Source: an archaeon BMS3Abin17 (GTDB lineage Archaea > Nanobdellota > Nanobdellia > Pacearchaeales > GW2011-AR1). Taken from it: 64,000 bases of DNA. The notes below the pieces were generated by a model. The model had not been told where the DNA came from. It saw only the letters and a list, made by a program, of their open reading frames with translations, and made no database searches. Below are positions 1 to 64,000 of the stretch, piece by piece (the stretch's first letter is position 1; the number at the start of each line of letters is the position of its first letter). The translations under genes were made by a program, and so were the position numbers. Location: positions 66,689 through 130,688 of the forward strand of contig BDTJ01000038.1 in assembly GCA_002897655.1 (NCBI GenBank), written 5' to 3'.

Positions 1-184
1 TAGGACATTTTGTTCTTGCCTTTAAATTTGACAAAAAAGAGAATATTATTTATTTTGTAGACTTTGACCATCATGACAATATTTACAAGAAGAAATATTT
101 ATGATTAATACTCAAAATTTCACACACAAATATCAGAAAGGAAGAACCCACTAGTTTTTTAAGCATAGTTTTTTTAAGTAAGAT

Positions 185-1411
185 ATGGATAAAGAGGCGC
201 AGAAATATAAATATTTGACAAAGAAAAATATAGATAAGTGTTTGAGATATATAGATAAATATTGGAAAAAAGTTATAGTAATACATCAGGAAGAAAAAAA
301 GATAAGGCTTCCAAAAACTTTTAATAAACCAAGAGAGGGCAAAATAATACCTGTGCCTTACCCCTTCATATCCCCAAACCACATTATATTTAAGGGTTTG
401 ATGTTTTACTGGGACTCTTACTTTTCTGTTGCAGGATTTCTTGCTGAAAAAAGATATGATTTTGCCAAAAATATTGCAGAAAACTGTTTTTCATTAATAG
501 AGAGATTTGGCTTTGTACCTTATATTAATCGTACTGACCATCTAACAAGATCACAGCCACCTTTCCTAAGCTCCCTTGTTAAGAATATCTATATCTGCTC
601 TAAAGATAAAGGATGGCTGAAAAAATCAAAGGGTTTTATAGAAAAAGAATACAAATACTGGACTACAGAGGCACACCTCACTAAAACAGGTTTAAGCAAA
701 TATCATGATAAATCCGGAAAAAATGCAGGAGCAGAACTGGAATCAGGATGGGATTTCACTCCAAGATTCTTAAATAAGGCAAATAATTTCTGCCCAATTG
801 ATTTAAACTCCCAGTTATATAAATATGAATTAGATTTGTCAGAGTTTTGCAAAATTATTGGGAATAAAAAAGAATCTGCAAAATGGGTTAAAAAAGCAAA
901 GCAAAGAAAAGACCTTATAAACAGATATTTGTGGAATCCTGAAGATGGAATGTTTTATGATTATGATTTTAAGCATAAAAAACAAAGTTATGTAAGAAGT
1001 GTTGCCGCTTATGTTGCATTATGGGCAAGACTTGCAACCAAACAACAAGCTAAATCCCTTGTAAAAAATCTTAAAGCATTTGAATTTTCCGGAGGCTTAT
1101 CTTGCTGCCCTCAAACTTACGGATCCATAAAAAAACAATGGGGCTACCCTAATGGATGGGCCCCCGGCCAATTGCTTGCAATAAGGGGATTAAGGAAGTA
1201 TGGATATTATAAGTCTGCAGAAAGAATAGCAAAAAAATGGCTTGATTTAAATATTGAGCTATTTTTAAAGACAAAGAAAATGTGGGAAAAATATGATGTT
1301 GTTGACAGGAAGATTGGAAATGATGGAGTTTACAAGACCCAATCTGGTTTTGGATGGACAAATGCTGTTTTTCTCGCACTCGTAAAACATGAATTAAAGA
1401 AGATGAAATAA
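185..1411 (+). CDS. Trehalase-like glycoside hydrolase (GH37-like)
   Basis: 408 aa; motifs FYWDSYF and QWGYPNGWAPGQ resemble trehalase family signatures; adjacent to TreT-like gene. Confidence 0.55.
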   Translation: MDKEAQKYKYLTKKNIDKCLRYIDKYWKKVIVIHQEEKKIRLPKTFNKPREGKIIPVPYPFISPNHIIFKGLMFYWDSYFSVAGFLAEKRYDFAKNIAENCFSLIERFGFVPYINRTDHLTRSQPPFLSSLVKNIYICSKDKGWLKKSKGFIEKEYKYWTTEAHLTKTGLSKYHDKSGKNAGAELESGWDFTPRFLNKANNFCPIDLNSQLYKYELDLSEFCKIIGNKKESAKWVKKAKQRKDLINRYLWNPEDGMFYDYDFKHKKQSYVRSVAAYVALWARLATKQQAKSLVKNLKAFEFSGGLSCCPQTYGSIKKQWGYPNGWAPGQLLAIRGLRKYGYYKSAERIAKKWLDLNIELFLKTKKMWEKYDVVDRKIGNDGVYKTQSGFGWTNAVFLALVKHELKKMK

Positions 1412-1451
1412 TTCTATTTCTATTGGCAGAGGCACACAAACCTTATTAGAG

Positions 1452-1646
1452 TTATTTATTTTTAAGAGTTAAATTTTCAAGTTTATTTTGTTTTTGAGAT
1501 TTGTCAGACTTTTTATACTTCTTATATAAACCACAAATTATCTTATATCCCCCGCGAGCAGCATAACTCCCTTGAAGAACAGCATTTGCAATAACCAAAG
1601 AGCCATAAACACCAATTCCAATATACCCCCAAATTTTATTGTCCAT
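1452..1646 (-). CDS. Small hydrophobic protein, hypothetical
   Basis: 64 aa ORF with one predicted TM segment; no recognisable domain. Confidence 0.3.
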   Translation of the reverse strand: MDNKIWGYIGIGVYGSLVIANAVLQGSYAARGGYKIICGLYKKYKKSDKSQKQNKLENLTLKNK

Positions 1647-1803
1647 ATAACTAATAACCCTCCTTATTTTTAAACTTAATTAAGAGAGGAGTAATCATGT
1701 ACGCAATTTAGTAAGATGTTTTATAGTACTAATGGCATTTTTAAGTGTCGCTGATAATTAAGATACCCTAAACTATTTAAAATAAGAAAACCTCTATCTT
1801 TCC

Positions 1804-3801
1804 ATGAGAGGTGCATGGTTAATTTTAGTATTATTTCTAGTCATTCCTATTTGTTCTGCTTCTTTGTCAGAGAACATGGAAGAAGTTAACACATACGTGG
1901 CAAAATATTCTTCTGGAGAGATAACTGCCCCTCAATTAATCGTTTATCTTGAGTATGTTAAGAACAAGATGTATGAGAACCTTGATAAAGAAGGTAGAAA
2001 AGCATTTACTGAAGATGAGATTAGAAGTGTGTTCACAGAAAGCGAGAGAAACAATGAAAAAGACTGGTATAATGCAAAATTTGAAAGAAAATTCATCACA
2101 GACGATTTTCAGGTTGTATTTAATGCACAGTCTTTTTACAGGCATGATAGGGATTATTATGAACAAAGAGAAGAAGATACCACAAACTATTATGTGATAA
2201 GTTTTGATTTAGCAAGTATTAAAGGAGGAGATAAAGAAAGCTTAGAGGAAGAAGCAGAAGATTTTATCAGTGATTTAAAAGCTTTTGTAGATACAGAATC
2301 CGGAGATTTTAAAGAATTAACAAAAAGGTTTTCCAAATTAAAATCAAAGATATTGGACTTAAATGATTGCAAGGAGTTTATGCAGAGTATAGGGATGAGT
2401 GAGTATGAGAAAGATTATGAAACTGAAAGGAGCAATTATTATTATAATATAAAGAATGTAACTGACAAAAATTGCTGGGACGATAGTTCTTGTGAGCAGG
2501 TTTGCGATGATAAAGAAAAGTGTTACACCCCGGATTGCACTCCTGAATGTCATGATGAAGAAACTTGTGAAGAAATTTGTGAAGAATTCTTTAATCAAGA
2601 AACTAACCAGACAGAACAGAATTGTACTGATGAATGCAGTATAGAAGAGATATGTGGGGGATGTGAAGGTATAGAAGAAATATGCGAAACATACACAGAT
2701 TGTCATGAAGAGTGTTCTGGTGATGAAAAATGTGACGAATTTATCAATGGGGAGATAAAATTTGAAGGAGAGTGCAAAGATGGAGGCTCTAATTTTTGGA
2801 TAAATGCATGGGGGGATGGCCTGGATTATTATAATGAATTAAATGAAGGGGAAGACTGGAATTGTGAGCCTGAAATCCAGAGATTGGTCAGTGTAAGAAA
2901 AGCAATACAAAAAGACATGGATAATGAATTCGCAATCTGGTTTTTTGAAGATTTTATGGGTGGAGATGATTATGACAAAATAATCAATGGAGAGCACGGG
3001 TTCAGAGGGGTATTAGATATCTTAATAAGAAATGAGGAAGAGATTGCAAATAATCTTCATTGCTCTGAGAACAAGGAATGGCCATCTGGTTTTGAAAAGA
3101 TTGATATAACTTATGCAAATAACAATACACATGTAGAAGTATGGGAAAAGAATATCCCTGCTGAATGGATGGAAGATACTAAACTTTATACCACTTTGTA
3201 TAAATATTCATGGATTCCTGACAGGGAATTGCTTAAAAGATTAATTGATTACAAACTCTCTGAAACAAACACTTTTGGACCGAGCGCAAAAGATATAGCA
3301 GAGATTAAGGAAGATGAAGGGCAGATGGAAGTAATTAATTCCTTAAGTGATAGATATGGTGGTTCTTTTGATGTAAAACTGGAATTAAAAGAAGAGCAAG
3401 AAGAAGGGTTTAGTATCAAAAAATATCTTCAGATTAATCCAGATGTGATAATCAAATTTTCTGATCAGATAGAAGAAAAGCCAGACATCTCTGTAGAAGT
3501 GGATTATAATACATTATACAATTTTATTAGTTATATGAGTTATGAAATGGAAGGAGACAGAATTGAAGGACCTCACTGGGTTTGGATAGAAGATAAAGAA
3601 GGACCTGGGAAATTTTTTAGCGTAGTTGGGGCAGTATCAAAAATGTGGAGAGAAGGTGTAACAATCAAGCCAAGATATGCATTACTAAAACTCTTCTTTA
3701 ATTCTAAAAACATAATTTCCTTAATTAGAGGAGTGGATTCTAATAAAGATTATGAAGGCGAAAAAGTTAAAATGAGTGGAGAATTTATAGAAGAGAGATA
3801 A
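1804..3801 (+). CDS. Secreted acidic cysteine-rich protein, hypothetical
   Basis: 665 aa; N-terminal signal-peptide-like MRGAWLILVLFLVIPICSASL; central block of repeated C-x3-C/C-x2-C spacings rich in D/E (CEQVCDDKEKCYTPDCTPECHDEETCEEICEE...); no TM anchor. Confidence 0.5.
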   Translation: MRGAWLILVLFLVIPICSASLSENMEEVNTYVAKYSSGEITAPQLIVYLEYVKNKMYENLDKEGRKAFTEDEIRSVFTESERNNEKDWYNAKFERKFITDDFQVVFNAQSFYRHDRDYYEQREEDTTNYYVISFDLASIKGGDKESLEEEAEDFISDLKAFVDTESGDFKELTKRFSKLKSKILDLNDCKEFMQSIGMSEYEKDYETERSNYYYNIKNVTDKNCWDDSSCEQVCDDKEKCYTPDCTPECHDEETCEEICEEFFNQETNQTEQNCTDECSIEEICGGCEGIEEICETYTDCHEECSGDEKCDEFINGEIKFEGECKDGGSNFWINAWGDGLDYYNELNEGEDWNCEPEIQRLVSVRKAIQKDMDNEFAIWFFEDFMGGDDYDKIINGEHGFRGVLDILIRNEEEIANNLHCSENKEWPSGFEKIDITYANNNTHVEVWEKNIPAEWMEDTKLYTTLYKYSWIPDRELLKRLIDYKLSETNTFGPSAKDIAEIKEDEGQMEVINSLSDRYGGSFDVKLELKEEQEEGFSIKKYLQINPDVIIKFSDQIEEKPDISVEVDYNTLYNFISYMSYEMEGDRIEGPHWVWIEDKEGPGKFFSVVGAVSKMWREGVTIKPRYALLKLFFNSKNIISLIRGVDSNKDYEGEKVKMSGEFIEER

Positions 3802-3802
3802 A

Positions 3803-4132
3803 ATGGAAAAAACACAAAAAACCCTAACAATACAACTTATCATGAGGATTGCAATATTTGCTATCTTCTTTCTGGGAGTGTTTATTAAAGTCCCATCTTT
3901 TTTATTATACTTAATTATCCCCCTTATTTTAGCAAATCTTATTTTAGGATTTATTAATCAAAGAAGAAGCATTATGGCAAATATCCTTTTAATTGTATTT
4001 TATCCACTTTTATTTTTACCTCTTGGTTTTGGATATATAGCAACACTTTTAGGAAGTATTGTTAGTTTCATACATGTGTTATTGTTTTATTTAAAGGCTT
4101 ACAAGCAGGATATAAAACCAAAGAAAAAATAA
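3803..4132 (+). CDS. Small integral membrane protein, hypothetical
   Basis: 109 aa, 3 predicted TM helices, starts 2 nt after previous stop. Confidence 0.4.
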   Translation: MEKTQKTLTIQLIMRIAIFAIFFLGVFIKVPSFLLYLIIPLILANLILGFINQRRSIMANILLIVFYPLLFLPLGFGYIATLLGSIVSFIHVLLFYLKAYKQDIKPKKK

Positions 4133-4233
4133 TTCTAAAATGAAGAAACCAAAAGTAGTAATATATTCAATAATTGCACTAATATGCTTATTCTTGATGT
4201 TTGCAGTTGACTGGTTGTTTATTATCCCTGCAG

Positions 4234-5571
4234 TTATTCTTTCTGTCTTGAGCCAGAAGGAGTTGATGAAGAAATAGTCTCTATAACTTTTTGGCAATTA
4301 TATAAGTCATTGAATAGTTCTAAGTAATCTTTTGCATGCCTTGTTATCAGGAAATTTTTTCTGACAATTTCTTTTCCATATTCCCCCATTCTTTTTCTTT
4401 TTACAGGATCAGAGAGGATATCAATAACATACTTTGCAGTCTTATGTATGTGCATATTTCTGTCTTCAATATTTACAGGGCTTCCATCCCCCTTTATTTT
4501 GTACCCTTTAACAAGATACCCGTTTTTCCCATGTTTAATCTGTAAGGGGATTCCTCCTACTTTTGTAGCAACTACAGGGGTTTTTTTCCATAAAGCTTCA
4601 CTTACAGTTAACGCAAAACCTTCTTTTAAGGATTTTTGCAAAACAACATCAGAAACTCTTTGCAGAGCATTTACTAATAAATCATCATGAACTCCAAACA
4701 AAATAATATCTTCACAATACTCTTCCTGCTCTGCCTTTACAACCCTTTCCATCATTTCCCCTTCTGGATCATCTGCCGCACTATTATAAGCCAGAATCAA
4801 TTTGCAATTAATTTTTTTCCTTACTTCTTTAAAAACATCTATGACTCCAATAGGATCTTTCCACTTGTCTAATCTGGAAATCTGTGAGATAATTGGTTTA
4901 TCAGTTGGAATGCAGTATTTTCTTAATATTTTCTTAAGCTCTTTTTCACTTAATTCTTTGTTTTTGTTGGTAAAAGGGTCTATAGAGGGGGGAATAACCT
5001 CATATTTCTTAGGATTTCCCTTAATAAATTCTTTTTTTGAAACAATTGTTTTATCATAATTAGCTGCAAGCCCATAAACATATTTTCCCAATATTTTATC
5101 CGGCTTGCTTGTGTCAATATGTTCTCTCCAAATCCATTTTGACCCATCTTCTTTTCTGTGTATTATGAGGTTTAATGGCTGAGGGTCATGAACAACAACT
5201 ATGTCTGAATCACAAGTATTTTCAAGGCAGTCAATTATGTGCTGGTTTAGTTCCCTTAATTTAGTATCATAAAATCCCTGATATTTCAGTATCTGAAGTT
5301 TTATATCCCCATGGGGTTGGCCCTGAAGGGCATTATGAAATGATTTTGTAGCATTGAAAAAATCTTTCTCCCCATTTAAAACAAGCCATTCTGTTTTTAT
5401 GCCAAGCCTGTTAAGCATAGGGACTAATCTTAAAAGAATTTCTGCTACCCCCCCTCCTTTATTTGTGGAGTTTATCATAATAATTCTTTTATCTTTTAAT
5501 CCTTCTGACAATTTATGAAGCTCATTAATTGCCTTCTCTCCCACAATTTCATTATAATCTCTTATTCTCAT
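4234..5571 (-). CDS. treT: Trehalose glycosyltransferring synthase TreT-like (GT4 family)
   Basis: 445 aa; N-terminus (INSTNKGGGVAEILLRLVPMLNRLGIKTEWLVLNGEKDFFNATKSFHNALQG) closely resembles Thermococcus TreT; GT-B fold C-terminal motifs. Confidence 0.6.
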   Translation of the reverse strand: MRIRDYNEIVGEKAINELHKLSEGLKDKRIIMINSTNKGGGVAEILLRLVPMLNRLGIKTEWLVLNGEKDFFNATKSFHNALQGQPHGDIKLQILKYQGFYDTKLRELNQHIIDCLENTCDSDIVVVHDPQPLNLIIHRKEDGSKWIWREHIDTSKPDKILGKYVYGLAANYDKTIVSKKEFIKGNPKKYEVIPPSIDPFTNKNKELSEKELKKILRKYCIPTDKPIISQISRLDKWKDPIGVIDVFKEVRKKINCKLILAYNSAADDPEGEMMERVVKAEQEEYCEDIILFGVHDDLLVNALQRVSDVVLQKSLKEGFALTVSEALWKKTPVVATKVGGIPLQIKHGKNGYLVKGYKIKGDGSPVNIEDRNMHIHKTAKYVIDILSDPVKRKRMGEYGKEIVRKNFLITRHAKDYLELFNDLYNCQKVIETISSSTPSGSRQKE

Positions 5572-5852
5572 TTTTTAAATATGAAAAATTTAAATCTCAG
5601 AATTCCACTCATCTATTTGACGAGTGGTCAGGCTGAAATTGCCACTCGTGGAATTCTGGCGATATTCAAGAACCAAGACTGTAGCATTACATGCCTCCAG
5701 TCTGTGACTGGTGGTTCTTGACAATTGGACTGAAATTTTAGTACCACCTTCTTTTTAAATATATCTTTTGCTTTTCTCTGCCTTTTTTTGATGGTTTTTT
5801 AAGAATACCAAATTATAAAAACTTATTTAAACAAGTTCGCACAATTTTTTAT

Positions 5853-6497
5853 ATGGAAAAGGGGATAAAAGCAGTTATTTTTGATGTTGGAGGGGTTTTG
5901 GCCCTCCAGAAAAATCCAAAAATTGTAAAACAAAGAGGAAACAAGACTTTCGGAGTCCACAAATATATCGCCAAGAAACTTGGCATAAGCATAGACCAGT
6001 GGTTTGATTCAGTTGATACTATTTATGCTCTGTCTATAGAAGGAAAAATATCTAAGAGAAAAGCTCTTAACGCTCTTTCTGAAAATGTAAAAATAAATGA
6101 AAAGAAAATGGAAAAAATTTTGTCCAATGCATATAAAAAGAATTTCACAACAAATAAGGAACTTTATAAAATAGCATTTAAATTAAAAAAACAGGGTTAT
6201 AAACTAGCACTTTTATCTGACCAATGGCACTTTTCTAAAGATATTCTAATGCCTAAAAGGCACATAAAACAGTTTAATGTATCTATTGCATCATGTAATG
6301 TTGGTATGAGAAAACCAAATCCCAAGATTTACAAACTTGCTCTTAAAAAATTAAAAACTCCTGCAAGACAAACTTTGTTTATTGATAACCAGATATGGAA
6401 TATAAAGCCAGCAAAAAAACTTGGAATAAATACAATCTTATTCAAGGATAATAAACAATTAATTAAAGATTTAAGAAAATTTGGGGTTGAGGTCTGA
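5853..6497 (+). CDS. HAD-superfamily hydrolase
   Basis: 214 aa; N-terminal DxG motif (VIFDVGGVLA) and C-terminal HAD motifs; divergent from treT. Confidence 0.6.
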   Translation: MEKGIKAVIFDVGGVLALQKNPKIVKQRGNKTFGVHKYIAKKLGISIDQWFDSVDTIYALSIEGKISKRKALNALSENVKINEKKMEKILSNAYKKNFTTNKELYKIAFKLKKQGYKLALLSDQWHFSKDILMPKRHIKQFNVSIASCNVGMRKPNPKIYKLALKKLKTPARQTLFIDNQIWNIKPAKKLGINTILFKDNKQLIKDLRKFGVEV

Positions 6498-7327
6498 TGA
6501 ATACTAAAGATTTCCTAGACAAAATAAAAATTGAATTAAAGATATCAAAAAACTCAGAATATACAATTAGGAATTACATTAACTCAAACCTGAGGTTTTT
6601 AAATTTCTCAAAAAAACAACCAGAAGATATAACAGAAGACGATATAAAATCATATCTTGCTGAGAATCTTAGTGAAAAAGCATCAACTTCAATCATTCTT
6701 TTCTTATCTGCAATAAAGTATTCATATCTTAATATTTTGAAGAGAGACCCAACTGCAGGAATTAAAAGACCTAAAAGAGAGAAAAGAATTCCAACAGTTT
6801 TAACAAAGGATGAGATAAAAAAACTCCTAAAGTCTTTTGATGCAAAAAAGTCAAAGTTAATGGTAAGTTTAATGTATGCTTGTGGAATGAGAGTATCAGA
6901 ATTATTAAATCTGGAAATTCAGAATTTTGATTTTGATGAGAAAATAGGGCATATTAGGCAAGCAAAAGGAAGAAAAGACAGGATTTTCAATATCCCTTTA
7001 TTTTTATTTGAAGATTTAAAAGATCAGGCAGATAAACAAAAGAAAGATAATCAAATTTATTTGTTTACAGGTCCGAAAGGGAAATTATCTCCAAGAAATC
7101 TTCAGAAGATTGTTTCAAAAGCAGCTAAGCGTGCAGAAATAAAGAAAGATGTACATTGTCACACTCTGCGTCATTCTTTTGCAACACATCTACTTGAAAA
7201 CAATATTGATATAAGAAAAATTCAGGAGCTTTTAGGACATGCTGACTTATCAACAACCCAGATATACACTCACATCTCAAAAGAAGAATTAAAAAAGATA
7301 AAATCCCCTTTAGATGAATTGATGTGA
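6497..7327 (+). CDS. Tyrosine recombinase/integrase, Xer-like
   Basis: 276 aa; C-terminal catalytic region HTLRHSFATHLLENNIDIRKIQELLGHADLSTTQIYTH (R..H..R..Y tetrad context). Confidence 0.8.
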   Translation: MNTKDFLDKIKIELKISKNSEYTIRNYINSNLRFLNFSKKQPEDITEDDIKSYLAENLSEKASTSIILFLSAIKYSYLNILKRDPTAGIKRPKREKRIPTVLTKDEIKKLLKSFDAKKSKLMVSLMYACGMRVSELLNLEIQNFDFDEKIGHIRQAKGRKDRIFNIPLFLFEDLKDQADKQKKDNQIYLFTGPKGKLSPRNLQKIVSKAAKRAEIKKDVHCHTLRHSFATHLLENNIDIRKIQELLGHADLSTTQIYTHISKEELKKIKSPLDELM

Positions 7328-7770
7328 ATATGGAAGACGAAATTGATAAATTAAAACAAGAAAACGAGAAACTTAAACAAGAAATAGAAGAATTAAAATC
7401 AAAAATAAGTGATAATAACAGAGGGGAAATTCAAAAAAAAGGAATGATGCAGAAGGCCTCTAAAGGAAACATCATGACAAGGCCTGCTTTTGGGTATAAA
7501 TTAGAGAATAGTAAACTAATCCCTGCAGAGAATTTTAGAGAAGTTGAAGAAATATTTGAGGAATTTCTAACAACAAATATTAGCCTGACTCAATTATCAA
7601 AGAAACATAATTTTTCGGTTAACGGATTAAAAAAGATACTGAAAAACTTTACATATATTGGAAAGATTAAATTCAATAACCAAATTCATGAAGGAAACCA
7701 TCAACCAATAATTTCATCAACTCTTTTTAATCATGTTCAGAATAAGTTAGAAAAAATAGGAATCAAATAA
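7324..7770 (+). CDS. Orphan 'Recombinase' (large-serine-recombinase DNA-binding) domain protein with N-terminal coiled coil
   Basis: 148 aa; GTG/ATG start overlapping Xer stop; region RPAFGYK...EVEEIFEEFL...HQPIISSTLFNHVQ matches the pattern of the PF07508-type recombinase domain (APYGY...EAEvVr.IF......HEPIIs.elFe.VQ) but no resolvase catalytic domain. Confidence 0.5.
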   Translation: MNMEDEIDKLKQENEKLKQEIEELKSKISDNNRGEIQKKGMMQKASKGNIMTRPAFGYKLENSKLIPAENFREVEEIFEEFLTTNISLTQLSKKHNFSVNGLKKILKNFTYIGKIKFNNQIHEGNHQPIISSTLFNHVQNKLEKIGIK

Positions 7771-7846
7771 AACTTATTCTGAATCCCCTTCAAATTCCAA
7801 AGAATGCCTACAAGAATTTGTCAGTGTTCAGAATAAGTTAGAAAAA
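7734..7846. repeat. Exact 22-nt direct repeat (tgttcagaataagttagaaaaa at 7734-7755 and 7825-7846) with a 13-bp inverted repeat arm (7771-7783) between the copies
   Basis: Read directly; first copy forms last codons of 7324..7770, second is intergenic before rps9 stop; ttcagaataagtt/aacttattctgaa can form a hairpin. Confidence 0.7.
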
Positions 7847-7860
7847 TGGCATACAATAAT

Positions 7861-8271
7861 TTATCTATAAGAAGTCTGTCTTTTACGTCTTGCTTTACTA
7901 TCTCCTGGCTTATATGTTTCTTTTCTTCTTACATCAGCAATAAGTAAAGACCAATCATAGTTATCAAAAGCTTCTTCAAGTTCTTTTGATTGAGCAAATT
8001 TATTGATTGCTCTAGCTAAAGCAAGTCTAGCAGCTTCTATTTGACTTTTTTCTCCACCACCCTTTACATTAATTTTAACATCAAAATTAATCTTACCAAG
8101 GATATTTTCAGTAATTCTTAAAGGCTCATCAATTTTTAGTTTGTCAAACATTTGAAGTGTTTTATAATCTTTATTATTAACAGTTATCTTTCCAGAACCC
8201 TCTGTTAAAACAGCTCTTGCAACAGCAGTCTTTCTCTTCCCAGAAGTTATTATTTTTTTTATTTCACTCAT
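7861..8271 (-). CDS. rps9: 30S ribosomal protein uS9
   Basis: 136 aa; GKRKTAVARA...GGG.KSQ..A..LALARA... C-terminal RRKRQTSYR; follows rpl13 as in archaeal operon. Confidence 0.9.
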   Translation of the reverse strand: MSEIKKIITSGKRKTAVARAVLTEGSGKITVNNKDYKTLQMFDKLKIDEPLRITENILGKINFDVKINVKGGGEKSQIEAARLALARAINKFAQSKELEEAFDNYDWSLLIADVRRKETYKPGDSKARRKRQTSYR

Positions 8272-8660
8272 TTTGAAAATTCCTTAACTTTTGAATATTT
8301 AATTGGCTTTCCTTTTCCTGCCTTTATTGCTTTAGAATCTTTAAATTCTTTTGGAATTTTATTATAACACCTTATTTTCTTAAAAGCAACTCTTCCTCTA
8401 CCTTTTCTATGCGTGGGAATCATCCCCCTTATTGTTCTCTTAACAATTTTCTCACTTACTCTTGAATGCTTTGGTCCTTTTTGGCTGCTTCCGACTCTAC
8501 TTCTCTTTGCCTCAAAACCTTCTTTTATATTTTTTTTATTTCCACTTATTATTATCTCTTCACAATTAATTATAGTTATTTCTTCTCCTTTTAGAGCTTC
8601 TTTTGCAACATAACTTGCTAATCTTCCTAAGATTGCTCCACTTCCATCTATTATTTTCAT
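8268..8660 (-). CDS. rpl13: 50S ribosomal protein uL13
   Basis: 130 aa; MKIIDGSGAILGRLAS... typical archaeal L13 N-terminus; operon position. Confidence 0.9.
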   Translation of the reverse strand: MKIIDGSGAILGRLASYVAKEALKGEEITIINCEEIIISGNKKNIKEGFEAKRSRVGSSQKGPKHSRVSEKIVKRTIRGMIPTHRKGRGRVAFKKIRCYNKIPKEFKDSKAIKAGKGKPIKYSKVKEFSK

Positions 8661-9025
8661 TTTAGTATTTTAACTCCTTTAGCACTTGGATTTTTTTTAA
8701 TCTCTTCAAGTATATTTAAAACTTCACATTTAGATTTTAATAGTTTTTCTCTTGCCCTTTCTGAAAAGCCTGTGGCAATAATTCTTATTTTTTTATTTAT
8801 CTCCCCCTGAGAAAGAACTTTCCCAGGAATTACAACGACCTCTCCTTCTTTTGTTTTTTTATCTATATCTTCAATATTCATATTGATTCTTTTTCTGCTA
8901 GGACCAGAGAGAATCTCAGATACCTTGAACCATTCTTTGTTTTTCTTAGCAGCAATTATAGTCTCGACTAATTCTTTGTTAGTCTTTTTCTTAAGTTGCC
9001 TTTCAATTTTTGTTTTGCTTTTCAT
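8657..9025 (-). CDS. rpl18e: 50S ribosomal protein eL18 (L18e)
   Basis: 122 aa basic protein; position upstream of rpl13 as in archaea; pattern VVVIPGKVL..G.I.KKIRIIA. Confidence 0.75.
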   Translation of the reverse strand: MKSKTKIERQLKKKTNKELVETIIAAKKNKEWFKVSEILSGPSRKRINMNIEDIDKKTKEGEVVVIPGKVLSQGEINKKIRIIATGFSERAREKLLKSKCEVLNILEEIKKNPSAKGVKILK

Positions 9026-9082
9026 CTTAAATTAAGTAGAAGTAATTAACTCCCACTAACGCGTTAACTCGCAGGTAAAAAT

Positions 9083-9337
9083 TCAAGAAAAAACAGATTT
9101 ATAAAGATATTGGTTACTACGAGCTTTTTTTAACCTTTGGTAATGGGCTTCATTAATCCTTGCGAATTTAGATTTTCTGTCTACAGGCCAATATCCCATC
9201 CAATTTTTCTCCTCTTCCTTTGTTTGAGGAGTATATGTTTTATCATGATAAATACTCATGACTGATTCATTATATTCTACTTTTTGAGGTTTAATAACTT
9301 CATTAACATCCACAACTTTAATAGTTCTTCTTTTCAT
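9083..9337 (-). CDS. Hypothetical protein
   Basis: 84 aa ORF overlapping MscS stop by 4 nt; no recognisable domain. Confidence 0.3.
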   Translation of the reverse strand: MKRRTIKVVDVNEVIKPQKVEYNESVMSIYHDKTYTPQTKEEEKNWMGYWPVDRKSKFARINEAHYQRLKKARSNQYLYKSVFS

Positions 9338-10395
9338 TTTTTAACATGTATTGTCTGGGTTGGGAAGGCAAATCCTATCTTTTCCTTTTCAAATGCCTCT
9401 TTTAAAGAGAGGTTTATTGATTCCTGTGTATCCATGTATTTATTATAATCAGAAGTCTTGAGGTAATAAACAACTTCATAATTTAGACTGAAGTCTCCAA
9501 ATTCCTTAAAATGAACTCTGTCTAACTCAGCTAATTTTTCCTTATCTATTATTTTTTTTACAATACTTTTTATTTTTTCCATCTTTCTTACTGGGGTGTT
9601 ATACTCTATGCCAAAACCAAAAACTATTCTCCTCTTTTGCATACGCTTGTAATTATTAATTCTGCTGCTTGTAAGCTCACTGTTGGAAACCACCAGTTCC
9701 TGCCCCTGAAGAGTCTGTATACGTGTTGTTTTAATCCCAATGTGTTTCACTACCCCCATATCATTACCGAGAATAATAAAATCTCCTTCCTGAAACGGCT
9801 TGTCAAGGTAAATTGCAAATGCACTGAATAAGTCTCCAAGAATTGTCTGAAGAGCTAAGGCAATGGCAATCCCTCCAACACCAATTCCTGCAATTAAAGG
9901 GGTTATTTCAATTCCAAAATTTGAGAGAATCATGAGCAATGCAAGAGTCCAAATAATGACTTTTACAATTACCCCCATAACTTTTACCATTGAGGTATCT
10001 TCTCTTTTTTGTTTTTCTGTTCTTTTTTTTATCTCTTTCTTAACTAAATGATCAACTATTTGTATAATCCCTTTTGTAGCATAAAAAACAATAAAAATAA
10101 TCATCAAATATCCAAGGATTTTTTCAATAATATCTGATAATGCAAGTGTTTTTGCAGATATATACAGGGCAATAAACACAAAAAAAGGCCACTTTATTCC
10201 TTTTATAAAATCTATAATAATATCATCCCAGATTATTTTTGTTTTACGGCTGGCTTTTTGAAGAATGTTTAAACCGATTGTGTCAATTATCTTAAATCCG
10301 ATAAATAATCCGATAAATAATCCAATAGCAACTAATACTTCTTTTGGGGTATTGCTTCCTATAATATAGCTGATTATCTCTTCAAAATCTATCAT
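9334..10395 (-). CDS. Small-conductance mechanosensitive channel (MscS family)
   Basis: 353 aa; 3 N-terminal TM helices then GIGVGGIAIALALQTILGDLFSAFAIYLDKPFQEGDFI...IQTLQGQELVVSNSEL typical MscS core. Confidence 0.8.
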   Translation of the reverse strand: MIDFEEIISYIIGSNTPKEVLVAIGLFIGLFIGFKIIDTIGLNILQKASRKTKIIWDDIIIDFIKGIKWPFFVFIALYISAKTLALSDIIEKILGYLMIIFIVFYATKGIIQIVDHLVKKEIKKRTEKQKREDTSMVKVMGVIVKVIIWTLALLMILSNFGIEITPLIAGIGVGGIAIALALQTILGDLFSAFAIYLDKPFQEGDFIILGNDMGVVKHIGIKTTRIQTLQGQELVVSNSELTSSRINNYKRMQKRRIVFGFGIEYNTPVRKMEKIKSIVKKIIDKEKLAELDRVHFKEFGDFSLNYEVVYYLKTSDYNKYMDTQESINLSLKEAFEKEKIGFAFPTQTIHVKK

Positions 10396-10438
10396 TTTAT
10401 GATTATTAAAAGAAATTTTGTTTTTTATATCTTTTTAT

Positions 10439-10521
10439 GCGGGAGAAAGGATTCGAACCTTTGTAAGCACTAAGCTAACAGATTTTGAGTCTGTCCTGTT
10501 TGACCACTCCAGCACTCCCGC
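10439..10521 (-). tRNA. tRNA-Leu (anticodon CAA), type II long variable arm
   Basis: Hand fold: acceptor GCGGGAG/CTCCCGC, D arm CTG..CAG, anticodon stem ACAGA/TCTGT loop CTCAAAA, 15-nt variable arm, T arm AAAGG-TTCGAAT-CCTTT. Confidence 0.8.
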
Positions 10522-10566
10522 ATAAAAATAGGATAAATCCCCTGTATAAAAAGGTTTAGAATTAAA

Positions 10567-11289
10567 TTATTTACTTATTTTCTTTGAGACTTCAGCCAGG
10601 TCTTTTTTCAGGGCATCAATAGATTTCTTAAGGATTTCTCCTGTTTCTAGCTGCCCAAAAGATTCAAGAGTGATTATTAAGCTGTTTACTGGAGTAATTT
10701 TTACATAATCTTTTTTTATTTTTCTGCATTTCTCAACACATGCTTCACAAAAGTCACACTTGTAAGCATCTTTAACAATAACTTTTCCATTCTCTAATTT
10801 TAATATTTCTTTTGGACATGTTTCTGCAATCTTTTTAGGGCAATCTTTGTCTACTTTTATATCAAAAACATTTCTATAAAACATTAAGCCAGGAGAAAAC
10901 TTAGAGTGTTCACTTCCTGTTCCAAAACCCGTTGTTGCTGTTGCTTCTAATTCCTGCCCCTTGCTTAAAGAGGTTATTGGAATTTTTCCATAAGCAACCT
11001 TGACTTTACCCTTGAACTCTCCTGAATAAACCATTCCTTCTTCTTTTGACTTTATTTTTAACTTCTCACTTTTTTTCTCATCAAGAGTTTTATCCATTTT
11101 TAAGGGAATCAATCCCATCCTATGGGCAATGGTCTCATCATATAATGGAGAATCATTTCTTGAAATTTCAACTTCATCTATAGCAATAACCTGAATCTGG
11201 TTCATATACCTCCGGATAGAATTAGCAAGACCCTCTTCAATATCTGCCTGGAAGGTTATTTGGTTGTCTTTTTTATTTATTATTTTCAT
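10567..11289 (-). CDS. rpoD: DNA-directed RNA polymerase subunit Rpo3 (RpoD) with 4Fe-4S-type cysteine cluster
   Basis: 240 aa; N-terminal dimerisation domain typical of RpoD/RPB3; CDFCEACVEKC cluster; located after rps11 as in archaeal operon. Confidence 0.85.
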   Translation of the reverse strand: MKIINKKDNQITFQADIEEGLANSIRRYMNQIQVIAIDEVEISRNDSPLYDETIAHRMGLIPLKMDKTLDEKKSEKLKIKSKEEGMVYSGEFKGKVKVAYGKIPITSLSKGQELEATATTGFGTGSEHSKFSPGLMFYRNVFDIKVDKDCPKKIAETCPKEILKLENGKVIVKDAYKCDFCEACVEKCRKIKKDYVKITPVNSLIITLESFGQLETGEILKKSIDALKKDLAEVSKKISK

Positions 11290-11325
11290 ATTATCATCAA
11301 AAATTTTTAATTTTTAAACCTATGC

Positions 11326-11790
11326 TTATGGTCTTCTTCCTCTTCTACCCCCTTTCTTCTTTGGTCCACCACGAGGGACCCTTGTTGTGTCAAGTATGTT
11401 TAATATTCTAAATCCAGACCTTGTAAGACTCTTTATTATTGCATTTGCACCAGGTCCTGGAGAAGGGTTTCCTGTTTTTGCTCTTATTCTTACATATAAT
11501 GATTTAACTCCCAAATCTTTTACATTCTCTGCTATTCTTTTTGCAATAAACATTGCAATTGTTGGATTTGCCTTTAATCTTCCGTGCTTTGTGACCATGC
11601 CCCCTGTGACCTTTGCAATTGTCTTTCCGGAAATATCTGTAACATGAACAAGAGTATTATTATATGAAGTGTAAATATTTACAATTGCCTCTACTTCTTT
11701 CTTTTTTTTCTCTATTTTTGGTGTTTCTTTAACTTCTTCCTTAACTTTAGTTTTTTCTTCAGGTTTTTTAGTTTCTTTTTCTTCACTCAT
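11326..11790 (-). CDS. rps11: 30S ribosomal protein uS11
   Basis: 154 aa; IVNIYTSYNNTLVHVTD...; C-terminal GPGANAIIKSL...RVPRGGP...RRGRRP. Confidence 0.9.
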   Translation of the reverse strand: MSEEKETKKPEEKTKVKEEVKETPKIEKKKKEVEAIVNIYTSYNNTLVHVTDISGKTIAKVTGGMVTKHGRLKANPTIAMFIAKRIAENVKDLGVKSLYVRIRAKTGNPSPGPGANAIIKSLTRSGFRILNILDTTRVPRGGPKKKGGRRGRRP

Positions 11791-12335
11791 TTTTCTCTCT
11801 CCTTTACCTCTTCTTGTTTTTCCTCAGATTTAGGTTCTTTGCCTTCTTCAGAGGGTACACCTTCAGGTGCTTTTTTTACTTGTTTCTTCTTTTTAAGCTT
11901 TAAAGTTATCTTGCTTTCAAGAGTTACAGGAACCACATAAGATGGGCTGTCCACAACTTTACCATCTACAAGAACTTTTCTGTGTGTAATCAATTGTCTT
12001 GCATTTTTTGGAGTTGTAGCAAGTCTTTTATTCATAAGAACTGTTTGAAGCCTTCTTTTTAGATAATCAGTTTTATCCAAAGACAAAACATCTGCAATAG
12101 AATTAACATTTAATCCAATTTTCCTCAATCTTTCAAATAAAGCTTCTTGCTCTTTTGGGTCAGCAGAGATTAATTTTTTAGCTTTTTCTCTCATGGATTT
12201 GATTTTTGCCTCTGCTCTCCATATTTCCTTTTTATTTTTTAGCCCGAATTCTTTTTTTATCTCAGCTTCTTCGTCAATTCTTGCCTTGTCAAATGGCCTT
12301 TTTGGCTTTGAATATTGTTTGTGTTTACGCTTCAT
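11787..12335 (-). CDS. rps4: 30S ribosomal protein uS4
   Basis: 182 aa; basic N-terminus MKRKHKQYSKPKRPF, S4 domain; operon position. Confidence 0.9.
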   Translation of the reverse strand: MKRKHKQYSKPKRPFDKARIDEEAEIKKEFGLKNKKEIWRAEAKIKSMREKAKKLISADPKEQEALFERLRKIGLNVNSIADVLSLDKTDYLKRRLQTVLMNKRLATTPKNARQLITHRKVLVDGKVVDSPSYVVPVTLESKITLKLKKKKQVKKAPEGVPSEEGKEPKSEEKQEEVKEREK

Positions 12336-12604
12336 TTTTGAGTTTCTCCGAATTTTTCTTCGTATTTTCCCGTATATTCTCGAGCTAAAAGTCCACTAGC
12401 TCCAGCAACATATAGTAATGCTCCTCCAAAACCAATAAGGTTTTTACCTTTCTTCATATCTTTTTTTATTGTTTCATAGGTAACCACCATGTTCTCTTTA
12501 TTAGTTCTGCTATTACTTAAATCCATATTCATAAATAATGAAGAACCAAAACCAAGTATTCCAACAACCATACATCCAACTAAAATCTTATCTAATTTTC
12601 CCAT
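12332..12604 (-). CDS. Small two-TM membrane protein inserted between rps13 and rps4 (hypothetical)
   Basis: Track ORF 12332..12637; start trimmed to internal Met (MGKLDK...) so it abuts the rps13 stop; two hydrophobic helices. Confidence 0.35.
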   Translation of the reverse strand: MGKLDKILVGCMVVGILGFGSSLFMNMDLSNSRTNKENMVVTYETIKKDMKKGKNLIGFGGALLYVAGASGLLAREYTGKYEEKFGETQK

Positions 12605-12605
12605 A

Positions 12606-13070
12606 TTATCTCTTAACCTTCTTTTTAATTCCAACACCCTTGCTTTTGTTCTTTCTGAAATTTGCCTTTGTTCTCTGCCCTCTTGTAGGCAAGTTACTCA
12701 TGTGCCTAAATCCCCTGTAACTCTTGATTTTCTTTAATCTCTTAATATCAAATTCTGTTCTTAATTCTAAATCAATGCTTGATAAATGCTTATCTTCTCC
12801 TGTCTCAAAATCGCCTCTTCTGTTCGTGAGGTATGCAGGAACTTTTGGATTTTTTATGAATTCAGTTATTTTTTTAATTTCATCATCAGTCAAAGAACCT
12901 ATTTTCCTTTTTTTATCAATTTTCAATATTTTACAGACAGCATTAGCAAAAGCCCATGAAACTCCTTTTATCTTTGTTAACCCGGAATAAATCGTCATAT
13001 TTCCTTCTATATCTCTTGATAAGATTCTGATTATTCTTTCTTCATGTTTTAATGTTTGTTTTGCTTCCAT
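12606..13070 (-). CDS. rps13: 30S ribosomal protein uS13
   Basis: 154 aa; ...RILSRDIEGNMTIYSGLTKIKGV...RGQRTKANFRK... typical S13. Confidence 0.9.
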   Translation of the reverse strand: MEAKQTLKHEERIIRILSRDIEGNMTIYSGLTKIKGVSWAFANAVCKILKIDKKRKIGSLTDDEIKKITEFIKNPKVPAYLTNRRGDFETGEDKHLSSIDLELRTEFDIKRLKKIKSYRGFRHMSNLPTRGQRTKANFRKNKSKGVGIKKKVKR

Positions 13071-13071
13071 T

Positions 13072-13608
13072 TTAATTCACAAATAAATTATATCTTTCCA
13101 GAGTTGTCAATTCCTGGATTATTCTTTTCTCAATTGCTCTTTCAGGGTCAGGAAAGTTTGGAATTCTGTTTCTCATATCCTTAAAACTTTCAAAAGGCTT
13201 TTCCTTTCTTTTCTCAATTATCTCCTTCATATGTTTTTTTCCTAATCCAGGGAGCAATTCTATCTGGTGAAGCCGTTTATTCATTGCTTCTGCTTTATTG
13301 AAAAATTCAACAAATTGTTCTTCTCTTTCCTTAACTATCTTATTTATAAATTCTTGCAATTGTTCTTTAGCAGGTTCTGTAAGTTTTTCCCTGTGAAGTC
13401 TTCCAAGAATATAATATATTTTGTCTCTCTTTCCTTCGCCAATATAAACTTCCTCTCCTGCTTCTAGGTTTTCTTCCTTTCTAGGAACAAGCTCCAAAAG
13501 AGTTAAGTTCTCTTTTCCTATGGCCTGGGCTATGGGCATCATTTTTCTCTCTAAAGGATACCCGTTTGGTAGATATTCTAGTATGATTGCATGTTCTTCT
13601 TTTTTCAT
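13072..13608 (-). CDS. DUF655-family putative RNA-binding protein (OB-fold plus helix-hairpin-helix)
   Basis: 178 aa; archaeal gene conserved between rpoF and rps13; pattern ILEYLPNGYP...ELLPGLGKKHMKEIIEKR. Confidence 0.55.
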   Translation of the reverse strand: MKKEEHAIILEYLPNGYPLERKMMPIAQAIGKENLTLLELVPRKEENLEAGEEVYIGEGKRDKIYYILGRLHREKLTEPAKEQLQEFINKIVKEREEQFVEFFNKAEAMNKRLHQIELLPGLGKKHMKEIIEKRKEKPFESFKDMRNRIPNFPDPERAIEKRIIQELTTLERYNLFVN

Positions 13609-13613
13609 TTTTC

Positions 13614-13919
13614 TTATTTAAATTGTTTAACTGTTTCAAGTATTTTTTTTGTTTCATCCTCGTCTAATCCCACATCTGTAAAAATTTTGTTTAAATCTTC
13701 TGAATTTTCTGGCATTAAGTCAATTATCTTAACTATCTGTTCTGGTTTCATTTTCATGAGTTCAAGCCCTTCAAGAACTTTTCTCATTTCCTTAGCATCT
13801 TTTGGGGTTAATTTTATAAATTTTTTTATAAACCTCTTTACATCAACCTCACTATTCTCATCTTTTTTCACATATCCTAGTGATTCTGCCATGCTTATTG
13901 GTTCTGTATTTTTTATCAT
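13614..13919 (-). CDS. rpoF: RNA polymerase subunit Rpo4 (RpoF)
   Basis: 101 aa acidic protein; conserved position between rpl21e and DUF655; ...KPEQIVKIIDLMPENSEDL... pattern. Confidence 0.6.
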   Translation of the reverse strand: MIKNTEPISMAESLGYVKKDENSEVDVKRFIKKFIKLTPKDAKEMRKVLEGLELMKMKPEQIVKIIDLMPENSEDLNKIFTDVGLDEDETKKILETVKQFK

Positions 13920-13924
13920 ATTCC

Positions 13925-14185
13925 TTATTTAGAGGTTTTTATTTTTTTTAAGTGTATTGGTTGAATTAAAAATTTCTTTTCTTTATTTTGATCCATAATC
14001 CTCACAATATACGCCTTGCCTCTTGAGCCCTCAATCTTTCCTGTTTTTCCCTGCAGTCTTTTTGGAAAACTTGACCGGGCAGCTTTTTCTCTTACCACTG
14101 CAACAGAATCTCCTTTATCAAGTTCTTGAAAATACCTGCTAAGTTGCAGTTTCCCGCGTGTTCTGATACTTTTTCTCTTACCCAT
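13925..14185 (-). CDS. rpl21e: 50S ribosomal protein eL21 (L21e)
   Basis: 86 aa; MGKRKSIRTRGK...GDSVAV......P.R.QGKTGKI.....AY.V typical L21e. Confidence 0.85.
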   Translation of the reverse strand: MGKRKSIRTRGKLQLSRYFQELDKGDSVAVVREKAARSSFPKRLQGKTGKIEGSRGKAYIVRIMDQNKEKKFLIQPIHLKKIKTSK

Positions 14186-14215
14186 AAATTATTCAGAAAT
14201 AACTGATTTAAAAAG

Positions 14216-14428
14216 CTATCTAAACCCTTCAAAACCCTCTAATTCTCTACGGGGTTCTGCAGCAGGTTGTGTGTGGCATAAATCACCATTCGCCCTTGCA
14301 TTCTCCATATTTTGGACAATTGCATTGAACATCTTGTCCCCCCAGACATTTTTCCCGCATTTATCGCAGAAATCAATTACACAATCACTAGAAATCTCTG
14401 CATTGCAATAAATACATTTTTTCACCAT
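14216..14428 (-). CDS. Zinc-ribbon domain protein
   Basis: 70 aa; CIYC...17 aa...CDKCG two CxxC pairs. Confidence 0.4.
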   Translation of the reverse strand: MVKKCIYCNAEISSDCVIDFCDKCGKNVWGDKMFNAIVQNMENARANGDLCHTQPAAEPRRELEGFEGFR

Positions 14429-14481
14429 CTTTTCCTCTTTTTACACGATTGAAAAATCAGAGATGTTTTTAAGTTTTTGGG

Positions 14482-14769
14482 TTAGATTTTGTAGTTATAG
14501 TTATTTATTGATTGCAAAAGAAGTGTATTTATATCTCTATAAGAAATTTTATCTTTATCTTTTAAAGACCCAAATGATACTTTTTCGAGGTTTAAAACTT
14601 CAAGAAGTTCTCTATTTGCTATAATTGCATTTCTTAAACCATTCATATCATGTATCTTTGCCCCCCCTGGTGAGCGTCTTGCTAAATAATCATCTACTTC
14701 CTTTAACAGATCAATAACATTTCTTCCATTCACTATTTTCTCTAATTTTTTTCTTTCCATCTTACTCAT
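14482..14769 (-). CDS. Hypothetical protein
   Basis: 95 aa ORF overlapping the permease start by 8 nt (operonic). Confidence 0.3.
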   Translation of the reverse strand: MSKMERKKLEKIVNGRNVIDLLKEVDDYLARRSPGGAKIHDMNGLRNAIIANRELLEVLNLEKVSFGSLKDKDKISYRDINTLLLQSINNYNYKI

Positions 14770-15973
14770 ACCTCAAGGCATCAGCAACATTTGTCTTAGA
14801 TGCCTGCATTGCGGGAAGAACACCTGAAACAGCCCCGATTATAAATGCAAATCCTAAACATCCCCCAACCAACCATAAGGGAAAACTTACTTGCAACAAA
14901 TTTGTTCCAAGATTATTAATCGCAATATACTCAATTGTTTTTCCAATTCCCATGCCGAGCAAGACCCCCGCAATCCCTCCAACTAAACCCAGCATACCAG
15001 ATTCAATCAAGAAAATCTTTAATATGTCAGAATTTCTTGCCCCAATAGCTTTCATGACCCCTATTTCCTTTGTTCTTTCTAAGATGGAAGTATACATTGT
15101 GTTTGCAATTCCAATTGCTCCCACTAATAATGAGATTGCCGCAATTCCTGCTAAAAATACAGTTATTATATTAAGTATATTTCCAAAACTTTCTAAAAGC
15201 TCTTCAGGAGTCATAACATCAAACTCCTGATTGTCTTCTGTCTCTCCCCGAGCCTTTCTTAATTTTTCTTCTGTTCTTTTTGAAACTTCAACAACATCTT
15301 CTCCATCTTCAACCTGGACCATTATCCAATCAACTCTTTCAGGAATGCCAAATAACTCTCTAAAACTATCAATATCCATTAAAATCATCCTGTCATCATC
15401 TGGATTGCCAACTAATTCAAGAATTCCCCTTACTCTTACTTTTTTATCATTGAGAGTTATTTTGTCTCCCACATTTACAGGCCTTCCAAAAAGATTTCCT
15501 GTTTTATGAAGATTTCCTAGAATTACAGAATAACTATCCCCTTTTTCAAAAAGTCTTCCATCTTCTACTGCAATACCACTTTCTGTGTAAACTCCAAGAC
15601 TTTCAGGAGGTGCTCCCCAAACCAGATGATATCTTGTTGTTCCTGCAAATTCTACTTTTGCATTCCCTGCCACAAAATAAGAAATATCTTTTACTCCTCT
15701 GACTTTTAATATAGTATCAATATCATCTTCTGTAAGGATTACACTTTCAATACTCCCAGGAGGTCCTAAAAAACCAGTTGCAGGCTGGACAAAGAATTTA
15801 TCAGCTCCAAGAAGATTGAATTGTTCTTCTACTGCATTTTGTAACCCAAGCGATAAACTGATTAATATAAAAATTGTAGCAATTGAGATAAATATGCCAA
15901 TCATAGTAAGCCATGTTCGCAGCTTTCTCTTTCTTAAATTCTTCAATGCGAGACTGAAGTAATCTTTTAACAT
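14762..15973 (-). CDS. ABC transporter permease, MacB/FtsX-type (N-terminal TM, large extracytoplasmic domain, C-terminal FtsX 3-TM bundle)
   Basis: 403 aa; MLKDYFSLALKNLRKRKLRTWLTMIGIFISIATI... and C-terminal ...MKAIGARNSDILKIFLIESGMLGLVGGIAG... FtsX-like. Confidence 0.8.
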   Translation of the reverse strand: MLKDYFSLALKNLRKRKLRTWLTMIGIFISIATIFILISLSLGLQNAVEEQFNLLGADKFFVQPATGFLGPPGSIESVILTEDDIDTILKVRGVKDISYFVAGNAKVEFAGTTRYHLVWGAPPESLGVYTESGIAVEDGRLFEKGDSYSVILGNLHKTGNLFGRPVNVGDKITLNDKKVRVRGILELVGNPDDDRMILMDIDSFRELFGIPERVDWIMVQVEDGEDVVEVSKRTEEKLRKARGETEDNQEFDVMTPEELLESFGNILNIITVFLAGIAAISLLVGAIGIANTMYTSILERTKEIGVMKAIGARNSDILKIFLIESGMLGLVGGIAGVLLGMGIGKTIEYIAINNLGTNLLQVSFPLWLVGGCLGFAFIIGAVSGVLPAMQASKTNVADALRYE

Positions 15974-16308
15974 TTTTTGAGAAGTTCCCCCATAGATTCA
16001 GCAATTAGTAAATCTTTACGACTAGGATTAGGGGGTGCAAGAGCTATCTCCTTAATGTGCTCAGGATTTATTACGCCCTCTTTTGGCAAAATATCAACAT
16101 GTCCTGAATAAGCCACCACAATCTCCCAAACATTATTTCTATCCACTTTTATCCTATAATTTACATTATAACCCAACTCTTTTGCTCTGTCAAAATGTGG
16201 CTTTTCCTGTTTGAGAGTGTATAATATATCTTGATAAGGGATTCCAAGTTCTTTCATTCCATTAACAAGTTCTATTTCTGTATTAAAAACAAATTCTTCA
16301 ATTTTCAT
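15967..16308 (-). CDS. Hypothetical cytoplasmic protein (between paralogous permeases)
   Basis: 113 aa ORF, start overlaps the upstream permease stop. Confidence 0.4.
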   Translation of the reverse strand: MKIEEFVFNTEIELVNGMKELGIPYQDILYTLKQEKPHFDRAKELGYNVNYRIKVDRNNVWEIVVAYSGHVDILPKEGVINPEHIKEIALAPPNPSRKDLLIAESMGELLKKC

Positions 16309-16311
16309 CTT

Positions 16312-17529
16312 CTAACTCCTCAAGGCATCCACGACATTTAATTTACTTGCTTGTATTGCAGGAAGAATTCCCGACACAACTCCTACTACAAAAGCAAATG
16401 AGACTGAACCAATTAAAAGAGGATAAGATATTGTCACAAGAAATAAATTTCCCCCAAGAGCCTGATTTGCAAGAGCAGATATTCCCATTGCTGCCCCTAA
16501 ACCTATCAAAGCACCCACAATGCCTCCAACCAAACCCAACATACCAGATTCAATTAAAAATATCATCAAGACATCTTTATTTTGTGCTCCAATAGCTTTC
16601 ATAACTCCTATTTCTCTTGTCCTCTCTAATACAGACGTATACATTGTGTTTGCAATTCCAACACCACCAACAAACAATGAAATCATTGCAATCCCAATTA
16701 CAATTAAATTGATTATATTTAGGATAGTATTTACACTTGAGATTGCCTCTAAAGGAGTTTCTACTGTGAAACTTTCTTCACCTATTTTTTCTTTTCTATC
16801 ATTTCTTAATTTTCTCTCTATTTCTTTTGAAACATCTTCTATTTCATCCTTATCTTCAACCTGTGCAATAATCATATCATACTCATTTTCAATATCCATT
16901 AAGTCTTCTAAATCACTTGTTAATAGCAGGACAATGCTATTCATCTGAAAATTACTTGTTTTCTCAAGAAATCCTATTACTTCAAAATCTTTCCCATTAA
17001 TTTTTACTCTTTTTCCAACTCTCATTTCTCTTCCAAAATCCGGTGTTGTCATGAAATTGTTCCCAAGAAGAACCATTCCATTGTCACCCTGCTTAAGAAG
17101 CCTCCCTTCTTTTGCTTTAAATTTAAGGCTGTCATAAACAAACTCTGCATCTTCAGGGTCATCAGGAATATCTGCAGCATATCCAAATCCTTTTACCCCA
17201 TTATATTCAAGACTTCCAACCCTGATTAATCTGGTTACAACCTTATCAACTCCATTTATTCCCTCGATAATTCTTAAATCATCTTCATTTAATTTTTCAA
17301 CAACAGCACTTCCAGGAGGAGCAAATCCAGTTTGTTTATTTTGTATAGTTAGCCGGTCAACAGATAAAGCTCCAAACTGTCCTGTAACAGCTTCTTTTAG
17401 ACCTGCACCCATTGATATAAGAGCCACCACAGCTGCAATACCAATAAATATTCCAAGAATTGTCAGCCAGCTTCTTAAACCTCTGTGCCTTAAGTTTCCA
17501 AAAGCCAGTGAGAAATAGTCTTTGAGCAT
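16312..17529 (-). CDS. ABC transporter permease, MacB/FtsX-type (paralog of 14762..15973)
   Basis: 405 aa; same N- and C-terminal signatures (MLKDYFSLAFGNLRHRGLRSWLTILGIFIGIAAV... / ...MKAIGAQNKDVLMIFLIESGMLGLVGG...). Confidence 0.8.
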   Translation of the reverse strand: MLKDYFSLAFGNLRHRGLRSWLTILGIFIGIAAVVALISMGAGLKEAVTGQFGALSVDRLTIQNKQTGFAPPGSAVVEKLNEDDLRIIEGINGVDKVVTRLIRVGSLEYNGVKGFGYAADIPDDPEDAEFVYDSLKFKAKEGRLLKQGDNGMVLLGNNFMTTPDFGREMRVGKRVKINGKDFEVIGFLEKTSNFQMNSIVLLLTSDLEDLMDIENEYDMIIAQVEDKDEIEDVSKEIERKLRNDRKEKIGEESFTVETPLEAISSVNTILNIINLIVIGIAMISLFVGGVGIANTMYTSVLERTREIGVMKAIGAQNKDVLMIFLIESGMLGLVGGIVGALIGLGAAMGISALANQALGGNLFLVTISYPLLIGSVSFAFVVGVVSGILPAIQASKLNVVDALRS

Positions 17530-17534
17530 TGGAG

Positions 17535-17885
17535 TTACCTCCTACCAAACCTATCTATAAGTTCTTTAATACCCTTCCAAGGATCCATTTCATTATGATA
17601 ATTCAACATTTCTGCTTTTGCTTTATCTTCTGGATTATATGTATGGCCTGTTCCATAAATTAAACTTGAGGGGTTATCTGCTCTAAGTTTTTTTACATTT
17701 TCAACACTCAAACCATTAACATTAATATGATATCCATCATACCCTTTTGGAATTCCCTTAATTTCACGACCTTCTTTTATAACTATCTTTAAATTCTTGT
17801 TTTCTTCCATTTCTCCTTCTAATAATTCTTTAATATCATCACAAAGTCCAGGACCTTCACTACAAAGAACAAATATACTTTTCAT
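17535..17885 (-). CDS. Hypothetical protein
   Basis: 116 aa ORF in same operon. Confidence 0.35.
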   Translation of the reverse strand: MKSIFVLCSEGPGLCDDIKELLEGEMEENKNLKIVIKEGREIKGIPKGYDGYHINVNGLSVENVKKLRADNPSSLIYGTGHTYNPEDKAKAEMLNYHNEMDPWKGIKELIDRFGRR

Positions 17886-18157
17886 CTTTCAAATCCAGCT
17901 TTATCAAAAATTCTTCTTGTTTCCCTTTCTCCGAAATCTTTAATGATTCCTTTAACAATATTGCCATATTTATTAACATTAATATATTCAAAGGCAATTC
18001 GTCTATAGGTTTTATATTCTTGTAATCCTTGATTAAATGTTTCGGGTTGTGGAAGTTCTCTTGAGGATAAATCTTTTAATGTATTAATCTGTAATTTCAT
18101 AAGTTCATCTAACCCCTCTTTTAATTTTCTTGGTTTAATTCTGTATTTCATCTTCAA
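17882..18157 (-). CDS. Hypothetical protein
   Basis: 91 aa ORF, overlapping stops/starts with neighbours. Confidence 0.35.
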   Translation of the reverse strand: MKMKYRIKPRKLKEGLDELMKLQINTLKDLSSRELPQPETFNQGLQEYKTYRRIAFEYINVNKYGNIVKGIIKDFGERETRRIFDKAGFER

Positions 18158-19020
18158 GCCTCCTTCTTAGAATTCTTTCTTCGTTTCTTTATTCTTCTAT
18201 AAATTATCCAAACAATAATTATAACTGCAACAATTCCATAAGTTGTGTAATTAGATTTCTTGATTAAACCCAATTCAAGAGCCTTTTCTCTTGAATAAAC
18301 TTTTACAGGAAGAGTTATTGTTTCTGTTTGCTCTTGATTATCAAAATCCTTGTAGGTTATTTTTGCAGTTATGCTTGCACTTGTTTTTTCAAAAATAACC
18401 TCAAATGTAGCTAATTCAAAATCATCAGAATCAATTGTTCCAACATATTCTTCCTTACTTGACAAAATTTCTAGACCACTATCTGACGTAATCTTAACAT
18501 TAACAAATCCAACATCACCTAATCCTGAGTTGATTATCTTAATAGAAACTTTTCCTTGCTCTCCAGCAACATTGTTTTTTGCTTCAACAGCATAGCTTAT
18601 TTCTGTTTTTGCACCCACAGTAACACCGATACTCCCTGTTCTTGTTTTTTCCTCATCATCTGAATCTAGGTAAGTAAGTGTATAGGGAATATTATAATCT
18701 CCTGGTTTAATATTAGAAGGAGCTTTTAATGTAAAGCTAAATGTTTCTTTATCATCTTCATTAATTTCATCTTCACTATCTTCAGAACTTCCAACACTTG
18801 TAAAAGAAGTATTTTCTAATTCTAATACAAGAGAAACATCTGTAACATCTCCATTAAGTGTGTTCTTGACTTCCACTTTTAGTGAAGCACTTTGCCCGGG
18901 ATACAACTCCCCCACTTCAACAGAATTAATTATCATTGATGATGCAAGGCTTATGCTTAACAATACTGCGAATATGCTGATAACTATTAAATTAAATTTT
19001 GTTTTCATTTTATCCTCCAA
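18154..19020 (-). CDS. Cell-surface protein with signal peptide, tandem Ig-like/CARDB-like beta domains and C-terminal TM anchor
   Basis: 288 aa; N-terminal hydrophobic signal, beta-rich T/S/V repeats, C-terminal TM followed by RRIKKRRKNSKK. Confidence 0.5.
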   Translation of the reverse strand: MEDKMKTKFNLIVISIFAVLLSISLASSMIINSVEVGELYPGQSASLKVEVKNTLNGDVTDVSLVLELENTSFTSVGSSEDSEDEINEDDKETFSFTLKAPSNIKPGDYNIPYTLTYLDSDDEEKTRTGSIGVTVGAKTEISYAVEAKNNVAGEQGKVSIKIINSGLGDVGFVNVKITSDSGLEILSSKEEYVGTIDSDDFELATFEVIFEKTSASITAKITYKDFDNQEQTETITLPVKVYSREKALELGLIKKSNYTTYGIVAVIIIVWIIYRRIKKRRKNSKKEA

Positions 19021-19330
19021 AACTACCTCTACTCTTCTTTTGTTCTCCTAAAACAATTTTATCACGTTTAAAGTAAAATCGGGGGTCTTCCTCTATTTTT
19101 ATAAGACTTTTTTCAAGGAGTCCTTCCACAGCCTCTCTTGCAGCGGTTAATCCAATATCTCCTTGACTAGTACGTCTTGCATCCAAACCCCTTGCCAAAT
19201 ATGCATCCATATAAACACTTCTCAAATCCTTAATAATCTCTTCAATCCTATGATATTTTTTAGGATAAGCCTTAACTAAAAGCAATGCTTCATCTTCATA
19301 TTCTGTTAATTTTTCATCCATTTTCTTCAA
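19010..19330 (-). CDS. Putative winged-helix DNA-binding protein
   Basis: 106 aa; first gene of the minus-strand operon; weak wHTH-like pattern only. Confidence 0.3.
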   Translation of the reverse strand: MKKMDEKLTEYEDEALLLVKAYPKKYHRIEEIIKDLRSVYMDAYLARGLDARRTSQGDIGLTAAREAVEGLLEKSLIKIEEDPRFYFKRDKIVLGEQKKSRGSFGG

Positions 19331-19423
19331 TTATCCTTTACATCAATCCTTTATAAATATTACTATATTGTTACCTCTCCACAATAACTACAGGATGGAA
19401 AAGTTTATAAATCCCAAATTTAT

Positions 19424-20101
19424 ATGAAAATCATGACAAAGAAATCAAAAAGCATTTACACACCTTCTGTAATAATAGAAGGATTTTGGGAGATTCCAGG
19501 AGTTAATTATAAAGGCAAAAATAAAACTTACAGGATTTTTGAAAAAATGGCTCCTGCAATGAATCATGATGATTTAACAGAGTATTCTATTAAAGAAAAG
19601 AAAGAAGGAAATCCTCATCTAGCAGATTCTATTTTACATTTTTCTATTTTTGATGCATCTTATAAACTTAGAAATAAGCACTCACAAGATATTGAAGGGC
19701 TTAGAAAATTTCTTCAATCAAGCCTTAGGAAATATCCAAATACTTCTACAAGAGTAGTTTATAATCCTCAAGAAGAATTAGATAACATAATTCATAATTA
19801 TGGAACTCCTGATGAATACATTTTAAGAGGAAATTTTGTTGGAGATGATGGTTGGATTAGAAACATAAAGCATAAAAAAGTTTTAACATCTCTTTTAGGG
19901 ACAGATAATATTAAAAAAATAAATGAAATTTCTCAATGGTTAACTAACACTAATACTTATCTTTGGAGATTAAATTCAAAACCACTACAAAAAGACGAGG
20001 GAGTTGTCGGGTTCGGCGCCTATTCCCTCAGGCTTAGCCTCTACTGCGACAGGTTTCCCGCTAATTGGTGTCCTGCTTTTCGGGTATTAGAAGTTAAATA
20101 A
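19424..20101 (+). CDS. Hypothetical protein (3-prime end may be spurious, overlaps GC-rich repeat copy 1)
   Basis: 225 aa ORF, no recognisable domain; last ~30 codons lie in a GC-rich segment repeated non-codingly downstream. Confidence 0.35.
   Translation: MKIMTKKSKSIYTPSVIIEGFWEIPGVNYKGKNKTYRIFEKMAPAMNHDDLTEYSIKEKKEGNPHLADSILHFSIFDASYKLRNKHSQDIEGLRKFLQSSLRKYPNTSTRVVYNPQEELDNIIHNYGTPDEYILRGNFVGDDGWIRNIKHKKVLTSLLGTDNIKKINEISQWLTNTNTYLWRLNSKPLQKDEGVVGFGAYSLRLSLYCDRFPANWCPAFRVLEVK
20003..20090. repeat. GC-rich 88-nt element, copy 1 (candidate structured RNA / element boundary)
   Basis: ~55% GC in a ~30% GC genome; ~80% identical to 20588-20675. Confidence 0.5.
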
Positions 20102-20587
20102 GCTTGAAGTTTTGCTCGCCGGCAGAAAATTATAAAAGATTTCTGGATTTAAGGGAACTGCAAGATAAATTCCACAATTTAGTATTTGACGCTTGTAAAT
20201 TTTGGGTGGTTGTTATAAGTAATTAATTAAGGAACAATTAGTGAAAGGGTGTTCGCTCTAAGATATTAAGAGTTAATAGATTACAATAATCTCGGAGATA
20301 AGTAAGGCAGTAATTATCTTCTAAAATTAGCTTAACATCAACACAAAAAAATTTAAATGAGTTTTTCTTGTTATTCTTGCTCAAAAAGTTTTCTTCCTTG
20401 AGCAAGAAGGAAACTAGATGGATTACACGCCATTTAACTAGCACATTATTAAGATTTATTTTAAGTCATGAAATTCAACCCCGACAATTAGTAGTTGAAA
20501 AATTATGAAAATTGAAGGAGTGGTGCTTCCTTTGAAGAAATTCACTGACTAGGAGACTCCCTATAGGAGAAGTTAATTGGCTATAAG

Positions 20588-20675
20588 TTGTCAGGTTCAA
20601 CGCCAATTCCAACAGGCTTAACCTCAACTGCAACAGGAATCCCGCTAATAGGTATCCTGCTTTTCGAATAGTCTA
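20588..20675. repeat. GC-rich 88-nt element, copy 2
   Basis: Direct imperfect repeat of 20003-20090; intergenic. Confidence 0.5.
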
Positions 20676-20701
20676 TCTGGGCATTTTTATAAGAAGAATT
20701 A

Positions 20702-21430
20702 TTATTTACAGCTCTTCATAGGCTGTTTTTTCCACTTATTCTTGATTTTTCTCTCAATACACTCGACTTTTCCGTCTTTGAGTTTGTATATTATTTTTGC
20801 GTGTTTTCTTGCTAATTCCGGATCATGAGTAACTATAATTATTGTTTTCCCTTTTTTGTTCAGGTTATCCAAAAATTTCATTACATTCTCACCAGTCTTT
20901 GTATCAAGATTTCCTGTAGGCTCATCTGCTAAGATAACTTCAGGATTATTTGAAAGGGCTCTTGCAATAGCAACTTTTTGCTGTTGCCCTCCTGAAAGCT
21001 GATTAGGATAATGATCCATTCTGTCTTTTAAATCAACAAGTTTGAGCAACTCTTCTGCCCTTTCTCTTCTCTCTTCTTCTGAAATTTCCTGAAACAGCAT
21101 AGGAAGCATAATATTCTCTTTTGCAGTAAGATTAGGAATTAGATTAAACTGCTGAAAAATAAAACCAACTTTCTTACCTCTTATCTGGGCTAAATCAGAT
21201 TCACTCAAATCCTTTATATCCTGCCCACCAAGATAAATATCTCCTTTTGTAGATAAGTCAAGACTTCCAATAAGATTCATCCCAGTTGACTTTCCACTAC
21301 CACTAGGCCCCATTATAGCAATAAAATCTCCTTCTTCTATTGAGATATTAACACCATCAAGTGCCTTGATTGTCTCTTCTCCCATCTCATAGTATTTTGC
21401 TGCATTTTTCAGTTCAATTATATTCTTCAT
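20702..21430 (-). CDS. ABC transporter ATP-binding protein (MacB/LolD-type)
   Basis: 242 aa; Walker [10 protein letters not shown], signature [15 protein letters not shown], Walker B ILADEPT, H-loop. Confidence 0.85.
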
Positions 21431-21587
21431 AAAATTAAGCTATGCCCTTTATATTTAAATCTAACTAATAACCAATAGCAAGTTTTAAAAAATAAACAAA
21501 AGGTTTAAAAAACACTTTCAATCTCTATAATATAAGTAAATTTAGATTAATTAATATAGTTAATAGGAGCTTAAAATCATTATACCG

Positions 21588-21773
21588 GTGCGTTGTTTCA
21601 GTTGCGGAAAACCAATTGGCCACTTGTGGGAAGAATTCAAGAAAAGAAGAGACTCAGGAGAAAATATCCAAAAACTTTTAGAGGAATATGGGTTAGAGAG
21701 ATATTGCTGCAGAGCAGTTTTTCTAGGACAACAGGACTTAATCAAGCTTGTTGGAAGATTCAAAAAATCTTAA
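21588..21773 (+). CDS. rpoN: RNA polymerase subunit Rpo10 (RpoN)
   Basis: 61 aa; RCFSCGKPIGHLWEEF...RYCCRAVFLGQQDLI matches RpoN/RPB10 zinc bundle; GTG start in track, in-frame upstream codons ATC ATT ATA CCG would restore the canonical IIPVRCF N-terminus. Confidence 0.8.
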   Translation: MRCFSCGKPIGHLWEEFKKRRDSGENIQKLLEEYGLERYCCRAVFLGQQDLIKLVGRFKKS

Positions 21774-22027
21774 TTAACCTTCCATTTTGAAATATAATCA
21801 CACTTGCTGCAGGTTACTGACTTTATATTGCTCTTGATTCTTATTTTTGGTTTATCATAAGGAGTCAGGCATTTCTTGCAGAATTTTTTCCTCAAATCCT
21901 TTAATTGTATGCTGTTTTTCATTGCAAGTTTTTTTATTTTTTTAACTTGTTTTGGCGTTTTATTTTTTATATCAGAGAAAAAATCACTTATTTGTTTCTG
22001 AGCTTCTGTTTTTGATAGTTTTTTCAT
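21770..22027 (-). CDS. RNase P protein subunit Rpp21/Rpr2-like (zinc ribbon)
   Basis: 85 aa; ...RKKFCKKCLTPYDKPKIRIKSNIKSVTCSKCDYISKWKV resembles Rpr2 C-x2-C...C-x2-C zinc ribbon. Confidence 0.5.
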   Translation of the reverse strand: MKKLSKTEAQKQISDFFSDIKNKTPKQVKKIKKLAMKNSIQLKDLRKKFCKKCLTPYDKPKIRIKSNIKSVTCSKCDYISKWKVN

Positions 22028-22188
22028 CTTTTCTTTTTTAATTGTATCCTACCTTTCTTTATTTCAGTTTTTAATTCATCTCCTTCTTTAAAACCAGCAC
22101 CTTTAATATCTTTTTCGGGAAGAACTATTATGTATTTGTGATATTCTTTATCTTTATATTTTCTTGATAATCTTTTTTGAATTTTCAT
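22024..22188 (-). CDS. AbrB/SpoVT-like swapped-hairpin small DNA-binding protein (unannotated sORF, 54 aa)
   Basis: Hand translation MKIQKRLSRKYKDKEYHKYIIVLPEKDIKGAGFKEGDELKTEIKKGRIQLKKKR; stop overlaps Rpp21-like start (ATGA). Confidence 0.4.
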   Translation of the reverse strand: MKIQKRLSRKYKDKEYHKYIIVLPEKDIKGAGFKEGDELKTEIKKGRIQLKKKR

Positions 22189-22264
22189 GTAATTACGTGT
22201 TAAACATTATTTATAAGTTTTTAGGAGCCGAAAAGTTTATATAGTTTAGGAGCCTAAATATATT

Positions 22265-22960
22265 ATGAATTATGAAGAAATCTTAAAAAATGAAAAGAAG
22301 TCTAAAATTCTAGTAAGAATAGTTGCCCATTTAATGGGAGATGGTTGCGTGACAAAAAGATATTTTGCTTATTACAATAAAGATAAAATTTTATTAGAAA
22401 ATTTTGAAAAAGATGTTCTTAATCTTTTTAAGAAGATTCATTTCACTCGTGGCAGGACTAATTCTGGAACAAGTTTTTTAATGATACAAAACAAACCATT
22501 ACTCAATTTCTTAAAATCATTAATCAGTGATTATAGAAGCCATCATTTATATCTCCCTAAATTTATTAAGAATAAAGAATTTCAAAAAGAGTTCTCACAA
22601 TCATTTTATGATGACGAAGGATGTGTCGCTTTAAGGATTTTTAAGAAGACTAAGGAGACTAAGGAGACTAAGGAGATTAAGAGAAATGTAACCTTATCAT
22701 CTAATTCGTTAAAACTAATACAAGAGATTAAACAAATATTAAAAAACACTTTTGAAATAGAGTCAAATAAAATATCTAAATATGTCAAGAAAAGAGATTC
22801 AAAGATATATATCAATTATGTTTTATCTATTACCGGAAGAGATAATTTTGTAAAATTTAGAGATAAAATCAATTTTACCCACCCAACCAAAAGTAGAACG
22901 TTAGATAAGATGATTGCTTCATATATTAGAATAGTAAAGTTTAAAAATAAAGATAAATAG
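22265..22960 (+). CDS. Free-standing double-motif LAGLIDADG homing endonuclease-like protein
   Basis: 231 aa; motif 1 AHLMGDGCV, motif 2 FYDDEGCVAL; KETKETKETKEIK linker encoded by tandem 9-nt repeat. Confidence 0.7.
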   Translation: MNYEEILKNEKKSKILVRIVAHLMGDGCVTKRYFAYYNKDKILLENFEKDVLNLFKKIHFTRGRTNSGTSFLMIQNKPLLNFLKSLISDYRSHHLYLPKFIKNKEFQKEFSQSFYDDEGCVALRIFKKTKETKETKEIKRNVTLSSNSLKLIQEIKQILKNTFEIESNKISKYVKKRDSKIYINYVLSITGRDNFVKFRDKINFTHPTKSRTLDKMIASYIRIVKFKNKDK

Positions 22961-22968
22961 ATATCTTT

Positions 22969-23083
22969 GAAGACGGCCATAGTAGTTAGGAAACACCTGT
23001 TCCCATTCCGAACACAGATAGTTAAGCTAATTACGTCGTTTGTATTAGTGCCCTACAAGGTGCGAAGCATCGATGCTGTCTTT
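22969..23083 (+). rRNA. 5S ribosomal RNA
   Basis: Contains CCCATTCCGAACACAG and GTTAAGC motifs of archaeal 5S; helix I AGACGGC/GCTGTCT; ends approximate. Confidence 0.8.
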
Positions 23084-23230
23084 CACTTTTTCCTTTTTAA
23101 ATCTTGCTGCCTAATTTTTATTCTTATATAATGAATAATAATGCTTAAAAATAGAATTTAGATGATTTTAATAGGGCAGGAGTAATCAGTGACAAGTCTT
23201 TCGGGATTTACACTGGCTTGTTCTGCCTTT

Positions 23231-24235
23231 TTATTCTATATTCATATATTCTATAAGTTCTTCTTTAGTTGTGGTGGCTGTTCCAGCCTTTCCAACAACA
23301 ACTCCTGAAGCATAATTTGCTAATTCAATTGCTTGAATTGGGTCTACTCCACTAGCCACACCTAAAACATATGCTGCTGCAGAAGTATCTCCAGCTCCTG
23401 TCTCATCTTTCACTTCCTTTGCTCTTGTTGGAATTAATTTGTGAATATCTTTATCTCTGTCATAGAAAAAAGCACCATCCTTCCCACAAGTTATTACTAC
23501 ATATTTTGAATTAATCTTCTCAGATAAGATGCAACCCATTTTGTAAAGTGTATCCGGCCCATTACTATATTCTATTCCACTCATTTTTTCTGCTTCATGT
23601 TTATTTGGGCAAATAATTGTGCAATTTTTAAAATGATTTAAATTTTTTGGTTTTATATCTGCTAATGTTTTAATCCCTTTAGAATTTGCATGATGGATTA
23701 TATCATATGCAAGGCCACTTCCAAATATATATTTATCATAATCAGAAAATATAATAAAATCATAATCTTCCATCTCTTTTTTAACAGAATCTATAATATT
23801 ATTTTTTAATTCATCATTTATTTTATTTAACTTTTTCTTTTCACTATTTATTCTGCAGACTTGTTGTCTGTGTGCCATTATCCTCTCTTTCACAATTGTT
23901 GGTTCATCATTATAATATGCTTTAAAGTTTATACCCCTTTCTTCACAAATTTTTTTAATCCTTTTTCCATACCCATCTTCCCTTTTTTCACTGTTTACAC
24001 CTAAAATTCCATATAAACAACATTTTGCTCCAAGAGACACTATATTATTTGCAACATTTCCAGCCCCTCCAAGCGCATATGTTTCTTCTATTGAATCTAC
24101 ATTGGGTGCTACAGGTTGTTCAGGATTTATTTTATTGACTTCACACCATCTAAAATAATCCAACATAATATCTCCAATAACTAATATTTTTTTATCTTTA
24201 AAACCATCAAGAATTTTTATCACTTCTTTTATCAT
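23231..24235 (-). CDS. PfkB-family carbohydrate kinase, RfaE/HldE domain-I-like (heptose-7-phosphate kinase-like)
   Basis: 334 aa; KILVIGDIMLDYF...NPEQPVAPNV resembles RfaE kinase N-terminus; C-terminal PfkB motif DETGAGDTSAAAYVLG. Confidence 0.6.
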   Translation of the reverse strand: MIKEVIKILDGFKDKKILVIGDIMLDYFRWCEVNKINPEQPVAPNVDSIEETYALGGAGNVANNIVSLGAKCCLYGILGVNSEKREDGYGKRIKKICEERGINFKAYYNDEPTIVKERIMAHRQQVCRINSEKKKLNKINDELKNNIIDSVKKEMEDYDFIIFSDYDKYIFGSGLAYDIIHHANSKGIKTLADIKPKNLNHFKNCTIICPNKHEAEKMSGIEYSNGPDTLYKMGCILSEKINSKYVVITCGKDGAFFYDRDKDIHKLIPTRAKEVKDETGAGDTSAAAYVLGVASGVDPIQAIELANYASGVVVGKAGTATTTKEELIEYMNIE

Positions 24236-24289
24236 AAAAGGAGATATTTTTTTGTTTTATAAGTTTTATTTAGGAAGAATATAGATTAT

Positions 24290-24372
24290 GCGGAAGAAAG
24301 GATTCGAACCCTCGTAAGCACTAAGCTAACACGCCCTTAACGTGTCCCGTTTGACCACTCCGGCACTTCCGC
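24290..24372 (-). tRNA. tRNA-Leu, apparent anticodon AAG (type II)
   Basis: Hand fold: acceptor GCGGAAG/CTTCCGC, anticodon stem ACACG/CGTGT with loop TTAAGGG, long variable arm, T arm GAGGG-TTCGAAT-CCTTT; paralog of tRNA at 10439. Confidence 0.65.
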
Positions 24373-24404
24373 GTAATTCCTAAACCTAATTTATATTTAA
24401 AAAA

Positions 24405-24704
24405 CTATAGAAAACTAAACAATCCTTTCTGTATGATTAAAATACCTACTATAATGCCTATTATTGAGGGGATTGATACTACTGTGAGCAGAATAAATAT
24501 CCCGCCTGTTATGAAATCAATCCAGCTTGCAAAGTCTTTTAGCAATCCAAGAGAGGCCTTGGTCAAAAGAATAATTCCTAATATTAGAAAAACCTTGCTA
24601 GAAAGACTGGCTCTCAATATTAAGATTAATCCTGCAATTATATCAATTATCCCAAATGCTTTCAATAACATCATTTTTAAATAAACCGTACATTTAAAAA
24701 ACAT
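24405..24704 (-). CDS. Small integral membrane protein, hypothetical
   Basis: 99 aa, 3 predicted TM helices; annotated start abuts tRNA-Arg, true start may be internal Met. Confidence 0.3.
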   Translation of the reverse strand: MFFKCTVYLKMMLLKAFGIIDIIAGLILILRASLSSKVFLILGIILLTKASLGLLKDFASWIDFITGGIFILLTVVSIPSIIGIIVGILIIQKGLFSFL

Positions 24705-24831
24705 GCGCTTGTAGCTCAGTTGGATTAGAGCGCGTCCCTCCTAACTTCAAGAACGCAAGTTCTTGGGGTGCTCACGATTGCAGAGCAATAGAGACAGGAC
24801 GAAGTCGTAGGTTCAAGTCCTACCAAGCGCG
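24705..24831 (+). tRNA. tRNA-Arg (anticodon CCU) with ~52-nt intron at canonical 37/38 position
   Basis: Hand fold: acceptor GCGCTTG/CAAGCGC, D arm GCTC-AGTTGGATTA-GAGC, anticodon stem CGTCC/GGACG, loop CTCCTA|intron|A, T arm GTAGG-TTCAAGT-CCTAC; followed by T7 run. Confidence 0.75.
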
Positions 24832-24840
24832 TTTTTTTAA
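24832..24840 (+). terminator. Oligo-T archaeal-type terminator after tRNA-Arg
   Basis: gttttttt immediately 3-prime of discriminator base. Confidence 0.4.
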
Positions 24841-24922
24841 GGAAATAAGATTTAAATTATAATTTAGTATAGTGGTAGTAATAAATAGGAAGATTTATAA
24901 TTCTTCTATTCTTTAATTCATT

Positions 24923-25765
24923 ATGCCTATTTTTATAAAACTAAAAGATAATGATAGGATTAAGTTATTTAGGTCAATAAAAGAAAAAATAAATATTTCT
25001 TGGGATAGTTTTTATCCTTCATTAGGTATAAGACGTTCCATGTTTTTCCATTATTTATCTGGAAAACATAATTTACCTCAAAAATTATTTTTTAAACTAG
25101 AAAGAATAGCAAGATTAAAGATAAGTAATTATGGAGAGGTCAAGCAAGTTAAATATGTAAAAAAAGAAATCAGAGAACCTAAAATGGATATATTTCTTGC
25201 TGAAATTCTTGGAGTACTTAATGGGGATGGGCATATTTCTAATTTTAAATATGAAGTCTGTGTGGTTGGAGATATTAAAGAAAAGAAATATAGTAATTAT
25301 TTGAAGAAACTATTTGAAAAAACATTCGGGATTTCATTTACAATTTATAAAGGAAAATCTTATTTTAAACTTAGAAATTATTCAAAAGAGATTTCCTGTC
25401 TTCTAACTAAAAAATATAATTTGCCAAAAGGAAATAAGATTGGAAAATTAAGAATTCCAAAACAAGTATTAAAATCAAACAATTTACTTATAGCTTATAT
25501 TAGAGGGTTATATGATACCGATGGAAGTTTTTATATAAGAAGGAAGAAAGAACCAGTGGTTCAAATAACAAGTGCAGATTCTTTATTTTTAAGTGAAATT
25601 AGAGATGCTTTAATCTCCTTGAATTTTAATGCAGTCAAGGGAAATCAAAGAATTTTTATATATACAAAAAATCACATTGATAACTTTTTCAAAATCATAA
25701 GACCCGCAAACTCCAAACATTTAAAAAAGTATCAAAATTACCTTAAATTAAGTAAGCGTGGGTAG
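24923..25765 (+). CDS. Free-standing double-motif LAGLIDADG homing endonuclease-like protein with N-terminal extension
   Basis: 280 aa; motif 1 ILGVLNGDGHIS, motif 2 IRGLYDTDGSFYI; ~90 aa N-terminal region of unknown (possibly DNA-binding) function. Confidence 0.7.
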   Translation: MPIFIKLKDNDRIKLFRSIKEKINISWDSFYPSLGIRRSMFFHYLSGKHNLPQKLFFKLERIARLKISNYGEVKQVKYVKKEIREPKMDIFLAEILGVLNGDGHISNFKYEVCVVGDIKEKKYSNYLKKLFEKTFGISFTIYKGKSYFKLRNYSKEISCLLTKKYNLPKGNKIGKLRIPKQVLKSNNLLIAYIRGLYDTDGSFYIRRKKEPVVQITSADSLFLSEIRDALISLNFNAVKGNQRIFIYTKNHIDNFFKIIRPANSKHLKKYQNYLKLSKRG

Positions 25766-25852
25766 GTCAATGGCAGACTCCGAGCCTTCCATAATCTTTT
25801 AGAATCTTCTTGAAGAGAGCTCGTTATCCGGGTTCGAATCCCGGCCGGCGCA
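25756..25852 (+). tRNA. Probable tRNA-Gly (anticodon UCC) with ~26-nt intron at 37/38
   Basis: Hand fold: T arm CCGGG-TTCGAAT-CCCGG and acceptor 3-prime CCGGCGC clear; 5-prime GCGTGGG pairs with one G-G mismatch and one G-U; D arm GGTC/GACT; anticodon stem CGAGC/GCTCG perfect; loop CTTCCA|intron|A; overlaps last 10 nt of LAGLIDADG ORF. Confidence 0.45.
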
Positions 25853-25864
25853 TTTTAAAGAAAA

Positions 25865-26764
25865 ATGCAACAAGAAAACAAAACAGAATCAGGAAAGAAC
25901 TGGCATGACAAGTATTACATGATGTTATTATTAATACCCCTCTTACTTTTGGCTTTCTCCCTTGTTTATCTGTATAATTTTTATCAGGTTAATGATAAAA
26001 ATATAATGTATAAGGATGTATCTCTAACAGGTGGAACAGCTGTAACAATCTATGAAAAGATTAATATTGATGATTTAGAATCTTCCCTTTCAGATAAACT
26101 TGAAGAAATGAATATAAGGGAAGTTTATGATTTGGTAACTAAAGAGCAAAAAGCAGTTATTATTGAGACTAAAACAAAGGGAAATGAAGCAAAACAAATC
26201 TTAGAAGAGTATCTTGGTTATGAGCTGGTTGCAGGTGAAAATAGCGATTTTGAGTTTACAGGCTCAACACTTAGTGAGAATTTCTATAAACAGCTTTTAA
26301 TTTCAATTTTATTTGCTTTTGTTTTTATGGCAATTGTTGTTTTTATTCTCTTTAGAACAATTGTGCCTTCTAGTGCAGTTATTCTCTCTGCTTTTGCAGA
26401 TATTGTAATGACTCTTGCACTTGTGAATATTTTAGGCATGAAGATGTCAAGCGCCGGAATTGTGGCATTTTTAATGTTAATTGGTTATTCTGTTGATACA
26501 GATATCTTGCTTACCACGAGGGTTCTTAAAAGACAAGAGGGTTCTTTAAATGAAAGAATTTTCGGAGCATTTAAAACAGGGTTAACAATGACCTTAACCT
26601 CTTTATTGGCTATAATTTTTGCATTATTTGTTGTAAAATCTTTTTCAATTGTTTTAACACAGATTTTTACAATTCTTGCAATAGGACTAGGATTTGATAT
26701 TTTTAATACCTGGATAACCAATGTTTCAATACTTAAATGGTATATGGAGAAAAAAACACAATGA
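25865..26764 (+). CDS. secF: Protein-export membrane protein SecF (archaeal)
   Basis: 299 aa; N-terminal TM, periplasmic domain, C-terminal 5-TM bundle with GYSVDTDILL motif of the SecD/SecF family; precedes secD. Confidence 0.75.
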   Translation: MQQENKTESGKNWHDKYYMMLLLIPLLLLAFSLVYLYNFYQVNDKNIMYKDVSLTGGTAVTIYEKINIDDLESSLSDKLEEMNIREVYDLVTKEQKAVIIETKTKGNEAKQILEEYLGYELVAGENSDFEFTGSTLSENFYKQLLISILFAFVFMAIVVFILFRTIVPSSAVILSAFADIVMTLALVNILGMKMSSAGIVAFLMLIGYSVDTDILLTTRVLKRQEGSLNERIFGAFKTGLTMTLTSLLAIIFALFVVKSFSIVLTQIFTILAIGLGFDIFNTWITNVSILKWYMEKKTQ

Positions 26765-26876
26765 AAATCATAGATTTTCAAGCACTAAAAAATCAGAGAT
26801 TTTTGGTGCCCCAAAATTCCAGAAGAATTTTTAGGGCATTTAAATCACAGAATAAATTGGAAGAAATTTAAACACA

Positions 26877-28403
26877 ATGAAACTAAAATTTACCTTCAAA
26901 ATCTGGATATTAATTATTGTATTGGCTTTTTCATTATTAGCAATTTTTGGGATGCCCCCAACATTTATTAAATCAGGGGTTTTAATTACAAGTATTGATT
27001 CTAATTCAACTGCATTTGAGCAGGGATTAAGACAGGGGCAGATAATCACAGAAATTGATGGGCAGAAGATAATTAGTTTAGAAGATTTTTCAAATGCACT
27101 TCAGGGAAAATACGATTCTAACGAGAGTGTAAAGACAATAATTAAAACAGAAAACTCAGGGGTAATTCTTTTTTCTGACCAGCCACCCGAAATAACTGTA
27201 TCAGAGATTCCTAAGACTCAGATTAATCTTGGTTTAGATTTGTCAGGGGGGGCAAGAGCATTAGTTCAGGCAAAAGACAAAAAACTTTCTTCAGCAGAGA
27301 TTAATGATCTGGTTGATATAACAAGCAACAGACTTAATGAGTTTGGGCTTACAGACCTGAAAGTTCTTCCTGTTTCAGATTTAGGCGGAGAACATTATAT
27401 GTTAATTGAGATTGCAGGAGCCACTCCAAAAGCTTTGGAAGAAATGATATCTAAGCAGGGAAAATTTGAGGCAAAAATTGGAAATGACACTGTATTTATT
27501 GGGGGAGAAAGGGATATAGCATCTGTTTGCAGGGGAGATGCAACATGTTCAAGAGTGGAAAGACCTGTCCAAATAGAAGGGGGATATGCTTCCAGGTTTC
27601 TTTTTAGCATAACCTTAAGTGCAGAAGCCGCACAAAGACACGCAGATATAACAAACAATCTAACTTTAAGTCTGAATAACTCAGAATATTTATCAAAAAA
27701 ACTAGACTTATATCTTGATGATAATCTTGTAGACAGCCTCTTTATTGGAAAAGGTCTTAAGGGAAGAATAACAACTCAGATTCAGATTTCAGGGTCTGGA
27801 ACAGGTGAAACAGGTGAGGACGCAGTAGGTGCTGCACAAGAATCAATGCATAAATTACAAACAATTCTTATAACAGGAAGTCTTCCTTATCAGCTTGAGA
27901 TTGTTAAACTAGACACTATATCTCCAATATTAGGTGATGAGTTTATAAAATCTATATTTATGGCAGGTATTGCCGCACTTCTTGCTGTCTCTATAGTAAT
28001 CTTTATCAGATACAAGAAGTTCAAGTCTTCGCTTGCATTATTAATCACAAGCATCTCTGAGATCATTATAATCTTAGGAGTTGCGTCTTTTATAAGATGG
28101 GATTTAGATTTGCCAAGTATAGCAGGGATTCTGGCAACAATTGGGACAGGTATAGACCAGCAGATTATCATACTTGATGAGGCAAGACAAGACAAGTATT
28201 TGAGTATAAAACAAAGAATGAAAAGAGCATTTGCTATTATTTTAGGAGCATATTTCACAGCTCTTGTGGCGTTAATTCCACTGTATTGGGCAGGAGCAGG
28301 TTTATTAAAAGGATTTGCTGTGACAACTATTATCGGAATTACTGCAGGTGTTTTAATTACAAGACCTGCTTTCACAGACATGGTAAAGAAGATTGAGGAT
28401 TAA
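26877..28403 (+). CDS. secD: Protein-export membrane protein SecD (archaeal)
   Basis: 508 aa; hallmark [14 protein letters not shown] motif, large extracytoplasmic domain, C-terminal 6 TM. Confidence 0.8.
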
Positions 28404-28407
28404 AACA

Positions 28408-29343
28408 ATGAAAAGAATATTAGTAACAGGCGGGGCAGGATTTATAGGGAGTCATTTGTGTAAAAAATTATTAGAAAAGGGAGATGATGTGCTTTGTGTT
28501 GATAATTTCTTTACAGGCACTAAAAAAAATATCGTTGATTTAATGGATAATAAGAGATTTGAGCTAATGAGGCATGATGTTACTTTTCCTCTTTATGTTG
28601 AAGTAGACCAGATATATAATCTGGCTTGTCCTGCATCCCCAGTTCATTATCAATTTGATCCTGTTCAGACAACAAAAACATCTGTACATGGTTCAATTAA
28701 TATGTTAGGACTGGCAAAAAGAACAAAGGCAAGAATCTTACAAGCATCAACCTCTGAGGTATATGGAGACCCGGAAGTTCATCCTCAACCAGAATCTTAT
28801 TTAGGAAAAGTTAATCCTATTGGACCTCGTTCTTGTTATGATGAAGGTAAAAGATGTGCTGAAACATTATTTTTTGATTATCTGAGGCAGCATAATGCTG
28901 ATATAAAAGTTGTTAGAATCTTTAATACTTATGGTCCAAATATGCACCCTGATGATGGAAGAGTTGTTTCTAATTTTATTGTTCAGGCATTGCAAGATAA
29001 AGATATAACAATTTATGGGGGCGGGTCTCAGACAAGAAGTTTTCAGTATATAGATGATTTAGTTGAAGGCATGTTTAGGATGATGAACAGTGAAAAAGGA
29101 TTTACAGGACCTGTTAATCTTGGAAATCCTATAGAGTTTACTATCAAGGGGTTGGCTGAGAATGTATTAGAACTAATCCCTGAATCTAAAAGTAAATTAG
29201 TTTATAGACCACTCCCAGAAGATGATCCTCGGCAAAGGCAACCAGAGATTTCTCTAGCAAGAGAGATGCTGGGCTGGGAACCAACAATCCAATTAGAAGA
29301 AGGATTAAAAAAGACAATAGCTTATTTCAAGAGTATTCAATAA
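28408..29343 (+). CDS. UDP-glucuronate decarboxylase / UDP-xylose synthase-like SDR
   Basis: Start trimmed to [17 protein letters not shown] (Rossmann GxxGxxG); YxxxK context SCYDEGKR, pattern typical of UXS1/ArnA decarboxylase domain. Confidence 0.8.
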
Positions 29344-29363
29344 AAATTTAAAAAAGAGGCAAC

Positions 29364-29834
29364 ATGTACCCAAAAATACATATTATTTATGGAGCAATCT
29401 TTTCTTTATTACTCTTAGTGATTTATCCCCCAATAGGATTAATAGGATTTTCATTGATATTTCTCTCAAGTTTTTTAATAGATACAGATCATTATCTTTA
29501 TTATGTATTCAGGAAAAAAGACTGGAATCTAAAACATGCTTATTCTTGGTTTGTTAAAGGGGATAAGATGATGAAGGCTTTAAAACAGAATAAGAGAATT
29601 AATTTTTATACTGGTTTTTATTTTTTTCACGGGCTTGAGACATTTTTTCTCTTAATTCTACTTTCAGTATTTGTATCAAAATATTTCTTTCTTATGCTTA
29701 TTGGAGTATCTTTTCATTTAATTTTAGATATGGTTGATGAAATAAAACGTAAAAAAGGTAGAATAGATAAGATCTCTATTATCTATGATTATTTTAGATT
29801 TAAGAAATTAAAACTAATTCAAGATGAAAAATAA
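29364..29834 (+). CDS. Integral membrane protein, hypothetical
   Basis: 156 aa, 4 predicted TM helices. Confidence 0.4.
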   Translation: MYPKIHIIYGAIFSLLLLVIYPPIGLIGFSLIFLSSFLIDTDHYLYYVFRKKDWNLKHAYSWFVKGDKMMKALKQNKRINFYTGFYFFHGLETFFLLILLSVFVSKYFFLMLIGVSFHLILDMVDEIKRKKGRIDKISIIYDYFRFKKLKLIQDEK

Positions 29835-30729
29835 ATTAACAAGGATTGTTAAGAGCATCAGAAAAAATGGTTTTTTACATTTTTTTAAGTTACTAAAATT
29901 TCATTTTATTACAATTATATATTTTAAGACTGAATATCTTAAAACTTTGCTAAAAAATAACTTTACATCCGAGAAGATAGTTCTTTTCTATCCAGATAAA
30001 CCTTCTCATAGACATGTTATCTGGAAATTGTGTAATATGATTGGATATAAAATAATAAATAATCTTTCAAAAAAGTTTTCTTTTGCTATAAACTGGCAGG
30101 ATAAAACATTCAAGACACCCGATGAGAAAATTAAAGAGGTTAATAAAAAAATACCTGTATTGAACATAAACTGCAATGACATAAGTAAGCAAAATATCGG
30201 AGTAGTTTTTAAGAAGATTTTTGGATATTCACTTGATATTAACCCAAAAAAATATGGAGGAAAATGTGTCAGAAAACCAAACTTAAATGCAAGCGGGATT
30301 GGGCATGTAATTAATTGTCCTTCTAAAAAAGAAAAGGGATTTGCTTATGAGAAATTAATCAATACAAAAAATAATGAGGGTCTTTTAGTGGATTTCAGGG
30401 TTCCAATCTTTAAAGATATAATCCCTTGTGTTCAGCTGAGGTATAAATCTCCCAACCCCATATTTATAGATAGTTTAAAGAAAATAGAGATTAAAGAAAG
30501 TAAAGAGATATTTTCAAAATCAGAATTAAAGAAGATTTTTCTATTTTGTAAAAGATTGGGGATGGACTATGGGGAGTTGGATATACTAAGAGATAAGGAT
30601 AATAACAAAATATATATTGTTGATGCAAACACCACTCCATTTGGACCCCATGGCCTTCCGAGGAAGATAACTAAAGAGATATTGAAAAAATCTAGTATTG
30701 CTTTTGCAGAAATGATAAAGAATAATTAA
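29824..30729 (+). CDS. ATP-grasp domain protein
   Basis: 301 aa; KCVRKPNLNASGIGHVI (ATP-binding strand) and MDYGELDILRDKDNNKIYIVDANTTPFGP (C-terminal ATP-grasp motif). Confidence 0.5.
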   Translation: MKNKLTRIVKSIRKNGFLHFFKLLKFHFITIIYFKTEYLKTLLKNNFTSEKIVLFYPDKPSHRHVIWKLCNMIGYKIINNLSKKFSFAINWQDKTFKTPDEKIKEVNKKIPVLNINCNDISKQNIGVVFKKIFGYSLDINPKKYGGKCVRKPNLNASGIGHVINCPSKKEKGFAYEKLINTKNNEGLLVDFRVPIFKDIIPCVQLRYKSPNPIFIDSLKKIEIKESKEIFSKSELKKIFLFCKRLGMDYGELDILRDKDNNKIYIVDANTTPFGPHGLPRKITKEILKKSSIAFAEMIKNN

Positions 30730-31451
30730 TCTTTTCTTTTTATTTCCCCATAAAATCTTTTTATTGCCTGAACCGGGAAAACAATAGCATTTATCAAAAC
30801 AAGATATGGAAGAAGATTAAGAATCCCAAAAAAGAAGATACTATTGAATGTCATAATCCTAAAAAATTGCCATAACTCATCCATGATTGGGTTTTTTCTT
30901 CTGTCTTGAGACTTGAAATTTTTCTGCATCTTTTTCAGTTTAGAGAACTCTTTTTTATCAATATACATTTCATATTTCTTTAATTTTAGGAAATTATTAA
31001 TCATCATAGAATACATTCCAATAAAACCAACTATTAAGAAAAAGATATCTGGAAAAGGGGTCGGGTTGTTGATATATACTCCAATAGCAATTCCCATAAT
31101 AATTAAAGGGTTTATTATGATATGACCTATATAATCAAGATAAAGGCCTTTTTCAGAGTATAATTTTTTATATCTTGCAATCTCCCCATCACAACCATCT
31201 AAAAGGAGATGTATGTGATAGACAAGAACTCCTAGAAGAATATACCCATATCTGCCTGTCATAAAAAGAAAAGCAGATACAATTCCTAAGAAAAGCATGA
31301 CAACAGTTACCTGATTAGGAGTTATTGAAGGGCGAATCTTCAAAAGAAACCACGTAATTCTTATAGTAATCTTTCTTGCAAGTTTTTCTCTCCAAGGCTC
31401 TGTTTTAGCTGGTCTCCCGCAGACATCTTGTATTTCTTTTACTGAAGGCAT
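30726..31451 (-). CDS. CDP-alcohol phosphatidyltransferase family membrane protein
   Basis: 241 aa; signature D-G-x2-A-R-x8-G-x3-D-x3-D present as LLDGCDGEIARYKKLYSEKGLYLDYIGH; multiple TM. Confidence 0.75.
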   Translation of the reverse strand: MPSVKEIQDVCGRPAKTEPWREKLARKITIRITWFLLKIRPSITPNQVTVVMLFLGIVSAFLFMTGRYGYILLGVLVYHIHLLLDGCDGEIARYKKLYSEKGLYLDYIGHIIINPLIIMGIAIGVYINNPTPFPDIFFLIVGFIGMYSMMINNFLKLKKYEMYIDKKEFSKLKKMQKNFKSQDRRKNPIMDELWQFFRIMTFNSIFFFGILNLLPYLVLINAIVFPVQAIKRFYGEIKRKD

Positions 31452-31556
31452 ACTTAATTTTAGAAAAACTTATTTTTAAACTCTTCTAATGATTTGACAA
31501 TACACCCAATATTGCAACTACATTAGTTTTATAAATAACCCATCTTAAATTACTCT

Positions 31557-32288
31557 ATGAAAGCAGTAATTTTGGCAGCAGGTTATAACAGGAGATTAAA
31601 AAATATTATTGATATCCCTAAAACTCTATTAAAAGTGGGAGATACAACAATCCTTGAAAGACAGATTAATGCTTTAGTAGAGTCTGGTTTAAAAAAAGAA
31701 GATATCTTTGTTGTCTCAGGGTATAAACGTGAGATGATTGAAAAGGTTCATAATAATATCATAATTAATGAGAAATATATTGAATATGATAATGCTTACA
31801 GTGTTTATCTTGCATTAAAGTATCTTTTAGAGGATTTAAACACAAAAGAAGAAATCCTGATTTTTGATGGGGATTTAATATATGATGTTGAATTAATAAA
31901 GCCATTAATTGAATCTGAAAAAGAAGATATTTTTGTCACAAGAGAGACTCCTTATTCTTCAAGCATTAAAGATGAGACTATGATAGTCAATCAAGATAAT
32001 GAAATTATGCAGATGATTATACCTTCAGAGGAGACCCCTCTTGATAAATATAAGGATGAAAAATTATTTGTGTATACAGGAATCTTAAAATTATCAGAAG
32101 GAAAAGCAAATGAACTTAAGAGGGTATTAGAAAACCCTGAACTCTGGAAAACATGGTATACAATTCCATTACCAAATATTGTAAACAAGGGAGGATTCTA
32201 TAACCTTCCAATAAGGGAAAATATAAAATTTTGCTTTGATATAGATGATAAAAAAGACCTTGAAAAGCTTAGAAACCTAAAAATTTAA
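31557..32288 (+). CDS. Sugar/alcohol-phosphate nucleotidyltransferase (LicC/MobA-like GT-A fold)
   Basis: 243 aa; MKAVILAAGYNRRL...LLKVGDTTILERQI NTP-transferase N-terminus. Confidence 0.65.
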   Translation: MKAVILAAGYNRRLKNIIDIPKTLLKVGDTTILERQINALVESGLKKEDIFVVSGYKREMIEKVHNNIIINEKYIEYDNAYSVYLALKYLLEDLNTKEEILIFDGDLIYDVELIKPLIESEKEDIFVTRETPYSSSIKDETMIVNQDNEIMQMIIPSEETPLDKYKDEKLFVYTGILKLSEGKANELKRVLENPELWKTWYTIPLPNIVNKGGFYNLPIRENIKFCFDIDDKKDLEKLRNLKI

Positions 32289-32340
32289 TCATATCCTTTA
32301 ACTACATAATTCTTATAAATGTTTCAAATTTCATTTTTTA

Positions 32341-34164
32341 ATGAAAGCCATTATCCTTGCAGGTAAAAAAGACCTTAATATAACCCAAGATATGCCAAAA
32401 GAATTACTAAAAGTAGGGAATATTACGATTTTAGAAAGACAAATTAGTATTCTTCTTGCATCTGGCCTTAAAAAACAAGACATACTTGTTGTTACAGGAT
32501 ATAAGCATGAGAGGATAGAAAAAATACACCCAAACACTGTTTTTAATGATAAATATTTAGAATATGGTAATGCTTACGGAGTTTATTTGGCTTTAAGTGG
32601 CTTAAGTGATAAATCAGGGGGAACAATTAATGAGGATCTTCTTATTCTTGATGGAGATCTTGTATATGATGCAGATTTAATCAATCAAATAATAAATTCG
32701 GATAAGGAAAACCTGCTTGTAACAAAACCTGTAGAATATTTAGCTAAGATTAAAGATGAAATCATTATTTCTGAAAAGAATACTAACCTAATAACAAATA
32801 TGATAATCCTCCAAAAAGGAGAAAAACTTCCTGAAAAATACAAATGCGAGAAATTACATACCTACTTGGGAATAATCAAACTATCTTCAGGAACTGCCTT
32901 TAATTTTAGAAATATCTTTACTAATCAATCTTTTTTTGATGGGTGGTATACTATCCCACTTCTTGAAATAATGAAAAAAGAAGCTTTCTATAACTTGTCT
33001 ATTCCACAGGATTTGAGATTTACAGGAGTTGATACTTTAAATGATTACAATAAAGTTGTTAAAATGTTTGTTGCAGGGCCTGTAAACGTATCACAAAAAG
33101 TAAAAGATTCTACAATTTACCTTGAAATTGGGCATAGGGAACCAGAATTCATGGATTTATTCAAGGAATTAAGAAGAAAGCTTTTGTATTCTTTTGGAGT
33201 AAGCTCTCACTCAGACAAATATGAAACAATTATTTGTGGTGGATCTGGGACCTCTGCAATGGAGATGACACTATCTTCTGTTTTACATTCAAATAAGAAA
33301 ACATTAGTCATCACTAATGGGAGTTTTGGAGAAAGGATTGTGGAAATATGCAATCTGTACAACATTCCAACAATCCATTTCAAGTATGAATGGGGGGAAT
33401 ATCCAAATATTAATGAAATCAATAACAAACTTAAACAAAATCAAGATATAGAATCAGTTGCAATGGTTTTAATGGAGACAAGCACAGGAATGTTAAATCC
33501 AGTAAATGAGATTGGAAAATTGTGTAGAGAACATGAAAAGATATTTATTGTTGATGCAATAAGTGCACTTTGGGGAGAGAAACTTAATGTGATAGAGGAT
33601 AATATTGATTACTGTGTAACTAATACTAACAAGTGTTTGGGTGGTCTTCCTGTTTTAGGGATAATTTGTTATAAGAAATCCTCTCTTGAAAAAGTTAAAA
33701 ATATCTCTCCGCGTTCTTATTCTTTGGATTTAATCAAACATGCCAAGTATGCAGAGAAGGATCAAACCCCATTTACTCCCATGATTCCTTTATTTTATAT
33801 GTTAAATCAGGCACTTGATGAATTAATTGAAGAAGGGATAGAGAATAGAATTCAGAGATATAAAAGAAATGGAGACCTATTAAAAAGTGAACTGAAAGAG
33901 ATAGGGCTAAGTTTCCATCTAAAAAAAGAGGAAATGTCCAATCTCATGGTTAATATTTTAGTTCCTGAAAATCTGACATATAATGATATACATAGCAAAA
34001 TGAAAGAAAGAGGTTATGTTTTTTATCCAGGAAAAGGCCCGCTTGAGGGAAGGACAATACACCTTGCAAATATAGGGACCCTTACAGAGCAGGATATTCT
34101 TCTGTTTTGCAAAGATTTAAAAGAAGTTTTATCTGAATTAAATAAAACTCCTGATGATATTTAA
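32341..34164 (+). CDS. Bifunctional nucleotidyltransferase (N) / class-V (PhnW-like) aminotransferase (C) fusion
   Basis: 607 aa; N-terminal 240 aa paralogous to 31557..32288; C-terminal domain has aminotransferase class V layout (GGSGTSAMEM..., PLP-lysine region NTNKCLGG). Confidence 0.65.
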   Translation: MKAIILAGKKDLNITQDMPKELLKVGNITILERQISILLASGLKKQDILVVTGYKHERIEKIHPNTVFNDKYLEYGNAYGVYLALSGLSDKSGGTINEDLLILDGDLVYDADLINQIINSDKENLLVTKPVEYLAKIKDEIIISEKNTNLITNMIILQKGEKLPEKYKCEKLHTYLGIIKLSSGTAFNFRNIFTNQSFFDGWYTIPLLEIMKKEAFYNLSIPQDLRFTGVDTLNDYNKVVKMFVAGPVNVSQKVKDSTIYLEIGHREPEFMDLFKELRRKLLYSFGVSSHSDKYETIICGGSGTSAMEMTLSSVLHSNKKTLVITNGSFGERIVEICNLYNIPTIHFKYEWGEYPNINEINNKLKQNQDIESVAMVLMETSTGMLNPVNEIGKLCREHEKIFIVDAISALWGEKLNVIEDNIDYCVTNTNKCLGGLPVLGIICYKKSSLEKVKNISPRSYSLDLIKHAKYAEKDQTPFTPMIPLFYMLNQALDELIEEGIENRIQRYKRNGDLLKSELKEIGLSFHLKKEEMSNLMVNILVPENLTYNDIHSKMKERGYVFYPGKGPLEGRTIHLANIGTLTEQDILLFCKDLKEVLSELNKTPDDI

Positions 34165-34244
34165 AAATAAAATGAGATTAATAATTCTCAACATAAATAC
34201 CATTTTAGAAAAATAATAATTTGGATTTAATATTGAATCATTAC

Positions 34245-35369
34245 TTATTTGTATTCAGGATACATCTTTGTTATAGATTCTTCGTTAGGTTCGCAAATCC
34301 CTTTCTCAGTGATTAGTCCAGTCACCAACCTTGCTGGAGTAACATCAAAAGCATAATTTGTAGCAAGACTATTCTTAGGAGTTAAAAGTACTTTCTTGAC
34401 CGAACCTTCACATAAACCTTGGATATATTTTACTTCATCTGTCTCTCTTTCTTCAATTGGAATCTCTTTAATACCATCTTTCATTGTCCAGTCAAATGTG
34501 GATGGAAGTAATCCAACATAAAAAGGGATATTGTTGTCTTTTGCAGCTAATGCTTTTAGATATGTTCCAATTTTATTTGCAACATCCCCTGTACGTGTTG
34601 TCCTATCACTTCCTACAAGGACCATATCCACCAGACCATGCTGCATCAGATGTCCTCCAACATTATCTGCAATCACATGATGCGGTATATTTTCCCATCC
34701 TAATTCCCATGCTGTTAATCTAGCGCCCTGATTCCTTGGTCTTGTTTCATCTACCCAAACATGAACTTTAATACCTTTTTTTACAGCTTCATATATTGGT
34801 GCGGTTGCAGAACCATAATCAACAGCAGATAACCAACCTGCATTACAATGTGTCAATATATTTACAGGTTCACCCCCTTTCTTTTTGCTTATTTGTTCAA
34901 TTATTTTTGAGCCATGTACCCCAATAAGTCTGCAATATTCTGCACCTTCGTCTGTAATTTCTTTTGCGGTTTTCAATGCTATGGAAATTTTTTCTTCTGG
35001 AGAAATTTTCTTTTTTATTGTAGCTAACTGCCTTTTAACAGAACATGCAAGATCTGCCGCAGTTGGTCTTGTTGCTTTAAGCTTTTCTCCAGCCTTTATT
35101 AAGAAATCATCAAAAGAATCATCCTTTGGTGCTTCTAAAGTAGCAAGATACATACCATAACCAGCAGTTGCTCCAATCAAACCAGCGCCTCTAACATGCA
35201 TCTCTTTTATTGCCCTAGCAACATCATCAACAGTTTTTAAAGATTCTATAATAAATTCATGTGGAAGGTTTCTCTGGTCAATTATCTGAATTATTTTTTC
35301 ATCCCCTTCTTTTACCCATATTGTACGATAATGTTTTCCATTGACTTTCATTTTAGTTCTCCTTACCAC
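34245..35369 (-). CDS. eIF2B-like/MtnA family sugar-phosphate isomerase (ribose-1,5-bisphosphate or methylthioribose-1-phosphate isomerase)
   Basis: 374 aa; ...VRGAGLIGATAGYGMYLA... and ...TRPRNQGARLTAWEL...VGSDRTTRTGDVANKIGTY motifs of eIF-2B alpha/beta/delta family. Confidence 0.7.
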   Translation of the reverse strand: MVRRTKMKVNGKHYRTIWVKEGDEKIIQIIDQRNLPHEFIIESLKTVDDVARAIKEMHVRGAGLIGATAGYGMYLATLEAPKDDSFDDFLIKAGEKLKATRPTAADLACSVKRQLATIKKKISPEEKISIALKTAKEITDEGAEYCRLIGVHGSKIIEQISKKKGGEPVNILTHCNAGWLSAVDYGSATAPIYEAVKKGIKVHVWVDETRPRNQGARLTAWELGWENIPHHVIADNVGGHLMQHGLVDMVLVGSDRTTRTGDVANKIGTYLKALAAKDNNIPFYVGLLPSTFDWTMKDGIKEIPIEERETDEVKYIQGLCEGSVKKVLLTPKNSLATNYAFDVTPARLVTGLITEKGICEPNEESITKMYPEYK

Positions 35370-35551
35370 AAAATTCTTTTGCAGTTATTTAAATATTGAA
35401 ATAACTCAAATAAATACTTTTCGATTTTTCAGGTAGCAACACCCCTATTAGCACTTTATGCACTTGGTTAATTTTTTAGTGGAAACAAAGATTATTTTTT
35501 TCTTCAACCTCCTAACCCAACATTTTTAAAGCTTTATTAATAATTAAACTG

Positions 35552-36238
35552 ATGATTGCGATGATTAAGAAGGCACTTAAAGGTTATCTATTCAACAAAA
35601 ATATAATTTTAACCAACTATAATTACCCAAATAAAAAAGAAAGATTCAATTTAATTAAAAGTTTGGGAAAAAGACTTTATTTAGAAGGAAACGAGGCTTA
35701 TCAACTATATACAATAGTAAGAAATATATGTAAAAAACAAAAGGGGGCGTTGGCAGAGGTAGGAATGTTCCTGGGAGGCTCTGGCAAACTAATCTGTGAA
35801 GCTAAAGGGAATAATCCTTTTTATGGGTTTGATACTTTCGAAGGCTTACCAAAACCCCAAGAAATAGATAGGTCAAAACACAAATGGGAGTGTGATTTTA
35901 TTGAAGGACAGTATAAGTCGGATTTTGAAGACGTCAAGAATTATCTTAAAGAATATAAAGATGTTAAGATATACAAAGGACTATTCCCAGATTCAGCAGA
36001 TAAAGAAGTTAAAAAACAAAAATTTATTTTTATTCATTTAGATGTAGATATCTACAGTTCTACAAAAGATTGTTTGGAGTTTTTTTATCCCAAGATGAAA
36101 AAAGGAGCAGTATTATTATCTCACGATTATTCAACATCAAAAGGGATAAGGAAAGCTTTTGATGAGTTTTTTAAAAATAAACCTGAAACAGTTATAGAAT
36201 TGTCAAACAAATCTCAGTGCATATTTATCAAACTTTAA
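35552..36238 (+). CDS. TylF/MycF-like class I SAM-dependent (sugar) O-methyltransferase
   Basis: 228 aa; EVGMFLGGSG...GFDTFEGLP...IHLDVDIYSSTKDCLEFFYPKMKKGAVLLSHDY matches macrocin-O-MT family pattern. Confidence 0.6.
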   Translation: MIAMIKKALKGYLFNKNIILTNYNYPNKKERFNLIKSLGKRLYLEGNEAYQLYTIVRNICKKQKGALAEVGMFLGGSGKLICEAKGNNPFYGFDTFEGLPKPQEIDRSKHKWECDFIEGQYKSDFEDVKNYLKEYKDVKIYKGLFPDSADKEVKKQKFIFIHLDVDIYSSTKDCLEFFYPKMKKGAVLLSHDYSTSKGIRKAFDEFFKNKPETVIELSNKSQCIFIKL

Positions 36239-36282
36239 AAGAGGAACCCTTCAATAGTTATTTAAACGAGTAAAATTTTTTC

Positions 36283-37788
36283 TTGATTATGGGAAAAGTT
36301 TCTAGAAAAGTTGTATCAGAATCTCTTTGGAAGTTCGTTTCCACAATTATAACTAAAGCAGGCGCCTTGATTTTTGTTGTATTGCTTGCACGTTTTTTAA
36401 GACCAGAAGGTTTTGGCGTTTATAATCTTGCAATGGCAATAGTTTTGACTTTCACCTTACTTACTGATTTAGGAGTAAACAGGACTCTTCTAAGATATTT
36501 CTCCTTTTCATTAGGAAAAAAGGATAAATCCAAAGCAGTTGCTTATGCAAGATATCTTTTTAAGATTAAATTTCTTATAGTGACGGTATTTTCAATACTT
36601 TTCCTAGTTTTAGCATATCCTCTTTCATTTTGGGTTTTTAAAAAGCCAGAATTGTTTTGGCCGTTAATTATTCTTTCCATTTACTTAGTTGTTCTGTCTT
36701 TTGAGATGTTTTTTGAGTATTTCTTTTATGCTATCAAGAAAATTAAATTTCTCACAATAAAAGAAGTATTTTTGCAGGCACTTAGAATATCTTTTGCTCT
36801 TTTGGTTTTTGCCTTTTTAATGGGTTATAATAGAATCCTGGGAATTTTTGTAGCTGTCTTGTTTGCACACTTATTCACTTCTATCTTTTTATTTGTGCTT
36901 TTGAAGAAACATGTCTCTTTTATATTTGAAAAATCTGAATCAAAAATCAATAAGAAGAAGTTATTTAGTTTTCTGAAATATCTTGCTGTGGGGGGGATAT
37001 CTGCTATGTTCTTTGTTTATGTAGACATTATTATGCTCGGAATATTTCTCCCCTCAACTTATGTGGGATACTATTCCGCAGCAGTTGCTTTGGTTGGAGC
37101 CCTTATTTTTCTAATCCCCGCATCAAATGTGCTCCTCCCAGTATTTACCCAATTAAAAAAAGGCCAATTGAAAAATTCTTTTGATAAGGTTTTCAAATAT
37201 GTTTGCCTACTTTCTATCCCAGTAATCTTTGGCGCACTGGCAGTAGGGAGATACTTTATTCGTGTTTTTTATGGATATGAATATCTTCCATCCCTAATTC
37301 CCCTTTATTTTCTTGTTTTTTTGGTTTTTAGTGAAGTGTTAACAGGAACTCTTATATCTTTATTTTCTGCAAGGGAAAAACCACAGTATTTTGTCAAATA
37401 TCTCTTGATTTTTTCAGCATTAAATGTAATTTTGAATTATTTTTTAATCAAATTTTTCATTAATTTCTCTTTTGAATTAGCCATGGTTGGTGCCGCAATA
37501 GCAACTTTAACTACAAGATACTCTTACATGATTGCTTTAGGAATTATTTCAGTTAAAAAATTAAATATAAATTATAAACTAACTCACTTTGTAAAACCAC
37601 TAATTGCATCAATACTAATGTTCTTAGCAATATTCTATATAAATTACACTATAAAGGACATGACTTTGCTTCTTGGTCTGGGAGAGATTCTACTGGGAGT
37701 TTTTGTTTATTTTATATTAATGTTCTTAATGAAAGGATTCAGGAAAGAAGACTTCCAGATGATTAAGGACGCAATTAAAAACCTATAA
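36283..37788 (+). CDS. Polysaccharide/oligosaccharide flippase (Wzx-like, MOP superfamily)
   Basis: 501 aa, ~14 TM helices, polysacc_synt-like N-terminus. Confidence 0.7.
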   Translation: MIMGKVSRKVVSESLWKFVSTIITKAGALIFVVLLARFLRPEGFGVYNLAMAIVLTFTLLTDLGVNRTLLRYFSFSLGKKDKSKAVAYARYLFKIKFLIVTVFSILFLVLAYPLSFWVFKKPELFWPLIILSIYLVVLSFEMFFEYFFYAIKKIKFLTIKEVFLQALRISFALLVFAFLMGYNRILGIFVAVLFAHLFTSIFLFVLLKKHVSFIFEKSESKINKKKLFSFLKYLAVGGISAMFFVYVDIIMLGIFLPSTYVGYYSAAVALVGALIFLIPASNVLLPVFTQLKKGQLKNSFDKVFKYVCLLSIPVIFGALAVGRYFIRVFYGYEYLPSLIPLYFLVFLVFSEVLTGTLISLFSAREKPQYFVKYLLIFSALNVILNYFLIKFFINFSFELAMVGAAIATLTTRYSYMIALGIISVKKLNINYKLTHFVKPLIASILMFLAIFYINYTIKDMTLLLGLGEILLGVFVYFILMFLMKGFRKEDFQMIKDAIKNL

Positions 37789-37832
37789 GATTCCTCACAA
37801 AAACTTTTAAACCCCCTTAATATTTTAAAAAC

Positions 37833-38939
37833 ATGATAAAAAGAATAGCTTTTTTCACAGTGGGATTTGCTTTTAATAGGCTTGTTAGAATGAAGTTTTA
37901 TGAGAAGATTTTTCCAAAAAACGTGGAGATTTACTTATTTACTACAAATAAATACCTTGGGAAAGAAAAAGAGAATTATCAGCAAAGATATGAAAAAGAT
38001 TTAAAGAGAACCAAAGTCATTTATGCAGATTATAATCCTCTAAAATTATCTTTTACATTGCGGAAGCTTTGCAAAAAACACCAAATTGATAGGGTAATGA
38101 CTTTAGGCCACAATCTTGGGGGTTTCTTTTTATTGTTTGCAACATTGCTCCTAAAGACAGATTTTTGTATGAATGTTCTTGCAGCTGAATTTAATAGGTA
38201 TAAGATCACTGGAAGCATAAAAGAATCTGCCTTGCTTTTGGCAGATAATATTTACTTATTTGTTCTTATGCAATTTGCAAAAAAAGGCATGTTTACAGAC
38301 GCTCTTGATGCCAAAAGAGCCCCGACATTTTTCTTAAGAGAGAAGAATTCTATGAATCACTTGCCAGCACCAGTTAATACAGATTTATTTAAAATAAAGA
38401 ACAAAGTTAAATGCAGAAAAAAATTAAAATTACCTTTAAATAAAAAAATAATAATCTTTGTTGGGAGAATTGTATTCACAAAAGGGTCTAATTATCTCAA
38501 GGAGTTAATAAAAAAACATAAAGATATTCATTTTATAGTAATTGGAAGGATGATAGATAAAGATTTCTTGAATATGAAATGTAAAAATTTCCAGTGGATT
38601 GAAAAAAAGACATCAAAAGAATTGATTGATTATTATAATGCTGCTGACTTAAGTTTTTGCGTGAACAGGGAAGGGGGGGGAATTGGATTAACTTCAGAAG
38701 AGGCACTAGCCTGCGGAGCCCCAATTATTGTATCAAAATTATTTCGTTTAAAAAAATCCCCCGCACTTTATCAAGTTTCTTTGAATTTTGAGGAGATAGA
38801 TAAAGCTGTTATCGACTTTTTCAAATTATCTAAAGATGAAAGAAAGAAAGTATCAAAAATTTCCAGGAATTATGCAAAAGAAACATACTCTGATAAAGTT
38901 TTAAAAAACAAATATATTACAGCCTATCTGATAAAATAA
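37833..38939 (+). CDS. Glycosyltransferase family 1 (GT-B, GT4-like)
   Basis: 368 aa; C-terminal EGGGIGLTSEEALACGAPIIVS motif. Confidence 0.7.
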   Translation: MIKRIAFFTVGFAFNRLVRMKFYEKIFPKNVEIYLFTTNKYLGKEKENYQQRYEKDLKRTKVIYADYNPLKLSFTLRKLCKKHQIDRVMTLGHNLGGFFLLFATLLLKTDFCMNVLAAEFNRYKITGSIKESALLLADNIYLFVLMQFAKKGMFTDALDAKRAPTFFLREKNSMNHLPAPVNTDLFKIKNKVKCRKKLKLPLNKKIIIFVGRIVFTKGSNYLKELIKKHKDIHFIVIGRMIDKDFLNMKCKNFQWIEKKTSKELIDYYNAADLSFCVNREGGGIGLTSEEALACGAPIIVSKLFRLKKSPALYQVSLNFEEIDKAVIDFFKLSKDERKKVSKISRNYAKETYSDKVLKNKYITAYLIK

Positions 38940-39003
38940 TTTAATTCTCTTGTATGATTTATTCTCTATAAACTTATATACCTCAATTTCCCCCATTTTT
39001 GAT

Positions 39004-39522
39004 ATGGGAAAAAAATTAAATATTGGAAGTGGTAATGATTATAAAGAAGGGTTTGTGAATTTAGATTGTAATAAGAATCTGAAGGCAGATATTTATGCTA
39101 ATCTTGAAAAAAAATGGCCATTTCCAGATAATTCTTTTGATTATATTTATGCTAGTAATATCATAGAACATTTTGAAAATATACATTTTATTTGTGATGA
39201 ATTACACAGGGTTGCAAAGAATGGCGCTATTATTGAGATAATTGTTCCACATTATACTGGGAGACACGCTTTCAAAATTTTACAACATAAAACTTATTTT
39301 GGAATTGGAACTTTTGGAGATTATACTAAAGAATCTGTGGAGAGATTTTATCCAATAAAATTTGATGTTCTTAAGGAACGGCTTTGGTTTTTTAGACCCC
39401 GTTATAGACTCAGTTTTATAAATGGATTTTTTAATCTTAGTAAGAAATGGATGGCGATATCAGAAAGATTTAATCCATTCGGGTTTGATGAGATATATTA
39501 TAAATTAAAGGTAGTAAAATAA
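39004..39522 (+). CDS. Class I SAM-dependent methyltransferase
   Basis: Start trimmed to MGKKLNIGSGNDY... (motif I), DIYASNIIEHF motif. Confidence 0.6.
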   Translation: MGKKLNIGSGNDYKEGFVNLDCNKNLKADIYANLEKKWPFPDNSFDYIYASNIIEHFENIHFICDELHRVAKNGAIIEIIVPHYTGRHAFKILQHKTYFGIGTFGDYTKESVERFYPIKFDVLKERLWFFRPRYRLSFINGFFNLSKKWMAISERFNPFGFDEIYYKLKVVK

Positions 39523-39553
39523 TCTTTATAAACCCCTTTTTGTGTCCTTTCTT

Positions 39554-40435
39554 ATGAAATATCCAAAAGTATCGATTTTAATTATAAATTATAATGGGGG
39601 AGATAAGGTAATCCGGTGTTTGAATTCAGTGATGAAATTAGATTACCCTTCTTATGAGATTATAGTAATTGATAATGGAAGTAGTGACGGGAGTCAGGAA
39701 AAAATAAAAAAAGAATTTAGCCAAATAAAATTAGTGGAAAATAAGGAAAATTTAGGAAGTGTGGGGGCCCATAATCAGGGATTTAAACTTGCTAAGGGAG
39801 ATTTTATTCTTGGTCTTGATGATGACGCTGTCGCGTCTCCTTCTCTTTTAAAAAACCTTGTTAAAGTCGCATTATCTAATAATAAGATTGGAATTGTTGT
39901 TCCAAAAATATATTATTACAGCAAGCCAAATATTTTTAATAGCACAGGATTTTTTCTAAATCCAATAACAGGAAAGATGAAAGATCTTGGAATTGGAAAA
40001 GAAGATAAAGGTCAATTGGACTTTCAAAGGGAAATTGATTATGTGCCAAGTTCTATTATTTTAATCAAAAAAGAAGCATTAAAAACAGCAGGAGGAATGA
40101 ATGAGGATTATTTTGTTTATTACGAAGATTCAGATTGGTGCCTTAGAGTAAGAAATGCTGGATATAAGATAGTTTATACTCCAAATACAAAAGCATGGCA
40201 TGATTGCAAAACCCAGGGGGAGCTATCACCTTTTAGAGTATATCATTATACTAGGGGAAAAACTCTTTTTATGAAACAGAGCAGCACTCCACTCAATAAA
40301 TTTTTATTTATCTTATTTCACATATTTTTGTATTCTCCAGCAAGGATTTTTTCATTTATTTTAAAAGGAAAATTCAATCTAATAAAACCATATATTCAAG
40401 GAACTAAAGAAGGGTTATCCAGTAAAAGAAAGTAA
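39554..40435 (+). CDS. Glycosyltransferase family 2
   Basis: Start trimmed to MKYPKVSILIINYNGG...; DxD (LGLDDDA) present. Confidence 0.75.
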   Translation: MKYPKVSILIINYNGGDKVIRCLNSVMKLDYPSYEIIVIDNGSSDGSQEKIKKEFSQIKLVENKENLGSVGAHNQGFKLAKGDFILGLDDDAVASPSLLKNLVKVALSNNKIGIVVPKIYYYSKPNIFNSTGFFLNPITGKMKDLGIGKEDKGQLDFQREIDYVPSSIILIKKEALKTAGGMNEDYFVYYEDSDWCLRVRNAGYKIVYTPNTKAWHDCKTQGELSPFRVYHYTRGKTLFMKQSSTPLNKFLFILFHIFLYSPARIFSFILKGKFNLIKPYIQGTKEGLSSKRK

Positions 40436-40437
40436 TC

Positions 40438-41472
40438 TTACCACAGCCACCATTCTATGCTTGAATCATAGGCATGGTCGCAATTCTTGCAGACAGGAGA
40501 GGAAAAATCAAAATTTAAATGCTGTTTTTGCAGTTCTTTGAATGCTTTTGATTCTCTTAACTTTTTAATATCATCTCCTTTGATTAAGTTTCCGAATTTA
40601 ACTCTGGATTCATAATCTCTGCAGCAAACAACAAACTCTCCTTTTGAGTGAATTACAATGTGCGTCCATAAAGCAGAACAAGTCCATTGCCTTCTTCCGT
40701 AAGGGATGTTCTGTTCTCCGACATACTCTTTTAATGTTCCTGCCCAGTCTGATGGAAAATATGCTCGGACAGAATCAGAATATTTTCTCCAAAAATTAAC
40801 GAAATTTTGTGCCTTTTCTTCATTTTCTTTTAAAATCATCATAGAAATATTTGTTAATGCAGGCTTTCTTTTTTCCTTGTTGTTTTTTAAAAAATACAAA
40901 ACATTTCTTTTGGTATTCTCATAATCCAGACCCATAACTTTGTTATAATCTTCTTCTATGCCATTTATGGAAAAAGTGACTCTTCCAAGATTTGTTTTTA
41001 ATAATTCATCTGCCCTTTTTTTAGTTAATAACGCAGCATTGCTGTAAATATCCACTTTTAATTTAGGATATTTCTTATTAACATACTTTATTTTCTCTAT
41101 AACTCCCTTATCTGTGAAGGGTTCTCCAAATCCATTAATAGTGAGTCTTTTAATATCATAATTTTTCATAACATTATCCAAGATTTTCTTAAAATTCTCT
41201 AAACCCATAACACTTATCTTTCTCTTCATAGTCTTATGGGGGCACATTAGGCATTTTGCATTGCATGCATTAGTTGTCTCTATTTGCAGAATCTTCGGAG
41301 TTATTCTTTCTGCTTCTTTTTTTATTCTTTTCAGGTAAATTGCACCATATAATCTGGAGTTTACAATTCTGGACAAAGGCGATTGATAAAGGAGAAATTT
41401 CTTAAATGGTCTGGCAAATCCTTCTAATTTAAGATAATATCTTGTTTCCTGAATAAAGTTCTTGATATTCAT
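40438..41472 (-). CDS. Radical SAM protein with SPASM-like C-terminal cysteine cluster
   Basis: 344 aa; CNAKCLMCPH (Cx3Cx2C); C-terminal CSALW...VVCCRDY...CKNCDHAY. Confidence 0.75.
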   Translation of the reverse strand: MNIKNFIQETRYYLKLEGFARPFKKFLLYQSPLSRIVNSRLYGAIYLKRIKKEAERITPKILQIETTNACNAKCLMCPHKTMKRKISVMGLENFKKILDNVMKNYDIKRLTINGFGEPFTDKGVIEKIKYVNKKYPKLKVDIYSNAALLTKKRADELLKTNLGRVTFSINGIEEDYNKVMGLDYENTKRNVLYFLKNNKEKRKPALTNISMMILKENEEKAQNFVNFWRKYSDSVRAYFPSDWAGTLKEYVGEQNIPYGRRQWTCSALWTHIVIHSKGEFVVCCRDYESRVKFGNLIKGDDIKKLRESKAFKELQKQHLNFDFSSPVCKNCDHAYDSSIEWWLW

Positions 41473-41545
41473 GGGGTCCTATATTCTGGGGTATATATAA
41501 AATTAACTACATAATTCTTATAAACTAACATAGTTAGGATTTCTT

Positions 41546-42769
41546 ATGAGAATTGCACATATAAATATGTTTTATCTGCCTACTTTTGGAGGGGTGGAGC
41601 AGGTTATGTATGAGTTAACCAAAAAACAGGTTAAAGAAGGGCATGAGGTCCATGTTTTTTGCTGTGACTCAGATAAGAATAAGAGAATAAATGTAAAAGA
41701 AGAAATAATTGAAGGAGTTCATGTTCACAGGTTTCCTTACTGGTTTAGATTATCTCTAAATACATTTATCTGGCCTTCTTTATTGTGGAGGTTTAAGAGA
41801 TACACTCAAAACTCAAAGAATTTTGGTGCCACAAAATCCATGGCTGTTCGTTCGCACAGGCGCGGGGGCGAGGATTTTGTCGGCTTTGATATAATTCACA
41901 CTCATGTATCCGGGCATGCTTACATATTATTTGCAGGAATTCTGGCTAAATCAAAGGGCATAAAGCATATTCATACAACTCATTGTCCTTGGACAGATAT
42001 GTCTTTTAGACCCTGGATATTAAGGCCCTTTTTGTTCCTAAATGAGCTTTTTTTTAACAGATTATCCTTTAGCCTTATTGATAAGATTGTTTCAATAACT
42101 CCCTGGGAAAAAGAAACCCTGAAAAAGTTTACAGAAGAGGGGAAAATAAGAATTATAAAAAACGGAATGGACGATATTCTCTATAAAAAAATAAAAAAGA
42201 ATAATTTCAAGAAGAATCATAAGATAAAAGAGAAAAAATTAGTTTTGTTTTTCGGGAGATTAAATCCTACAAAAGGGCCTGAAAAATTAGCCCTTGCAGC
42301 AATTAACATCTCTAAAAAAAGAAAAGATATTGCCTTTGTTTGGGTTGGACCTGATGAAGGCAAAGCAGAAGAGGTCAAGAAATTAATCAAACCATACAAA
42401 AATATGAAATATCTTGGCCCTCTTAGAGGAAAAGAAAAAATAGCTGAGATGTATCAGGCATCAGATGTTTATGTTCTTCCAACCTATCGTGAAGGATTAC
42501 CTTTAACACTTTTTGAGGCAATGGCTTCTGGGTTGCCTATAGTAACTTCTCCTGTAAACGGGATTCCTTATGAAATGAAAGAACCAGAAAATGGATTTTT
42601 TTCTGATTACGGGGATATTGAGAGTTTAGAAACTAATATATTAAAAATTCTTGATAACCCTGAACTGGCAAGAAAAATCTCTCTTAATAACTTTAAAAAG
42701 GCAAAACAATATGAGTGGAATATTATTCATAAACAATATATGAAAGAGTATGAATCTCTTTTAAAATAA
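41546..42769 (+). CDS. Glycosyltransferase family 1 (GT4-like)
   Basis: 407 aa; FFGRLNPTKG...EGLPLTLFEAMASGLPIVTS. Confidence 0.75.
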   Translation: MRIAHINMFYLPTFGGVEQVMYELTKKQVKEGHEVHVFCCDSDKNKRINVKEEIIEGVHVHRFPYWFRLSLNTFIWPSLLWRFKRYTQNSKNFGATKSMAVRSHRRGGEDFVGFDIIHTHVSGHAYILFAGILAKSKGIKHIHTTHCPWTDMSFRPWILRPFLFLNELFFNRLSFSLIDKIVSITPWEKETLKKFTEEGKIRIIKNGMDDILYKKIKKNNFKKNHKIKEKKLVLFFGRLNPTKGPEKLALAAINISKKRKDIAFVWVGPDEGKAEEVKKLIKPYKNMKYLGPLRGKEKIAEMYQASDVYVLPTYREGLPLTLFEAMASGLPIVTSPVNGIPYEMKEPENGFFSDYGDIESLETNILKILDNPELARKISLNNFKKAKQYEWNIIHKQYMKEYESLLK

Positions 42770-42893
42770 TAAAATGAAAACAAAAAAATTAAAAACTTCA
42801 AGAACAAAGTTCTTGGCAGTCCCAGAAATTCCAAGTATAACAAAAAGAATTTCTGAGATTTTTAGCATTCATTTTTAAGGAATTAAACAAAAA

Positions 42894-44429
42894 ATGAAAA
42901 TAACTTTAATTTCAACATCCACTTACCCTTCTGATCAGGGAATAAGAACTATTTCAAGTGTTTTAAAAAAAGCAGGGCATGATGTAAAAATAGCTTTTAT
43001 GACATTAAGCGAGGATTATTCAAAGAATTATAATCTGTCAGAATTATCTCAGTTAATGAAATTATGTTCAGGAAGCGAATTTATAGGGGTAAATTCTTTT
43101 GCTTCTACATCAAAAAGAGCATCAAGGATAATTAGTTTTTTGAAAAAAAGGCTTAATGTTCCGATATTGTATGGGGGAGTGCATGCAACAATTTCTCCAG
43201 AAGACTGCATAAAAGATTCAGACATTGTTTGTGTAGGAGAAGGGGAAGGAGCAGTTTTGGATTTTGCAGAAGCAATACAGAAAAAAAAGAAGATAGACAA
43301 AATAAAAAATTTATGGATAAGGAAAGAAGGAAAAATAATAAAAAACCCAGTAAGAGACCTTGTAGATGACTTAGATAATCTCCCCCTCCCTGATTATGAT
43401 GTGCAAGACCATTATTTATTGGAGAATGGAAAAATAAGAAAATTTACAGAATATGATCTTGGGGGGCAGATATTTTTCTTAACAGGCAGAGGCTGTCCAT
43501 ATGGCTGTGATTATTGCAGTAATAGTCTGTTTAATGAACTTTATGAAGGGAGAAGAAAAAAGATTTTAAGATGGAATTCCCCTGAATATATTATCAAAGG
43601 GATTTTATTCTTAAAAGAGAGATTTTCTTCTTTAGGTTATTTTGACATAAGGGACGACACTTTTTCTTTAAGGTCTTTAGAGGATATAAAGAAATTCTGC
43701 GAATTATATAAAGAAAAAGTGAAGATGAGATTTAAGTGCTTAGGGGATCCTAAAACAATTACTGATGAAAAAATTAAATTACTCTTAGATGCCGGATGTA
43801 CAGATATAATTATTGGAATACAGGGTTCAGAAAGAGTAAATAGGGAGATATATCATCGAAATCAAAAAGACGAGTATGTATTGAGGGCAGCACAGATTCT
43901 TAACAAGTATAAGGGAAAAATTGCAGTTATGTATGATGTAATTACCTCTAATCCATATGAACAGCCAGAAGATACTGTGGACATGATAAGGCTTTTGCAG
44001 AAAATACCCAAACCATATTATCTTTCAGTGAACAATCTTGTTTTCTTTAATGGTTCAAAGCTATATGAAAGAGCTAAAGCAGACGGAATAATCAAAACTG
44101 AAAAAGATTCTGCAATAAGTCTTAATTATTGGGATAGAAGTGCACATATACTTTTAAAAAAGAAGAATAAATATCTTGTTTTGATTCTCAATTTGATGAG
44201 GGGAGTTGCAACAGAGAATAGATTTGGGTTTATGCCTAATTTCTTAATCAATTATCTGTTAAAACCAGAGAGAATTAGGAGGAATTTGAGAAATGAATCT
44301 CCAACACTAATGGCCTTAAAATTAGTCAGTGTTTTTGATTTAATAAGGGAAAAAATAGCCAAGCCTTTTTACAGATCCTTGCCTTTGAGGTTTAGAATAT
44401 GGTATGATAGAGCAAGATACAGGGTTTAG
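42894..44429 (+). CDS. Cobalamin-binding (class B) radical SAM enzyme
   Basis: 511 aa; N-terminal B12-binding-like Rossmann domain; GRGCPYGCDYCSN (Cx3Cx2C). Confidence 0.75.
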   Translation: MKITLISTSTYPSDQGIRTISSVLKKAGHDVKIAFMTLSEDYSKNYNLSELSQLMKLCSGSEFIGVNSFASTSKRASRIISFLKKRLNVPILYGGVHATISPEDCIKDSDIVCVGEGEGAVLDFAEAIQKKKKIDKIKNLWIRKEGKIIKNPVRDLVDDLDNLPLPDYDVQDHYLLENGKIRKFTEYDLGGQIFFLTGRGCPYGCDYCSNSLFNELYEGRRKKILRWNSPEYIIKGILFLKERFSSLGYFDIRDDTFSLRSLEDIKKFCELYKEKVKMRFKCLGDPKTITDEKIKLLLDAGCTDIIIGIQGSERVNREIYHRNQKDEYVLRAAQILNKYKGKIAVMYDVITSNPYEQPEDTVDMIRLLQKIPKPYYLSVNNLVFFNGSKLYERAKADGIIKTEKDSAISLNYWDRSAHILLKKKNKYLVLILNLMRGVATENRFGFMPNFLINYLLKPERIRRNLRNESPTLMALKLVSVFDLIREKIAKPFYRSLPLRFRIWYDRARYRV

Positions 44430-44439
44430 TGATATCTTT

Positions 44440-44691
44440 TTAATTAAGCTCTTTTTCTATTTTCTTATGTTTGGAGAAATCATAAGTTAGATTAAATTTT
44501 TCTTTCATAAAAGTTTCATATGTGTGAATCATTGCAATTACAATTCTTTTTTCCTTTTTGGTTAAATTACACATACATGAATTACAATTAGGACATTTAA
44601 AATCTCCACATTTAGGGCATTCTATTGGCTTCCTTGATTTTGAAAACCATTCAAGACATTTAAAACATCTTACTTTTTTTGGGCTACACAT
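44440..44691 (-). CDS. Cysteine-rich zinc-finger protein, hypothetical
   Basis: Start trimmed to internal Met to reduce overlap with queC-like gene; CFKC...CPKC...CPNC. Confidence 0.35.
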   Translation of the reverse strand: MCSPKKVRCFKCLEWFSKSRKPIECPKCGDFKCPNCNSCMCNLTKKEKRIVIAMIHTYETFMKEKFNLTYDFSKHKKIEKELN

Positions 44692-45403
44692 TTTTATAGA
44701 TACTAGAATCTTTAATGTTTGAGAATTTAAATGCTTTTTTTCTTGATTTACATCCCCCGCATATTCCACAGTGAATTGGAATTGTTTTATTCTTTATTTT
44801 CTTAAAACCCCCTCCAACATAACAGCTATATGTATCTCCCAGATTTATTCTTAATTTCTTTGACAATTCAATCAAATCTTCTTTTTCTTTATTTAGAAAG
44901 GGCGCAACAAACTTCAAATTTCCTTTTTGAGTGCAAAATTCTGCTGTTTTATTCATTTGTTTTAAGAATTCAGGAGTTGTATCCTTAAATTGCAGCTCTC
45001 CCTCGTGCTTTATTGCAATATAGACATCATTTTTTTCTTTTTTGGAAATAAATTTAGATTCTGCAATTGCCAGGCCAACTAATAAGAATATAGAGTTCCT
45101 GCAAGGGACATACCAGGAGATTAATTCCTCCTTTTCTTTTATCTTTTTTAATTTTTCTTCACTTATTTTTTTATTTATCAAAGAAGTGCTTATTTCTCCA
45201 AGCCATCTAACATTAATTATCTTTAATTTAGAACCAAGCTTTTTTGCAGTTTTTCTAGCACAAAAAAGTTCCTCTTTTAGGGATTTTTGATTGTAATCCA
45301 GAAAAATAAGCTCAATATCCCTGATTTTCTTTACCTTCCTGAGGTAATATGCCAGAGTTACACTATCTAAACCCCCAGAAGTTAAGACCATTGCTTTACT
45401 CAT
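44684..45403 (-). CDS. queC: 7-cyano-7-deazaguanine synthase QueC-like PP-loop ATPase
   Basis: 239 aa; PP-loop SGGLDS at N-terminus; TYSCY motif and C-terminal HCGICGGC zinc site typical of QueC. Confidence 0.7.
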   Translation of the reverse strand: MSKAMVLTSGGLDSVTLAYYLRKVKKIRDIELIFLDYNQKSLKEELFCARKTAKKLGSKLKIINVRWLGEISTSLINKKISEEKLKKIKEKEELISWYVPCRNSIFLLVGLAIAESKFISKKEKNDVYIAIKHEGELQFKDTTPEFLKQMNKTAEFCTQKGNLKFVAPFLNKEKEDLIELSKKLRINLGDTYSCYVGGGFKKIKNKTIPIHCGICGGCKSRKKAFKFSNIKDSSIYKNV

Positions 45404-45463
45404 ATATTCAAGTGTTTTGTTCTGTATAAAAAACTTTATATAAGTGGATATTACTAATATTTC

Positions 45464-45667
45464 ATGGCAAAGAAAAAGGCTTCAGAATTAAAAGAAGGAG
45501 ATATAATCTCTATATATGGGGAAAAGTCAGTTGTTAAGAAGATAGAGACTTCTGGAAAGGGTATTAAGCAGGGAAAAGTTAAATGTAGAATTGAGACAGA
45601 ATCTTTAGGAGATAAAAGCCAAAAGGTAATCATAAGATTAGCAGACGATATTCTTGATGTGGAATAA
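45464..45667 (+). CDS. Small hypothetical protein (possible beta-barrel)
   Basis: 67 aa; start 3 nt before next gene. Confidence 0.35.
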   Translation: MAKKKASELKEGDIISIYGEKSVVKKIETSGKGIKQGKVKCRIETESLGDKSQKVIIRLADDILDVE

Positions 45668-45669
45668 AA

Positions 45670-46572
45670 ATGATTAATATAATTATCACTTCTTATGGGG
45701 AGCCTAAGGCAACTGCAAAAGCAATTGATAGTTTCTTGAAACAGGATATTAAAGAGAGGTTCAGGATTACAGTTATAGATCCTTTTCCCAAAATAGAGGA
45801 ATTTCTTAAGAAAAGATATGGGGGGAAAGTAGATTTCTTTTTAGACCCTGGAGAAGGAAAGAGCTATGCTTTAAATCTGTTTTTAGAGCAAATATATTCT
45901 AAAAACGAGCAGGATATTATAATTCTCACAGATGGAGATGTTTATGTCTCAGAGAATGCAGTAAAGGAGATTGTCAGGGAATTCAAGGATAAGAAAGTTG
46001 GATGTGTTACAGGAAAACCAACGTTATTAAATCCAAGAGATAATTTTTTTGGTTATGCTTCTCATGTCGCTTTTGGAGGGGTAGACAATGTAAGAAAGAA
46101 GTTATCCAAAAAAGAGAAATTTCTTGAGTGTTCTGGTTATCTGTTTGCTATTAGAAATGGAGTTTTACAAGGGTTTCCTTTGGAAACTTCAGAAGATGCT
46201 ATAATTTCATATTTGTTCTGGAAAAAAGGATATAAGATAAAATATCTCCCTCAAGTTGATGTTTATGTGCTAAATCCTCAAAACTGGAAAGACTTTAAAT
46301 TACAAAAAATTAGGAATATCAAAGGGCATGAAAACCTAAATAAAATTGCTCCAGATATGCCGAGGACAAAATCATTCTTAAATGAAGTTAAAGGAACATG
46401 GTTTGCATTAACTTATCCTAAAAATATAAGGGAAATTTTATTTACAATACCTTTATTTCTAACGAGATTATATCTATATATAAATGCATTTTATAATATC
46501 AAATTCAAAAAACAAGAATATTCTGATGGCTGGAGGGCAATAGAAACAGAATCAACAAAACCTCTGGATTAA
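45670..46572 (+). CDS. Glycosyltransferase family 2
   Basis: 300 aa; MINIIITSYGEP..., DGD motif (LTDGDVY). Confidence 0.7.
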   Translation: MINIIITSYGEPKATAKAIDSFLKQDIKERFRITVIDPFPKIEEFLKKRYGGKVDFFLDPGEGKSYALNLFLEQIYSKNEQDIIILTDGDVYVSENAVKEIVREFKDKKVGCVTGKPTLLNPRDNFFGYASHVAFGGVDNVRKKLSKKEKFLECSGYLFAIRNGVLQGFPLETSEDAIISYLFWKKGYKIKYLPQVDVYVLNPQNWKDFKLQKIRNIKGHENLNKIAPDMPRTKSFLNEVKGTWFALTYPKNIREILFTIPLFLTRLYLYINAFYNIKFKKQEYSDGWRAIETESTKPLD

Positions 46573-46943
46573 GGGTGTTTTGATTTTAATTCTAAAATAG
46601 ACTCAGGGAAATTATAATTAAGTCTGAGGTATCTTCCGTCCTCATCCCTTAAACTGGCCATATTTACTACAGGTTCTTTCCCACACATTTTAATAAGTTC
46701 CTTTACTTTTGAATTGTCAGGATTATATAACACATAAACTAAATGAGATTCTGGTTCAGGTATAAATTCTGGTTCCATCTCTCCTAGAACAGCAATATCT
46801 GAAGGGATTATCTTCACTGAACTATAAATACCGTTGGCACACTCTAAAGATAAGTTAGATAATTCTTTATCAAAACCTGCTTTTTCAATTATCTGCAAAA
46901 CAACATACCCAGAATCCCTAAATTTTTGATGCAAACTTTTCAT
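46569..46943 (-). CDS. Hypothetical protein
   Basis: 124 aa ORF. Confidence 0.35.
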   Translation of the reverse strand: MKSLHQKFRDSGYVVLQIIEKAGFDKELSNLSLECANGIYSSVKIIPSDIAVLGEMEPEFIPEPESHLVYVLYNPDNSKVKELIKMCGKEPVVNMASLRDEDGRYLRLNYNFPESILELKSKHP

Positions 46944-47000
46944 TAATAATCTATCTCAAATTTAGTTTAAAAGAATTATTGTGATGGGAAAAATATGGAT

Positions 47001-47426
47001 TTAATCCATTACTTCTTTTAATTGTTCTAATTCTTTTTTTAATTCATCAATTGACTCAACAATTTTAACTGCCCCCGCAATCACTGCACTTATATCTGAA
47101 ATAGACTCATTTATTTTTCTGTCTGTTTTTAATCCAACAACCTTTTTACCAAGGGCTTGAGCATAACCCATTTCCCATGCTGTTCCTGCCCCGACACAAA
47201 TGCCATTTAATACACCAATCATTGCATCACAGATATAGAGCTCTTCAACATCTCTTTTAGAAATCCTGTCAATGTCTTTTAATTCTTTGTATAATCCAGC
47301 ATCTTTATGAGGTAGGAATGTATCAAAACCAAATTCCTTGCAGATTTTATCTATCTTCTCTAAGAATTTCCGATTCTCTTCTGTGCATAATGGGCCAGCC
47401 ACATATATTTTCCTTATTTTTCCCAT
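47001..47426 (-). CDS. Nucleoside 2-deoxyribosyltransferase-like (NDT/Rcl fold) protein
   Basis: 141 aa; IYVAGPL...GTAWEMGYAQALGKKVV pattern of the PF05014 family. Confidence 0.6.
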   Translation of the reverse strand: MGKIRKIYVAGPLCTEENRKFLEKIDKICKEFGFDTFLPHKDAGLYKELKDIDRISKRDVEELYICDAMIGVLNGICVGAGTAWEMGYAQALGKKVVGLKTDRKINESISDISAVIAGAVKIVESIDELKKELEQLKEVMD

Positions 47427-47486
47427 ATTAATAATCTATATTAGGCATTATGTAATCTTTTTAAACCCCATGTATTTATCCTCAAT

Positions 47487-48632
47487 ATGGCAAAATGGAA
47501 CACAGAATGCAGGTTTTTTAATGATAAATACGCTTGTGATACTCTTTCTAGCGAGAATTATAAAACTTGTGAAGAATGCAGATTTTCCCAGAAATTCTCA
47601 AAAAAGATTTTAATAATCAAGTTAGGTGCAATGGGGGATGTTTTAAGGACAACCCCTATTTTAACTGCCATAAAAAAGAAATATGGTGAAGAAGCCTTAA
47701 TTTATTGGATGACTTCCCCTGAATCAGCAGAAATTCTTCAGGACAACCCTCTTATTGACAAGGTTCTTCAGTATAATCCTGAGAATATCTTAAGAATCCA
47801 GCAGGAAAAATTTGATATGCTCTTTTCCTTGGAGATAGATACCCCTTCAACATTGCTTGCAAATTTAGTAAATGCAGGTGAAAAACTAGGATATTTTTTT
47901 GATAATGGGGCAACTTCATGCTTCAATAAAGGTTCTGAGGCATATTTAGAGACAGCTTTTTTGAACCATGTTAAATTAAAAAACAAAAGGACTTATCAGG
48001 ACCTAATCTTTGAAGCCTGTGAATTAGACTATAATAAAGAAAAATTAATATTTAATTTACAGGGCAGTGATATAAAATTTGCCAATGAATTTAAAGAAAA
48101 AAATAACATTCTTGACTCAGACAGGATAATAGGCATAAACATTGGTTCAGCAGACAGATGGGCTTCTAAATTCTGGGATATTGAAAAGATAAAAGAATTA
48201 ATAAAGAAGATGCCTGTGAATTATAAGATAATAATTCTGGCAGGACCAAATGAAATTGAAAAACAGAGGAAATTAATTGAAGACCTTAAAACCGAAGGGA
48301 TTTCTTTAATCTCCAATAATCCTAATAATTCTTTCAGAGAGTTTGCAGCAGTTGTTGATTTATGCGATAAGGTTATCTGCGGTGATACTATGATTTTACA
48401 TTTAGCTACAGTATTGAATAAAACTTCAATAGCATTATTTTTTTCAACGTCTCCCTGGGAGATTGAAGATTACCAATTAGTTGATAAGATAGTTTCTCCT
48501 TTGCTTGAGGATTATTTTTATATTAATAGCTATATCCCAGAGCTTGCAGAGAGTATATCTGTTGAGCAGGTTTTAAGCCTCTTAAAAGATGTGGGTTCTA
48601 AAATAACAACAAATAAAAACACTCCAACATAA
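47487..48632 (+). CDS. Glycosyltransferase family 9 (heptosyltransferase-like) with N-terminal cysteine-rich extension
   Basis: 381 aa; ILIIKLGAMGDVLRTTPIL... matches GT9 N-terminal motif; C-terminal ...CGDTMILHLA... region. Confidence 0.65.
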   Translation: MAKWNTECRFFNDKYACDTLSSENYKTCEECRFSQKFSKKILIIKLGAMGDVLRTTPILTAIKKKYGEEALIYWMTSPESAEILQDNPLIDKVLQYNPENILRIQQEKFDMLFSLEIDTPSTLLANLVNAGEKLGYFFDNGATSCFNKGSEAYLETAFLNHVKLKNKRTYQDLIFEACELDYNKEKLIFNLQGSDIKFANEFKEKNNILDSDRIIGINIGSADRWASKFWDIEKIKELIKKMPVNYKIIILAGPNEIEKQRKLIEDLKTEGISLISNNPNNSFREFAAVVDLCDKVICGDTMILHLATVLNKTSIALFFSTSPWEIEDYQLVDKIVSPLLEDYFYINSYIPELAESISVEQVLSLLKDVGSKITTNKNTPT

Positions 48633-48640
48633 CTTTTATC

Positions 48641-50341
48641 ATGGAAGAAGAAAGCGGGGAAATTATTGAAAAAAAAGAGGATAATTCAGAGAGTATAATA
48701 GAAGACAGAAGAGGAAAATTAAGATTTAAATTATTTGGCTGGGTTGAGGATAATTATGACAAAGTTTTTCTTGCAGTTCTAATCTTTGCATTTATTCTAA
48801 GGCTGTTGATATTTTTTAAAACACTGAACCAGCCTCTTTGGTGGGATGCAGCCACTTATATGACTACTGCAAAAAAATGGGGGCTAGGATTAGATATTAA
48901 CACTGTTTGGTATTTTAGAAGGGCTTTTTTATGGCCATTGATTGGAGCAATCTTATTTAAGTTTGGTTTTGGTGAAACAGGTGTAAGGTTTGCAGAAGTT
49001 TTATTTTCAACAGGAATAGTTTTTGTTTCTTATTTTTTAATAAAAGATATGTTTAATAAAAAATATGCTTTATTTGCAAGTCTGGGGTTGGCCCTTTCAT
49101 GGGTCATTTTGTTTTTTACAGGAAGACCTTTAACCTCAATCCCTGCAACATTTTTTTTACTAACTTCATTATTATTCTTTTGGAAGGGATATGAATTAAA
49201 ACAGGGAAATAAGTTCATTTATCTTTTTGGATTATTTTATGCACTTTCAATTCTTGTGAGAATGCAGTATCTTATGTTTGCACCTGTTTTTCTGATATTC
49301 TTGTTTGTAAAGGAAAAATTGAATTTTTTAAAAAGTAAACACTTTTGGATTGCTATAGGAATTTTCTTTTTAGTTCTTCTTCCACACCTTATAATATATA
49401 CTATTCATTATGGGAATCCTATAACAGATATTGCATCTCATTATTTTGGAGTAGGGGTGTCTCCTGCAGAAGGCACCCAAAAAGTGCAGTCAATTTCTAA
49501 AATTTTCATGTATTTTCCTGATTTGCCTTATATCCTAACAGGGGACAATCTAAAAGGAGTGTCTTATTTCGGTTCTCTGTCAAGGACTTTATCTTGGGGG
49601 TTATTTCTCTTCTTTTTAATAGGGGTTCTTTCTTTTTTCCTGGAGCTTTTCCTTGGATTTGATAAAATATTCCAGAATAGGAATATACAGAAGAAATTAT
49701 TTATTTTTCTATGGATAATCGCTCCTTTTTTATTTCTTGGATATATGATGAGAATTGTAGAACAAAGATATGTCATGCCGACATTTCCATTTTTATTTTT
49801 AATAGTTTCATGGGGCCTTTTTTCTATAGGAAATCTTACTTTTAAGAAATTAAATAAAAATAACCTTGGGATTCTCATTTTTATAATCTTTTTACTTTTG
49901 TTAATCCCAAATTATACTTTTGGAAATTCTTTGATAGATTCTAAAAAGATAAGCTATAAGGAAGTTATGGATTCAGGAATTTGGATAAAAGAAAATTCAA
50001 ACCCGACAGATATAGTTGTCTCTCAATCTTTCCCCCAAACATCTTATTATTCTGAAAGATCAGTTTATAACTTTGATGAAGAGGGGGATCCAGAGAGTAA
50101 GATTACAAGAGATGAGGAGGGATTTAATAGTTTTGTAGAAAGAGAAAAGCCAAGATATCTTATTTTATCTGCATTTGAAAAACATCCTGAATGGGCCTAT
50201 AGATATCCAGAAAAAAATATGGATAAACTAATAACTGTAAAAGTCTATGAGCAAGAGGGAAAACCTCTCTTGGTTATCTATGAATTTAAACCATGGGAAT
50301 CTAAGATTAGCTCAATAAATGAGACATTTCCTTTAATTTGA
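48641..50341 (+). CDS. GT-C fold membrane glycosyltransferase (ArnT/PMT-like)
   Basis: 566 aa, ~12 TM helices, early loop with conserved acidic residues (WWDAATYM). Confidence 0.55.
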   Translation: MEEESGEIIEKKEDNSESIIEDRRGKLRFKLFGWVEDNYDKVFLAVLIFAFILRLLIFFKTLNQPLWWDAATYMTTAKKWGLGLDINTVWYFRRAFLWPLIGAILFKFGFGETGVRFAEVLFSTGIVFVSYFLIKDMFNKKYALFASLGLALSWVILFFTGRPLTSIPATFFLLTSLLFFWKGYELKQGNKFIYLFGLFYALSILVRMQYLMFAPVFLIFLFVKEKLNFLKSKHFWIAIGIFFLVLLPHLIIYTIHYGNPITDIASHYFGVGVSPAEGTQKVQSISKIFMYFPDLPYILTGDNLKGVSYFGSLSRTLSWGLFLFFLIGVLSFFLELFLGFDKIFQNRNIQKKLFIFLWIIAPFLFLGYMMRIVEQRYVMPTFPFLFLIVSWGLFSIGNLTFKKLNKNNLGILIFIIFLLLLIPNYTFGNSLIDSKKISYKEVMDSGIWIKENSNPTDIVVSQSFPQTSYYSERSVYNFDEEGDPESKITRDEEGFNSFVEREKPRYLILSAFEKHPEWAYRYPEKNMDKLITVKVYEQEGKPLLVIYEFKPWESKISSINETFPLI

Positions 50342-51346
50342 TTATAAATATCCTTCTTTTTTATAATAGTCTACAGTTTTTTTAATTCCTTCATCTAGCG
50401 AGAACTTTGGTACATATTTCAACACTTTTCTTGCTTTTGAGACATCACTATACCATAATTTTTTAGTCATCCAGTCAATTGTATCATGTTTAAAAGGAGG
50501 ACGAAATCCAAATAACTTTCCTACTAATTCCATAGAAAATCCTGCAGAGACAAAAAAAATCCTTGGAAATTTTATTGGAAGAACTTTTTTTCCCATAGCT
50601 TTTTCCATAGAAGACCTAATTTCATTTATACTGTAATGTTCCCCATTTGTAATATGATATGCTTCTCCATTTTCCCCATATTTAACTGCAAGTAAGCATG
50701 CCTGGACTAAATTTTCAACATATAAGAATTCCATACATTTTGATTTACCATCTAGAGGAAAAAATCTTTTTTTGACTGCTTTGAATAACTTAAGCATTTC
50801 TACATCTCTTGGACCAAAGACCATTGGAGGCCTTAGAAATACAATTGGCATCTTGAATTTCTTAAAATATTCCAGAGAGATTTTTTCCTGAGCTAGTTTG
50901 CTCCATCCATAAGTATCAACTGGTTTGCATTTGGTTTTTTCATTAACAGCTTCACTACCATTTGATTGCCCAACTGCAGAGACACTACTCATTATAACAA
51001 TTTTCTTTATCTTCTTTTTTTTACATGCTTCTAATAGATTTTTTGTTCCTTTTTCATTTACTTTAAAATATTCTTCCCTAGGAATAGCCATTGGCCTGGC
51101 AATTGCTGCTAAGTGAAACACTACATCCACATTTTTTACAGCATTATCAAGAGATTTTTCATCTAATAAATCTCCTTGAATTATCTCTACATTTAATTTT
51201 TTTAATAGCCCAAGAATCCCTCTTTTATCTTTACTAGAATCTTCTGTTTCTCTTACAAGAACTTTTACTTTATGCCCTTGTTTTATGAGTTCTTCTGTTA
51301 GGTGACTCCCTATAAAACCAGTTGCGCCTGTTACTAAGGCTTTCAT
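50342..51346 (-). CDS. NAD-dependent epimerase/dehydratase (extended SDR)
   Basis: Start trimmed to MKALVTGATGFIGSHL. Confidence 0.8.
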   Translation of the reverse strand: MKALVTGATGFIGSHLTEELIKQGHKVKVLVRETEDSSKDKRGILGLLKKLNVEIIQGDLLDEKSLDNAVKNVDVVFHLAAIARPMAIPREEYFKVNEKGTKNLLEACKKKKIKKIVIMSSVSAVGQSNGSEAVNEKTKCKPVDTYGWSKLAQEKISLEYFKKFKMPIVFLRPPMVFGPRDVEMLKLFKAVKKRFFPLDGKSKCMEFLYVENLVQACLLAVKYGENGEAYHITNGEHYSINEIRSSMEKAMGKKVLPIKFPRIFFVSAGFSMELVGKLFGFRPPFKHDTIDWMTKKLWYSDVSKARKVLKYVPKFSLDEGIKKTVDYYKKEGYL

Positions 51347-52818
51347 GGTAGTAGTGGAGAAAAGACCCATGCAAGATTCGCAGCTGTCTTTCTCATTATT
51401 TTATTTTTTACTAATAATTTAGCAAAGTTTTCTGTAAGAATAGATGCGAGAATTTTCTCAAATTTAGGGTAGTCTTTTCTTTTAGGAGAGTTTCTGCAAG
51501 CCCAGACATGTCCAAGTTGAGCTAAAAATATCATTTCTCTTGAATTATAATTCTTAGTGTATAAAGGAGCATTTCCTGTTTTCGGATTGATATAGTTTAT
51601 CCATAAATCCTCATTTATAATTTTCTCTTCCTTAGCTATATCATAGACTCCTGTTCCAGGATAAATTGTTAGGGCATTAATGCCTATCCAATCAGGGTGA
51701 GTCTCCTTTATGAGCTTAAAAGTTTCCCAAGTTTCATTAGGTCCTTCTTTCAAAGAACCAACAATTAAAAAGTATTTTAAATCAATTTTAGCTTCCCTAG
51801 TAATATTAACAGCATTTTTTATTCTATCAATTGTAATATTTTTCCCCACCTCTTTTAATACTTTATTTGAGCCAGATTCTGCCCCATATTCTATTAAATC
51901 ACACCCTGCTTTTTCTAATAATTTTAATTCCTCCAAATCAACAGTATCAACTCTCGCTTGTATCCTAAATCTTATTGGTAATTTACTCTTTATTAATAAT
52001 TCACAAAACTCAATTACTTTTTCCCTTTTCATTGTGAAAAGGTCATCTGCAAATCTTATATAATCAATGCCAAAATTTTCATAGAGATATTTCACTGTTT
52101 CAAATAGTTTCTTAGCAGATGTATTTCTTATCTTCTTACCCCATGCATGTGTTGTTTCACAGAATTTACAGCCCATTGGACAACCTCTTGAAGTAGTGAT
52201 TAATGATGTTTGATTTACTTTACCTTTAATATCAGGAGGCAATGTATATTTTTTCATAGGAAAAAGATCATAGGCTGGAAAAGGTAGATCTTCAATACTT
52301 GGCATAAAAGGCCGTGAGGGGTTTGCTATTATTTTACCCTTTTTTCTGTAAGTTATCCCTAATATTTTCTCAAGAGGTTTTTTGTTTTTTATCTTTTTAA
52401 TTAATTCTAAAAGAGTTTCTTCCCCTTCCCCTCTTACTACAAGATCAACAAAAGGATAATTTTTGAGAATAATTTCATCTGTAAATGTAGCATGAAGCCC
52501 GCCAATTATTGCAATTATCTTAGGGTTAATTCTTTTTGCTTCTTTAAGTGTCTTTAACGCAGCATATCTATTTTCTGTTAAGCAACTTATTCCAATAATC
52601 TTTGCACCTGTTTTTATAGCAACTTCTGCAGTTTCTTTAATATTATATTCTTCTATTACAGCATCAATAACTGCAGCATTAATTTTTTCCTTCCTTAAAT
52701 AAGCTGCAAGTGAGGCTATTCCAAGAGGAATTCCTGACATTGGAAATTTACTAGTAGTTTTCTTATCCAAAGGAGGATTGATTAAACATATCTCAAAAGT
52801 GTTATTTTTTCCTTTCAT
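51343..52818 (-). CDS. Cobalamin-binding (class B) radical SAM enzyme
   Basis: 491 aa; B12-binding-like N-domain; SRGCPMGCKFCET. Confidence 0.75.
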   Translation of the reverse strand: MKGKNNTFEICLINPPLDKKTTSKFPMSGIPLGIASLAAYLRKEKINAAVIDAVIEEYNIKETAEVAIKTGAKIIGISCLTENRYAALKTLKEAKRINPKIIAIIGGLHATFTDEIILKNYPFVDLVVRGEGEETLLELIKKIKNKKPLEKILGITYRKKGKIIANPSRPFMPSIEDLPFPAYDLFPMKKYTLPPDIKGKVNQTSLITTSRGCPMGCKFCETTHAWGKKIRNTSAKKLFETVKYLYENFGIDYIRFADDLFTMKREKVIEFCELLIKSKLPIRFRIQARVDTVDLEELKLLEKAGCDLIEYGAESGSNKVLKEVGKNITIDRIKNAVNITREAKIDLKYFLIVGSLKEGPNETWETFKLIKETHPDWIGINALTIYPGTGVYDIAKEEKIINEDLWINYINPKTGNAPLYTKNYNSREMIFLAQLGHVWACRNSPKRKDYPKFEKILASILTENFAKLLVKNKIMRKTAANLAWVFSPLLP

Positions 52819-53915
52819 CTTAAAATATCCACAATATCCTTCATTTTTAAGGTTTTATCTTTTTTATTAATGCTTTTATTAGAGAGGAAGAATCCATCAA
52901 GTTCTTTATTGTCAGGATATCCATGCATTGAGACAAATCTCTCTTTTAAAGAACCCTGATAGAAATTTGGAAAAAAGTATCTACCTTTTTCAATAAAAAT
53001 AAACAAATCTCCATACTTTCTATCCAAAGGAATTTTATAATTCTTTGCTAATTTTTTATCTAAGATTTTTACTCCTTTAATTTTCTTCACACATTCTAAA
53101 ACTTCTTTTTTTGCATCATTATTATTAAACCAAAAATGGGCACTTGTTCCAGCAATAAAATACAGAAAATCTTTTCTTTTTGGCAGCATTTTTTCAATAT
53201 CTATATACTCTTTAATATCTGCAAATCCGTGGTCACTCCAGATTATTATCTCATTTCTATTAAATTTTTTAATAAAATTTTCAAGTACTTTATCAATTTT
53301 TCTTAATTCTTCTTTAGTTCTTGCGCTTTTTTTACCATATTTATGGATTATCTTATCAATTTGCATAAGTTGAACATAATAAACATCTTTTTTCCTAGAA
53401 GATAATAATCTTTTCAACCTATTAGAATCATCTTCATATCTAAATAAAATACTTTTTCTTACCTCAGTGTCTTTTTCAATAAAAAAAGGCCATTTATACA
53501 AAACATAACTCCTTTTTTTAAAGAAATCAAGGTCCCATAACCCTTTTTTAGAGCTAGAATCAAAAAATTTAAGACTATTTCGTGGAAGATTATGTAACCC
53601 TACAATATAATCTCTTTTATTTAGTAGTTGGATTAAAGCACCAAGATAGTTTCTTAGTTTTTTGTTAAATGAGAAAAATCTTAAGAAAAAGTTATTAAAA
53701 ATAGATTTATCTGATTTTTCAAAATCAAACCACAAACCAGATTTTTCAGGGGTTTCTCCACTAAAGAAACAATACTCAATCCCTGTAAATGCAAATAGTG
53801 TTTTTAATCTAGAAAAAAAGTTATCTTGCCCATATTTCCATAAAAAAGGCATACTTTTCTCTGTAATAAGATCTTTTCCTAGGCCATCTACACATATAAT
53901 TACTTTAGGAATCAT
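52815..53915 (-). CDS. Alkaline-phosphatase-superfamily metalloenzyme (phosphomutase/phosphodiesterase-like), hypothetical
   Basis: Start trimmed to MIPKVIICVDGLG (metal-binding Asp context); later IIWSDHGF and HGYPD motifs. Confidence 0.45.
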   Translation of the reverse strand: MIPKVIICVDGLGKDLITEKSMPFLWKYGQDNFFSRLKTLFAFTGIEYCFFSGETPEKSGLWFDFEKSDKSIFNNFFLRFFSFNKKLRNYLGALIQLLNKRDYIVGLHNLPRNSLKFFDSSSKKGLWDLDFFKKRSYVLYKWPFFIEKDTEVRKSILFRYEDDSNRLKRLLSSRKKDVYYVQLMQIDKIIHKYGKKSARTKEELRKIDKVLENFIKKFNRNEIIIWSDHGFADIKEYIDIEKMLPKRKDFLYFIAGTSAHFWFNNNDAKKEVLECVKKIKGVKILDKKLAKNYKIPLDRKYGDLFIFIEKGRYFFPNFYQGSLKERFVSMHGYPDNKELDGFFLSNKSINKKDKTLKMKDIVDILR

Positions 53916-55165
53916 CAAATTTTCTGAAGAAAAAATGCTATATAAGCATTTGCATAATCTATGCTCGTATTCTCCCAATTTTTACTTTTTGAGGGATAAA
54001 CTCTTCTTAAAATTTCTTGCCCCTTTTTTAATATATTTTCATCTACCCCTTCTTCATTTATAGAAGATATTAGATATATCAAAGAACTAAAAATAACTAG
54101 ATCAGGAGATCTTGTAAAAAAGACAGATGGTTTATTAATCTTAATCTTCTTTAATCTCTTATAATACTTGTATTTTAATAATAAGGAAACAAAAGGAAGT
54201 AATAAATTTTCAGCACCTCCTAAGTTGATAATCTTTTTTAGATAGGGATTATAGAATTTTTTCTGCATATTGAATATAGCCTTTGATAATTCTTCATTGT
54301 TTTTTATATCCTTCTCTAGAAATTTACTAAAGAAATATCTAGATACTTCAAGAAGATTTTTTCTTGCAATAAACCACTCTTTTTTTATATCTTTGATCAA
54401 GGGTTTATTAGGGTTTATCCTCCATTTTACATATTGTAAAATTTTATCATCAAGATCCGGAATTTTCTTATAAAGTTCTGGAAATTCTTTTTGATATATC
54501 TCTTTGAGTTTATTAGCTGATTTTAAATAACCTATATCATATTTCTTAACCAATAATAATAAGGAGGTACAACATGCAGTATATGCTTGTTGTATTACAT
54601 AACTTAAGAATTCTTTATCATATATCTTTTTTGTAGAATAATATTCTATCAATTGGCCCATTCTATCAAGAAGAAGCTTTGCCCCTTCTGACAAAGGAAT
54701 TTTTTTTAGTTCATAATTAGGGATTATCTTTCTTAGGTCTTTTCCCCACAAGACAAGAGAATTGTTTCTTAATTCATAGGTCCTTATTCTAGGTAATAAT
54801 TTTTTCAATTCTTTTGGTGTGTCACACTTTAAATCTATATAGAAATTATCTACTATTTTTTGTTCTTCTTTCTTAAATGGATAAAAATTAAGGATCCCTT
54901 TGTGTCCTATTTTCTTTGAAATTTTTGTGGAAATCTCATCAATTTTATCTTTATCAACATCTTTGCTACTAATTATTTGTATATCATAATCATTATAGGG
55001 GTGAAATTCCTTTCCAATCTTCTTTATTGGCCCCTCTCCTCTTGAAAAGCCTCCTGTGAGAATTATCGATAAGATTCCAGGAATACTCTTTTTTAACTCA
55101 TTTATGATAATTTTCATATCTTTTTGGATTTTTTTATTACCTTCTATAGAGGATACATATTTCAT
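53915..55165 (-). CDS. Hypothetical protein with minimal nucleotidyltransferase-like motif
   Basis: 416 aa; LTGGFSRGEG...YNDYDIQII resembles hG[GS]x9-13DhD of Pol-beta-like NTases. Confidence 0.35.
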   Translation of the reverse strand: MKYVSSIEGNKKIQKDMKIIINELKKSIPGILSIILTGGFSRGEGPIKKIGKEFHPYNDYDIQIISSKDVDKDKIDEISTKISKKIGHKGILNFYPFKKEEQKIVDNFYIDLKCDTPKELKKLLPRIRTYELRNNSLVLWGKDLRKIIPNYELKKIPLSEGAKLLLDRMGQLIEYYSTKKIYDKEFLSYVIQQAYTACCTSLLLLVKKYDIGYLKSANKLKEIYQKEFPELYKKIPDLDDKILQYVKWRINPNKPLIKDIKKEWFIARKNLLEVSRYFFSKFLEKDIKNNEELSKAIFNMQKKFYNPYLKKIINLGGAENLLLPFVSLLLKYKYYKRLKKIKINKPSVFFTRSPDLVIFSSLIYLISSINEEGVDENILKKGQEILRRVYPSKSKNWENTSIDYANAYIAFFLQKI

Positions 55166-55261
55166 GCTTTTTAGCAGTGCAGATTCAATTAAAAAACTTT
55201 CTAATTATTAGGCCTATTGAATCATAATTAATTTTATATATGCTTCAAACACCCTACCCTT

Positions 55262-55951
55262 ATGAAAAGCTTATCTTTGGTGGTTCCTGCACGTAATTCT
55301 TGCCATTTTATAAAACCCTTTTTAAGGGGATATTACAAGGTTTTTTCTGAGAAATTTTTCCCTTTTGAGTTAATCGTAGTATGTAATGGATGTACTGATA
55401 ATACAAAAGATATATGCTCTTCCTTGACTTCTGAATTTCCCTTAAAGGTTATGGATATCCCAAAAAAAGGCAAAGGAAGGGCGCTTGTAGCTGGTTTTAA
55501 TATAGCAAGAAATGAAATATTGGGCTTTTTAGATGCAGATAACCCATTTAATCTAGATGAGGTAAAAAAGATGATAGACCTTTTAGAGAGTTATGATGTT
55601 GTTATTGCATCTAAATATAAAAAAGGAAGGGCAAGATCTCAAGATTCTCAGTTTAGGAGGTTAATCTCTCTTGGAGGAGCAGTAGTTTCTTTGACTTTGT
55701 TTAATTTAAGACTTACAGACACTCAAGCAGGAGCAAAGTTTTTTAGAAGAAGAGTCTGGGATTCAATAGATAGAGATTTTATATGCCATAATTTTGATTT
55801 TGACATAGAGTTCTTATATAAAGTAGGAAAGAAAGGATTTTCAATTAGAGAATTTTATATTCCCTTTCAATATAGAAAATTTAGCACAGTAAGCTTAAGA
55901 TATCTTCCAGGAATGCTTAAGAGATTATTGATGCTTAGATTATTAAAATGA
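55262..55951 (+). CDS. Glycosyltransferase family 2, Dpm1-like (polyprenol-phosphate sugar synthase-like)
   Basis: 229 aa; LSLVVPARNS...DADNPFNLDEV. Confidence 0.7.
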   Translation: MKSLSLVVPARNSCHFIKPFLRGYYKVFSEKFFPFELIVVCNGCTDNTKDICSSLTSEFPLKVMDIPKKGKGRALVAGFNIARNEILGFLDADNPFNLDEVKKMIDLLESYDVVIASKYKKGRARSQDSQFRRLISLGGAVVSLTLFNLRLTDTQAGAKFFRRRVWDSIDRDFICHNFDFDIEFLYKVGKKGFSIREFYIPFQYRKFSTVSLRYLPGMLKRLLMLRLLK

Positions 55952-56733
55952 AAAGAATTTTATTGACTTTTGATGTTGAAGAATTTGACCTTCCAAGAGA
56001 ATTTAATCAAAATATATCTGAAGAAGAGATGTATGAAATATCCAAAAATGGATTATTTGCAGTGATTAATTTGTTAGATAAGCACAGCATTAAAGCGACA
56101 TTTTTCACAACTTCTAATTTTGCAAAAAAATACCCTAAAATTATAAAAGACCTATCAAAGCAAGGGCATGAGATAGCGTGCCATGGTTATAGCCATTCAG
56201 ATGATTATCTTAACAGCTTATCGAATATAAAAATTGCCAAACAAGAGATTGAAAAAATAATAAAATCCAAGATAAACGGATTTCGGGCTCCGAGATTCAA
56301 GATAAAGAATATTTTAGGATTATCTGAGTTTGGATTTATTTATGATTCATCACTTCACCCAACCTGGATTCCTGGAAGATATATGAATTTATTCAAAAAA
56401 AGAAAGATACACAAGATAGAAGACATAACAGAGATTCCCCTTTCAACACTACCAATTCTCAGGCTGCCTATTTTTTGGCTTGCATTTAAGAATTTTGGAT
56501 TAAATTACGCTAAATTATTCACTAAAATAAACTTTTTATTCTCAGATTATACTATGTTATTCTTCCATCCTTGGGAATTTGAAAATCTAGAGAATTTTAG
56601 AATCCCTGAGTTGATTAAGGGGAAATCTGGGATCAGATTAATTAATCTATTAAAGAATTATATCTTATTCTGTAAAAAAAATAATTATTCTTTTGATACT
56701 ATCTCTAATTATTTCCAAAAATCCTTAAGATGA
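55948..56733 (+). CDS. Polysaccharide deacetylase (CE4/NodB-like)
   Basis: 261 aa; LTFDVEEFD... and ...GHEIACHGYSHSD motifs. Confidence 0.7.
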   Translation: MKRILLTFDVEEFDLPREFNQNISEEEMYEISKNGLFAVINLLDKHSIKATFFTTSNFAKKYPKIIKDLSKQGHEIACHGYSHSDDYLNSLSNIKIAKQEIEKIIKSKINGFRAPRFKIKNILGLSEFGFIYDSSLHPTWIPGRYMNLFKKRKIHKIEDITEIPLSTLPILRLPIFWLAFKNFGLNYAKLFTKINFLFSDYTMLFFHPWEFENLENFRIPELIKGKSGIRLINLLKNYILFCKKNNYSFDTISNYFQKSLR

Positions 56734-58163
56734 CCTATAACTGCCTTGACTCCCCTTAAATTAAATTTTAATTCTCCCCAACTATTTATGCTCTTTAATC
56801 TCGCAAATATATATTTTGGAGTTAGGAAGATAGTATATATCTTTCCACAGATAGCGGCAATTTCTTCTGGTTTAGAATTTTTTGTTTTCAAAACAGACTC
56901 TCTTTGATCAAATCTCTCATATTCAAGAGGATTAAACAAAAACCATTTTTTTTCTTTAGCTTCTTTATGTAAAGGAGTGCCTGGATAAGGGATAAGAACT
57001 GTTGCCTGAAGCAAATCTGCTTTTCCAGATTGCATTAATCTCTTAGCAAGTTTAAACGTGTTCAGAGCATCTTCTTTTGTCTCCCAAGGATAACCAACTA
57101 TCATTGTTAGGTGTGTTATTAATCCTGCACTTTTTGCCATCTTGCATCCATCTATAATATCTTTGATTTTTATACCTTTATTCAAATTATCAAGAGTTTT
57201 TTGATTCCCAGATTCAAGTCCAAATTTTAAGAGCCTAAAACCTGCTTTTTTCATCAGATTATAATCTTCTTGTTTTAATGCTCCAAATCTCATATTGCAG
57301 GAATATTTTATTTTCTTATTATACCCCCGTTCTATTAATCCCCTGCATAAATCTTTTAACCATTTTCCAATCATCAATGTTCCAGAATCATCAAATATTT
57401 CTTTTACATCATATTTATCAATCAACATTCCAATTTCATCCAAGACATTTTTAACACTTCTAACTCTAAATTTAGGATAAAGAGTTGGCCATGCACAGAA
57501 TTTGCATTTTCCCCACCAGCAATCTCTCCCAGACATAATATAAAAATAAGGTTTTCCTATGAGATTATATTCTTTTTCATATAATTTCCATTTTGTCAAA
57601 TCTCTGTCAGGGTAAGGAAGTTCATCCAGATTATGCTTCAACTCAAATTTACCAGAATTAATTATCTTGTTAGCTTTTCTATAGTATATTCCTTTTGGAA
57701 CTTTTTTTATTTTTTTATCTATCCAATCAGCAAGATCTGCGCTCATAAAATCAAAATCTCCCCCGCATAAAACAAAATCTACTTTGGAATTTTTCATTGT
57801 TTCTTCAGGAAGAGCAGTAACATGATCTCCAAGAATAGCAATTTTCATCATAGGAAAGATTTTCTTTAATCTATCTATTGTTTCCCAGTGCTGTTTTACA
57901 ACAGGAGTTTTGGTCTCAAAAATAAATAAGTCTGTTTTTTCTTTCTTAATAATTTCTACAAATTCTTCCCAGTGAATTTTTTCAGCAACACAATCAATCC
58001 AACTAACATCATGACCTTTGTTTTTAAGGAGTGTTGCAGAAGTTCCCATAACAACAGGATAAAAAAAACTAGGATTGCTAAACCACTGAAACTGCCTGTT
58101 TTGCCCGAGGGTGGCTATCCCTTTTTCTGATTCTGTAGGAGGATATCCTATAATGATTTTCAT
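56709..58163 (-). CDS. Cobalamin-binding (class B) radical SAM enzyme, variant cluster spacing
   Basis: 484 aa; B12-binding-like N-domain; DCWWGKCKFCAW (Cx4Cx2C rather than Cx3Cx2C). Confidence 0.7.
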   Translation of the reverse strand: MKIIIGYPPTESEKGIATLGQNRQFQWFSNPSFFYPVVMGTSATLLKNKGHDVSWIDCVAEKIHWEEFVEIIKKEKTDLFIFETKTPVVKQHWETIDRLKKIFPMMKIAILGDHVTALPEETMKNSKVDFVLCGGDFDFMSADLADWIDKKIKKVPKGIYYRKANKIINSGKFELKHNLDELPYPDRDLTKWKLYEKEYNLIGKPYFYIMSGRDCWWGKCKFCAWPTLYPKFRVRSVKNVLDEIGMLIDKYDVKEIFDDSGTLMIGKWLKDLCRGLIERGYNKKIKYSCNMRFGALKQEDYNLMKKAGFRLLKFGLESGNQKTLDNLNKGIKIKDIIDGCKMAKSAGLITHLTMIVGYPWETKEDALNTFKLAKRLMQSGKADLLQATVLIPYPGTPLHKEAKEKKWFLFNPLEYERFDQRESVLKTKNSKPEEIAAICGKIYTIFLTPKYIFARLKSINSWGELKFNLRGVKAVIGHLKDFWK

Positions 58164-58164
58164 A

Positions 58165-59031
58165 TTATCTTAAATTATTAAGGAATTTAATTGCATTTCT
58201 TCTTTCCCCTTGTGAAGGTATTTTTGAATCTCCCCAGTTTATATCAAGTTCAACTGTGAGATATCTTTCATATTGTTCCTTCTTTAAATAACCTATGAAC
58301 TCTTTAAAATCTATATTACCCTGTCCTAAAGGCAAGTGACTATCTTTATATCCTTTATTATCATGAATATGCATATCAAAAACATTAATTCCTCCAGAGA
58401 TAAGTTTCTTGTAAAAATCAATTGGCTTCATTATGGTGTTTGCATGCCCTATATCAAGAGTTACACCTATATTATCTAACCCTTTAGTCAAAAAGATTAA
58501 ATCATCTGGATAATAAGGAATTTCATTAACATGATTTCCAAGATGATCTGTAGTAGGGAGGTTTTCTATACCTAACTTAATATTCCTTAATTTCTTAGAT
58601 AATGATTCTATACTTTTCCTTAAAATTGTAAGATGTTTCTTATAGCTTTTATGATTTTCACAATAACCTCCATGAACAGTAATTAATTTTGCATCCAATC
58701 TTTTTGCTATATTATAAGTTCTCATAACTTCTTCTATACTAAATTCTCTTGTTTCTTCTTCCAGACTTGCTAAATCAAATTTTCTTCCCTTCAGGGTTTC
58801 TGGAGCTTTAGTGTAATGTAGCATAGGATGTAATATTAACTCAAAATCTTTTAAGCTTTTTATCCTCTCTATCTGCTGAGATGTTAATGCAGATGGTCCT
58901 GTATGTGGATATTGAAGTGAGATTTCTAGATGATTAACACCATCTTTTTTTAGATTTCTCACAAAACTAAATTCCTGCTCCCAGAATTTTTCAGGAAAAC
59001 TACCAATTTTGATAAAAGTTCCAATTTTCAT
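58165..59031 (-). CDS. Sugar phosphate isomerase/epimerase (xylose isomerase-like TIM barrel)
   Basis: 288 aa; ...ITVHGGY... and ...TLDIGHANT... metal-binding pattern. Confidence 0.65.
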   Translation of the reverse strand: MKIGTFIKIGSFPEKFWEQEFSFVRNLKKDGVNHLEISLQYPHTGPSALTSQQIERIKSLKDFELILHPMLHYTKAPETLKGRKFDLASLEEETREFSIEEVMRTYNIAKRLDAKLITVHGGYCENHKSYKKHLTILRKSIESLSKKLRNIKLGIENLPTTDHLGNHVNEIPYYPDDLIFLTKGLDNIGVTLDIGHANTIMKPIDFYKKLISGGINVFDMHIHDNKGYKDSHLPLGQGNIDFKEFIGYLKKEQYERYLTVELDINWGDSKIPSQGERRNAIKFLNNLR

Positions 59032-59043
59032 AATGATTTCTAA

Positions 59044-59952
59044 TTAAGAAGTATTATAAATGTTTCTTTCCCATTTATCTTTGCTATGGAGTATTTGCTC
59101 TCTTATCTTAACTTCCCAAACAGCCCATTTTACCCAGTCTTTCAAAGGAAGATAACCTTCTTTTGTTCCAAAGTCTTTTCTTTTAATTATATTTATCAGG
59201 CTTTTTGTGATACTCTCATCATCTTTAGTGTCTAAAAAACCAGAGTTGAATTCAATATTGGCTGTTCCTATATGCTCAATTGCATTTGAGTCATCATTTG
59301 CAATAAATGGAATACCAAATCTCTTAGAAATTTCCTTTGCTTCTTGATTTCTCTGTTTACTATAACTTCCAACTACAGGGGTCCATGAAGGACAGCTTGG
59401 AAGAGCAAGTTGCGCATTATGTTCTATTGCAGTCAATTTCCCTTCTCTAGCAAATTCTTCTGTTCTTTGTTTTCCTATCCCATGGTGATCCACACATAAG
59501 ACATGTTCTCCAATTCCAGGAAGTCCCTCTCCATCAAGATATTTAAAAGTTTCATTAAAACCCATTAAATTTGGAACTTTATTAGTCCCGAAAGTTAAAA
59601 TTTCATAAAGATTATCCTTTTCTTTTACTTTTATGCTCTGGCCATTAAGAAAGATTACTTTTTTATTACCCACATCTTTAGCAATTACAAAAGAATTTTC
59701 ACCAAGAGTATGCAATTCATATGGTCTTGATAATCTTTTAGCATGTTCTAATACAAATTGAAACCTGTCACTTACTCTTCCACTATTATCTTCATTATCA
59801 TACTCACTTGTAATTGCATAAACCTCTAAACCTTTTTCAAAACACTTTTCAGCAGCAACTTGCGCTATGTTTTTACCTGTTAAATCAAATCTTTCTAACC
59901 AGTAGGCACTAAAATCAGGATTAAAATGCCCGTGGAGGTTTGCTTTTGTCAT
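59044..59952 (-). CDS. Hypothetical metal-dependent hydrolase-like protein
   Basis: 302 aa; N-terminal ANLHGHF His-cluster; weak. Confidence 0.3.
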   Translation of the reverse strand: MTKANLHGHFNPDFSAYWLERFDLTGKNIAQVAAEKCFEKGLEVYAITSEYDNEDNSGRVSDRFQFVLEHAKRLSRPYELHTLGENSFVIAKDVGNKKVIFLNGQSIKVKEKDNLYEILTFGTNKVPNLMGFNETFKYLDGEGLPGIGEHVLCVDHHGIGKQRTEEFAREGKLTAIEHNAQLALPSCPSWTPVVGSYSKQRNQEAKEISKRFGIPFIANDDSNAIEHIGTANIEFNSGFLDTKDDESITKSLINIIKRKDFGTKEGYLPLKDWVKWAVWEVKIREQILHSKDKWERNIYNTS

Positions 59953-60369
59953 ATTAATGGGTTTATATTAATGGTTTATAAATATTACCTAAATCTTTTT
60001 AAATTCAGAATATTCATTCTTTTGATGGCACAATTAAATAATACAGCCTCAAGAGATAAAAGAAAAGACGCTTTAGTTGAGATTATTAGAGAAAAAATTA
60101 AAGATGATTCTTCTTTAAGACTTTTTGAGACTCATAGGGGGGTGGTCTCAAAATCATTTAAAGGATTTGTTATAGGAAAAAAGATATTGATATTTCCCTT
60201 TCACTCTGAATCTATTGAGATTAATGGAGTTGATAATCCTAATGGTTTTAAACCAAATCGGATGATTGTAAATGATAACAGTTATCTTTTATTGGCACAA
60301 GATATTGCAAAAAAATATGAAGAAAGATTTCCAGACGCAAATTTTCTTATAGAGCATTACAGTCCGTAG
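59926..60369 (+). CDS. Hypothetical protein
   Basis: 147 aa ORF; true start probably internal (MAQLNN...). Confidence 0.3.
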   Translation: MPVEVCFCHINGFILMVYKYYLNLFKFRIFILLMAQLNNTASRDKRKDALVEIIREKIKDDSSLRLFETHRGVVSKSFKGFVIGKKILIFPFHSESIEINGVDNPNGFKPNRMIVNDNSYLLLAQDIAKKYEERFPDANFLIEHYSP

Positions 60370-60382
60370 ATATTTCTCTAAA

Positions 60383-61282
60383 TTATATACTAACAAAATA
60401 TACCCCAAGAATTAGAATCATAATTGCTATTATCTTCAATAAGATTACTCCCTTGCTTGTTTCTTCTTTAAATATATGACTAAATTTAAATGAGAAGATT
60501 AAGGCAATTACTAAAACAAATAATGAGTGGAATCCCCCCAAGGAGAGTACAAGTGCTGCAGAACTTAAGCTTATTGCAACATTTCTTAATCCAAGCCCTA
60601 TAACTGAGATTACCCCCACAGAGATTATTAATATCTTGGCAATTAATTTTAGATTTTTGATATTTTTTATGCCTTCTTTTCCATACTCTTTAAAGAAAAT
60701 AAGAGTCATTGCTGAAAATAAAATTCCCATCTGGATAAAGAAAAAAGAACTCCAATAATCATAATTTTTAAACAGATAATCTGTACCTATAAAAAAACCA
60801 GCCAATATGAGATTCGTTAAAATCATATACCATAATCCTTTTGACATTTTTAGAAGTCCTTTACTCTTTTTTATGGAAATAATAGAGCTGCCTATGATAA
60901 GCAGAAAAAATCCAATATATTGGTTTGAACTTAATCTAAGATTAAGTATTACTATCGAGCCTATTAAAACCAAAACAGGACCAAGATTAAATAACGGGGC
61001 TATTCTAGAAACTTCCTCAAATTCTAGGGATCTCATATAAGGTAGAAGCCCATAAACATAAAATAATCCTGTAATAAAAGCAACAATTAAAAAGAAAAAC
61101 CCATAAAAATTAACTTCTTTAAATAAAATTATAAAAATTCCAATAAATCCTTGTATGAATGTGCTATAAAAGAGCCACATTTTTGAACTTTTAACATATT
61201 TCTTAATAGAAATACTATCTATTATAGAACCTATAGCAAACATTAAGAGGGCTGAAAGAGCAAATAAAACCCATAACATCAA
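60383..61282 (-). CDS. Multi-pass membrane protein (DMT/EamA-like transporter?)
   Basis: 299 aa, ~10 TM helices. Confidence 0.4.
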   Translation of the reverse strand: MMLWVLFALSALLMFAIGSIIDSISIKKYVKSSKMWLFYSTFIQGFIGIFIILFKEVNFYGFFFLIVAFITGLFYVYGLLPYMRSLEFEEVSRIAPLFNLGPVLVLIGSIVILNLRLSSNQYIGFFLLIIGSSIISIKKSKGLLKMSKGLWYMILTNLILAGFFIGTDYLFKNYDYWSSFFFIQMGILFSAMTLIFFKEYGKEGIKNIKNLKLIAKILIISVGVISVIGLGLRNVAISLSSAALVLSLGGFHSLFVLVIALIFSFKFSHIFKEETSKGVILLKIIAIMILILGVYFVSI

Positions 61283-61357
61283 TACACAAATAAAAATAAG
61301 TTTAAAAATTTACTTAAACATACGAATCTTTAAAAATAATATATTAATTGCCTTATA

Positions 61358-61837
61358 ATGGAATTTAAAGCCAGATTAGCCAGAGATGAAGATGTTCCAA
61401 AATTAGTAAAGATAATTCATGAAGAATATGGGGATGATATAGAATTCATGAAAAACAGACTTTCTTATTCTATAAAAAATAATTTTGTTTGTATTGTTGA
61501 AGATTTATCAAATGGAGATATTGCGGGAAGATTAATCTTTCAGGCTAAAGAAAATCCTTTTTTAGGAGTGGGAGAATTAGAGGCAGTTACAGTTAGTGAT
61601 AAATATCAAGAAAAGGGTGTTGGAACAAAATTATTGGAAGAATCAATTAAACAATCAGTGAATTATTTTGAAAGATACAACACAAAAATAAGAAAACTTT
61701 ATCTCATGACTCGCTCAAACAACGAAGTAGCAATAAAATTCTATGAAAAATTTGGCTTTAAAAGACAGAATACTATCGGAAAGATTTTTGTGGATAATGA
61801 ACCAGAGGAGTTAGTTATGCTCAAGAGTTTTGATTAA
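61358..61837 (+). CDS. GNAT family N-acetyltransferase
   Basis: 159 aa; ...VSDKYQEKGVGTKLLEESIK... acetyl-CoA binding motif. Confidence 0.7.
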   Translation: MEFKARLARDEDVPKLVKIIHEEYGDDIEFMKNRLSYSIKNNFVCIVEDLSNGDIAGRLIFQAKENPFLGVGELEAVTVSDKYQEKGVGTKLLEESIKQSVNYFERYNTKIRKLYLMTRSNNEVAIKFYEKFGFKRQNTIGKIFVDNEPEELVMLKSFD

Positions 61838-62784
61838 ACTTGTTCATGTTTCTTAAACAACCCATATAACCAGCCAATTCCGTAGGAGAAATGAGTTAGA
61901 ATTGTGGTGCATGTTGTAACAAGAGTCATTCTTAAATTTTCATGCAGACTTGTAAGGAATATTATTGATAAATAGATAAGGATGAAAATGAGAAATATAT
62001 TTCTAAAAAAAGAATTGAAAATTGAAATAAAAATTCCTTCTATAAACAAGATTACAAAGATGCCAAGTATTGAATAATATATCTTATCAAATGAAAAGTC
62101 TTTTTTTGAGAGCCAGGCAATATCCCTTCCATAAATAAACATCTGTTTAACATGCCCTTTAAGAGTGTCTCTTCTATGGTGATATACTCTTACATCTCCT
62201 GCATACAATACCTTATATCCTTTTTTTGAGCAAGTAAAGCAAAATTCTGAATCCTCTGCTGTTAAGAATCCTGGGTCATATTCAGAAGAAGCCTTTTTTC
62301 TGGATATATAATTGCAAGAGGGCAATTCTCTGACAAATCTGTTTTTTGCTATTTTATATCTTATATTTGCAAAACCTGCTGACCAAAAATTGCTTAGAAC
62401 ATAACCAGAGACTCTCTCCCAGAAATTTCCTTCAGGAGGGGTTAAGTTTGGACCTCCAACAATGCCTATCTTAGGATTATTAAAATATTTCATTGAATTT
62501 TTTAACCAATTTTTTTCAGGGTAAGCATCAGAATCAATAAACCCAAAAAATTCTCCTCTTGCTTTTTTCATCCCAATATTTCTCTTAAAGGCTGGTTTGA
62601 CTTTCCCTGTTTTTATTATCTTGATTTTCCTGTTTGAGAATTTCTTAATTGTTTTTTTATCTGCATTGTCAGGTAAAACTAAGATTCCAAAATCCTTATA
62701 ATTCAGATTTAAGCATTCTTTAATGCATTTTTCAGTCATTAAGTCAATCTCTTTGCAAGGGATTATAATTGAAACCTTTCTCAT
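61834..62784 (-). CDS. Glycosyltransferase family 2 with C-terminal TM helices
   Basis: 316 aa; VSIIIPCKE..., GFIDSDAYP (DxD). Confidence 0.75.
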   Translation of the reverse strand: MRKVSIIIPCKEIDLMTEKCIKECLNLNYKDFGILVLPDNADKKTIKKFSNRKIKIIKTGKVKPAFKRNIGMKKARGEFFGFIDSDAYPEKNWLKNSMKYFNNPKIGIVGGPNLTPPEGNFWERVSGYVLSNFWSAGFANIRYKIAKNRFVRELPSCNYISRKKASSEYDPGFLTAEDSEFCFTCSKKGYKVLYAGDVRVYHHRRDTLKGHVKQMFIYGRDIAWLSKKDFSFDKIYYSILGIFVILFIEGIFISIFNSFFRNIFLIFILIYLSIIFLTSLHENLRMTLVTTCTTILTHFSYGIGWLYGLFKKHEQV

Positions 62785-63716
62785 ATTCTTTTCTTATCTC
62801 TAAGGATTAAAAAGATTCCTATAATAGAAGGAAGTATACCTGAGATCAGCAAGCTTATTATTGACATTGAGAAAATCTTTGTTGCTCCTACACCTGCTAA
62901 TCCAAATAAACTTATAAGGACAGCCTCTCTTGTTCCAAGTCCGCTTATTGTAATAGGTAATTGCCCTACAAACGTCGCTATTGGCATTATTGCCAGAAAA
63001 TAAAAGAAAGAAACATCTATCCCCAAAGATAATCCCACAAAGAATACACTCATATATAGAACAATCCAGTTTAAGAAATTCAATAAGAAAAATAAGATAA
63101 AATACCTTTTTTTAGGCATATTCTCATAAAATGAATAAAATTCCCCCTTTAATTTTAATTTTATCTTTTCTGGGACAAATTTCCTATAAAATATACCCAA
63201 TATTGCTTTGCTTCTCTCTTTACTTCTAAAGACTATGAGCAAACTAACGAGTAACATGAAAACTAGTATAGCATAATATAGATAATTATTAGAGAGGATT
63301 TCTCTAAAGACAAATGAGAATATTGCTGCAAGAAGAACTAATGAGCATAAATCAATCATCTTGTCTAAAACATAATTACTAATTCCTTTTCCGATTTTTC
63401 CATCATTATATTTTTTTAAGTATTCTGCCCGTATAACTGCCCCAACTCTTGAAGGAGTTATAAATCCGTAAAACAGGCTGATCAAATTAATCTTAAATGC
63501 TTCTAAAAATCCTATTTTTGAGGTTTGCACTCTTGCAATGGAAAACCATTTTAGTGTTTGAGTTATAAAAGTTAGAAAAACAAGAAAGATGGCAATTAAT
63601 AAAAGATTAATATTAGCTTTACTTATCTCTTTTAAAACATTATATATATCTAATTTAAGTAGGATATAAATAAAAATAGATATACCTATTATCGGAAGAT
63701 ATTTTTTGAGATTCAT
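62781..63716 (-). CDS. Flippase-like / LPG-synthase-TM-like membrane protein (PF03706-like)
   Basis: 311 aa, ~8 TM; translationally coupled to downstream GT2. Confidence 0.5.
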   Translation of the reverse strand: MNLKKYLPIIGISIFIYILLKLDIYNVLKEISKANINLLLIAIFLVFLTFITQTLKWFSIARVQTSKIGFLEAFKINLISLFYGFITPSRVGAVIRAEYLKKYNDGKIGKGISNYVLDKMIDLCSLVLLAAIFSFVFREILSNNYLYYAILVFMLLVSLLIVFRSKERSKAILGIFYRKFVPEKIKLKLKGEFYSFYENMPKKRYFILFFLLNFLNWIVLYMSVFFVGLSLGIDVSFFYFLAIMPIATFVGQLPITISGLGTREAVLISLFGLAGVGATKIFSMSIISLLISGILPSIIGIFLILRDKKRI

Positions 63717-63910
63717 TAAAAGATAGCCCCCTTAAATAGAATTAAACCCAAGATGATTACCAGTATCTGAAAAAAGTTTATCATATAAACAACTTCTTGT
63801 TCATAGACTTTTTTACTTTTTTTACTTTTTTTTAATAGGTATATTGCAACATGCTCCAATCCATAGAATTTTTTATAAGGCATATCCAGGCTTCCATCAT
63901 TATTCACCAT
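63716..63910 (-). CDS. Small hypothetical protein
   Basis: 64 aa ORF; another minus-strand ORF runs off the window end (63913..64000, partial). Confidence 0.25.
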   Translation of the reverse strand: MVNNDGSLDMPYKKFYGLEHVAIYLLKKSKKSKKVYEQEVVYMINFFQILVIILGLILFKGAIF

Positions 63911-64000
63911 TGCAAGACTTTCTTTTCTCAGACCCCCTCTTACTTTTAAGCCTGTTTCAATAATATAAGGTATAAAGAAAAAGAGGGCAATTTTCTCAAT

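What the first reader, a model, noticed from the sequence alone, without database searches (positions are those of the whole stretch)
6497..7860. Xer-like tyrosine recombinase coupled to an orphan serine-recombinase 'Recombinase' domain protein, followed by an exact 22-nt direct repeat and hairpin
The 276-aa tyrosine recombinase stops at TGA 7325-7327. The next ORF starts at GTG 7324 or ATG 7330, so the two are tightly coupled. That ORF is 148 aa: an N-terminal coiled coil (EIDKLKQENEKLKQEIEELKSK) followed by a segment with the hallmark pattern of the DNA-binding 'Recombinase' domain of large serine recombinases (RPAFGYK...EVEEIFEEFL...HQPIISSTLFNHVQ). It has no resolvase catalytic domain. A tyrosine recombinase paired with a catalytically dead serine-recombinase DNA-binding module is an unusual architecture. 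It may act as an accessory or directionality subunit. Immediately 3-prime is an exact 22-nt direct repeat (7734-7755 and 7825-7846) with a 13-bp inverted arm (7771-7783) between the copies. This is att-like or dif-like structure at the point where the conserved archaeal S9-rpoN linkage is broken.
Basis: partly seen in the sequence, partly recalled or inferred. Interest (0 to 1): 0.65.

Follow-up and report, generated by a model that had tools for sequence, protein, structure and literature searches.

The report
XerA paired with nuclease-less recombinase-domain protein
The small gene after xerA encodes only the DNA-binding part of a serine recombinase. It is a core chromosomal gene of Pacearchaeota-type archaea, as tightly conserved as ribosomal proteins, and it sits beside a slot that holds either XerA or a serine recombinase, not at the edge of a mobile element.

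Summary
In detail: xerA (6497-7327), a coupled 148-aa ORF (7324-7770) and an exact 22-nt repeat with an inverted 13-mer are all there.

**The 148-aa protein.** It has the serine-recombinase arm plus "Recombinase" domain and no catalytic domain. Evidence: Pfam PF07508, and an AF2 model (pLDDT 91.7) that superposes on the A118 integrase-DNA structure.

**The mobile-element reading fails.**
- In about 80 species the gene always lies against the 3' end of the S9 operon.
- It evolves under dN/dS 0.05-0.13, and it is absent from viral contigs.
- It is the nuclease-less end of an undescribed family: HNH-RD, then zinc-ribbon-RD, then coiled-coil-RD.

**The upstream slot.** It holds XerA in 38 loci, a small serine recombinase in 24, and never both.
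- Each recombinase type carries its own cognate-looking site at its promoter.
- Some XerA relatives have an 11-6-11 dif-like 28-mer.
- The window has only one XerA-arm-like half-site (5833-5845).

**The 22-mer.** It is a relic copy of the gene's own 3' end. It forms a 65-nt hairpin shared by two close relatives, and it is not att or dif.

**Function.** A non-catalytic DNA-binding partner of the chromosomal recombination module is inferred, not shown.

The parts
5823..5831 (+). TATA-like box (TTATTTAAA) of the HAD-xerA-RD operon promoter, about 25 nt before the first ATG, which suggests a leaderless transcript
   Evidence: Sequence. The same TATA box, half-site and ATG layout is conserved upstream of the first operon gene in nearly all XerA-type loci. 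Its promoter function is inferred.
5833..5845 (+). AAGTTCGCACAAT, a half-site almost identical to the left arm of the dif-like 28-mer of relatives, lying between the TATA box and the start codon. Candidate XerA operator.
   Evidence: It is present in this position in XerA-type loci whether HAD or xerA is the first gene, and absent from the equivalent position in serine-recombinase-type loci. XerA binding is inferred.
5853..6497 (+). HAD-family hydrolase gene, first gene of the operon; its stop overlaps the xerA start
   Evidence: PF00702 at 2.2e-15. HAD-xerA-RD is the commonest order in relatives.
6497..7327 (+). xerA, an archaeal Xer-type tyrosine recombinase with catalytic residues intact
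   Evidence: NF040815 at 234 bits, above the 220 cutoff. Hits to P. abyssi XerA 4A8E at 2.4e-40 and T. acidophilum XerA 5HXY. Aligned to IntI4, the R, K, HxxR, H and Y motifs are kept and the integron-integrase insertion is absent.
7324..7770 (+). Gene for the 148-aa RD-only protein (alternative start ATG 7330)
   Evidence: PF07508. The CcrA model aligns residues 8-141 to CcrA 106-247. AF2 pLDDT is 91.7. Foldseek top hits are 4KIS, 6DNW and 9DXH. More than 1600 homologues at 68-84% identity.
7330..7413 (+). N-terminal heptad-repeat helix (residues 3-30). It occupies the place of the HNH nuclease or zinc ribbon of longer family members.
   Evidence: Helix 3-30 in the model; 21-nt periodic DNA repeats at 7334-7405; alignment with HNH-RD and zinc-ribbon-RD relatives.
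7420..7767 (+). Remnant of helix E and the arm (GEIQKKGMMQKASKG) plus the recombinase domain, the constant and strongly constrained part of the family
   Evidence: Invariant columns. Profile hit to the A118 integrase RD at E 1.2e-6. Structural match with rmsd 2.3 A over 118 columns. dN/dS 0.05-0.13.
7734..7755 (+). 22-nt direct repeat, copy 1, inside the last codons of the RD gene (HVQNKLEK)
7771..7783 (+). Inverted copy of the 13-nt core, starting right after the stop codon
7773..7837 (.). 65-nt imperfect palindrome. Outer stem 7773-7783 with 7827-7837; inner stem CAAATTC 7791-7797 with GAATTTG 7814-7820. On the minus strand it is followed by a T-rich run, which makes it a possible end signal for the S9 operon transcript.
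   Evidence: The consensus fold of the window, L087 and L017 has 21 pairs, 3 of them with changes on both sides. Single-sequence folds give z -2.3 and -1.5. No Rfam match. Function is inferred.
7825..7859 (+). Degenerate second copy of the RD gene tail. The exact 22-mer is 7825-7846; beyond it the copy is diverged, with a 1-nt deletion, up to an old TAA at 7857-7859.
   Evidence: Direct reading. In L087 the second copy is a complete alternative tail (VQNKIERLKIR*). In L017 a 47-nt exact copy includes the stop codon.
7861..8271 (-). Ribosomal protein S9 gene, convergent, the fixed right-hand neighbour of the RD gene
   Evidence: 74 of 74 loci with both genes have RD convergent with S9, with gaps from 0 to 2984 nt.

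Best explanation
**What it is (shown).**
- The 148-aa ORF belongs to a Pacearchaeota-wide chromosomal protein family.
- The constant part of the family is the DNA-binding module of serine recombinases: the C-terminal half of helix E, the arm, and the 'Recombinase' domain.
- The N-terminus varies. It is an intact HNH nuclease (about 210-220 aa), a decayed HNH reduced to a zinc ribbon (about 175 aa), or, as in the window, a heptad-repeat helix (about 140-150 aa).
- The protein has no recombinase or nuclease catalytic residues.
- The gene is under purifying selection as strong as that on neighbouring ribosomal protein genes.
- The gene keeps a fixed position: on its right, the 3' end of the S9 operon. 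On its left, a slot holds XerA in about half of the species and a small serine recombinase (catalytic domain plus RD, no zinc ribbon) in about a third, never both.
- In the window it is the last gene of a HAD-xerA-RD operon.
- That operon's promoter carries a half-site nearly identical to one arm of the clade's dif-like 28-mer.

**How it most likely works (inferred).**
- The protein dimerises through its N-terminal helix.
- It binds a specific DNA site without cutting it.
- It serves as a non-catalytic partner (site-marking, architectural or regulatory) of whichever chromosomal site-specific recombinase occupies the slot, which is XerA here.

**The 22-nt repeat (inferred).** It is not a recombination site. 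It is a relic second copy of the gene's 3' end, left by a past insertion or allele replacement at that end. Together with an inverted copy it forms a 65-nt hairpin between the two convergent transcription units.
For: **Fold and domain:**

**Family series (HNH-RD to zinc-ribbon-RD to coiled-coil-RD).**
- Alignment.
- Pfam finds HNH plus Recombinase in L034 and in hundreds of proteins of about 210 aa.
- A core-type full-length HNH-RD occurs in L070.

**Constraint.** RD dN/dS is 0.049-0.130, against 0.067-0.219 for S9 and 0.094-0.136 for XerA in the same genome pairs.

**Fixed position.** RD is convergent with S9 in 74 of 74 loci.

**The slot.**
- It holds XerA in 38 loci, a serine recombinase in 24, both in 0.
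- The two states are interspersed on the S9+L13 tree and on the RD tree.
- L010 versus L059 shows a clean cassette swap between flanks of about 81% identity.

**Coupling.**
- XerA is directly adjacent to RD in 21 of 38 loci, mostly with a 4-nt overlap.
- XerA + HNH-RD are adjacent in L094 and L095.
- SerRec overlaps RD or HNH-RD in L066, L077, L090 and L092.

**Cognate-looking sites at each recombinase's own promoter.**
- XerA type: half-site, plus an 11-6-11 28-mer in many relatives.
- Serine type: palindromes with a 2-bp centre, found in every locus whose recombinase resembles L003's, and a second type in 9 of the 10 other loci examined.

**Not viral:**

**Tail relic.**
- Homologous tail / inverted copy / tail structure in L087 and L017.
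- Other RD-tail fragments lie downstream in L045, L082, L062 and L058.
- A direct precedent at xerA: in L070 a homing-endonuclease-like ORF is inserted at the xerA 3' end and fused to a duplicated XerA tail.
Against: - No physical or functional interaction between XerA and the RD protein was tested.
- Adjacency to a recombinase is no better conserved than adjacency to S9, with which no functional link is expected. Synteny alone is therefore weak evidence in this compact, slowly rearranging region.
- In 17 of 38 XerA loci other genes separate xerA from RD.
- L016 keeps RD while xerA is reduced to a 43-codon remnant.
- Several loci have HAD directly followed by RD, with no recombinase within 6 kb.
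- RD sequences do not cluster by recombinase type.
- No conserved DNA motif that could be the RD protein's own binding site was found.
- P. abyssi XerA needs no partner in vitro (PMC2958812).
- The window holds no full dif-like site in 64 kb.
Confidence: 0.45

Rival explanations
1. The RD-only protein is a domesticated DNA-binding protein, such as a transcription factor or a nucleoid or origin-proximal factor. Its function would have nothing to do with XerA, and the adjacency would be inherited gene order in a small, compact genome.
For: - RD-S9 adjacency is universal although no functional link is expected there.
- RD persists where xerA is deleted (L016) or displaced by up to 4 kb of other genes.
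- RD has its own TATA-type promoter where it is separated from the recombinase.
- RD does not co-diverge with recombinase type.
- In several relatives the locus lies 4-6 kb from cdc6/orc1 and PolD.
Against: - Whenever XerA is missing from the slot, the replacement seen is another site-specific recombinase rather than a random gene, and never both.
- The protein derives from a recombinase DNA-binding module.
- Stop/start overlaps with XerA or the serine recombinase are frequent.
Confidence: 0.3
2. The family is a selfish homing-endonuclease lineage (HNH-RD). The window's copy would be a decayed member retained because its DNA-binding domain protects the target site, or otherwise gives immunity against active relatives. 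Nuclease-driven gene conversion would explain the recombinase swaps and the tail duplications.
For: - Intact, partly deleted and absent HNH domains occur in orthologous positions.
- A free-standing HNH ORF lies between xerA and RD in four loci.
- A second endonuclease-like ORF (c86) is inserted at the xerA tail with target duplication.
- A cassette-like swap occurs between near-identical flanks.
- The content between RD and S9 is variable.
Against: - The gene is universal at one locus in the sampled order.
- It evolves under dN/dS 0.05-0.13, unlike a decaying selfish gene.
- It is not found on viral contigs.
- No target site is known.
Confidence: 0.12
3. One reading: xerA and the RD gene belong to an integrated mobile element inserted between S9 and rpoN. 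The 22-nt direct repeats would be its att (or dif-like) sites and the RD protein its accessory or directionality factor.
For: An exact 22-nt direct repeat plus an inverted arm lies next to recombinase genes.
Against: - The gene order is conserved in about 80 species.
- rpoN is displaced in all of them.
- The repeats enclose 69 nt of non-coding DNA.
- Both recombinase genes lie outside the repeats.
- The repeat is the gene's own tail.
- Twelve loci have RD and S9 abutting within 25 nt, with no repeat.
- There are no viral homologues.
- The clade's dif-like site is a different sequence at a different place.
Confidence: 0.02
4. The hairpin made by the inverted copy and the second tail copy is a functional RNA or DNA element in its own right. 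It could be a transcript end or stability signal between the convergent RD and S9 units, kept by selection rather than being a mere relic.
For: - It is conserved in three species, with 3 of 21 pairs changed on both sides.
- On the minus strand the stem is followed by TTTTATTT and TTTTTT runs.
- The exact identity of the 22-mer contrasts with diverged flanks.
Against: - Only three sequences are available, and gene conversion between the copies would mimic covariation.
- Fold z-scores are modest at -2.3 and -1.5.
- Across loci, hairpins at the RD stop are not enriched: 13 loci with one (my count), against about 10 expected's overall density of 67 hairpins in 53 kb.
- There is no Rfam match.
Confidence: 0.25

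Closest known systems
Recombinase domain (RD) of large serine integrases, e.g. Listeria phage A118/LI integrase bound to attP half-site (PDB 4KIS, 6DNW)
   Same: Same fold: Foldseek E 1.7e-6, TM 0.65 on the query, rmsd 2.3 A over 118 columns, 27% identity. Profile hit at E 1.2e-6. PF07508 scores above its cutoff. The helix-E/arm motif upstream of the domain is retained.
   Different: There is no N-terminal resolvase catalytic domain and no zinc-ribbon or coiled-coil domain, so the protein cannot cut or exchange strands. It is chromosomal, order-wide and constrained rather than phage-borne.
Archaeal XerA/dif chromosome dimer resolution (Pyrococcus abyssi, Cortez et al. 2010, PMC2958812)
   Same: The 276-aa protein passes the XerA equivalog model and keeps the catalytic residues. 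Relatives carry a 28-bp site with 11-bp inverted arms and a 6-bp spacer, which is the dif geometry described in that paper.
   Different: In Thermococcales dif is not next to xerA and XerA acts alone in vitro. Here the dif-like site, where present, lies about 54 nt upstream of the xerA operon promoter, a single arm sits inside the promoter, and a recombinase-derived DNA-binding gene is coupled to xerA.
Single-recombinase Xer systems with the site beside the gene (XerS/difSL of streptococci, XerH/difH of Helicobacter). From my own knowledge; reviewed in PMC5357621, of which only the title and abstract were seen.
   Same: A recombinase gene and its candidate site form one compact chromosomal module in many relatives.
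   Different: Those are bacterial systems, depend on FtsK, and have no RD-type partner gene. The window itself lacks the full site.
Tn3/gamma-delta-type resolvase with res at its own promoter, including non-catalytic resolvase subunits at accessory sites (own knowledge)
   Same: The serine-recombinase-type relatives have a palindrome with a 2-bp centre overlapping the promoter of the recombinase operon. In one type, extra half-sites flank it. A catalytically inert serine-recombinase-like DNA binder resembles in principle the architectural subunits at res sites II and III.
   Different: No transposon context was found. The recombinase has an RD rather than a small helix-turn-helix domain. The inert protein is a separate gene. 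Nothing is shown about synapse architecture.
Free-standing HNH homing endonucleases with modular DNA-binding domains (own knowledge)
   Same: Longer family members fuse an HNH nuclease to a sequence-reading domain. Gene-tail duplications occur at insertion points.
   Different: The DNA-binding domain is of serine-recombinase type; I found no description of this architecture, including in the His-Me finger survey PMC5714182. The window's member has lost the nuclease yet remains under strong constraint.

Membership tests
Archaeal XerA (276-aa protein) | Scores above the curated cutoff of the XerA equivalog model | tested here: met
   NF040815 at 234 bits against a cutoff of 220. The XerC, XerD and IntI models score below their cutoffs.
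Archaeal XerA (276-aa protein) | Tyrosine-recombinase catalytic residues R, K, HxxR, H, Y | tested here: met
   GMRVSE, QAKGRK, HTLRHSF, LGH and QIYTH align to the corresponding IntI4 motifs.
Archaeal XerA (276-aa protein) | A cognate dif site (11-bp inverted arms, 6-bp spacer) in the chromosome | tested here: inconclusive
   No full site in the 64-kb window, only one arm at 5833-5845. Full sites with 0-1 mismatch occur next to xerA in 10 relatives. The rest of the genome was not available.
Integron integrase (IntI) with attC cassettes | IntI-specific insertion in the catalytic domain | tested here: not met
   The alignment to IntI4 falls into two stretches that skip IntI4 residues 186-244. 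TIGR02249 scores 214.5 against a cutoff of 265.
Integron integrase (IntI) with attC cassettes | attC hairpin with RYYYAAC / GTTRRRY core sites | tested here: not met
   By inspection, the 65-nt hairpin has GTTCAGA and no RYYYAAC. Hairpins are not enriched at cassette borders in relatives.
Large serine recombinase (148-aa protein) | N-terminal resolvase catalytic domain with the serine nucleophile (PF00239) | tested here: not met
   No PF00239 hit. The N-terminus is a single helix. Genuine serine recombinases in relatives do hit PF00239 at 1e-41 to 1e-45.
Large serine recombinase (148-aa protein) | Recombinase domain PF07508 | tested here: met
Large serine recombinase (148-aa protein) | C-terminal zinc-ribbon domain with coiled-coil motif | tested here: not met
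   The protein ends 4 residues after the RD. No such Pfam hit.
HNH-RD family of Pacearchaeota (defined here) | RD orthologous to that of HNH-RD proteins, at the same locus | tested here: met
   61% identity over 143 residues to the L070 HNH-RD and 73% in the RD. Same position between the recombinase slot and S9.
HNH-RD family of Pacearchaeota (defined here) | N-terminal HNH nuclease domain | tested here: not met
   No significant HNH hit. The alignment shows the HNH region absent, with a heptad helix in its place. The window's protein is therefore a nuclease-less member.
Integrated mobile element bounded by att direct repeats | Repeats flank the element, including its recombinase; relatives show an empty site; patchy distribution | tested here: not met
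   The repeats enclose 69 nt and lie 3' of both genes. The order is conserved in about 80 species. No viral homologues.
dif site (for the 22-mer and hairpin) | Two roughly 11-bp inverted arms separated by 6-8 bp, conserved among relatives | tested here: not met
   The arms are 13 nt, 22 or 43 nt apart. The motif is confined to the window, L087 and L017. Twelve loci have no RD-S9 spacer at all.
Recombination directionality factor of a serine integrase | Binds the integrase coiled-coil motif and switches direction | not testable with these tools
   No family-wide sequence signature exists. The partner here is a tyrosine recombinase, and the serine recombinases of relatives lack the coiled-coil motif.

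The most novel reading that the evidence does not exclude
Pacearchaeota-type archaea would carry a swappable chromosomal recombination cassette, probably for chromosome-dimer resolution, next to the S9 operon.
- In some species it is XerA with an adjacent 11-6-11 dif-like site.
- In others it is a small serine recombinase with its own palindromic crossover-like site.
- In both cases it is served by the same dedicated recombinase-derived DNA-binding protein (HNH-RD or its nuclease-less form).

If true, this would be:
- the first chromosomal serine recombinase standing in for Xer;
- the first dedicated partner protein of an archaeal Xer system;
- a new use of the serine-integrase DNA-binding domain.
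Probability: 0.2. Interest if true: 0.85.

Novelty: new variant of a known kind. Interest (0 to 1): 0.6.

Why it matters
Archaea lack FtsK, and how XerA is controlled in vivo is an open question. A partner protein was explicitly considered possible in the founding paper (PMC2958812).

This study turns up four things:
- A strongly constrained gene for a catalytically inert serine-recombinase DNA-binding module is coupled to xerA across a whole archaeal order.
- xerA is replaced in situ by serine recombinases in a third of the species.
- Candidate recombination sites exist for both enzyme types.
- An undescribed HNH-plus-recombinase-domain protein family has a visible decay series.

Together these give concrete, testable material: proteins and 28-bp or 18-bp sites for in vitro recombination assays.

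They bear on three questions. How do minimal-genome archaea resolve chromosome dimers? Can tyrosine and serine recombinases substitute for each other? How are recombinase DNA-binding domains recruited to new roles?

For annotation, it shows that "recombinase family protein" next to xerA in these genomes is not a marker of a mobile element.

Tried and rejected
1. **dif or att reading of the 22-mer.** Rejected on geometry, lack of conservation, and the 12 relatives with RD and S9 within 25 nt.
2. **Integron/attC reading.** Rejected: no IntI insertion and no core sites.
3. **A general hairpin over the RD stop codon.** 13 loci have one (my count), against about 10 expected from the overall density. 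Not enriched.
4. **Rfam and terminator scans.** Rfam finds nothing at the hairpin or inside the gene beyond a chance snoU18 hit at E 0.15. The bacterial-type terminator scan finds nothing there.
5. **Insert as a remnant of the DUF4389 gene** that often follows RD. Only a weak resemblance (LTNS.. versus FVTNK..). Not convincing.
6. **Viral origin.** No relative of RD or HNH-RD in IMG/VR.
7. **Metagenome scan with the 15-mer AACTTATTCTGAATC.** These look like chance matches (my inference), so the scan was uninformative.
8. **First AF2 model** from 25 near-identical sequences was poor (pLDDT 62.8). A model from 87 more diverse sequences was good.
9. **First k-mer screen for conserved intergenic motifs** found only tRNA and start-region words. 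The sites emerged only when regions upstream of each recombinase type were analysed separately.
10. **Genome-level test of whether serine-recombinase-type genomes lack xerA.** Matching contig lengths between the XerA and HNH-RD hit lists only revealed more XerA+HNH-RD pairs.
11. **Search for a binding motif of the RD protein upstream of RD.** Only TATA boxes, plus a TGTTTAAACA tandem palindrome in five loci.
12. **GC skew** follows coding strand only.


Full report
**1. What is in the window**

- A HAD-family hydrolase gene spans 5853-6497.
- It overlaps the start of a 276-aa ORF at 6497-7327.
- The TGA of that ORF (7325-7327) overlaps GTG 7324 of a 148-aa ORF. ATG 7330 is the alternative start.
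- The 148-aa ORF ends at TAA 7768-7770.
- Ninety bases further, on the other strand, the S9-L13-L18e genes begin (7861 onward).

The 276-aa protein is an archaeal XerA.
- It passes the NCBIfam equivalog NF040815 (234 bits, cutoff 220) and fails the XerC, XerD and IntI models.
- It matches P. abyssi and T. acidophilum XerA structures at about 1e-40.
- Aligned to IntI4 it keeps all catalytic motifs and lacks the integron-integrase insertion.

The 148-aa protein carries only the DNA-binding part of a serine recombinase.
- It hits PF07508 above its cutoff and has no resolvase catalytic domain.
- The CcrA model aligns residues 8-141 to CcrA 106-247, which I read as helix E plus the recombinase domain.
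- An AF2 model built on 87 sequences reaches pLDDT 91.7.
- It superposes on the A118/LI integrase C-terminal domain bound to DNA (4KIS: E 1.7e-6, rmsd 2.3 A over 118 columns). 6DNW, 9DXH and phiC31 integrase follow.
- Residues 3-30 form one helix encoded by DNA with a 21-nt periodicity.

The 22-mer is exact at 7734-7755 and 7825-7846. Its 13-nt core recurs inverted at 7771-7783, and there are no other copies in 64 kb. The first copy lies inside the gene's last codons.

**2. A core chromosomal gene, not a mobile element**

- The 148-aa protein has more than 1600 homologues of about 140 aa at 68-84% identity, labelled Pacearchaeota, Woesearchaeota or Nanoarchaeota.
- A profile search of 1.8 billion cluster representatives finds only 18 clusters below 1e-30 before ordinary serine recombinases begin, so the family is compact and lineage-specific.
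- I fetched 80 species-level loci and several metagenomic ones, then clustered their ORFs.
- In 74 of 74 loci that contain both genes, the RD gene is convergent with S9. The gap is 25 nt or less in 12 loci and reaches 3 kb in others.
- rpoN is several kb from S9 in the relatives whose gene tables show it and in the window, where it sits at 21576-21770. The broken S9-rpoN linkage therefore looks like a trait of the order.
- Neither RD nor HNH-RD proteins have relatives in IMG/VR.
- Pairwise dN/dS for RD is 0.049-0.130. That is equal to or lower than S9 (0.067-0.219), L13 and XerA in the same genome pairs.

**3. The family behind the protein**

Aligning length variants shows a series.
- **Full form.** L070 has a 222-aa core-type protein with a complete HNH domain fused to the RD. 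Hundreds of proteins of about 210 aa have Pfam HNH plus Recombinase.
- **Split form.** In four loci the HNH part is a separate ORF between xerA and RD.
- **Zinc-ribbon form.** Proteins of about 175 aa keep the two CxxC knuckles but have lost the HH..N catalytic segment.
- **Coiled-coil form.** The form of about 140 aa, as in the window, has a heptad helix instead.

All forms share the helix-E/arm motif and a nearly invariant RD. I found no description of an HNH-recombinase-domain architecture or of RD-only proteins in archaea.

**4. The recombinase slot**

Upstream of RD, within 6 kb, 38 loci have XerA and 24 have a serine recombinase of 244-290 aa (Resolvase plus Recombinase domains, no zinc ribbon). 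Nineteen show neither, mostly because of short flanks or inserted genes. None has both.

Both enzymes occupy the same place.
- The slot lies between a conserved chromosomal block and RD.
- That block is a PRC-barrel gene followed by four further conserved ORFs, some of them probably winged-helix proteins.
- In L090 and L092 the block is preceded by cdc6/orc1 and PolD.

The two states are interspersed on an S9+L13 tree and on the RD tree.

L010 (serine type) and L059 (XerA type) are about 81% identical in DNA on both sides of a cleanly swapped segment.

All combinations exist:
- XerA with coiled-coil-RD (the window).
- XerA with HNH-RD (L094, L095).
- Serine recombinase with RD (L003, L066, L077).
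- Serine recombinase overlapping HNH-RD (L090, L092).

XerA is directly adjacent to RD in 21 of 38 loci.

**5. Candidate recombinase sites**

*XerA-type loci.* Analysing the regions upstream of each recombinase type separately revealed a conserved promoter layout in XerA-type loci. It consists of a TATA box, then AAGTTCG[TC]ACAAT, then 6-9 nt, then the first ATG of the operon.
- In the window these are 5823-5831, 5833-5845 and 5853.
- Many relatives also have a 28-mer such as ACTTCGTACAA-CCTATA-TTGTGCGAAC, usually 54 nt upstream of that half-site.
- It has 0-1 mismatch to the pattern in 10 loci and a degenerate right arm in about 14 more.
- In L073 the spacer is TGTATA, which from my own knowledge is also the central region of E. 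coli dif.
- The geometry is that of dif (11-6-11).
- The promoter half-site is nearly identical to its left arm. This suggests XerA autoregulation (inference).
- The window has no full site in 64 kb.

*Serine-recombinase loci.* These have different sites.
- Every locus whose recombinase resembles L003's has TTTATATACTTAGGG-CA-CCCTAA(A/G)T right after a TATA box.
- Nine of the 10 remaining loci examined have TAAGGG-AA-CCCTTA flanked by further half-sites.
- Palindromes with a 2-bp centre are what serine recombinases cut (own knowledge).
- Remnants of the dif-like 28-mer persist upstream of the serine-type promoter in L020, L037 and L066.

Each recombinase type therefore sits beside its own cognate-looking chromosomal site. 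This argues for resident recombination modules rather than integrases of inserted elements.

**6. The 22-nt repeat**

- The nearest relatives show the same structure. L087 has the tail, a 54-nt homologous insert that begins with the inverted copy, and then a complete alternative tail (VQNKIERLKIR*). L017 has a 47-nt exact duplication including the stop codon.
- In the window the second copy is exact for 22 nt and then decays, with a 1-nt deletion, to an old TAA at 7857-7859.
- The inverted copy and the second tail form a 65-nt imperfect hairpin with 21 consensus pairs, 3 of them changed on both sides among the three species.
- On the minus strand the hairpin is followed by T-runs.
- Other RD-tail fragments lie downstream of RD in L045 (codons 100-148 after a 370-aa cargo gene), L082, L062 and L058.
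- A clear precedent exists at xerA. In L070 and L038 a 325-337-aa endonuclease-like ORF sits after xerA, and its C-terminus is a duplicated XerA tail (TEELKKIKSPIDSLM in L070, TEELKKIKSLIDSL in L038).
- I therefore read the repeat as a relic of an insertion or allele replacement at the 3' end of a highly conserved gene. It may have been co-opted as a transcript-end hairpin.
- It is not an att or dif site.

**7. Function**

*Shown:* fold, absence of catalytic domains, constraint, fixed locus, operon coupling, the slot dichotomy, and the candidate sites.

*Inferred:* the protein is a dimeric, non-catalytic, site-specific DNA binder that works with the chromosomal recombinase in the slot.

*For this inference:*
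- It is derived from a recombinase DNA-binding module.
- Stop/start overlaps with both recombinase types are frequent.
- XerA is only ever replaced by another site-specific recombinase.

*Against it:*
- The RD-S9 adjacency is even more constant, yet is presumably non-functional.
- RD survives xerA deletion (L016).
- RD does not co-diverge with recombinase type.
- No RD binding motif was found.
- XerA needs no partner in vitro.

I put the partner model at about 0.45, an unrelated DNA-binding role at about 0.3, and a homing-endonuclease or immunity role at about 0.12.

**8. Novelty**

- The parts are known kinds: XerA, a serine-recombinase RD, and HNH.
- The following appear undescribed: the RD-only and HNH-RD family, its order-wide coupling to a recombinase slot that alternates between tyrosine and serine enzymes, and the associated sites.
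- The review of archaeal tyrosine recombinases states that archaeal serine recombinases were seen in transposons but never fully investigated (PMC8371274).

Noticed in passing
window 5597-5727 (intergenic, between the minus-strand 445-aa gene and HAD): A GC-richer stretch of about 130 nt folds into two long stem-loops on either strand (MFE -51.7 and -51.2 kcal/mol, z -4.9 and -5.2; 0 of 200 shuffles fold as well). It has no Rfam match and no homologue in any fetched locus or elsewhere in the window. It could be an unannotated structured RNA.
   Followed up: partly
L070 4760-5773 and L038 4662-5639: A 325-337-aa ORF lies between xerA and the RD gene. It has N-terminal HTH repeats, a motif I take to be Vsr/DUF559-like (CDFAIP..IIIECDGDYWH), and a C-terminus that is a duplicated XerA tail. 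It looks like a homing-endonuclease-type insertion at the xerA 3' end.
   Followed up: partly
L090 478-3285 and L092 1-4438: In these relatives the recombinase/RD locus lies 4-6 kb from cdc6/orc1 and the PolD subunit genes, so probably near the replication origin. The window has no cdc6 or PRC-barrel block in its 64 kb.
   Followed up: partly
L018, L040, L056, L061, L063, just upstream of the RD start: Two or three tandem copies of the perfect palindrome TGTTTAAACA lie in the RD promoter region of five serine-recombinase-type loci. This could be an operator.
   Followed up: no
L089 885-1394 and L095 6896-7303: IS200/IS605-type Y1 transposase genes are inserted between RD and S9 (L089) and inside the S4-S13 ribosomal protein cluster (L095).
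   Followed up: no
window 9083-10522: The ribosomal protein/RpoD gene string is interrupted between L18e and RpoD. The inserts are an 84-aa ORF, a 353-aa ORF (9334-10395) that I take to be a mechanosensitive-channel-like membrane protein without having run a domain search, and tRNA-Leu(CAA) at 10437-10522.
   Followed up: no
window 21576-21770 (+): rpoN (74% identical to the L090 RpoN) lies 13.7 kb from S9 on the opposite strand. The same displacement is seen in relatives.
   Followed up: yes
Between RD and S9 in many loci (e.g. L001 6494-7324, L082 5545-6075, L087 3048-3431): A small set of recurring single-gene inserts appears in varying order and orientation: a DUF4389 protein, a 176-200-aa protein starting GxDESNxG with no Pfam hit, a 110-127-aa protein with what looks to me like a D..EYK nuclease-like motif, Ogt, and NUDIX. 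This makes the RD-S9 junction an insertion hot spot.
   Followed up: partly
L016 3947-4090: Only the first 43 codons of xerA remain between HAD and RD, so xerA has been deleted in place while RD is intact.
   Followed up: no

Follow-up and report, generated by a model that had tools for sequence, protein, structure and literature searches.

A conserved four-gene ABC module of DPANN archaea with insertion hot spots at its gene junctions

Introduction

What is known of the mechanism of MacB, LolCDE and FtsEX is the source of the mechanism that we propose here for an archaeal ABC module. In LolCDE, which releases lipoproteins in Gram-negative bacteria, one LolD-type ATPase gene is found with two paralogous MacB_PCD/FtsX permease genes side by side; in MacAB-type pumps a permease homodimer works with an HlyD/MacA-type membrane-fusion protein; and in Spr0693-0694-0695 of Streptococcus pneumoniae (PDB 5xu1) the ATPase and the permease are encoded by separate genes, with the gene for an extracytoplasmic partner in the same operon. 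The LolD-like MJ0796 of Methanocaldococcus jannaschii (PDB 1f3o/1l2t) has been studied as the ATPase alone, as a model nucleotide-binding domain (NBD), and to our knowledge none of its physiological partners has been characterised. Diversity-generating retroelements (DGRs), of which that of Bordetella phage BPP-1 is the prototype, have been reported in DPANN archaea. The locus described here, from a 64-kb stretch of archaeal DNA (the window), holds an ABC module of this kind together with a DGR cassette and five small ORFs.

Results and discussion

The original prediction placed a minus-strand operon at 19330 to 14482 and a separate ATPase gene at 20702..21430, and all of the ORFs were recovered in these positions and on this strand (Table 1). 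It also had all start and stop codons of the operon overlapping, which, with the likely ATG starts, is the case at two junctions, between the 91- and 116-aa ORFs (as ATGA) and between the 113-aa ORF and permease 2 (by 7 nt); the genes at the other five are 1–5 nt apart, and a GGAGG-like motif lies upstream at four of these five.

Table 1. Features of the locus, in window coordinates
Feature	Position	Strand	Remarks
z70, Cys-rich (zinc-ribbon-like) conserved protein	14216..14428	-	70 aa; downstream edge of synteny, before L21e
95-aa ORF	14482..14769	-	likely 92 aa from ATG 14760; lineage-specific
Permease 2	14762..15973	-	403 aa; paralogue of permease 1
113-aa ORF	15967..16308	-	small family between the two permeases
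Permease 1	16312..17529	-	405 aa; MacB_PCD + FtsX
116-aa ORF	17535..17885	-	also at this junction in L008/L019, a single other lineage (57% identity)
91-aa ORF	17882..18157	-	likely 89 aa from ATG 18151; lineage-specific
CARDB-like membrane-anchored surface protein	18154..19020	-	288 aa; likely ATG 19008, giving 284 aa
106-aa ORF	19010..19330	-	likely ATG 19321, giving 103 aa; now first gene of CARDB-permease transcription unit
DGR target gene	19424..20101	+	225 aa; variable repeat (VR) ~20002..20088 at 3' end
RT-16 structured RNA (Rfam RF03019)	20381..20589	+	directly 5' of template repeat, abutting
DGR template repeat (TR)	20586..20672	+	aligns with 3' end of ORF 19424..20101
ABC ATPase (NBD), LolD/MacB/MJ0796 type	20702..21430	-	242 aa; Pfam ABC_tran 122 bits

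In a PDB search the solved structure nearest to the ATPase was MJ0796 (E=7e-78), with a full-length match, followed by Spr0694 (5xu1_A, 4.6e-73), MacB and LolD; with MJ0796 as its best solved relative, the ATPase subfamily is thus established in Archaea. Both permeases score above the Pfam gathering scores for MacB_PCD and for FtsX, and the best relatives of permease 1 among solved structures are 5xu1_M (2.7e-31) and MacB (5.8e-31). The two permeases had been described as paralogues of about 45% identity and are indeed so (46% over 404 aa, E=4e-107). The surface protein scores 28.2 bits against Pfam CARDB (cut-off 22.7), and in its AlphaFold (AF2) model (pLDDT 90.8) a signal or transmembrane (TM) helix at the N terminus leads into two Ig-like beta-sandwiches; a TM helix near the C terminus is followed by a basic tail. 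Foldseek returned generic tandem Ig folds only, and among 232 DPANN homologues of this protein the best 120 are named ‘hypothetical protein’ or carry equally uninformative names.

As in LolCDE, a LolD-type ATPase accompanies two adjacent paralogous permeases, an arrangement that points to a type VII ABC machine with a heterodimer of permeases, acting outside the membrane. However, the ATPase scores 240 bits to the LolD model TIGR02211, below its cut-off of 307.75, and with the lolCE model TIGR02212 (cut-off 362) the two permeases reach 80 and 63 bits; moreover, the host is an archaeon without an outer membrane, the locus has no LolA/LolB-like gene, and the partner gene encodes an Ig-like bitopic protein. 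Separate ATPase and permease genes, with a partner gene in the same operon, are shared with the pneumococcal system. In contrast to MacAB-type pumps, there are two different permeases instead of a homodimer, a tandem Ig-like C-terminally anchored protein takes the place of an HlyD/MacA-type membrane-fusion protein, and the MacB equivalog model, with a cut-off of 966, gives a score of only 119. The locus is a recognisable, so far uncharacterised ABC module of the MacB/FtsX type, in which a LolCE-like pair of permeases is combined with an Ig-like partner.

Comparison with ~95 related DPANN loci, drawn from metagenomes and lying on fragmentary contigs, showed that the conserved unit comprises four genes, encoding the ATPase, the CARDB-like Ig protein, permease 1 (P1) and permease 2 (P2). 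The order o85 / rpoN / ATPase / CARDB / P1 / P2 / z70 / L21e is kept across this set, the four-gene unit being placed invariably between rpoN and L21e; z70 follows permease 2 in ~40 loci, and o85 was likewise detected in ~40. Dereplicated loci were used for the cluster analysis and the co-occurrence counts only, the latter being drawn from 78 distinct CARDB loci, 27 of which have two permeases and four have one. The ATPase gene immediately precedes the CARDB gene in all 30 distinct loci with adequate upstream sequence, bearing out the proposal that it is cognate to the permeases, and a permease follows the CARDB gene in all 40 with adequate downstream sequence, so that the predicted dedicated module of ATPase, Ig-like protein and permeases is indeed a conserved one. 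Orthologues of permease 1 have 58–70% identity in relatives of the Pace-/Nanoarchaeota type, falling to 43% in the Woesearchaeota loci that are farthest removed; for permease 2 the values are 59–71% and ~40% (Woesearchaeota L012/L013). The ATPase gene is the first gene of an ancestral four-gene operon, from which it has been detached here by insertion.

Our working model, by analogy with bacterial systems, is of a type VII (MacB/FtsX-superfamily) ABC module made up of the ATPase, the Ig-like bitopic protein and the two paralogous permeases, each with four TM helices and large extracytoplasmic domains. An ATPase dimer would drive a P1/P2 heterodimer, as in LolC/LolE, and its motion would be relayed through the membrane helices to the domains outside (mechanotransmission), so that the machine would act at the cell surface instead of pumping solutes from the cytoplasm. 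Of the roles put forward in the original prediction, it might serve in adhesion, in the S-layer or in lipoprotein release. The gene for the Ig-like protein occupies the genomic place of the adaptor or partner gene in the bacterial systems, and its product is most likely an extracytoplasmic partner or client.

The ATPase gene had been said to be set apart from the operon by a GC-rich repeat region. The separation is real, and the region in question is a DGR TR/VR pair with an RT-16 RNA (cmscan score 90.3 bits, gathering score 50, full model covered). Wherever TR and ORF copy differ within the repeat, TR has A and the ORF another base, as in 13/13 mismatches of the 81-nt BLAST core. A natural variant of the target protein (P0011) differs at nine residues, all within 198–215 and none in 1–197; the cassette varies in natural populations. 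These features (TR and VR differing at adenines alone, the VR ending the target gene at its 3' side, natural variants confined to the VR and an RT-associated structured RNA adjoining TR) are those of known DGRs, but no reverse transcriptase or Avd-like gene is present within the 64-kb window, and Pfam has no family for the target protein.

Together with the 106-aa ORF, this cassette (target gene, RT-16 RNA and TR) fills the ATPase/CARDB junction; the 91- and 116-aa ORFs lie between CARDB and permease 1, the 113-aa ORF between the permeases and the 95-aa ORF after permease 2. Of the three SNPs distinguishing the window from strain L001, two are in the 91-aa ORF. For the 106-aa ORF, which had been labelled a wHTH protein, searches of Pfam, NCBIfam, PHROGs, PADLOC and PDB sequences gave no significant match; the 91- and 95-aa ORFs have no family or PDB match either, and none of the three has a homologue in the ~95 related loci, in which the same method finds z70 and o85. 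Such results might suggest that intergenic spacers have expanded here and happen to contain open frames that are not genes, three of the five small ORFs having no homologue anywhere tested and none a family match. When each ORF stretch of this 31% G+C sequence was shuffled 5000 times, however, an open run of equal length arose in only 0–2 of 5000 shuffles (one for the 106-aa ORF, two for the 91-aa ORF and one for the 95-aa ORF), and each small ORF spans its gap fully. Furthermore, the 116- and 113-aa ORFs have full-length orthologues at 57–67% amino-acid identity, the 113-aa protein gave a confident AF2 fold from only four sequences, and of 149 junction ORFs counted in the clade as a whole, 123 share the strand of the operon. 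Chance frames are consequently a very improbable explanation, and we regard the small ORFs as real genes, tightly coupled within the operon.

The original prediction took these ORFs for accessory proteins of the machine and itself named lack of conservation in relatives as evidence against this; among the ~95 related loci they are not conserved. That they are dedicated, unannotated subunits of an export or surface-remodelling machine would accord with the tight translational coupling inside the operon, with the retention of the 116-aa ORF at the same junction in L008/L019 and with the 113-aa family, all nine members of which lie between the two permeases. In the many compact relatives (including L080, L058, L061, L067, L034, L053 and L087), however, the core genes are back to back, 2–90 nt apart, with no small ORFs between them, and three of the five window ORFs lack any relative in a set in which the equally small z70 and o85 each occur in ~40 loci. 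Even the two with relatives are narrowly distributed: an exhaustive phmmer search of 1.84 billion (1.84e9) representative proteins gave only three matches to the 116-aa ORF, and the 113-aa ORF has weak matches in a few lineages. The 113-aa family, of which HExxH is the consensus (QEKPH in the window copy), is small, patchy as judged on a rough NJ tree, and dispensable; being tied to one position, it may supply an accessory factor of a facultative kind.

The same pattern is seen across the clade, the four junctions being insertion hot spots in which the inserted genes are mostly ORFans. In all, 191 non-redundant junction ORFs fell into 154 clusters, 136 of them singletons, although homology searches are insensitive for small, fast-evolving proteins, and kinship among some of the singletons may have gone unrecognised. 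In tallies that include near-identical loci, the distance between genes reaches 250 nt or more at ATPase/CARDB in 31/80 loci, at CARDB/permease in 40/81, between permeases in 31/58 and at permease/z70 in 22/35, whereas the ribosomal-protein/RNAP operon that adjoins the module in these loci has gaps of 200 nt or more in only 0–6 of 28–35 loci per junction. This excess of insertions could mean a functional link rather than mere tolerance. Close relatives nevertheless differ in these genes: L026 and L027, though 99% identical, are set apart by a 130-aa ORF, which is bounded precisely by two ATGA stop/start overlaps, and L052 and L053 differ by an ~800-nt indel after permease 2. Given the singletons and the differences between near-identical strains, we consider accessory subunits an unlikely explanation.

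A further possibility is that mobile or defence-type cargo (toxin–antitoxin, restriction–modification, retroelements) lands at the junctions. Most of the small ORFs would then be defence, anti-defence or selfish genes that have escaped recognition and have nothing to do with the transporter. Only a few of 132 scanned junction ORFs have family matches, and these comprise an HTH family with five members, all at the CARDB/P1 junction, a Type II DNA methyltransferase and a DUF6036 nucleotidyltransferase beside an HTH-like gene (L010/L029); like the DGR cassette in the window and the two junction-ORF families that occur at different junctions in different genomes, they are what such cargo would lead one to expect. 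Against this, the five window ORFs have no significant PADLOC/PHROGs match (all E > 0.003), their base composition resembles that of the core genes, and no integrase, transposase or attC-like spacer lies between them; indeed, as these genes abut or overlap, there is no space for recombination sites. We hold this explanation to be slightly less probable even than that of accessory subunits.

We think it likely, instead, that a conserved four-gene ABC module of DPANN archaea has here been invaded at every junction by lineage-specific small genes and a DGR. Phage ‘morons’ and accessory-gene islands are comparable in that unrelated, dispensable genes occupy fixed positions between conserved neighbours, with content varying between close relatives. 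In the present case, the inserted genes have no visible promoter or terminator of their own, are spliced into the operon so that stop and start codons overlap or abut, and reside in a cellular archaeon, not a phage. Turnover may proceed by exchange through recombination in the conserved flanking genes and by loss through deletion between repeated stop/start junctions, which would fit families fixed at one junction yet patchy in distribution. Since lineage-specific small genes and a DGR interrupt a conserved unit at every junction, we conclude that the small ORFs do not belong to the machine, but are fast-turnover, dispensable passengers riding on the transcription and translation of the operon.

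Domain composition of the ABC module

Every ORF that the original prediction listed in this operon was found on the minus strand where it had been placed (see the table), and the two permeases, P1 and P2, claimed to be paralogues of about 45% identity, proved to be 46% identical over their full length. Both carry PF12704 (MacB_PCD; 88.9 and 92.1 bits, Pfam cut-off 27) and PF02687 (FtsX; 82.2 and 62.4 bits, cut-off 25.5), giving the N-terminal transmembrane (TM) helix, large extracytoplasmic MacB_PCD domain and C-terminal three-helix FtsX domain by which a type VII permease is recognized. The ATPase matches ABC_tran at 122 bits; its best models are the MacB nucleotide-binding domain (NBD), DarD, LolD and FtsE, its best PDB matches are the archaeal MJ0796 (E=7e-78), MacB and LolD, and its sequence assigns it to the LolD/MacB/FtsE subfamily. 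The proposal that this is the cognate MacB-type ATPase is borne out by relatives in which the gene adjoins the module.

The 288-aa product of the CARDB-like gene was also described correctly as an Ig-like surface protein with a C-terminal anchor. Its first domain scores 28.2 with PF07705 (CARDB), above the gathering score of 22.7, and its second scores 21.5 with DUF11, under the cut-off of 24.6. The AlphaFold model (58 homologues, pLDDT 90.8) shows a bitopic tandem-Ig architecture, in which a signal/TM helix leads into a pair of Ig-like beta-sandwiches and a short helix precedes the C-terminal TM helix with its basic tail, and a Foldseek comparison with PDB structures returned generic tandem Ig-like domain matches. 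This partner family is widespread in DPANN archaea and uncharacterized: the database names of its homologues among the matches listed are 'hypothetical protein' or equally uninformative, no literature on the family was found, and literature searches yielded no relevant account of CARDB/COG1361 associated with MacB in DPANN or other Archaea.

Domain tests place the predicted module in the MacB/FtsX superfamily (type VII ABC). By analogy it would work like a LolCDE-style heterodimeric type VII machine, having two paralogous permeases and one ATPase, yet it lies outside the named LolCDE, MacB and FtsX systems. The permeases reach only 80.2 and 62.9 bits on TIGR02212 (lolCE; cut-off 362.45) and less than 37 bits on the LolC and LolE models (cut-offs 439–540), and none of the genes annotated around the locus is LolA/LolB-like. 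In contrast to MacAB-TolC, no operon protein matches the HlyD/MFP family, the partner gene instead encoding tandem Ig-like domains; the NBD and permeases are separate genes, and NF007826, the MacB equivalog with fused NBD and permease, has a cut-off of 966 and gives 119, 116 and 253 bits. The FtsX equivalog models likewise give 40–51 bits against cut-offs of 225–255.

Features of the locus, with relatives of the small ORFs among about 95 related loci
Feature	Position	Strand	Description	Relatives
ORF between S13 and S4 genes	12332..12637	-	101 aa in longest frame, 90 aa by gene callers	
z70	14216..14428	-	70-aa Cys-rich protein (CxxC...CxxC)	
95-aa ORF	14482..14769	-		none
Permease 2 (P2)	14762..15973	-		
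113-aa ORF	15967..16308	-		small patchy family, one junction
Permease 1 (P1)	16312..17529	-		
116-aa ORF	17535..17885	-		a single further lineage, at the equivalent junction (57% identity); 3 matches among 1.84 billion representatives
91-aa ORF	17882..18157	-		none
CARDB-like Ig protein	18154..19020	-		
106-aa ORF	19010..19330	-		none
DGR target gene	19424..20101	+	225 aa; VR ~20002..20088 at 3' end	
RT-16 RNA	20381..20589	+	Rfam, 90 bits; 5' of TR	
TR	20586..20672	+	repeat of 3' end of target gene, directly after RT-16	
ATPase	20702..21430	-		
LAGLIDADG_3 ORF	22265..22960	+	231 aa; Pfam, 41 bits	
5S rRNA gene	22969..23084	+		
tRNA-Leu(aag)	24289..24372	-	ARAGORN	
tRNA match	24705..24831	+	127 nt; Rfam	

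Conservation of the module

The window belongs to a DPANN archaeon, deposited as archaeon BMS3Abin17, and its sequence recurs in Pacearchaeota MAGs. About 95 related DPANN loci (designated by L numbers) were collected: genomes were scanned with permease 1 and metagenomes with an aligned set of CARDB proteins, and two contigs were looked up in addition. When these were searched by tblastn with the window proteins, gene order was found to be fixed as o85 (an 85-aa neighbour), rpoN (on the opposite strand), ATPase, CARDB, permease 1, permease 2, z70 and L21e. Co-occurrence was scored over 78 distinct CARDB loci, counting only those with enough flanking sequence: a permease lay downstream of the CARDB gene in 40 of 40 and the ATPase upstream in 30 of 30, with two permeases present in 27 of 31 and one in the other four. 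This strict co-occurrence of ATPase, CARDB and permease genes defines a conserved unit of four genes, ATPase first. In compact relatives (e.g. L080, L058, L061, L067, L034, L053 and L087) the four genes are 2–90 nt apart with nothing between them.

Single permease genes, without the P1/P2 pair, were seen in L008/L019, L009, L025, L055, L062, L090, L094 and L095, implying that a homodimeric form of the module also occurs in the clade. The z70 gene sits between permease 2 and L21e in every one of about 40 loci; its product matches no Pfam family above threshold and is a small DPANN protein that is conserved yet lacks annotation. On the far side of the operon, the LAGLIDADG_3 ORF ends 8 nt before the 5S rRNA gene. 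It has a homologue of 67% identity in L014, where the two genes, this one and o85, are on opposite strands some 230 nt apart, and one of 57% identity in L046. Of two tRNA features further along, the tRNA-Leu(aag) is reported by ARAGORN and not listed by Rfam; the other, found by Rfam and missed by ARAGORN, probably contains an intron.

The DGR cassette

The ATPase gene is indeed separated from the other genes by what had been described as a GC-rich repeat region, and the region itself is a diversity-generating retroelement (DGR) cassette, comprising a target gene with a variable repeat (VR), an RT-16 RNA and a template repeat (TR). All mismatches between TR and VR have adenine in the TR copy, including 13 of 13 in the 81-nt BLAST core. 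In P0011, a naturally occurring form of the target protein, nine residues are changed relative to the window protein and every one falls between 198 and 215; because this variation is confined to the VR, we conclude that the element has been active. Adenine-specific mismatches, an ORF with the VR at its 3' end and natural variation restricted to the VR are all as in known DGRs; the difference is the reverse transcriptase, no RT-like ORF or YxDD or GxxxSQ motif context having been found within the 64-kb window by ORF listing and motif scans. The enzyme may lie elsewhere, since the source contig is 158.8 kb long. Among all the related loci, DGR-like repeats were present in the window strain only.

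The cassette and the 106-aa ORF together make up one more insertion peculiar to this lineage; it lies between the ATPase and CARDB genes and accounts for the detachment of the ATPase. Direct reading of the 93-nt divergent spacer revealed a TATA-like TTTATAAA about 25–30 nt upstream of the 106-aa ORF, a putative promoter that may have given the downstream genes a new one.

Small ORFs in the window operon

Each of the five small ORFs fills its inter-gene gap from end to end, no more than 2 of 5000 shuffles producing an equally long stop-free run, and GGAGG-like motifs precede several gene junctions. The claim that start and stop codons overlap at all junctions holds approximately; with the likely ATG starts some genes are 1–5 nt apart. 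The winged-helix (wHTH) label given to the 106-aa ORF found no support in Pfam, NCBIfam, PHROGs, PADLOC or PDB, and in the same libraries neither the five small ORFs nor the DGR target protein had a significant match.

The original prediction regarded the small ORFs as accessory proteins of an export or surface machine and named their conservation in relatives as one point on which this would turn. They are not conserved: they are absent from the compact relatives, and three of the five have no homologue in the roughly 95 loci (see the table). Small size alone does not explain the missing matches, because z70 and o85 were each detected in about 40 loci by the same method. The interpretation of the core as a machine is partly supported, and that of the small ORFs is not. 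Between the window and strain L001 there are three differing positions over 11.8 kb, two of which (17964 and 17988) fall inside the 276-nt 91-aa ORF; start codon aside, two residues of its protein are changed, which hints at relaxed or diversifying selection on this ORF.

Gene junctions as sites of insertion

When all fetched loci were tallied, some near-identical ones included, gaps of at least 250 nt were present at the ATPase/CARDB junction in 31 of 80 loci, at CARDB/permease in 40 of 81, between the permeases in 31 of 58 and at permease/z70 in 22 of 35. In the neighbouring ribosomal-protein/RNA-polymerase operon of the same loci, gaps of at least 200 nt occurred in only 0–6 of 28–35 loci per junction. 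The 191 non-redundant gap ORFs fell into 154 clusters, 136 of them singletons; 149 ORFs lie in the four ABC junctions, with 123 on the operon strand, a median length of 115 aa and a TM-like segment in only 18. Few match known families, the exceptions being an HTH family of five members located between CARDB and permease 1, a Type II DNA methyltransferase and a DUF6036 nucleotidyltransferase beside an HTH-like gene. The last was seen in a 3.9-kb insertion in L010/L029 (L029 ~6299..8668, minus strand) at the same ATPase–CARDB junction as the DGR of the window, where it adjoins a weak TrmB-like HTH gene, forming a toxin–antitoxin-like pair accompanied by other ORFs.

Turnover of these junction ORFs is fast. 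Strains L026 and L027, which are 99% identical, differ by a 130-aa ORF set exactly between two ATGA stop/start overlaps, and an indel of about 800 nt following permease 2 distinguishes L052 from L053. The behaviour of this locus as a hot spot for ORFan insertion is well documented. An integron gene-cassette array was considered and rejected, because genes that overlap or lie 1–5 nt apart leave no room for attC sites and the locus has no integrase. An insertion of the same lineage-specific kind was noted in the ribosomal operon, where an ORF whose core is hydrophobic and TM-like lies between the S13 and S4 genes, which abut in most relatives (L098: S13 4821–5291, S4 5288–5809); its occurrence is limited to 3 distinct lineages out of about 28.

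The largest junction family is that of the 113-aa ORF; its nine non-redundant members all occupy the permease/permease junction. A rough tree of the permeases shows a patchy distribution, members being interleaved with compact loci. The family was compared with zincin-like metallopeptidases, for which one would expect HExxH on a helix, a third ligand further along and a zincin fold. The family consensus contains HEKxHxDKAxELGY with a conserved Glu downstream; the HExxH is missing from the window copy (QEKPH) and from three other members. Marginal PDB matches of the family profile to ribosomal protein L15e (E ~0.8–1.4, shared 'DKARxLGY'), which the window does not encode, were treated as chance.

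Discussion

Our working model for the core module draws on MacB, LolCDE and FtsEX. An ATPase dimer would drive the P1/P2 heterodimer, the extracytoplasmic domains of which would perform mechanical work on the outside of the cell, and we infer ATP-driven mechanotransmission through these domains. The Ig-like protein is probably a partner or a client of this machine, since its position in the operon is that of adaptor genes in bacterial systems.

With regard to the small ORFs, the most likely explanation is that they exploit the transcription of the operon and translational coupling within it. Because families stay at one junction and yet are patchily distributed, they may be exchanged through the conserved flanking genes and lost by deletion between the repeated stop/start junctions. 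We think it improbable that the operon is instead a dedicated expression platform for fast-changing small proteins acting with or on the surface ABC machine, making it, together with the DGR-diversified protein, a hypervariable host-interaction locus. If that were so, such a locus would be a feature of episymbiotic DPANN archaea, and lineages would swap gene pools specific to each junction, for example the 113-aa family with its HExxH between the permeases, via the conserved flanks.

Without comparative evidence, annotators should not take small ORFs for subunits on the strength of their coupling within an operon. The four-gene module is one of the few membrane machines kept, beside core information-processing genes, in the very small genomes of DPANN archaea, and the uninformative names of its Ig-like partner together with the fixed synteny make its function well worth studying as a way to understand the surface of these cells. 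Its junctions, with more than 130 apparently unrelated small genes at four fixed positions across the clade, are a natural case of gene entry into an operon, and the ORFs that they hold bear on the origin and upkeep of ORFan genes in reduced genomes.

What the first reader, a model, noticed from the sequence alone, without database searches (positions are those of the whole stretch)
20003..20690. Pair of GC-rich 88-nt imperfect direct repeats that look like structured RNA rather than coding sequence
Segments 20003-20090 and 20588-20675 are ~80% identical. They are ~55% GC in a genome that is ~30% GC elsewhere, the usual mark of structured RNA or a recently acquired element. Copy 1 forms the last ~30 codons of ORF 19424..20101. 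When copy 2 is aligned in the same frame, almost every difference hits codon positions 1 or 2 (ggg>agg, ggc>aac, tat>aat, ctc>aac, tac>aac, gac>aac, ttt>aat, tgg>agg). That is the opposite of what purifying selection on a protein gives, so the conserved unit is the nucleotide sequence. The ~500 nt between the copies contain a perfect 11-bp stem (ttcttgctcaa / ttgagcaagaa, 20371-20411) and further palindromes. The locus sits beside an Rpp21-like RNase P protein gene and rpoN, and separates the ABC ATPase from its permeases. Candidates are a novel or divergent ncRNA, the ends of a small integrated element, or a duplicated RNA domain. I could not match it to RNase P, SRP RNA, C/D or tRNA consensus by eye.
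Basis: seen in the sequence. Interest (0 to 1): 0.6.

Follow-up and report, generated by a model that had tools for sequence, protein, structure and literature searches.

The report
Archaeal hypermutation cassette lacking its enzyme
The two GC-rich repeats are the variable and template repeats of a diversity-generating retroelement, a known system that rewrites the tip of a binding protein through error-prone reverse transcription; the unusual point is that its template RNA is a stand-alone gene with no reverse transcriptase within 64 kb.

Summary
The repeat is real: 20002-20082 and 20586-20666, 81 nt, 84% identical. It is not a duplicated structured RNA. All 13 mismatches are an adenine in copy 2 against a non-adenine in copy 1. 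All fall on codon positions 1 or 2 of ORF 19424-20101. This is the signature of a diversity-generating retroelement (DGR). Copy 1 is the variable repeat (VR) at the 3' end of a target gene, and copy 2 is the non-coding template repeat (TR). The target protein models as a C-type-lectin fold; its best structural match is the Nanoarchaeota DGR protein AvpA. It is Rfam RT-16 (20381-20589, 90 bits), lying between the copies and ending at the TR. Covarying helices enclose the TR, with a conserved archaeal promoter upstream and a T-run downstream. A 99.87%-identical strain differs at 13 VR positions, all of them TR adenines, so diversification was recent. No reverse transcriptase (RT) gene occurs in the window, nor in about 29 related stretches with the same layout. 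Four more distant relatives carry target, RT-16, TR and RT in that order. The RT is probably supplied from elsewhere in the genome; this is inferred. DGRs are a known kind and are known in DPANN archaea. The RT-less stand-alone TR RNA gene is a moderate variant.

The parts
19424..20101 (+). DGR target gene. It encodes a 225-aa variable protein with a C-type-lectin fold and no Pfam family.
20002..20082 (+).
   Evidence: 13/13 mismatches to the TR lie at TR adenines. Strain L001 differs from the window at 13 VR positions, all of them TR adenines.
20071..20086 (+). IMH-like 3' end of the VR (TCCTGCTTTTCGGGTA). It is adenine-free and ends in a fixed GGTA.
   Evidence: GG is found in all VRs and AA in all TRs at this spot across the 13 loci examined. 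This matches the DUSEL4 pattern TGGGGT versus TGGAAT (PMC4372165). Its function is inferred.
20114..20119 (+). Conserved GCTCGC box about 12-17 nt after the target stop codon. Role unknown.
   Evidence: Present in the window and in L002, L003, L009, L011, L012, L013 and L015. No stable hairpin is predicted here.
20345..20358 (+). Putative archaeal BRE/TATA promoter (AAAAAAATTTAAAT) of the TR RNA gene.
   Evidence: The motif (A)nTTTAAA(C/T) is conserved about 26 nt upstream of GC(C/T)CA in the RT-less loci. Promoter activity is inferred.
20379..20688 (+). Inferred TR RNA transcription unit, about 310 nt: 5' terminal-helix strand, P1, helix a, P2 domain, TR, a', terminal strand and T-run.
   Evidence: The MFE z-score is -3.34. 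The transcript ends are inferred, not measured.
20381..20589 (+). RT-16 RNA (Rfam RF03019).
   Evidence: 90.3 bits against a gathering score of 50, E 2.3e-14, full-length match. The same family is found at the same position in 14 related loci.
20429..20439 (+). P2 long-range helix, 5' strand. It pairs with 20571-20581.
   Evidence: 11 pairs, 5 of them with compensatory changes.
20571..20581 (+). P2 long-range helix, 3' strand. It ends 4 nt before the TR.
20416..20425 (+). Helix a, 5' strand (AGATGGATTA). It pairs with the 10 nt just after the TR.
   Evidence: 92.5% of cells are paired. 7 of 10 pairs show compensatory change. 0/500 shuffles reach the observed value, and slid controls give 31-39%.
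20586..20666 (+). It is non-coding and carries 22 adenines in 8 AAY, 4 AGG and 1 TAT codon equivalents.
   Evidence: It is identical in strains L001 and L036. No ORF covers it on the + strand.
20655..20670 (+). IMH*-like 3' end of the TR (TCCTGCTTTTCGAATA).
20669..20678 (+). Helix a', 3' strand (TAGTCTATCT).
20678..20688 (+). Terminal-helix 3' strand TGGGC, pairing with GCTCA at 20379-20383, followed by a T5 run that is the likely archaeal terminator.
   Evidence: 90% of cells paired and 5 of 7 pairs compensatory, but the alignment was anchored by hand. GGGC followed by a T-rich stretch, usually a T-run, occurs in most of the RT-less loci.

Best explanation
This is a diversity-generating retroelement (DGR) cassette in a DPANN archaeon.

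Shown:
- Copy 2 (TR, 20586-20666) is a non-coding template.
- Copy 1 (VR, 20002-20082) encodes the ligand-facing end of a C-type-lectin-fold protein (ORF 19424-20101).
- The two copies differ only where the TR has adenine.
- The TR codons are of the AAY/AGG/TAT type, so adenine substitutions give about 8e11 protein variants and no stop codons.
- The TR is embedded in a roughly 310-nt RNA. The 5' two-thirds of that RNA is Rfam RT-16.
- Covarying helices abut both ends of the TR: P2 at the 5' end and helix a/a' at the 3' end. A short terminal helix closes the whole RNA.
- A near-identical strain carries a different VR, changed only at TR-adenine positions.

Inferred:
- The RNA is transcribed from its own BRE/TATA promoter and ends at a T-run.
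- A DGR-type reverse transcriptase (RT) binds the RT-16 scaffold.
- The RT starts cDNA synthesis at the TR 3' end (IMH* ...CGAATA), misincorporates opposite adenines, and stops at the P2 helix.
- The cDNA then replaces the VR by homing that is directed by the adenine-free IMH end (...CGGGTA).

The window holds no RT gene, so the enzyme must be encoded elsewhere in the genome and act in trans. I put the probability of this step at about 0.65.
For: - **Adenine specificity.** All 13 mismatches are TR-A to VR-non-A and lie at codon positions 1 or 2. P = 1.3e-9.
- **Codon design.** The TR has 8 AAY, 4 AGG and 1 TAT codon, and no stop codon can arise in the VR reading frame downstream of the first repeat codon.
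- **Same signature in relatives.** It is seen in 14 related loci and in 20 metagenome loci, where 154 of 166 mismatches are at TR adenines.
- **Recent activity.** L001 is 99.865% identical to the window over 20,678 nt. Of its 28 differences, 13 lie in VR 20016-20066, all at TR-A positions, while the TR is unchanged. P for this clustering is 1.8e-24.
- **RNA scaffold.** RT-16 scores 90.3 bits, with covariation in P2, in helix a/a' and in the terminal helix.
- **Complete cassettes in relatives.** The order target, RT-16, TR, RT (with GN[LY]TSQ...YVDD motifs) occurs in L023, L024, L028 and L019.
- **Experimental analogue.** In the Bordetella phage DGR RNP, the TR is looped out between a template:primer duplex and a duplex formed by sequences upstream and downstream of the TR. 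The authors predict such duplexes in 207 of 278 DGRs, a set spanning phyla including Nanoarchaeota (10.1101/2023.10.23.563531).
Against: - No RT gene or RT fragment is present in the 64-kb window. tblastn gives a best E of 5-9. A profile HMM run with --max gives a best E of 0.18.
- The neighbouring small ORFs show no Pfam match, so no Avd is evident.
- No hairpin or cruciform is predicted downstream of the VR (z +1.25).
- Transcription, cDNA synthesis and homing were not observed.
- The VR difference between strains could be an older allele exchanged by recombination rather than a fresh homing event. A recombination tract does exist at 24491-24563.
Confidence: 0.85

Rival explanations
1. Fossil DGR. 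The cassette was once served by an adjacent RT that has been lost. The TR and VR are decaying relics and no diversification occurs now.
For: No RT in the window and none in any of about 29 same-type stretches. Paul et al. 2015 raised the 'fossil' option for RT-less DGR fragments in Nanoarchaeota (PMC4372165).
Against: - The VR was rewritten at 13 TR-A sites between strains that are 99.87% identical.
- The TR is identical in three strains.
- The promoter, P2, helix a/a' and the terminal helix are kept by compensatory changes across divergent RT-less loci.
- AAY codons are intact and mismatches remain 93-100% A-specific. A relic would accumulate non-A differences.
Confidence: 0.12
2. The RT is not encoded by this genome at all. 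It is supplied by a co-resident mobile element, a virus, or the host of this episymbiotic archaeon.
For: RT-bearing relatives can sit next to an integrase-like gene, as in L023.
Against: IMG/VR holds no relative of the target family. Nothing here links this RNA to a virus. More than 7,800 related RT proteins were found, and the few that carry a source name are mostly from Nanoarchaeota/Woesearchaeota-type archaea, so a chromosomal copy elsewhere is the simpler reading.
Confidence: 0.08
3. One reading: the two repeats are copies of a novel structured ncRNA domain, or the ends (att-like) of a small integrated element.
For: The GC content is high relative to the genome. A real structured RNA lies between the copies.
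Against: - The mismatches are unidirectional and adenine-specific, with no compensatory pattern within the repeats.
- Copy 1 is conserved coding sequence in a lectin fold.
- Only about 500 nt lie between the copies, with no integrase there.
- Rfam finds no RNA family covering copy 1, and touches copy 2 only by the 4-nt 3' end of the RT-16 match.
Confidence: 0.01
4. Copy 2 is a decayed duplicate, that is, a pseudogene fragment of the 3' end of ORF 19424-20101.
For: It is a non-coding copy of a coding segment and has no ORF.
Against: Decay would give substitutions of all types on both copies. Instead 13 of 13 are A in copy 2. Copy 2 is invariant between strains while copy 1 varies. Copy 2 always follows RT-16 in relatives.
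Confidence: 0.01

Closest known systems
Nanoarchaeota (DUSEL4) DGRs and their variable protein AvpA (PDB 5ioo; Paul et al. 2015, PMC4372165)
   Same: - The host is a DPANN archaeon.
- The IMH/IMH* distinction is GG versus AA (searches compared).
- The theoretical diversity is of similar size.
- RT-less partial cassettes were also reported there.
   Different: - Sequence identity to AvpA is only 10% over the aligned residues, and there is no Pfam or sequence-level link.
- The partial DUSEL4 cassettes were described as target plus VR only. Here the RT-less unit keeps its own TR, RNA scaffold, promoter and terminator.
- No GRA-loop hairpin was found here.
Bordetella phage BPP-1 DGR RNA (avd-TR-Sp) and its RNP structure (10.1101/2023.10.23.563531; PMC6182149)
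   Same: The TR is flanked by RNA segments that pair with each other, so the TR is looped out next to a second helix. The mutagenesis is adenine-specific, and the codons are of the AAY type.
   Different: - In BPP-1 the structured RNA (Sp, about 140 nt, Rfam RT-10 region) lies 3' of the TR, and only about 10-20 nt are needed 5' of it. Here about 200 nt of structure (RT-16) lie 5' of the TR and only about 20 nt lie 3'.
- No Avd gene and no RT gene are nearby.
- The priming nucleotide is unknown.
Rfam RT-16 RNA (RF03019; Weinberg et al. 2017, PMC5737381)
   Same: Full-length match well above the gathering score.
   Different: The family was described only as a motif 'nearby to RT genes', with retron or DGR roles as speculation. 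Here it is tied to the 5' flank of a DGR TR. It extends beyond the Rfam model through two further covarying helices that enclose the TR. It occurs without any nearby RT.
DGRs with remote target genes (Treponema denticola, Legionella; Wu et al. 2018, PMC5758913)
   Same: DGR components act across genomic distance. The avd, TR and brt components work in trans experimentally.
   Different: In those systems the remote part is the VR or target, while the TR stays with the RT. Here the TR and its RNA scaffold stay with the target, and the RT is the remote part.

Membership tests
Diversity-generating retroelement (DGR) | A TR/VR repeat pair whose mismatches are (almost) all adenine in the TR | tested here: met
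   13 of 13 mismatches, P 1.3e-9.
Diversity-generating retroelement (DGR) | The VR lies inside (usually at the 3' end of) a protein-coding target gene, and the TR is non-coding | tested here: met
   The VR is the last ~30 codons of ORF 19424-20101. No + strand ORF covers the TR.
Diversity-generating retroelement (DGR) | A DGR-clade reverse transcriptase gene in the cassette (usually within about 5-20 kb) | tested here: not met
   No RT in the 64 kb by motif search, tblastn or profile HMM. RTs with GNxTSQ...YVDD are adjacent only in the distant relatives L019, L023, L024 and L028. Filing this as a DGR cassette therefore rests on the other features, and RT supply in trans is inferred.
Diversity-generating retroelement (DGR) | TR adenines placed in AAY-type codons so that mutagenesis avoids stop codons | tested here: met
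   8 AAY, 4 AGG and 1 TAT codon. No stop codon is reachable within the VR reading frame downstream of the first repeat codon.
Diversity-generating retroelement (DGR) | IMH at the VR 3' end that differs from IMH* at the TR 3' end | tested here: met
   CGGGTA (VR) versus CGAATA (TR), fixed across the 13 loci examined. Function not tested.
Diversity-generating retroelement (DGR) | A hairpin or cruciform downstream of the VR | tested here: inconclusive
   No stable structure in 20060-20160 (z +1.25). Only a conserved GCTCGC box is seen.
Diversity-generating retroelement (DGR) | An Avd accessory protein | tested here: not met
   The small neighbouring ORFs have no Pfam hit. No Avd-like ORF is seen next to the RT in L023 or L024 (by inspection only). 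Not all DGRs have Avd.
Diversity-generating retroelement (DGR) | Variable residues displayed on a C-type-lectin (or Ig) fold | tested here: met
Diversity-generating retroelement (DGR) | Evidence of actual diversification | tested here: met
   13 VR differences, all at TR-A sites, between strains 99.865% identical. Hypervariable columns across homologues.
Rfam RT-16 RNA (RF03019) | Covariance-model score at or above the gathering threshold | tested here: met
   90.3 bits against 50, model positions 1-158 of 158.
Rfam RT-16 RNA (RF03019) | Location near a reverse transcriptase gene | tested here: not met
   No RT in the window. Met in L019, L023, L024 and L028.
BPP-1-type DGR RNA architecture | A duplex between sequences upstream and downstream of the TR ('cPRT Stop' type) | tested here: met
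   Helix a/a' at 20416-20425/20669-20678: 92.5% paired, 7 of 10 pairs compensatory. Equivalence of role is inferred.
BPP-1-type DGR RNA architecture | Cis-priming from a specific adenosine 2'-OH in the flanking RNA | not testable with these tools
   Needs biochemistry.
Classical ncRNAs (tRNA, RNase P, SRP, C/D box) | A match to the family covariance model over the repeats | tested here: not met
   Rfam at E<=10 over 19000-21500 gives only RT-16 plus noise. ARAGORN finds nothing here.
Integrated element bounded by att direct repeats | Repeats flank an element that carries an integrase or cargo | tested here: not met
   Only about 500 nt of non-coding RNA gene lie between the copies.

The most novel reading that the evidence does not exclude
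In one clade of DPANN archaea the DGR has been split. Each target gene keeps a private, self-contained 'programming RNA' gene made of a promoter, the RT-16 scaffold, the TR and a terminator. A single reverse transcriptase encoded far away, or on another replicon, serves these modules in trans. RT-anchored DGR surveys would miss such cassettes systematically, so the true extent of targeted hypermutation in DPANN genomes would be underestimated. The scaffold is also permuted relative to the Bordetella paradigm, with the structured RNA lying 5' of the TR rather than 3'.
Probability: 0.55. Interest if true: 0.55.

Novelty: new variant of a known kind. Interest (0 to 1): 0.4.

Why it matters
It turns an apparently odd repeat into a clear case of programmed protein hypermutation in an ultra-small archaeon, with direct evidence of recent activity between near-identical strains.

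It gives the orphan Rfam motif RT-16 a concrete role as the 5' scaffold of a DGR template RNA. It also extends that structure by two covarying helices that enclose the template.

The cassette works, or recently worked, with no reverse transcriptase within 64 kb. The same RT-less layout recurs in about 29 related stretches of DNA. This suggests that DGR template RNAs can be dispersed stand-alone genes. If so, pipelines that start from RT genes undercount DGR targets, and the RT-16/TR RNA together with a relative's RT would be a compact two-part system for testing trans-acting mutagenic retrohoming.

Tried and rejected
- **Sigma-70 promoter and terminator scan.** Irrelevant for an archaeon. Replaced by comparing upstream regions across loci.
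- **Hairpin or cruciform downstream of the VR.** Nothing better than shuffled sequence.
- **Regex for RT motifs.** Found only unrelated enzymes in the window.
- **Finding the RT of the same genome.** The RT family search returned more than 7,800 proteins with no usable organism label. Walking out from the window ends gave 5 kb more on one side (ISL3 transposase, no RT) and under 2 kb on the other.
- **IMG/VR scan for the target family.** Nothing found.
- **Supplement of the RT-motif paper and Paul et al. 2017.** Neither is held.
- **Second mismatch cluster at 24491-24563 as a possible second VR.** Rejected. The changes are mostly synonymous, sit in a small membrane-protein gene, are not A-specific, and have no TR-like copy.
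- **The two A/G differences at 20083-20084 as mutagenised sites.** Rejected. GG in the VR and AA in the TR are fixed in every locus examined, so they mark IMH/IMH*.
Full report
**Observation.** The window is 31.1% GC. It holds an ungapped direct repeat of 81 nt, at 20002-20082 and 20586-20666, with 68/81 identical bases and a spacing of 584. GC content is 55.6% for copy 1 and 46.9% for copy 2. Copy 1 forms the last ~30 codons of ORF 19424-20101. The decisive extra fact is the direction of the differences: all 13 are adenine in copy 2 and a non-adenine base in copy 1 (6 G, 6 T, 1 C). With 22 adenines among 81 positions, the chance of this is 1.3e-9.

**What it is.** Unidirectional, adenine-specific differences between a non-coding repeat and the 3' end of a gene define a diversity-generating retroelement (DGR). 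Copy 2 is the template repeat (TR) and copy 1 is the variable repeat (VR).
- In the frame of the target gene, the TR reads as 8 AAY, 4 AGG and 1 TAT codon among invariant codons. Adenine substitution gives about 8e11 protein variants and cannot create a stop within the VR reading frame downstream of the first repeat codon.
- The homology continues two codons further. There the VR has GG and the TR has AA in every locus examined. These positions are fixed, not mutagenised. They correspond to the IMH/IMH* distinction reported for Nanoarchaeota DGRs, TGGGGT versus TGGAAT (PMC4372165).

**The target protein.** The 225-aa product has no Pfam match.
- It has 19 homologues at 38-96% identity, plus relatives in 24 genome loci, 23 of them in Nanoarchaeota, Woesearchaeota, Pacearchaeota or unclassified archaeal MAGs.
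- In the alignment the N-terminal 190 residues are ordinarily conserved. The C-terminus alternates invariant framework residues (F197, A199, then PAFRVL.V) with fully variable columns.
- An AlphaFold model built from this alignment is confident (pLDDT 90.2).
- The VR therefore sits on the fold that DGRs typically diversify.

**The structured RNA.**
- Rfam finds RT-16 RNA (RF03019) at 20381-20589: 90.3 bits against a gathering score of 50, full length, ending at the first bases of the TR.
- RT-16 is one of 19 motifs described only as lying near reverse transcriptase genes. The authors speculated that such motifs belong to retrons or DGRs (PMC5737381).
- RT-16 passes threshold at the same place, between target stop codon and TR, in 14 related loci. 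All 14 show the A-specific TR/VR signature, some with two to four VRs per TR.

Comparison of these loci shows three helices around the TR.
- **P2.** The Rfam long-range helix, 20429-20439 with 20571-20581, covaries (5 of 11 pairs compensatory). It ends 4 nt before the TR.
- **Helix a/a'.** This helix is not in the Rfam model. It joins 20416-20425 to the ten bases just after the TR, 20669-20678. It is 92.5% paired, 7 of 10 pairs have compensatory changes, 0 of 500 shuffles reach the observed value, and slid controls give 31-39%.
- **Terminal helix.** A short helix joins GCTCA (20379-20383) to TGGGC (20678-20682). It is 90% paired with 5 of 7 pairs compensatory. I anchored two divergent sequences by eye, which favours pairing.

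About 26 nt upstream of the 5' strand lies a conserved A-run plus TTTAAA(C/T) motif, typical of an archaeal BRE/TATA promoter (window 20345-20358). After the 3' strand comes a T-run (20684-20688). Its 5' arm overlaps the presumed transcript start, it is not conserved, and it competes with the conserved P1 hairpin.

**How it most likely works.** The following is inferred from the anatomy and from the Bordetella phage system.
- In the Bordetella RNP, the TR is looped out between the template:primer duplex and an adjacent duplex made by sequences upstream and downstream of the TR. This duplex positions priming and stops the polymerase. The authors predict such distal duplexes in 207 of 278 DGRs, in a set that spans phyla including Nanoarchaeota (10.1101/2023.10.23.563531).
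- Here helices a/a' and P2 are neighbours on the 5' strand, separated by CACG. They hold the 85-nt TR as a loop between their 3' strands, which is the same topology.
- I therefore propose the following sequence of events. A roughly 310-nt RNA (about 20379-20688) is made from its own promoter. A DGR reverse transcriptase binds the RT-16 scaffold and begins cDNA at the TR 3' end. It misincorporates opposite adenines and halts at P2. The cDNA then replaces the VR, with the adenine-free IMH end setting the boundary.
- Unlike Bordetella, nearly all of the structured RNA lies 5' of the TR, and only about 20 nt lie 3' of it.

**Activity.**
- Contig L001, from a marine metagenome, matches window 9424-30101 without gaps at 99.865% identity, with 28 differences. 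Thirteen of these lie in VR positions 20016-20066. Every one is at a TR-adenine position, and the TR is identical. The binomial P for the clustering is 1.8e-24.
- A third strain, L036, has the window's VR.
- The VR was therefore rewritten, or a differently rewritten allele was exchanged, very recently.
- The other cluster of differences (24491-24563) is a mostly synonymous tract in a small membrane-protein gene and is unrelated.

**The missing enzyme.**
- The window has no reverse transcriptase. A motif scan found none. tblastn with three relatives' RTs gave a best E of 5-9. A profile of 40 DPANN DGR RTs run without filters against every ORF of 40 aa or more gave a best E of 0.18.
- Four more distant relatives (L019, L023, L024, L028) carry the full order of target, RT-16, TR and RT, with the GN[LY]TSQ and YVDD motifs. 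In these, the sequence after helix a' runs into the RT start codon.
- In the window and in the nearer relatives (L002, L003, L007, L009, L011-L013, L015, L017), the RNA instead ends in GGGC followed by a T-rich stretch, usually a T-run, and unrelated genes follow.
- A metagenome scan with the TR 3' 20-mer returned 20 more loci. None has an RT, although 14 have 1.1-8.5 kb downstream. Every locus with enough upstream DNA has a target homologue with a VR. Of their TR-VR mismatches, 154 of 166 are at TR adenines.
- That pattern was taken from the RT-less type, so the scan shows how widespread the type is, not its frequency among all DGRs.
- The promoter, the helices and the AAY codons are conserved across these divergent RT-less loci. 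Together with the recent VR turnover, this argues that they are functional and served by an RT encoded elsewhere.
- I could not test this. The species is absent from the genome collection, and the flanks I could reach hold no RT.

**Comparison with what is known.**
- DGRs in DPANN archaea are established (PMC4372165; PMC5758913).
- Remote targets are known, and the Bordetella components work in trans from a plasmid.
- RT-less partial cassettes in Nanoarchaeota were noted and left open as either fossils or trans targets.
- What is added here is threefold. RT-16 is the 5' scaffold of a DGR template RNA. The scaffold extends into two further covarying helices that enclose the TR. A whole clade keeps this RNA as a stand-alone gene next to the target, with the RT absent from the neighbourhood.
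- No Avd gene and no VR-proximal hairpin were found.

**Verdict.** The finding is a DGR TR/VR pair, with confidence about 0.97 for that identity. It is a known kind of system in a known host group, so the basic finding is not surprising to a specialist. The stand-alone template RNA gene without a nearby RT, and the permuted RNA layout, make it a moderate new variant. Interest 0.4.

Noticed in passing
window 24491-24563: The window has nine differences from L001 within 73 nt. L036 carries the same L001-type tract here (9 of its 10 differences from the window lie in 24400-24599). Over the surrounding 7-20 kb the three sequences are otherwise about 99.9% identical. The tract lies in a small (~88 aa) membrane-protein ORF on the minus strand, and the changes are mostly synonymous (only T>A, I>V, T>S). 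This looks like a short recombination tract, not DGR activity.
   Followed up: yes
window 20114-20119 (and 12-17 nt after the target stop in L002, L003, L009, L011, L012, L013, L015): A conserved GCTCGC box lies in the non-coding DNA just downstream of the DGR target gene. No conserved hairpin is found around it. It may be a cis element for homing or for mRNA 3' end formation.
   Followed up: partly
window 20102-20345: A 244-nt spacer separates the target stop codon from the TR-RNA promoter. It has no counterpart in relatives, whose spacers appear much shorter (RT-16 begins about 105 nt after the VR in L002 and L012, against about 300 nt in the window). It matches only the same-species contigs L001 and L036. 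Origin unknown.
   Followed up: partly
window 14762-21430: The DGR cassette is on the + strand inside a minus-strand MacB-type ABC transporter cluster. That cluster has two FtsX/MacB_PCD permeases, a CARDB-domain protein, small ORFs and the ATPase. The cassette separates the ATPase from the rest. Relatives of the cassette sit in quite different neighbourhoods (after FtsZ, DNA primase or RNase HII), so the module seems to move.
   Followed up: partly
window 24705-24831: Rfam calls a 127-nt tRNA (54.3 bits) that ARAGORN did not report. It presumably contains an intron.
   Followed up: no
window 22265-23084 and 24923-25765: Two free-standing LAGLIDADG-like ORFs are present (the second assigned through its L001 counterpart, a weak Pfam hit). 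The first ends 9 nt before a solitary 5S rRNA gene (22969-23084, 69.4 bits).
   Followed up: no
L023 5485-12119: This relative has four tandem C-type-lectin-type target genes, each with its own VR (8-12 mismatches per VR, nearly all at TR adenines). They are served by one RT-16/TR/RT unit. An ORF that looks integrase-like by eye (not domain-tested) lies about 1.7 kb downstream, so this may be a mobile multi-target cassette.
   Followed up: partly
L003 10001-18473: One RT-16/TR unit (18118-18473) matches two VRs 7.4 kb apart (10570-10650 and 17929-18006), with no RT on the 20.7 kb fetched from this 25.6-kb contig.
   Followed up: partly
window 6497-7767: Adjacent tyrosine-integrase-like (Phage_integrase) and Recombinase-domain ORFs lie next to ribosomal protein genes. 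Pfam assignments come from the identical contig L030.
   Followed up: no
L033 342-1331 (about 4 kb beyond the window's right end): An ISL3-family transposase gene sits at the end of the 127-kb contig that carries this window.
   Followed up: no
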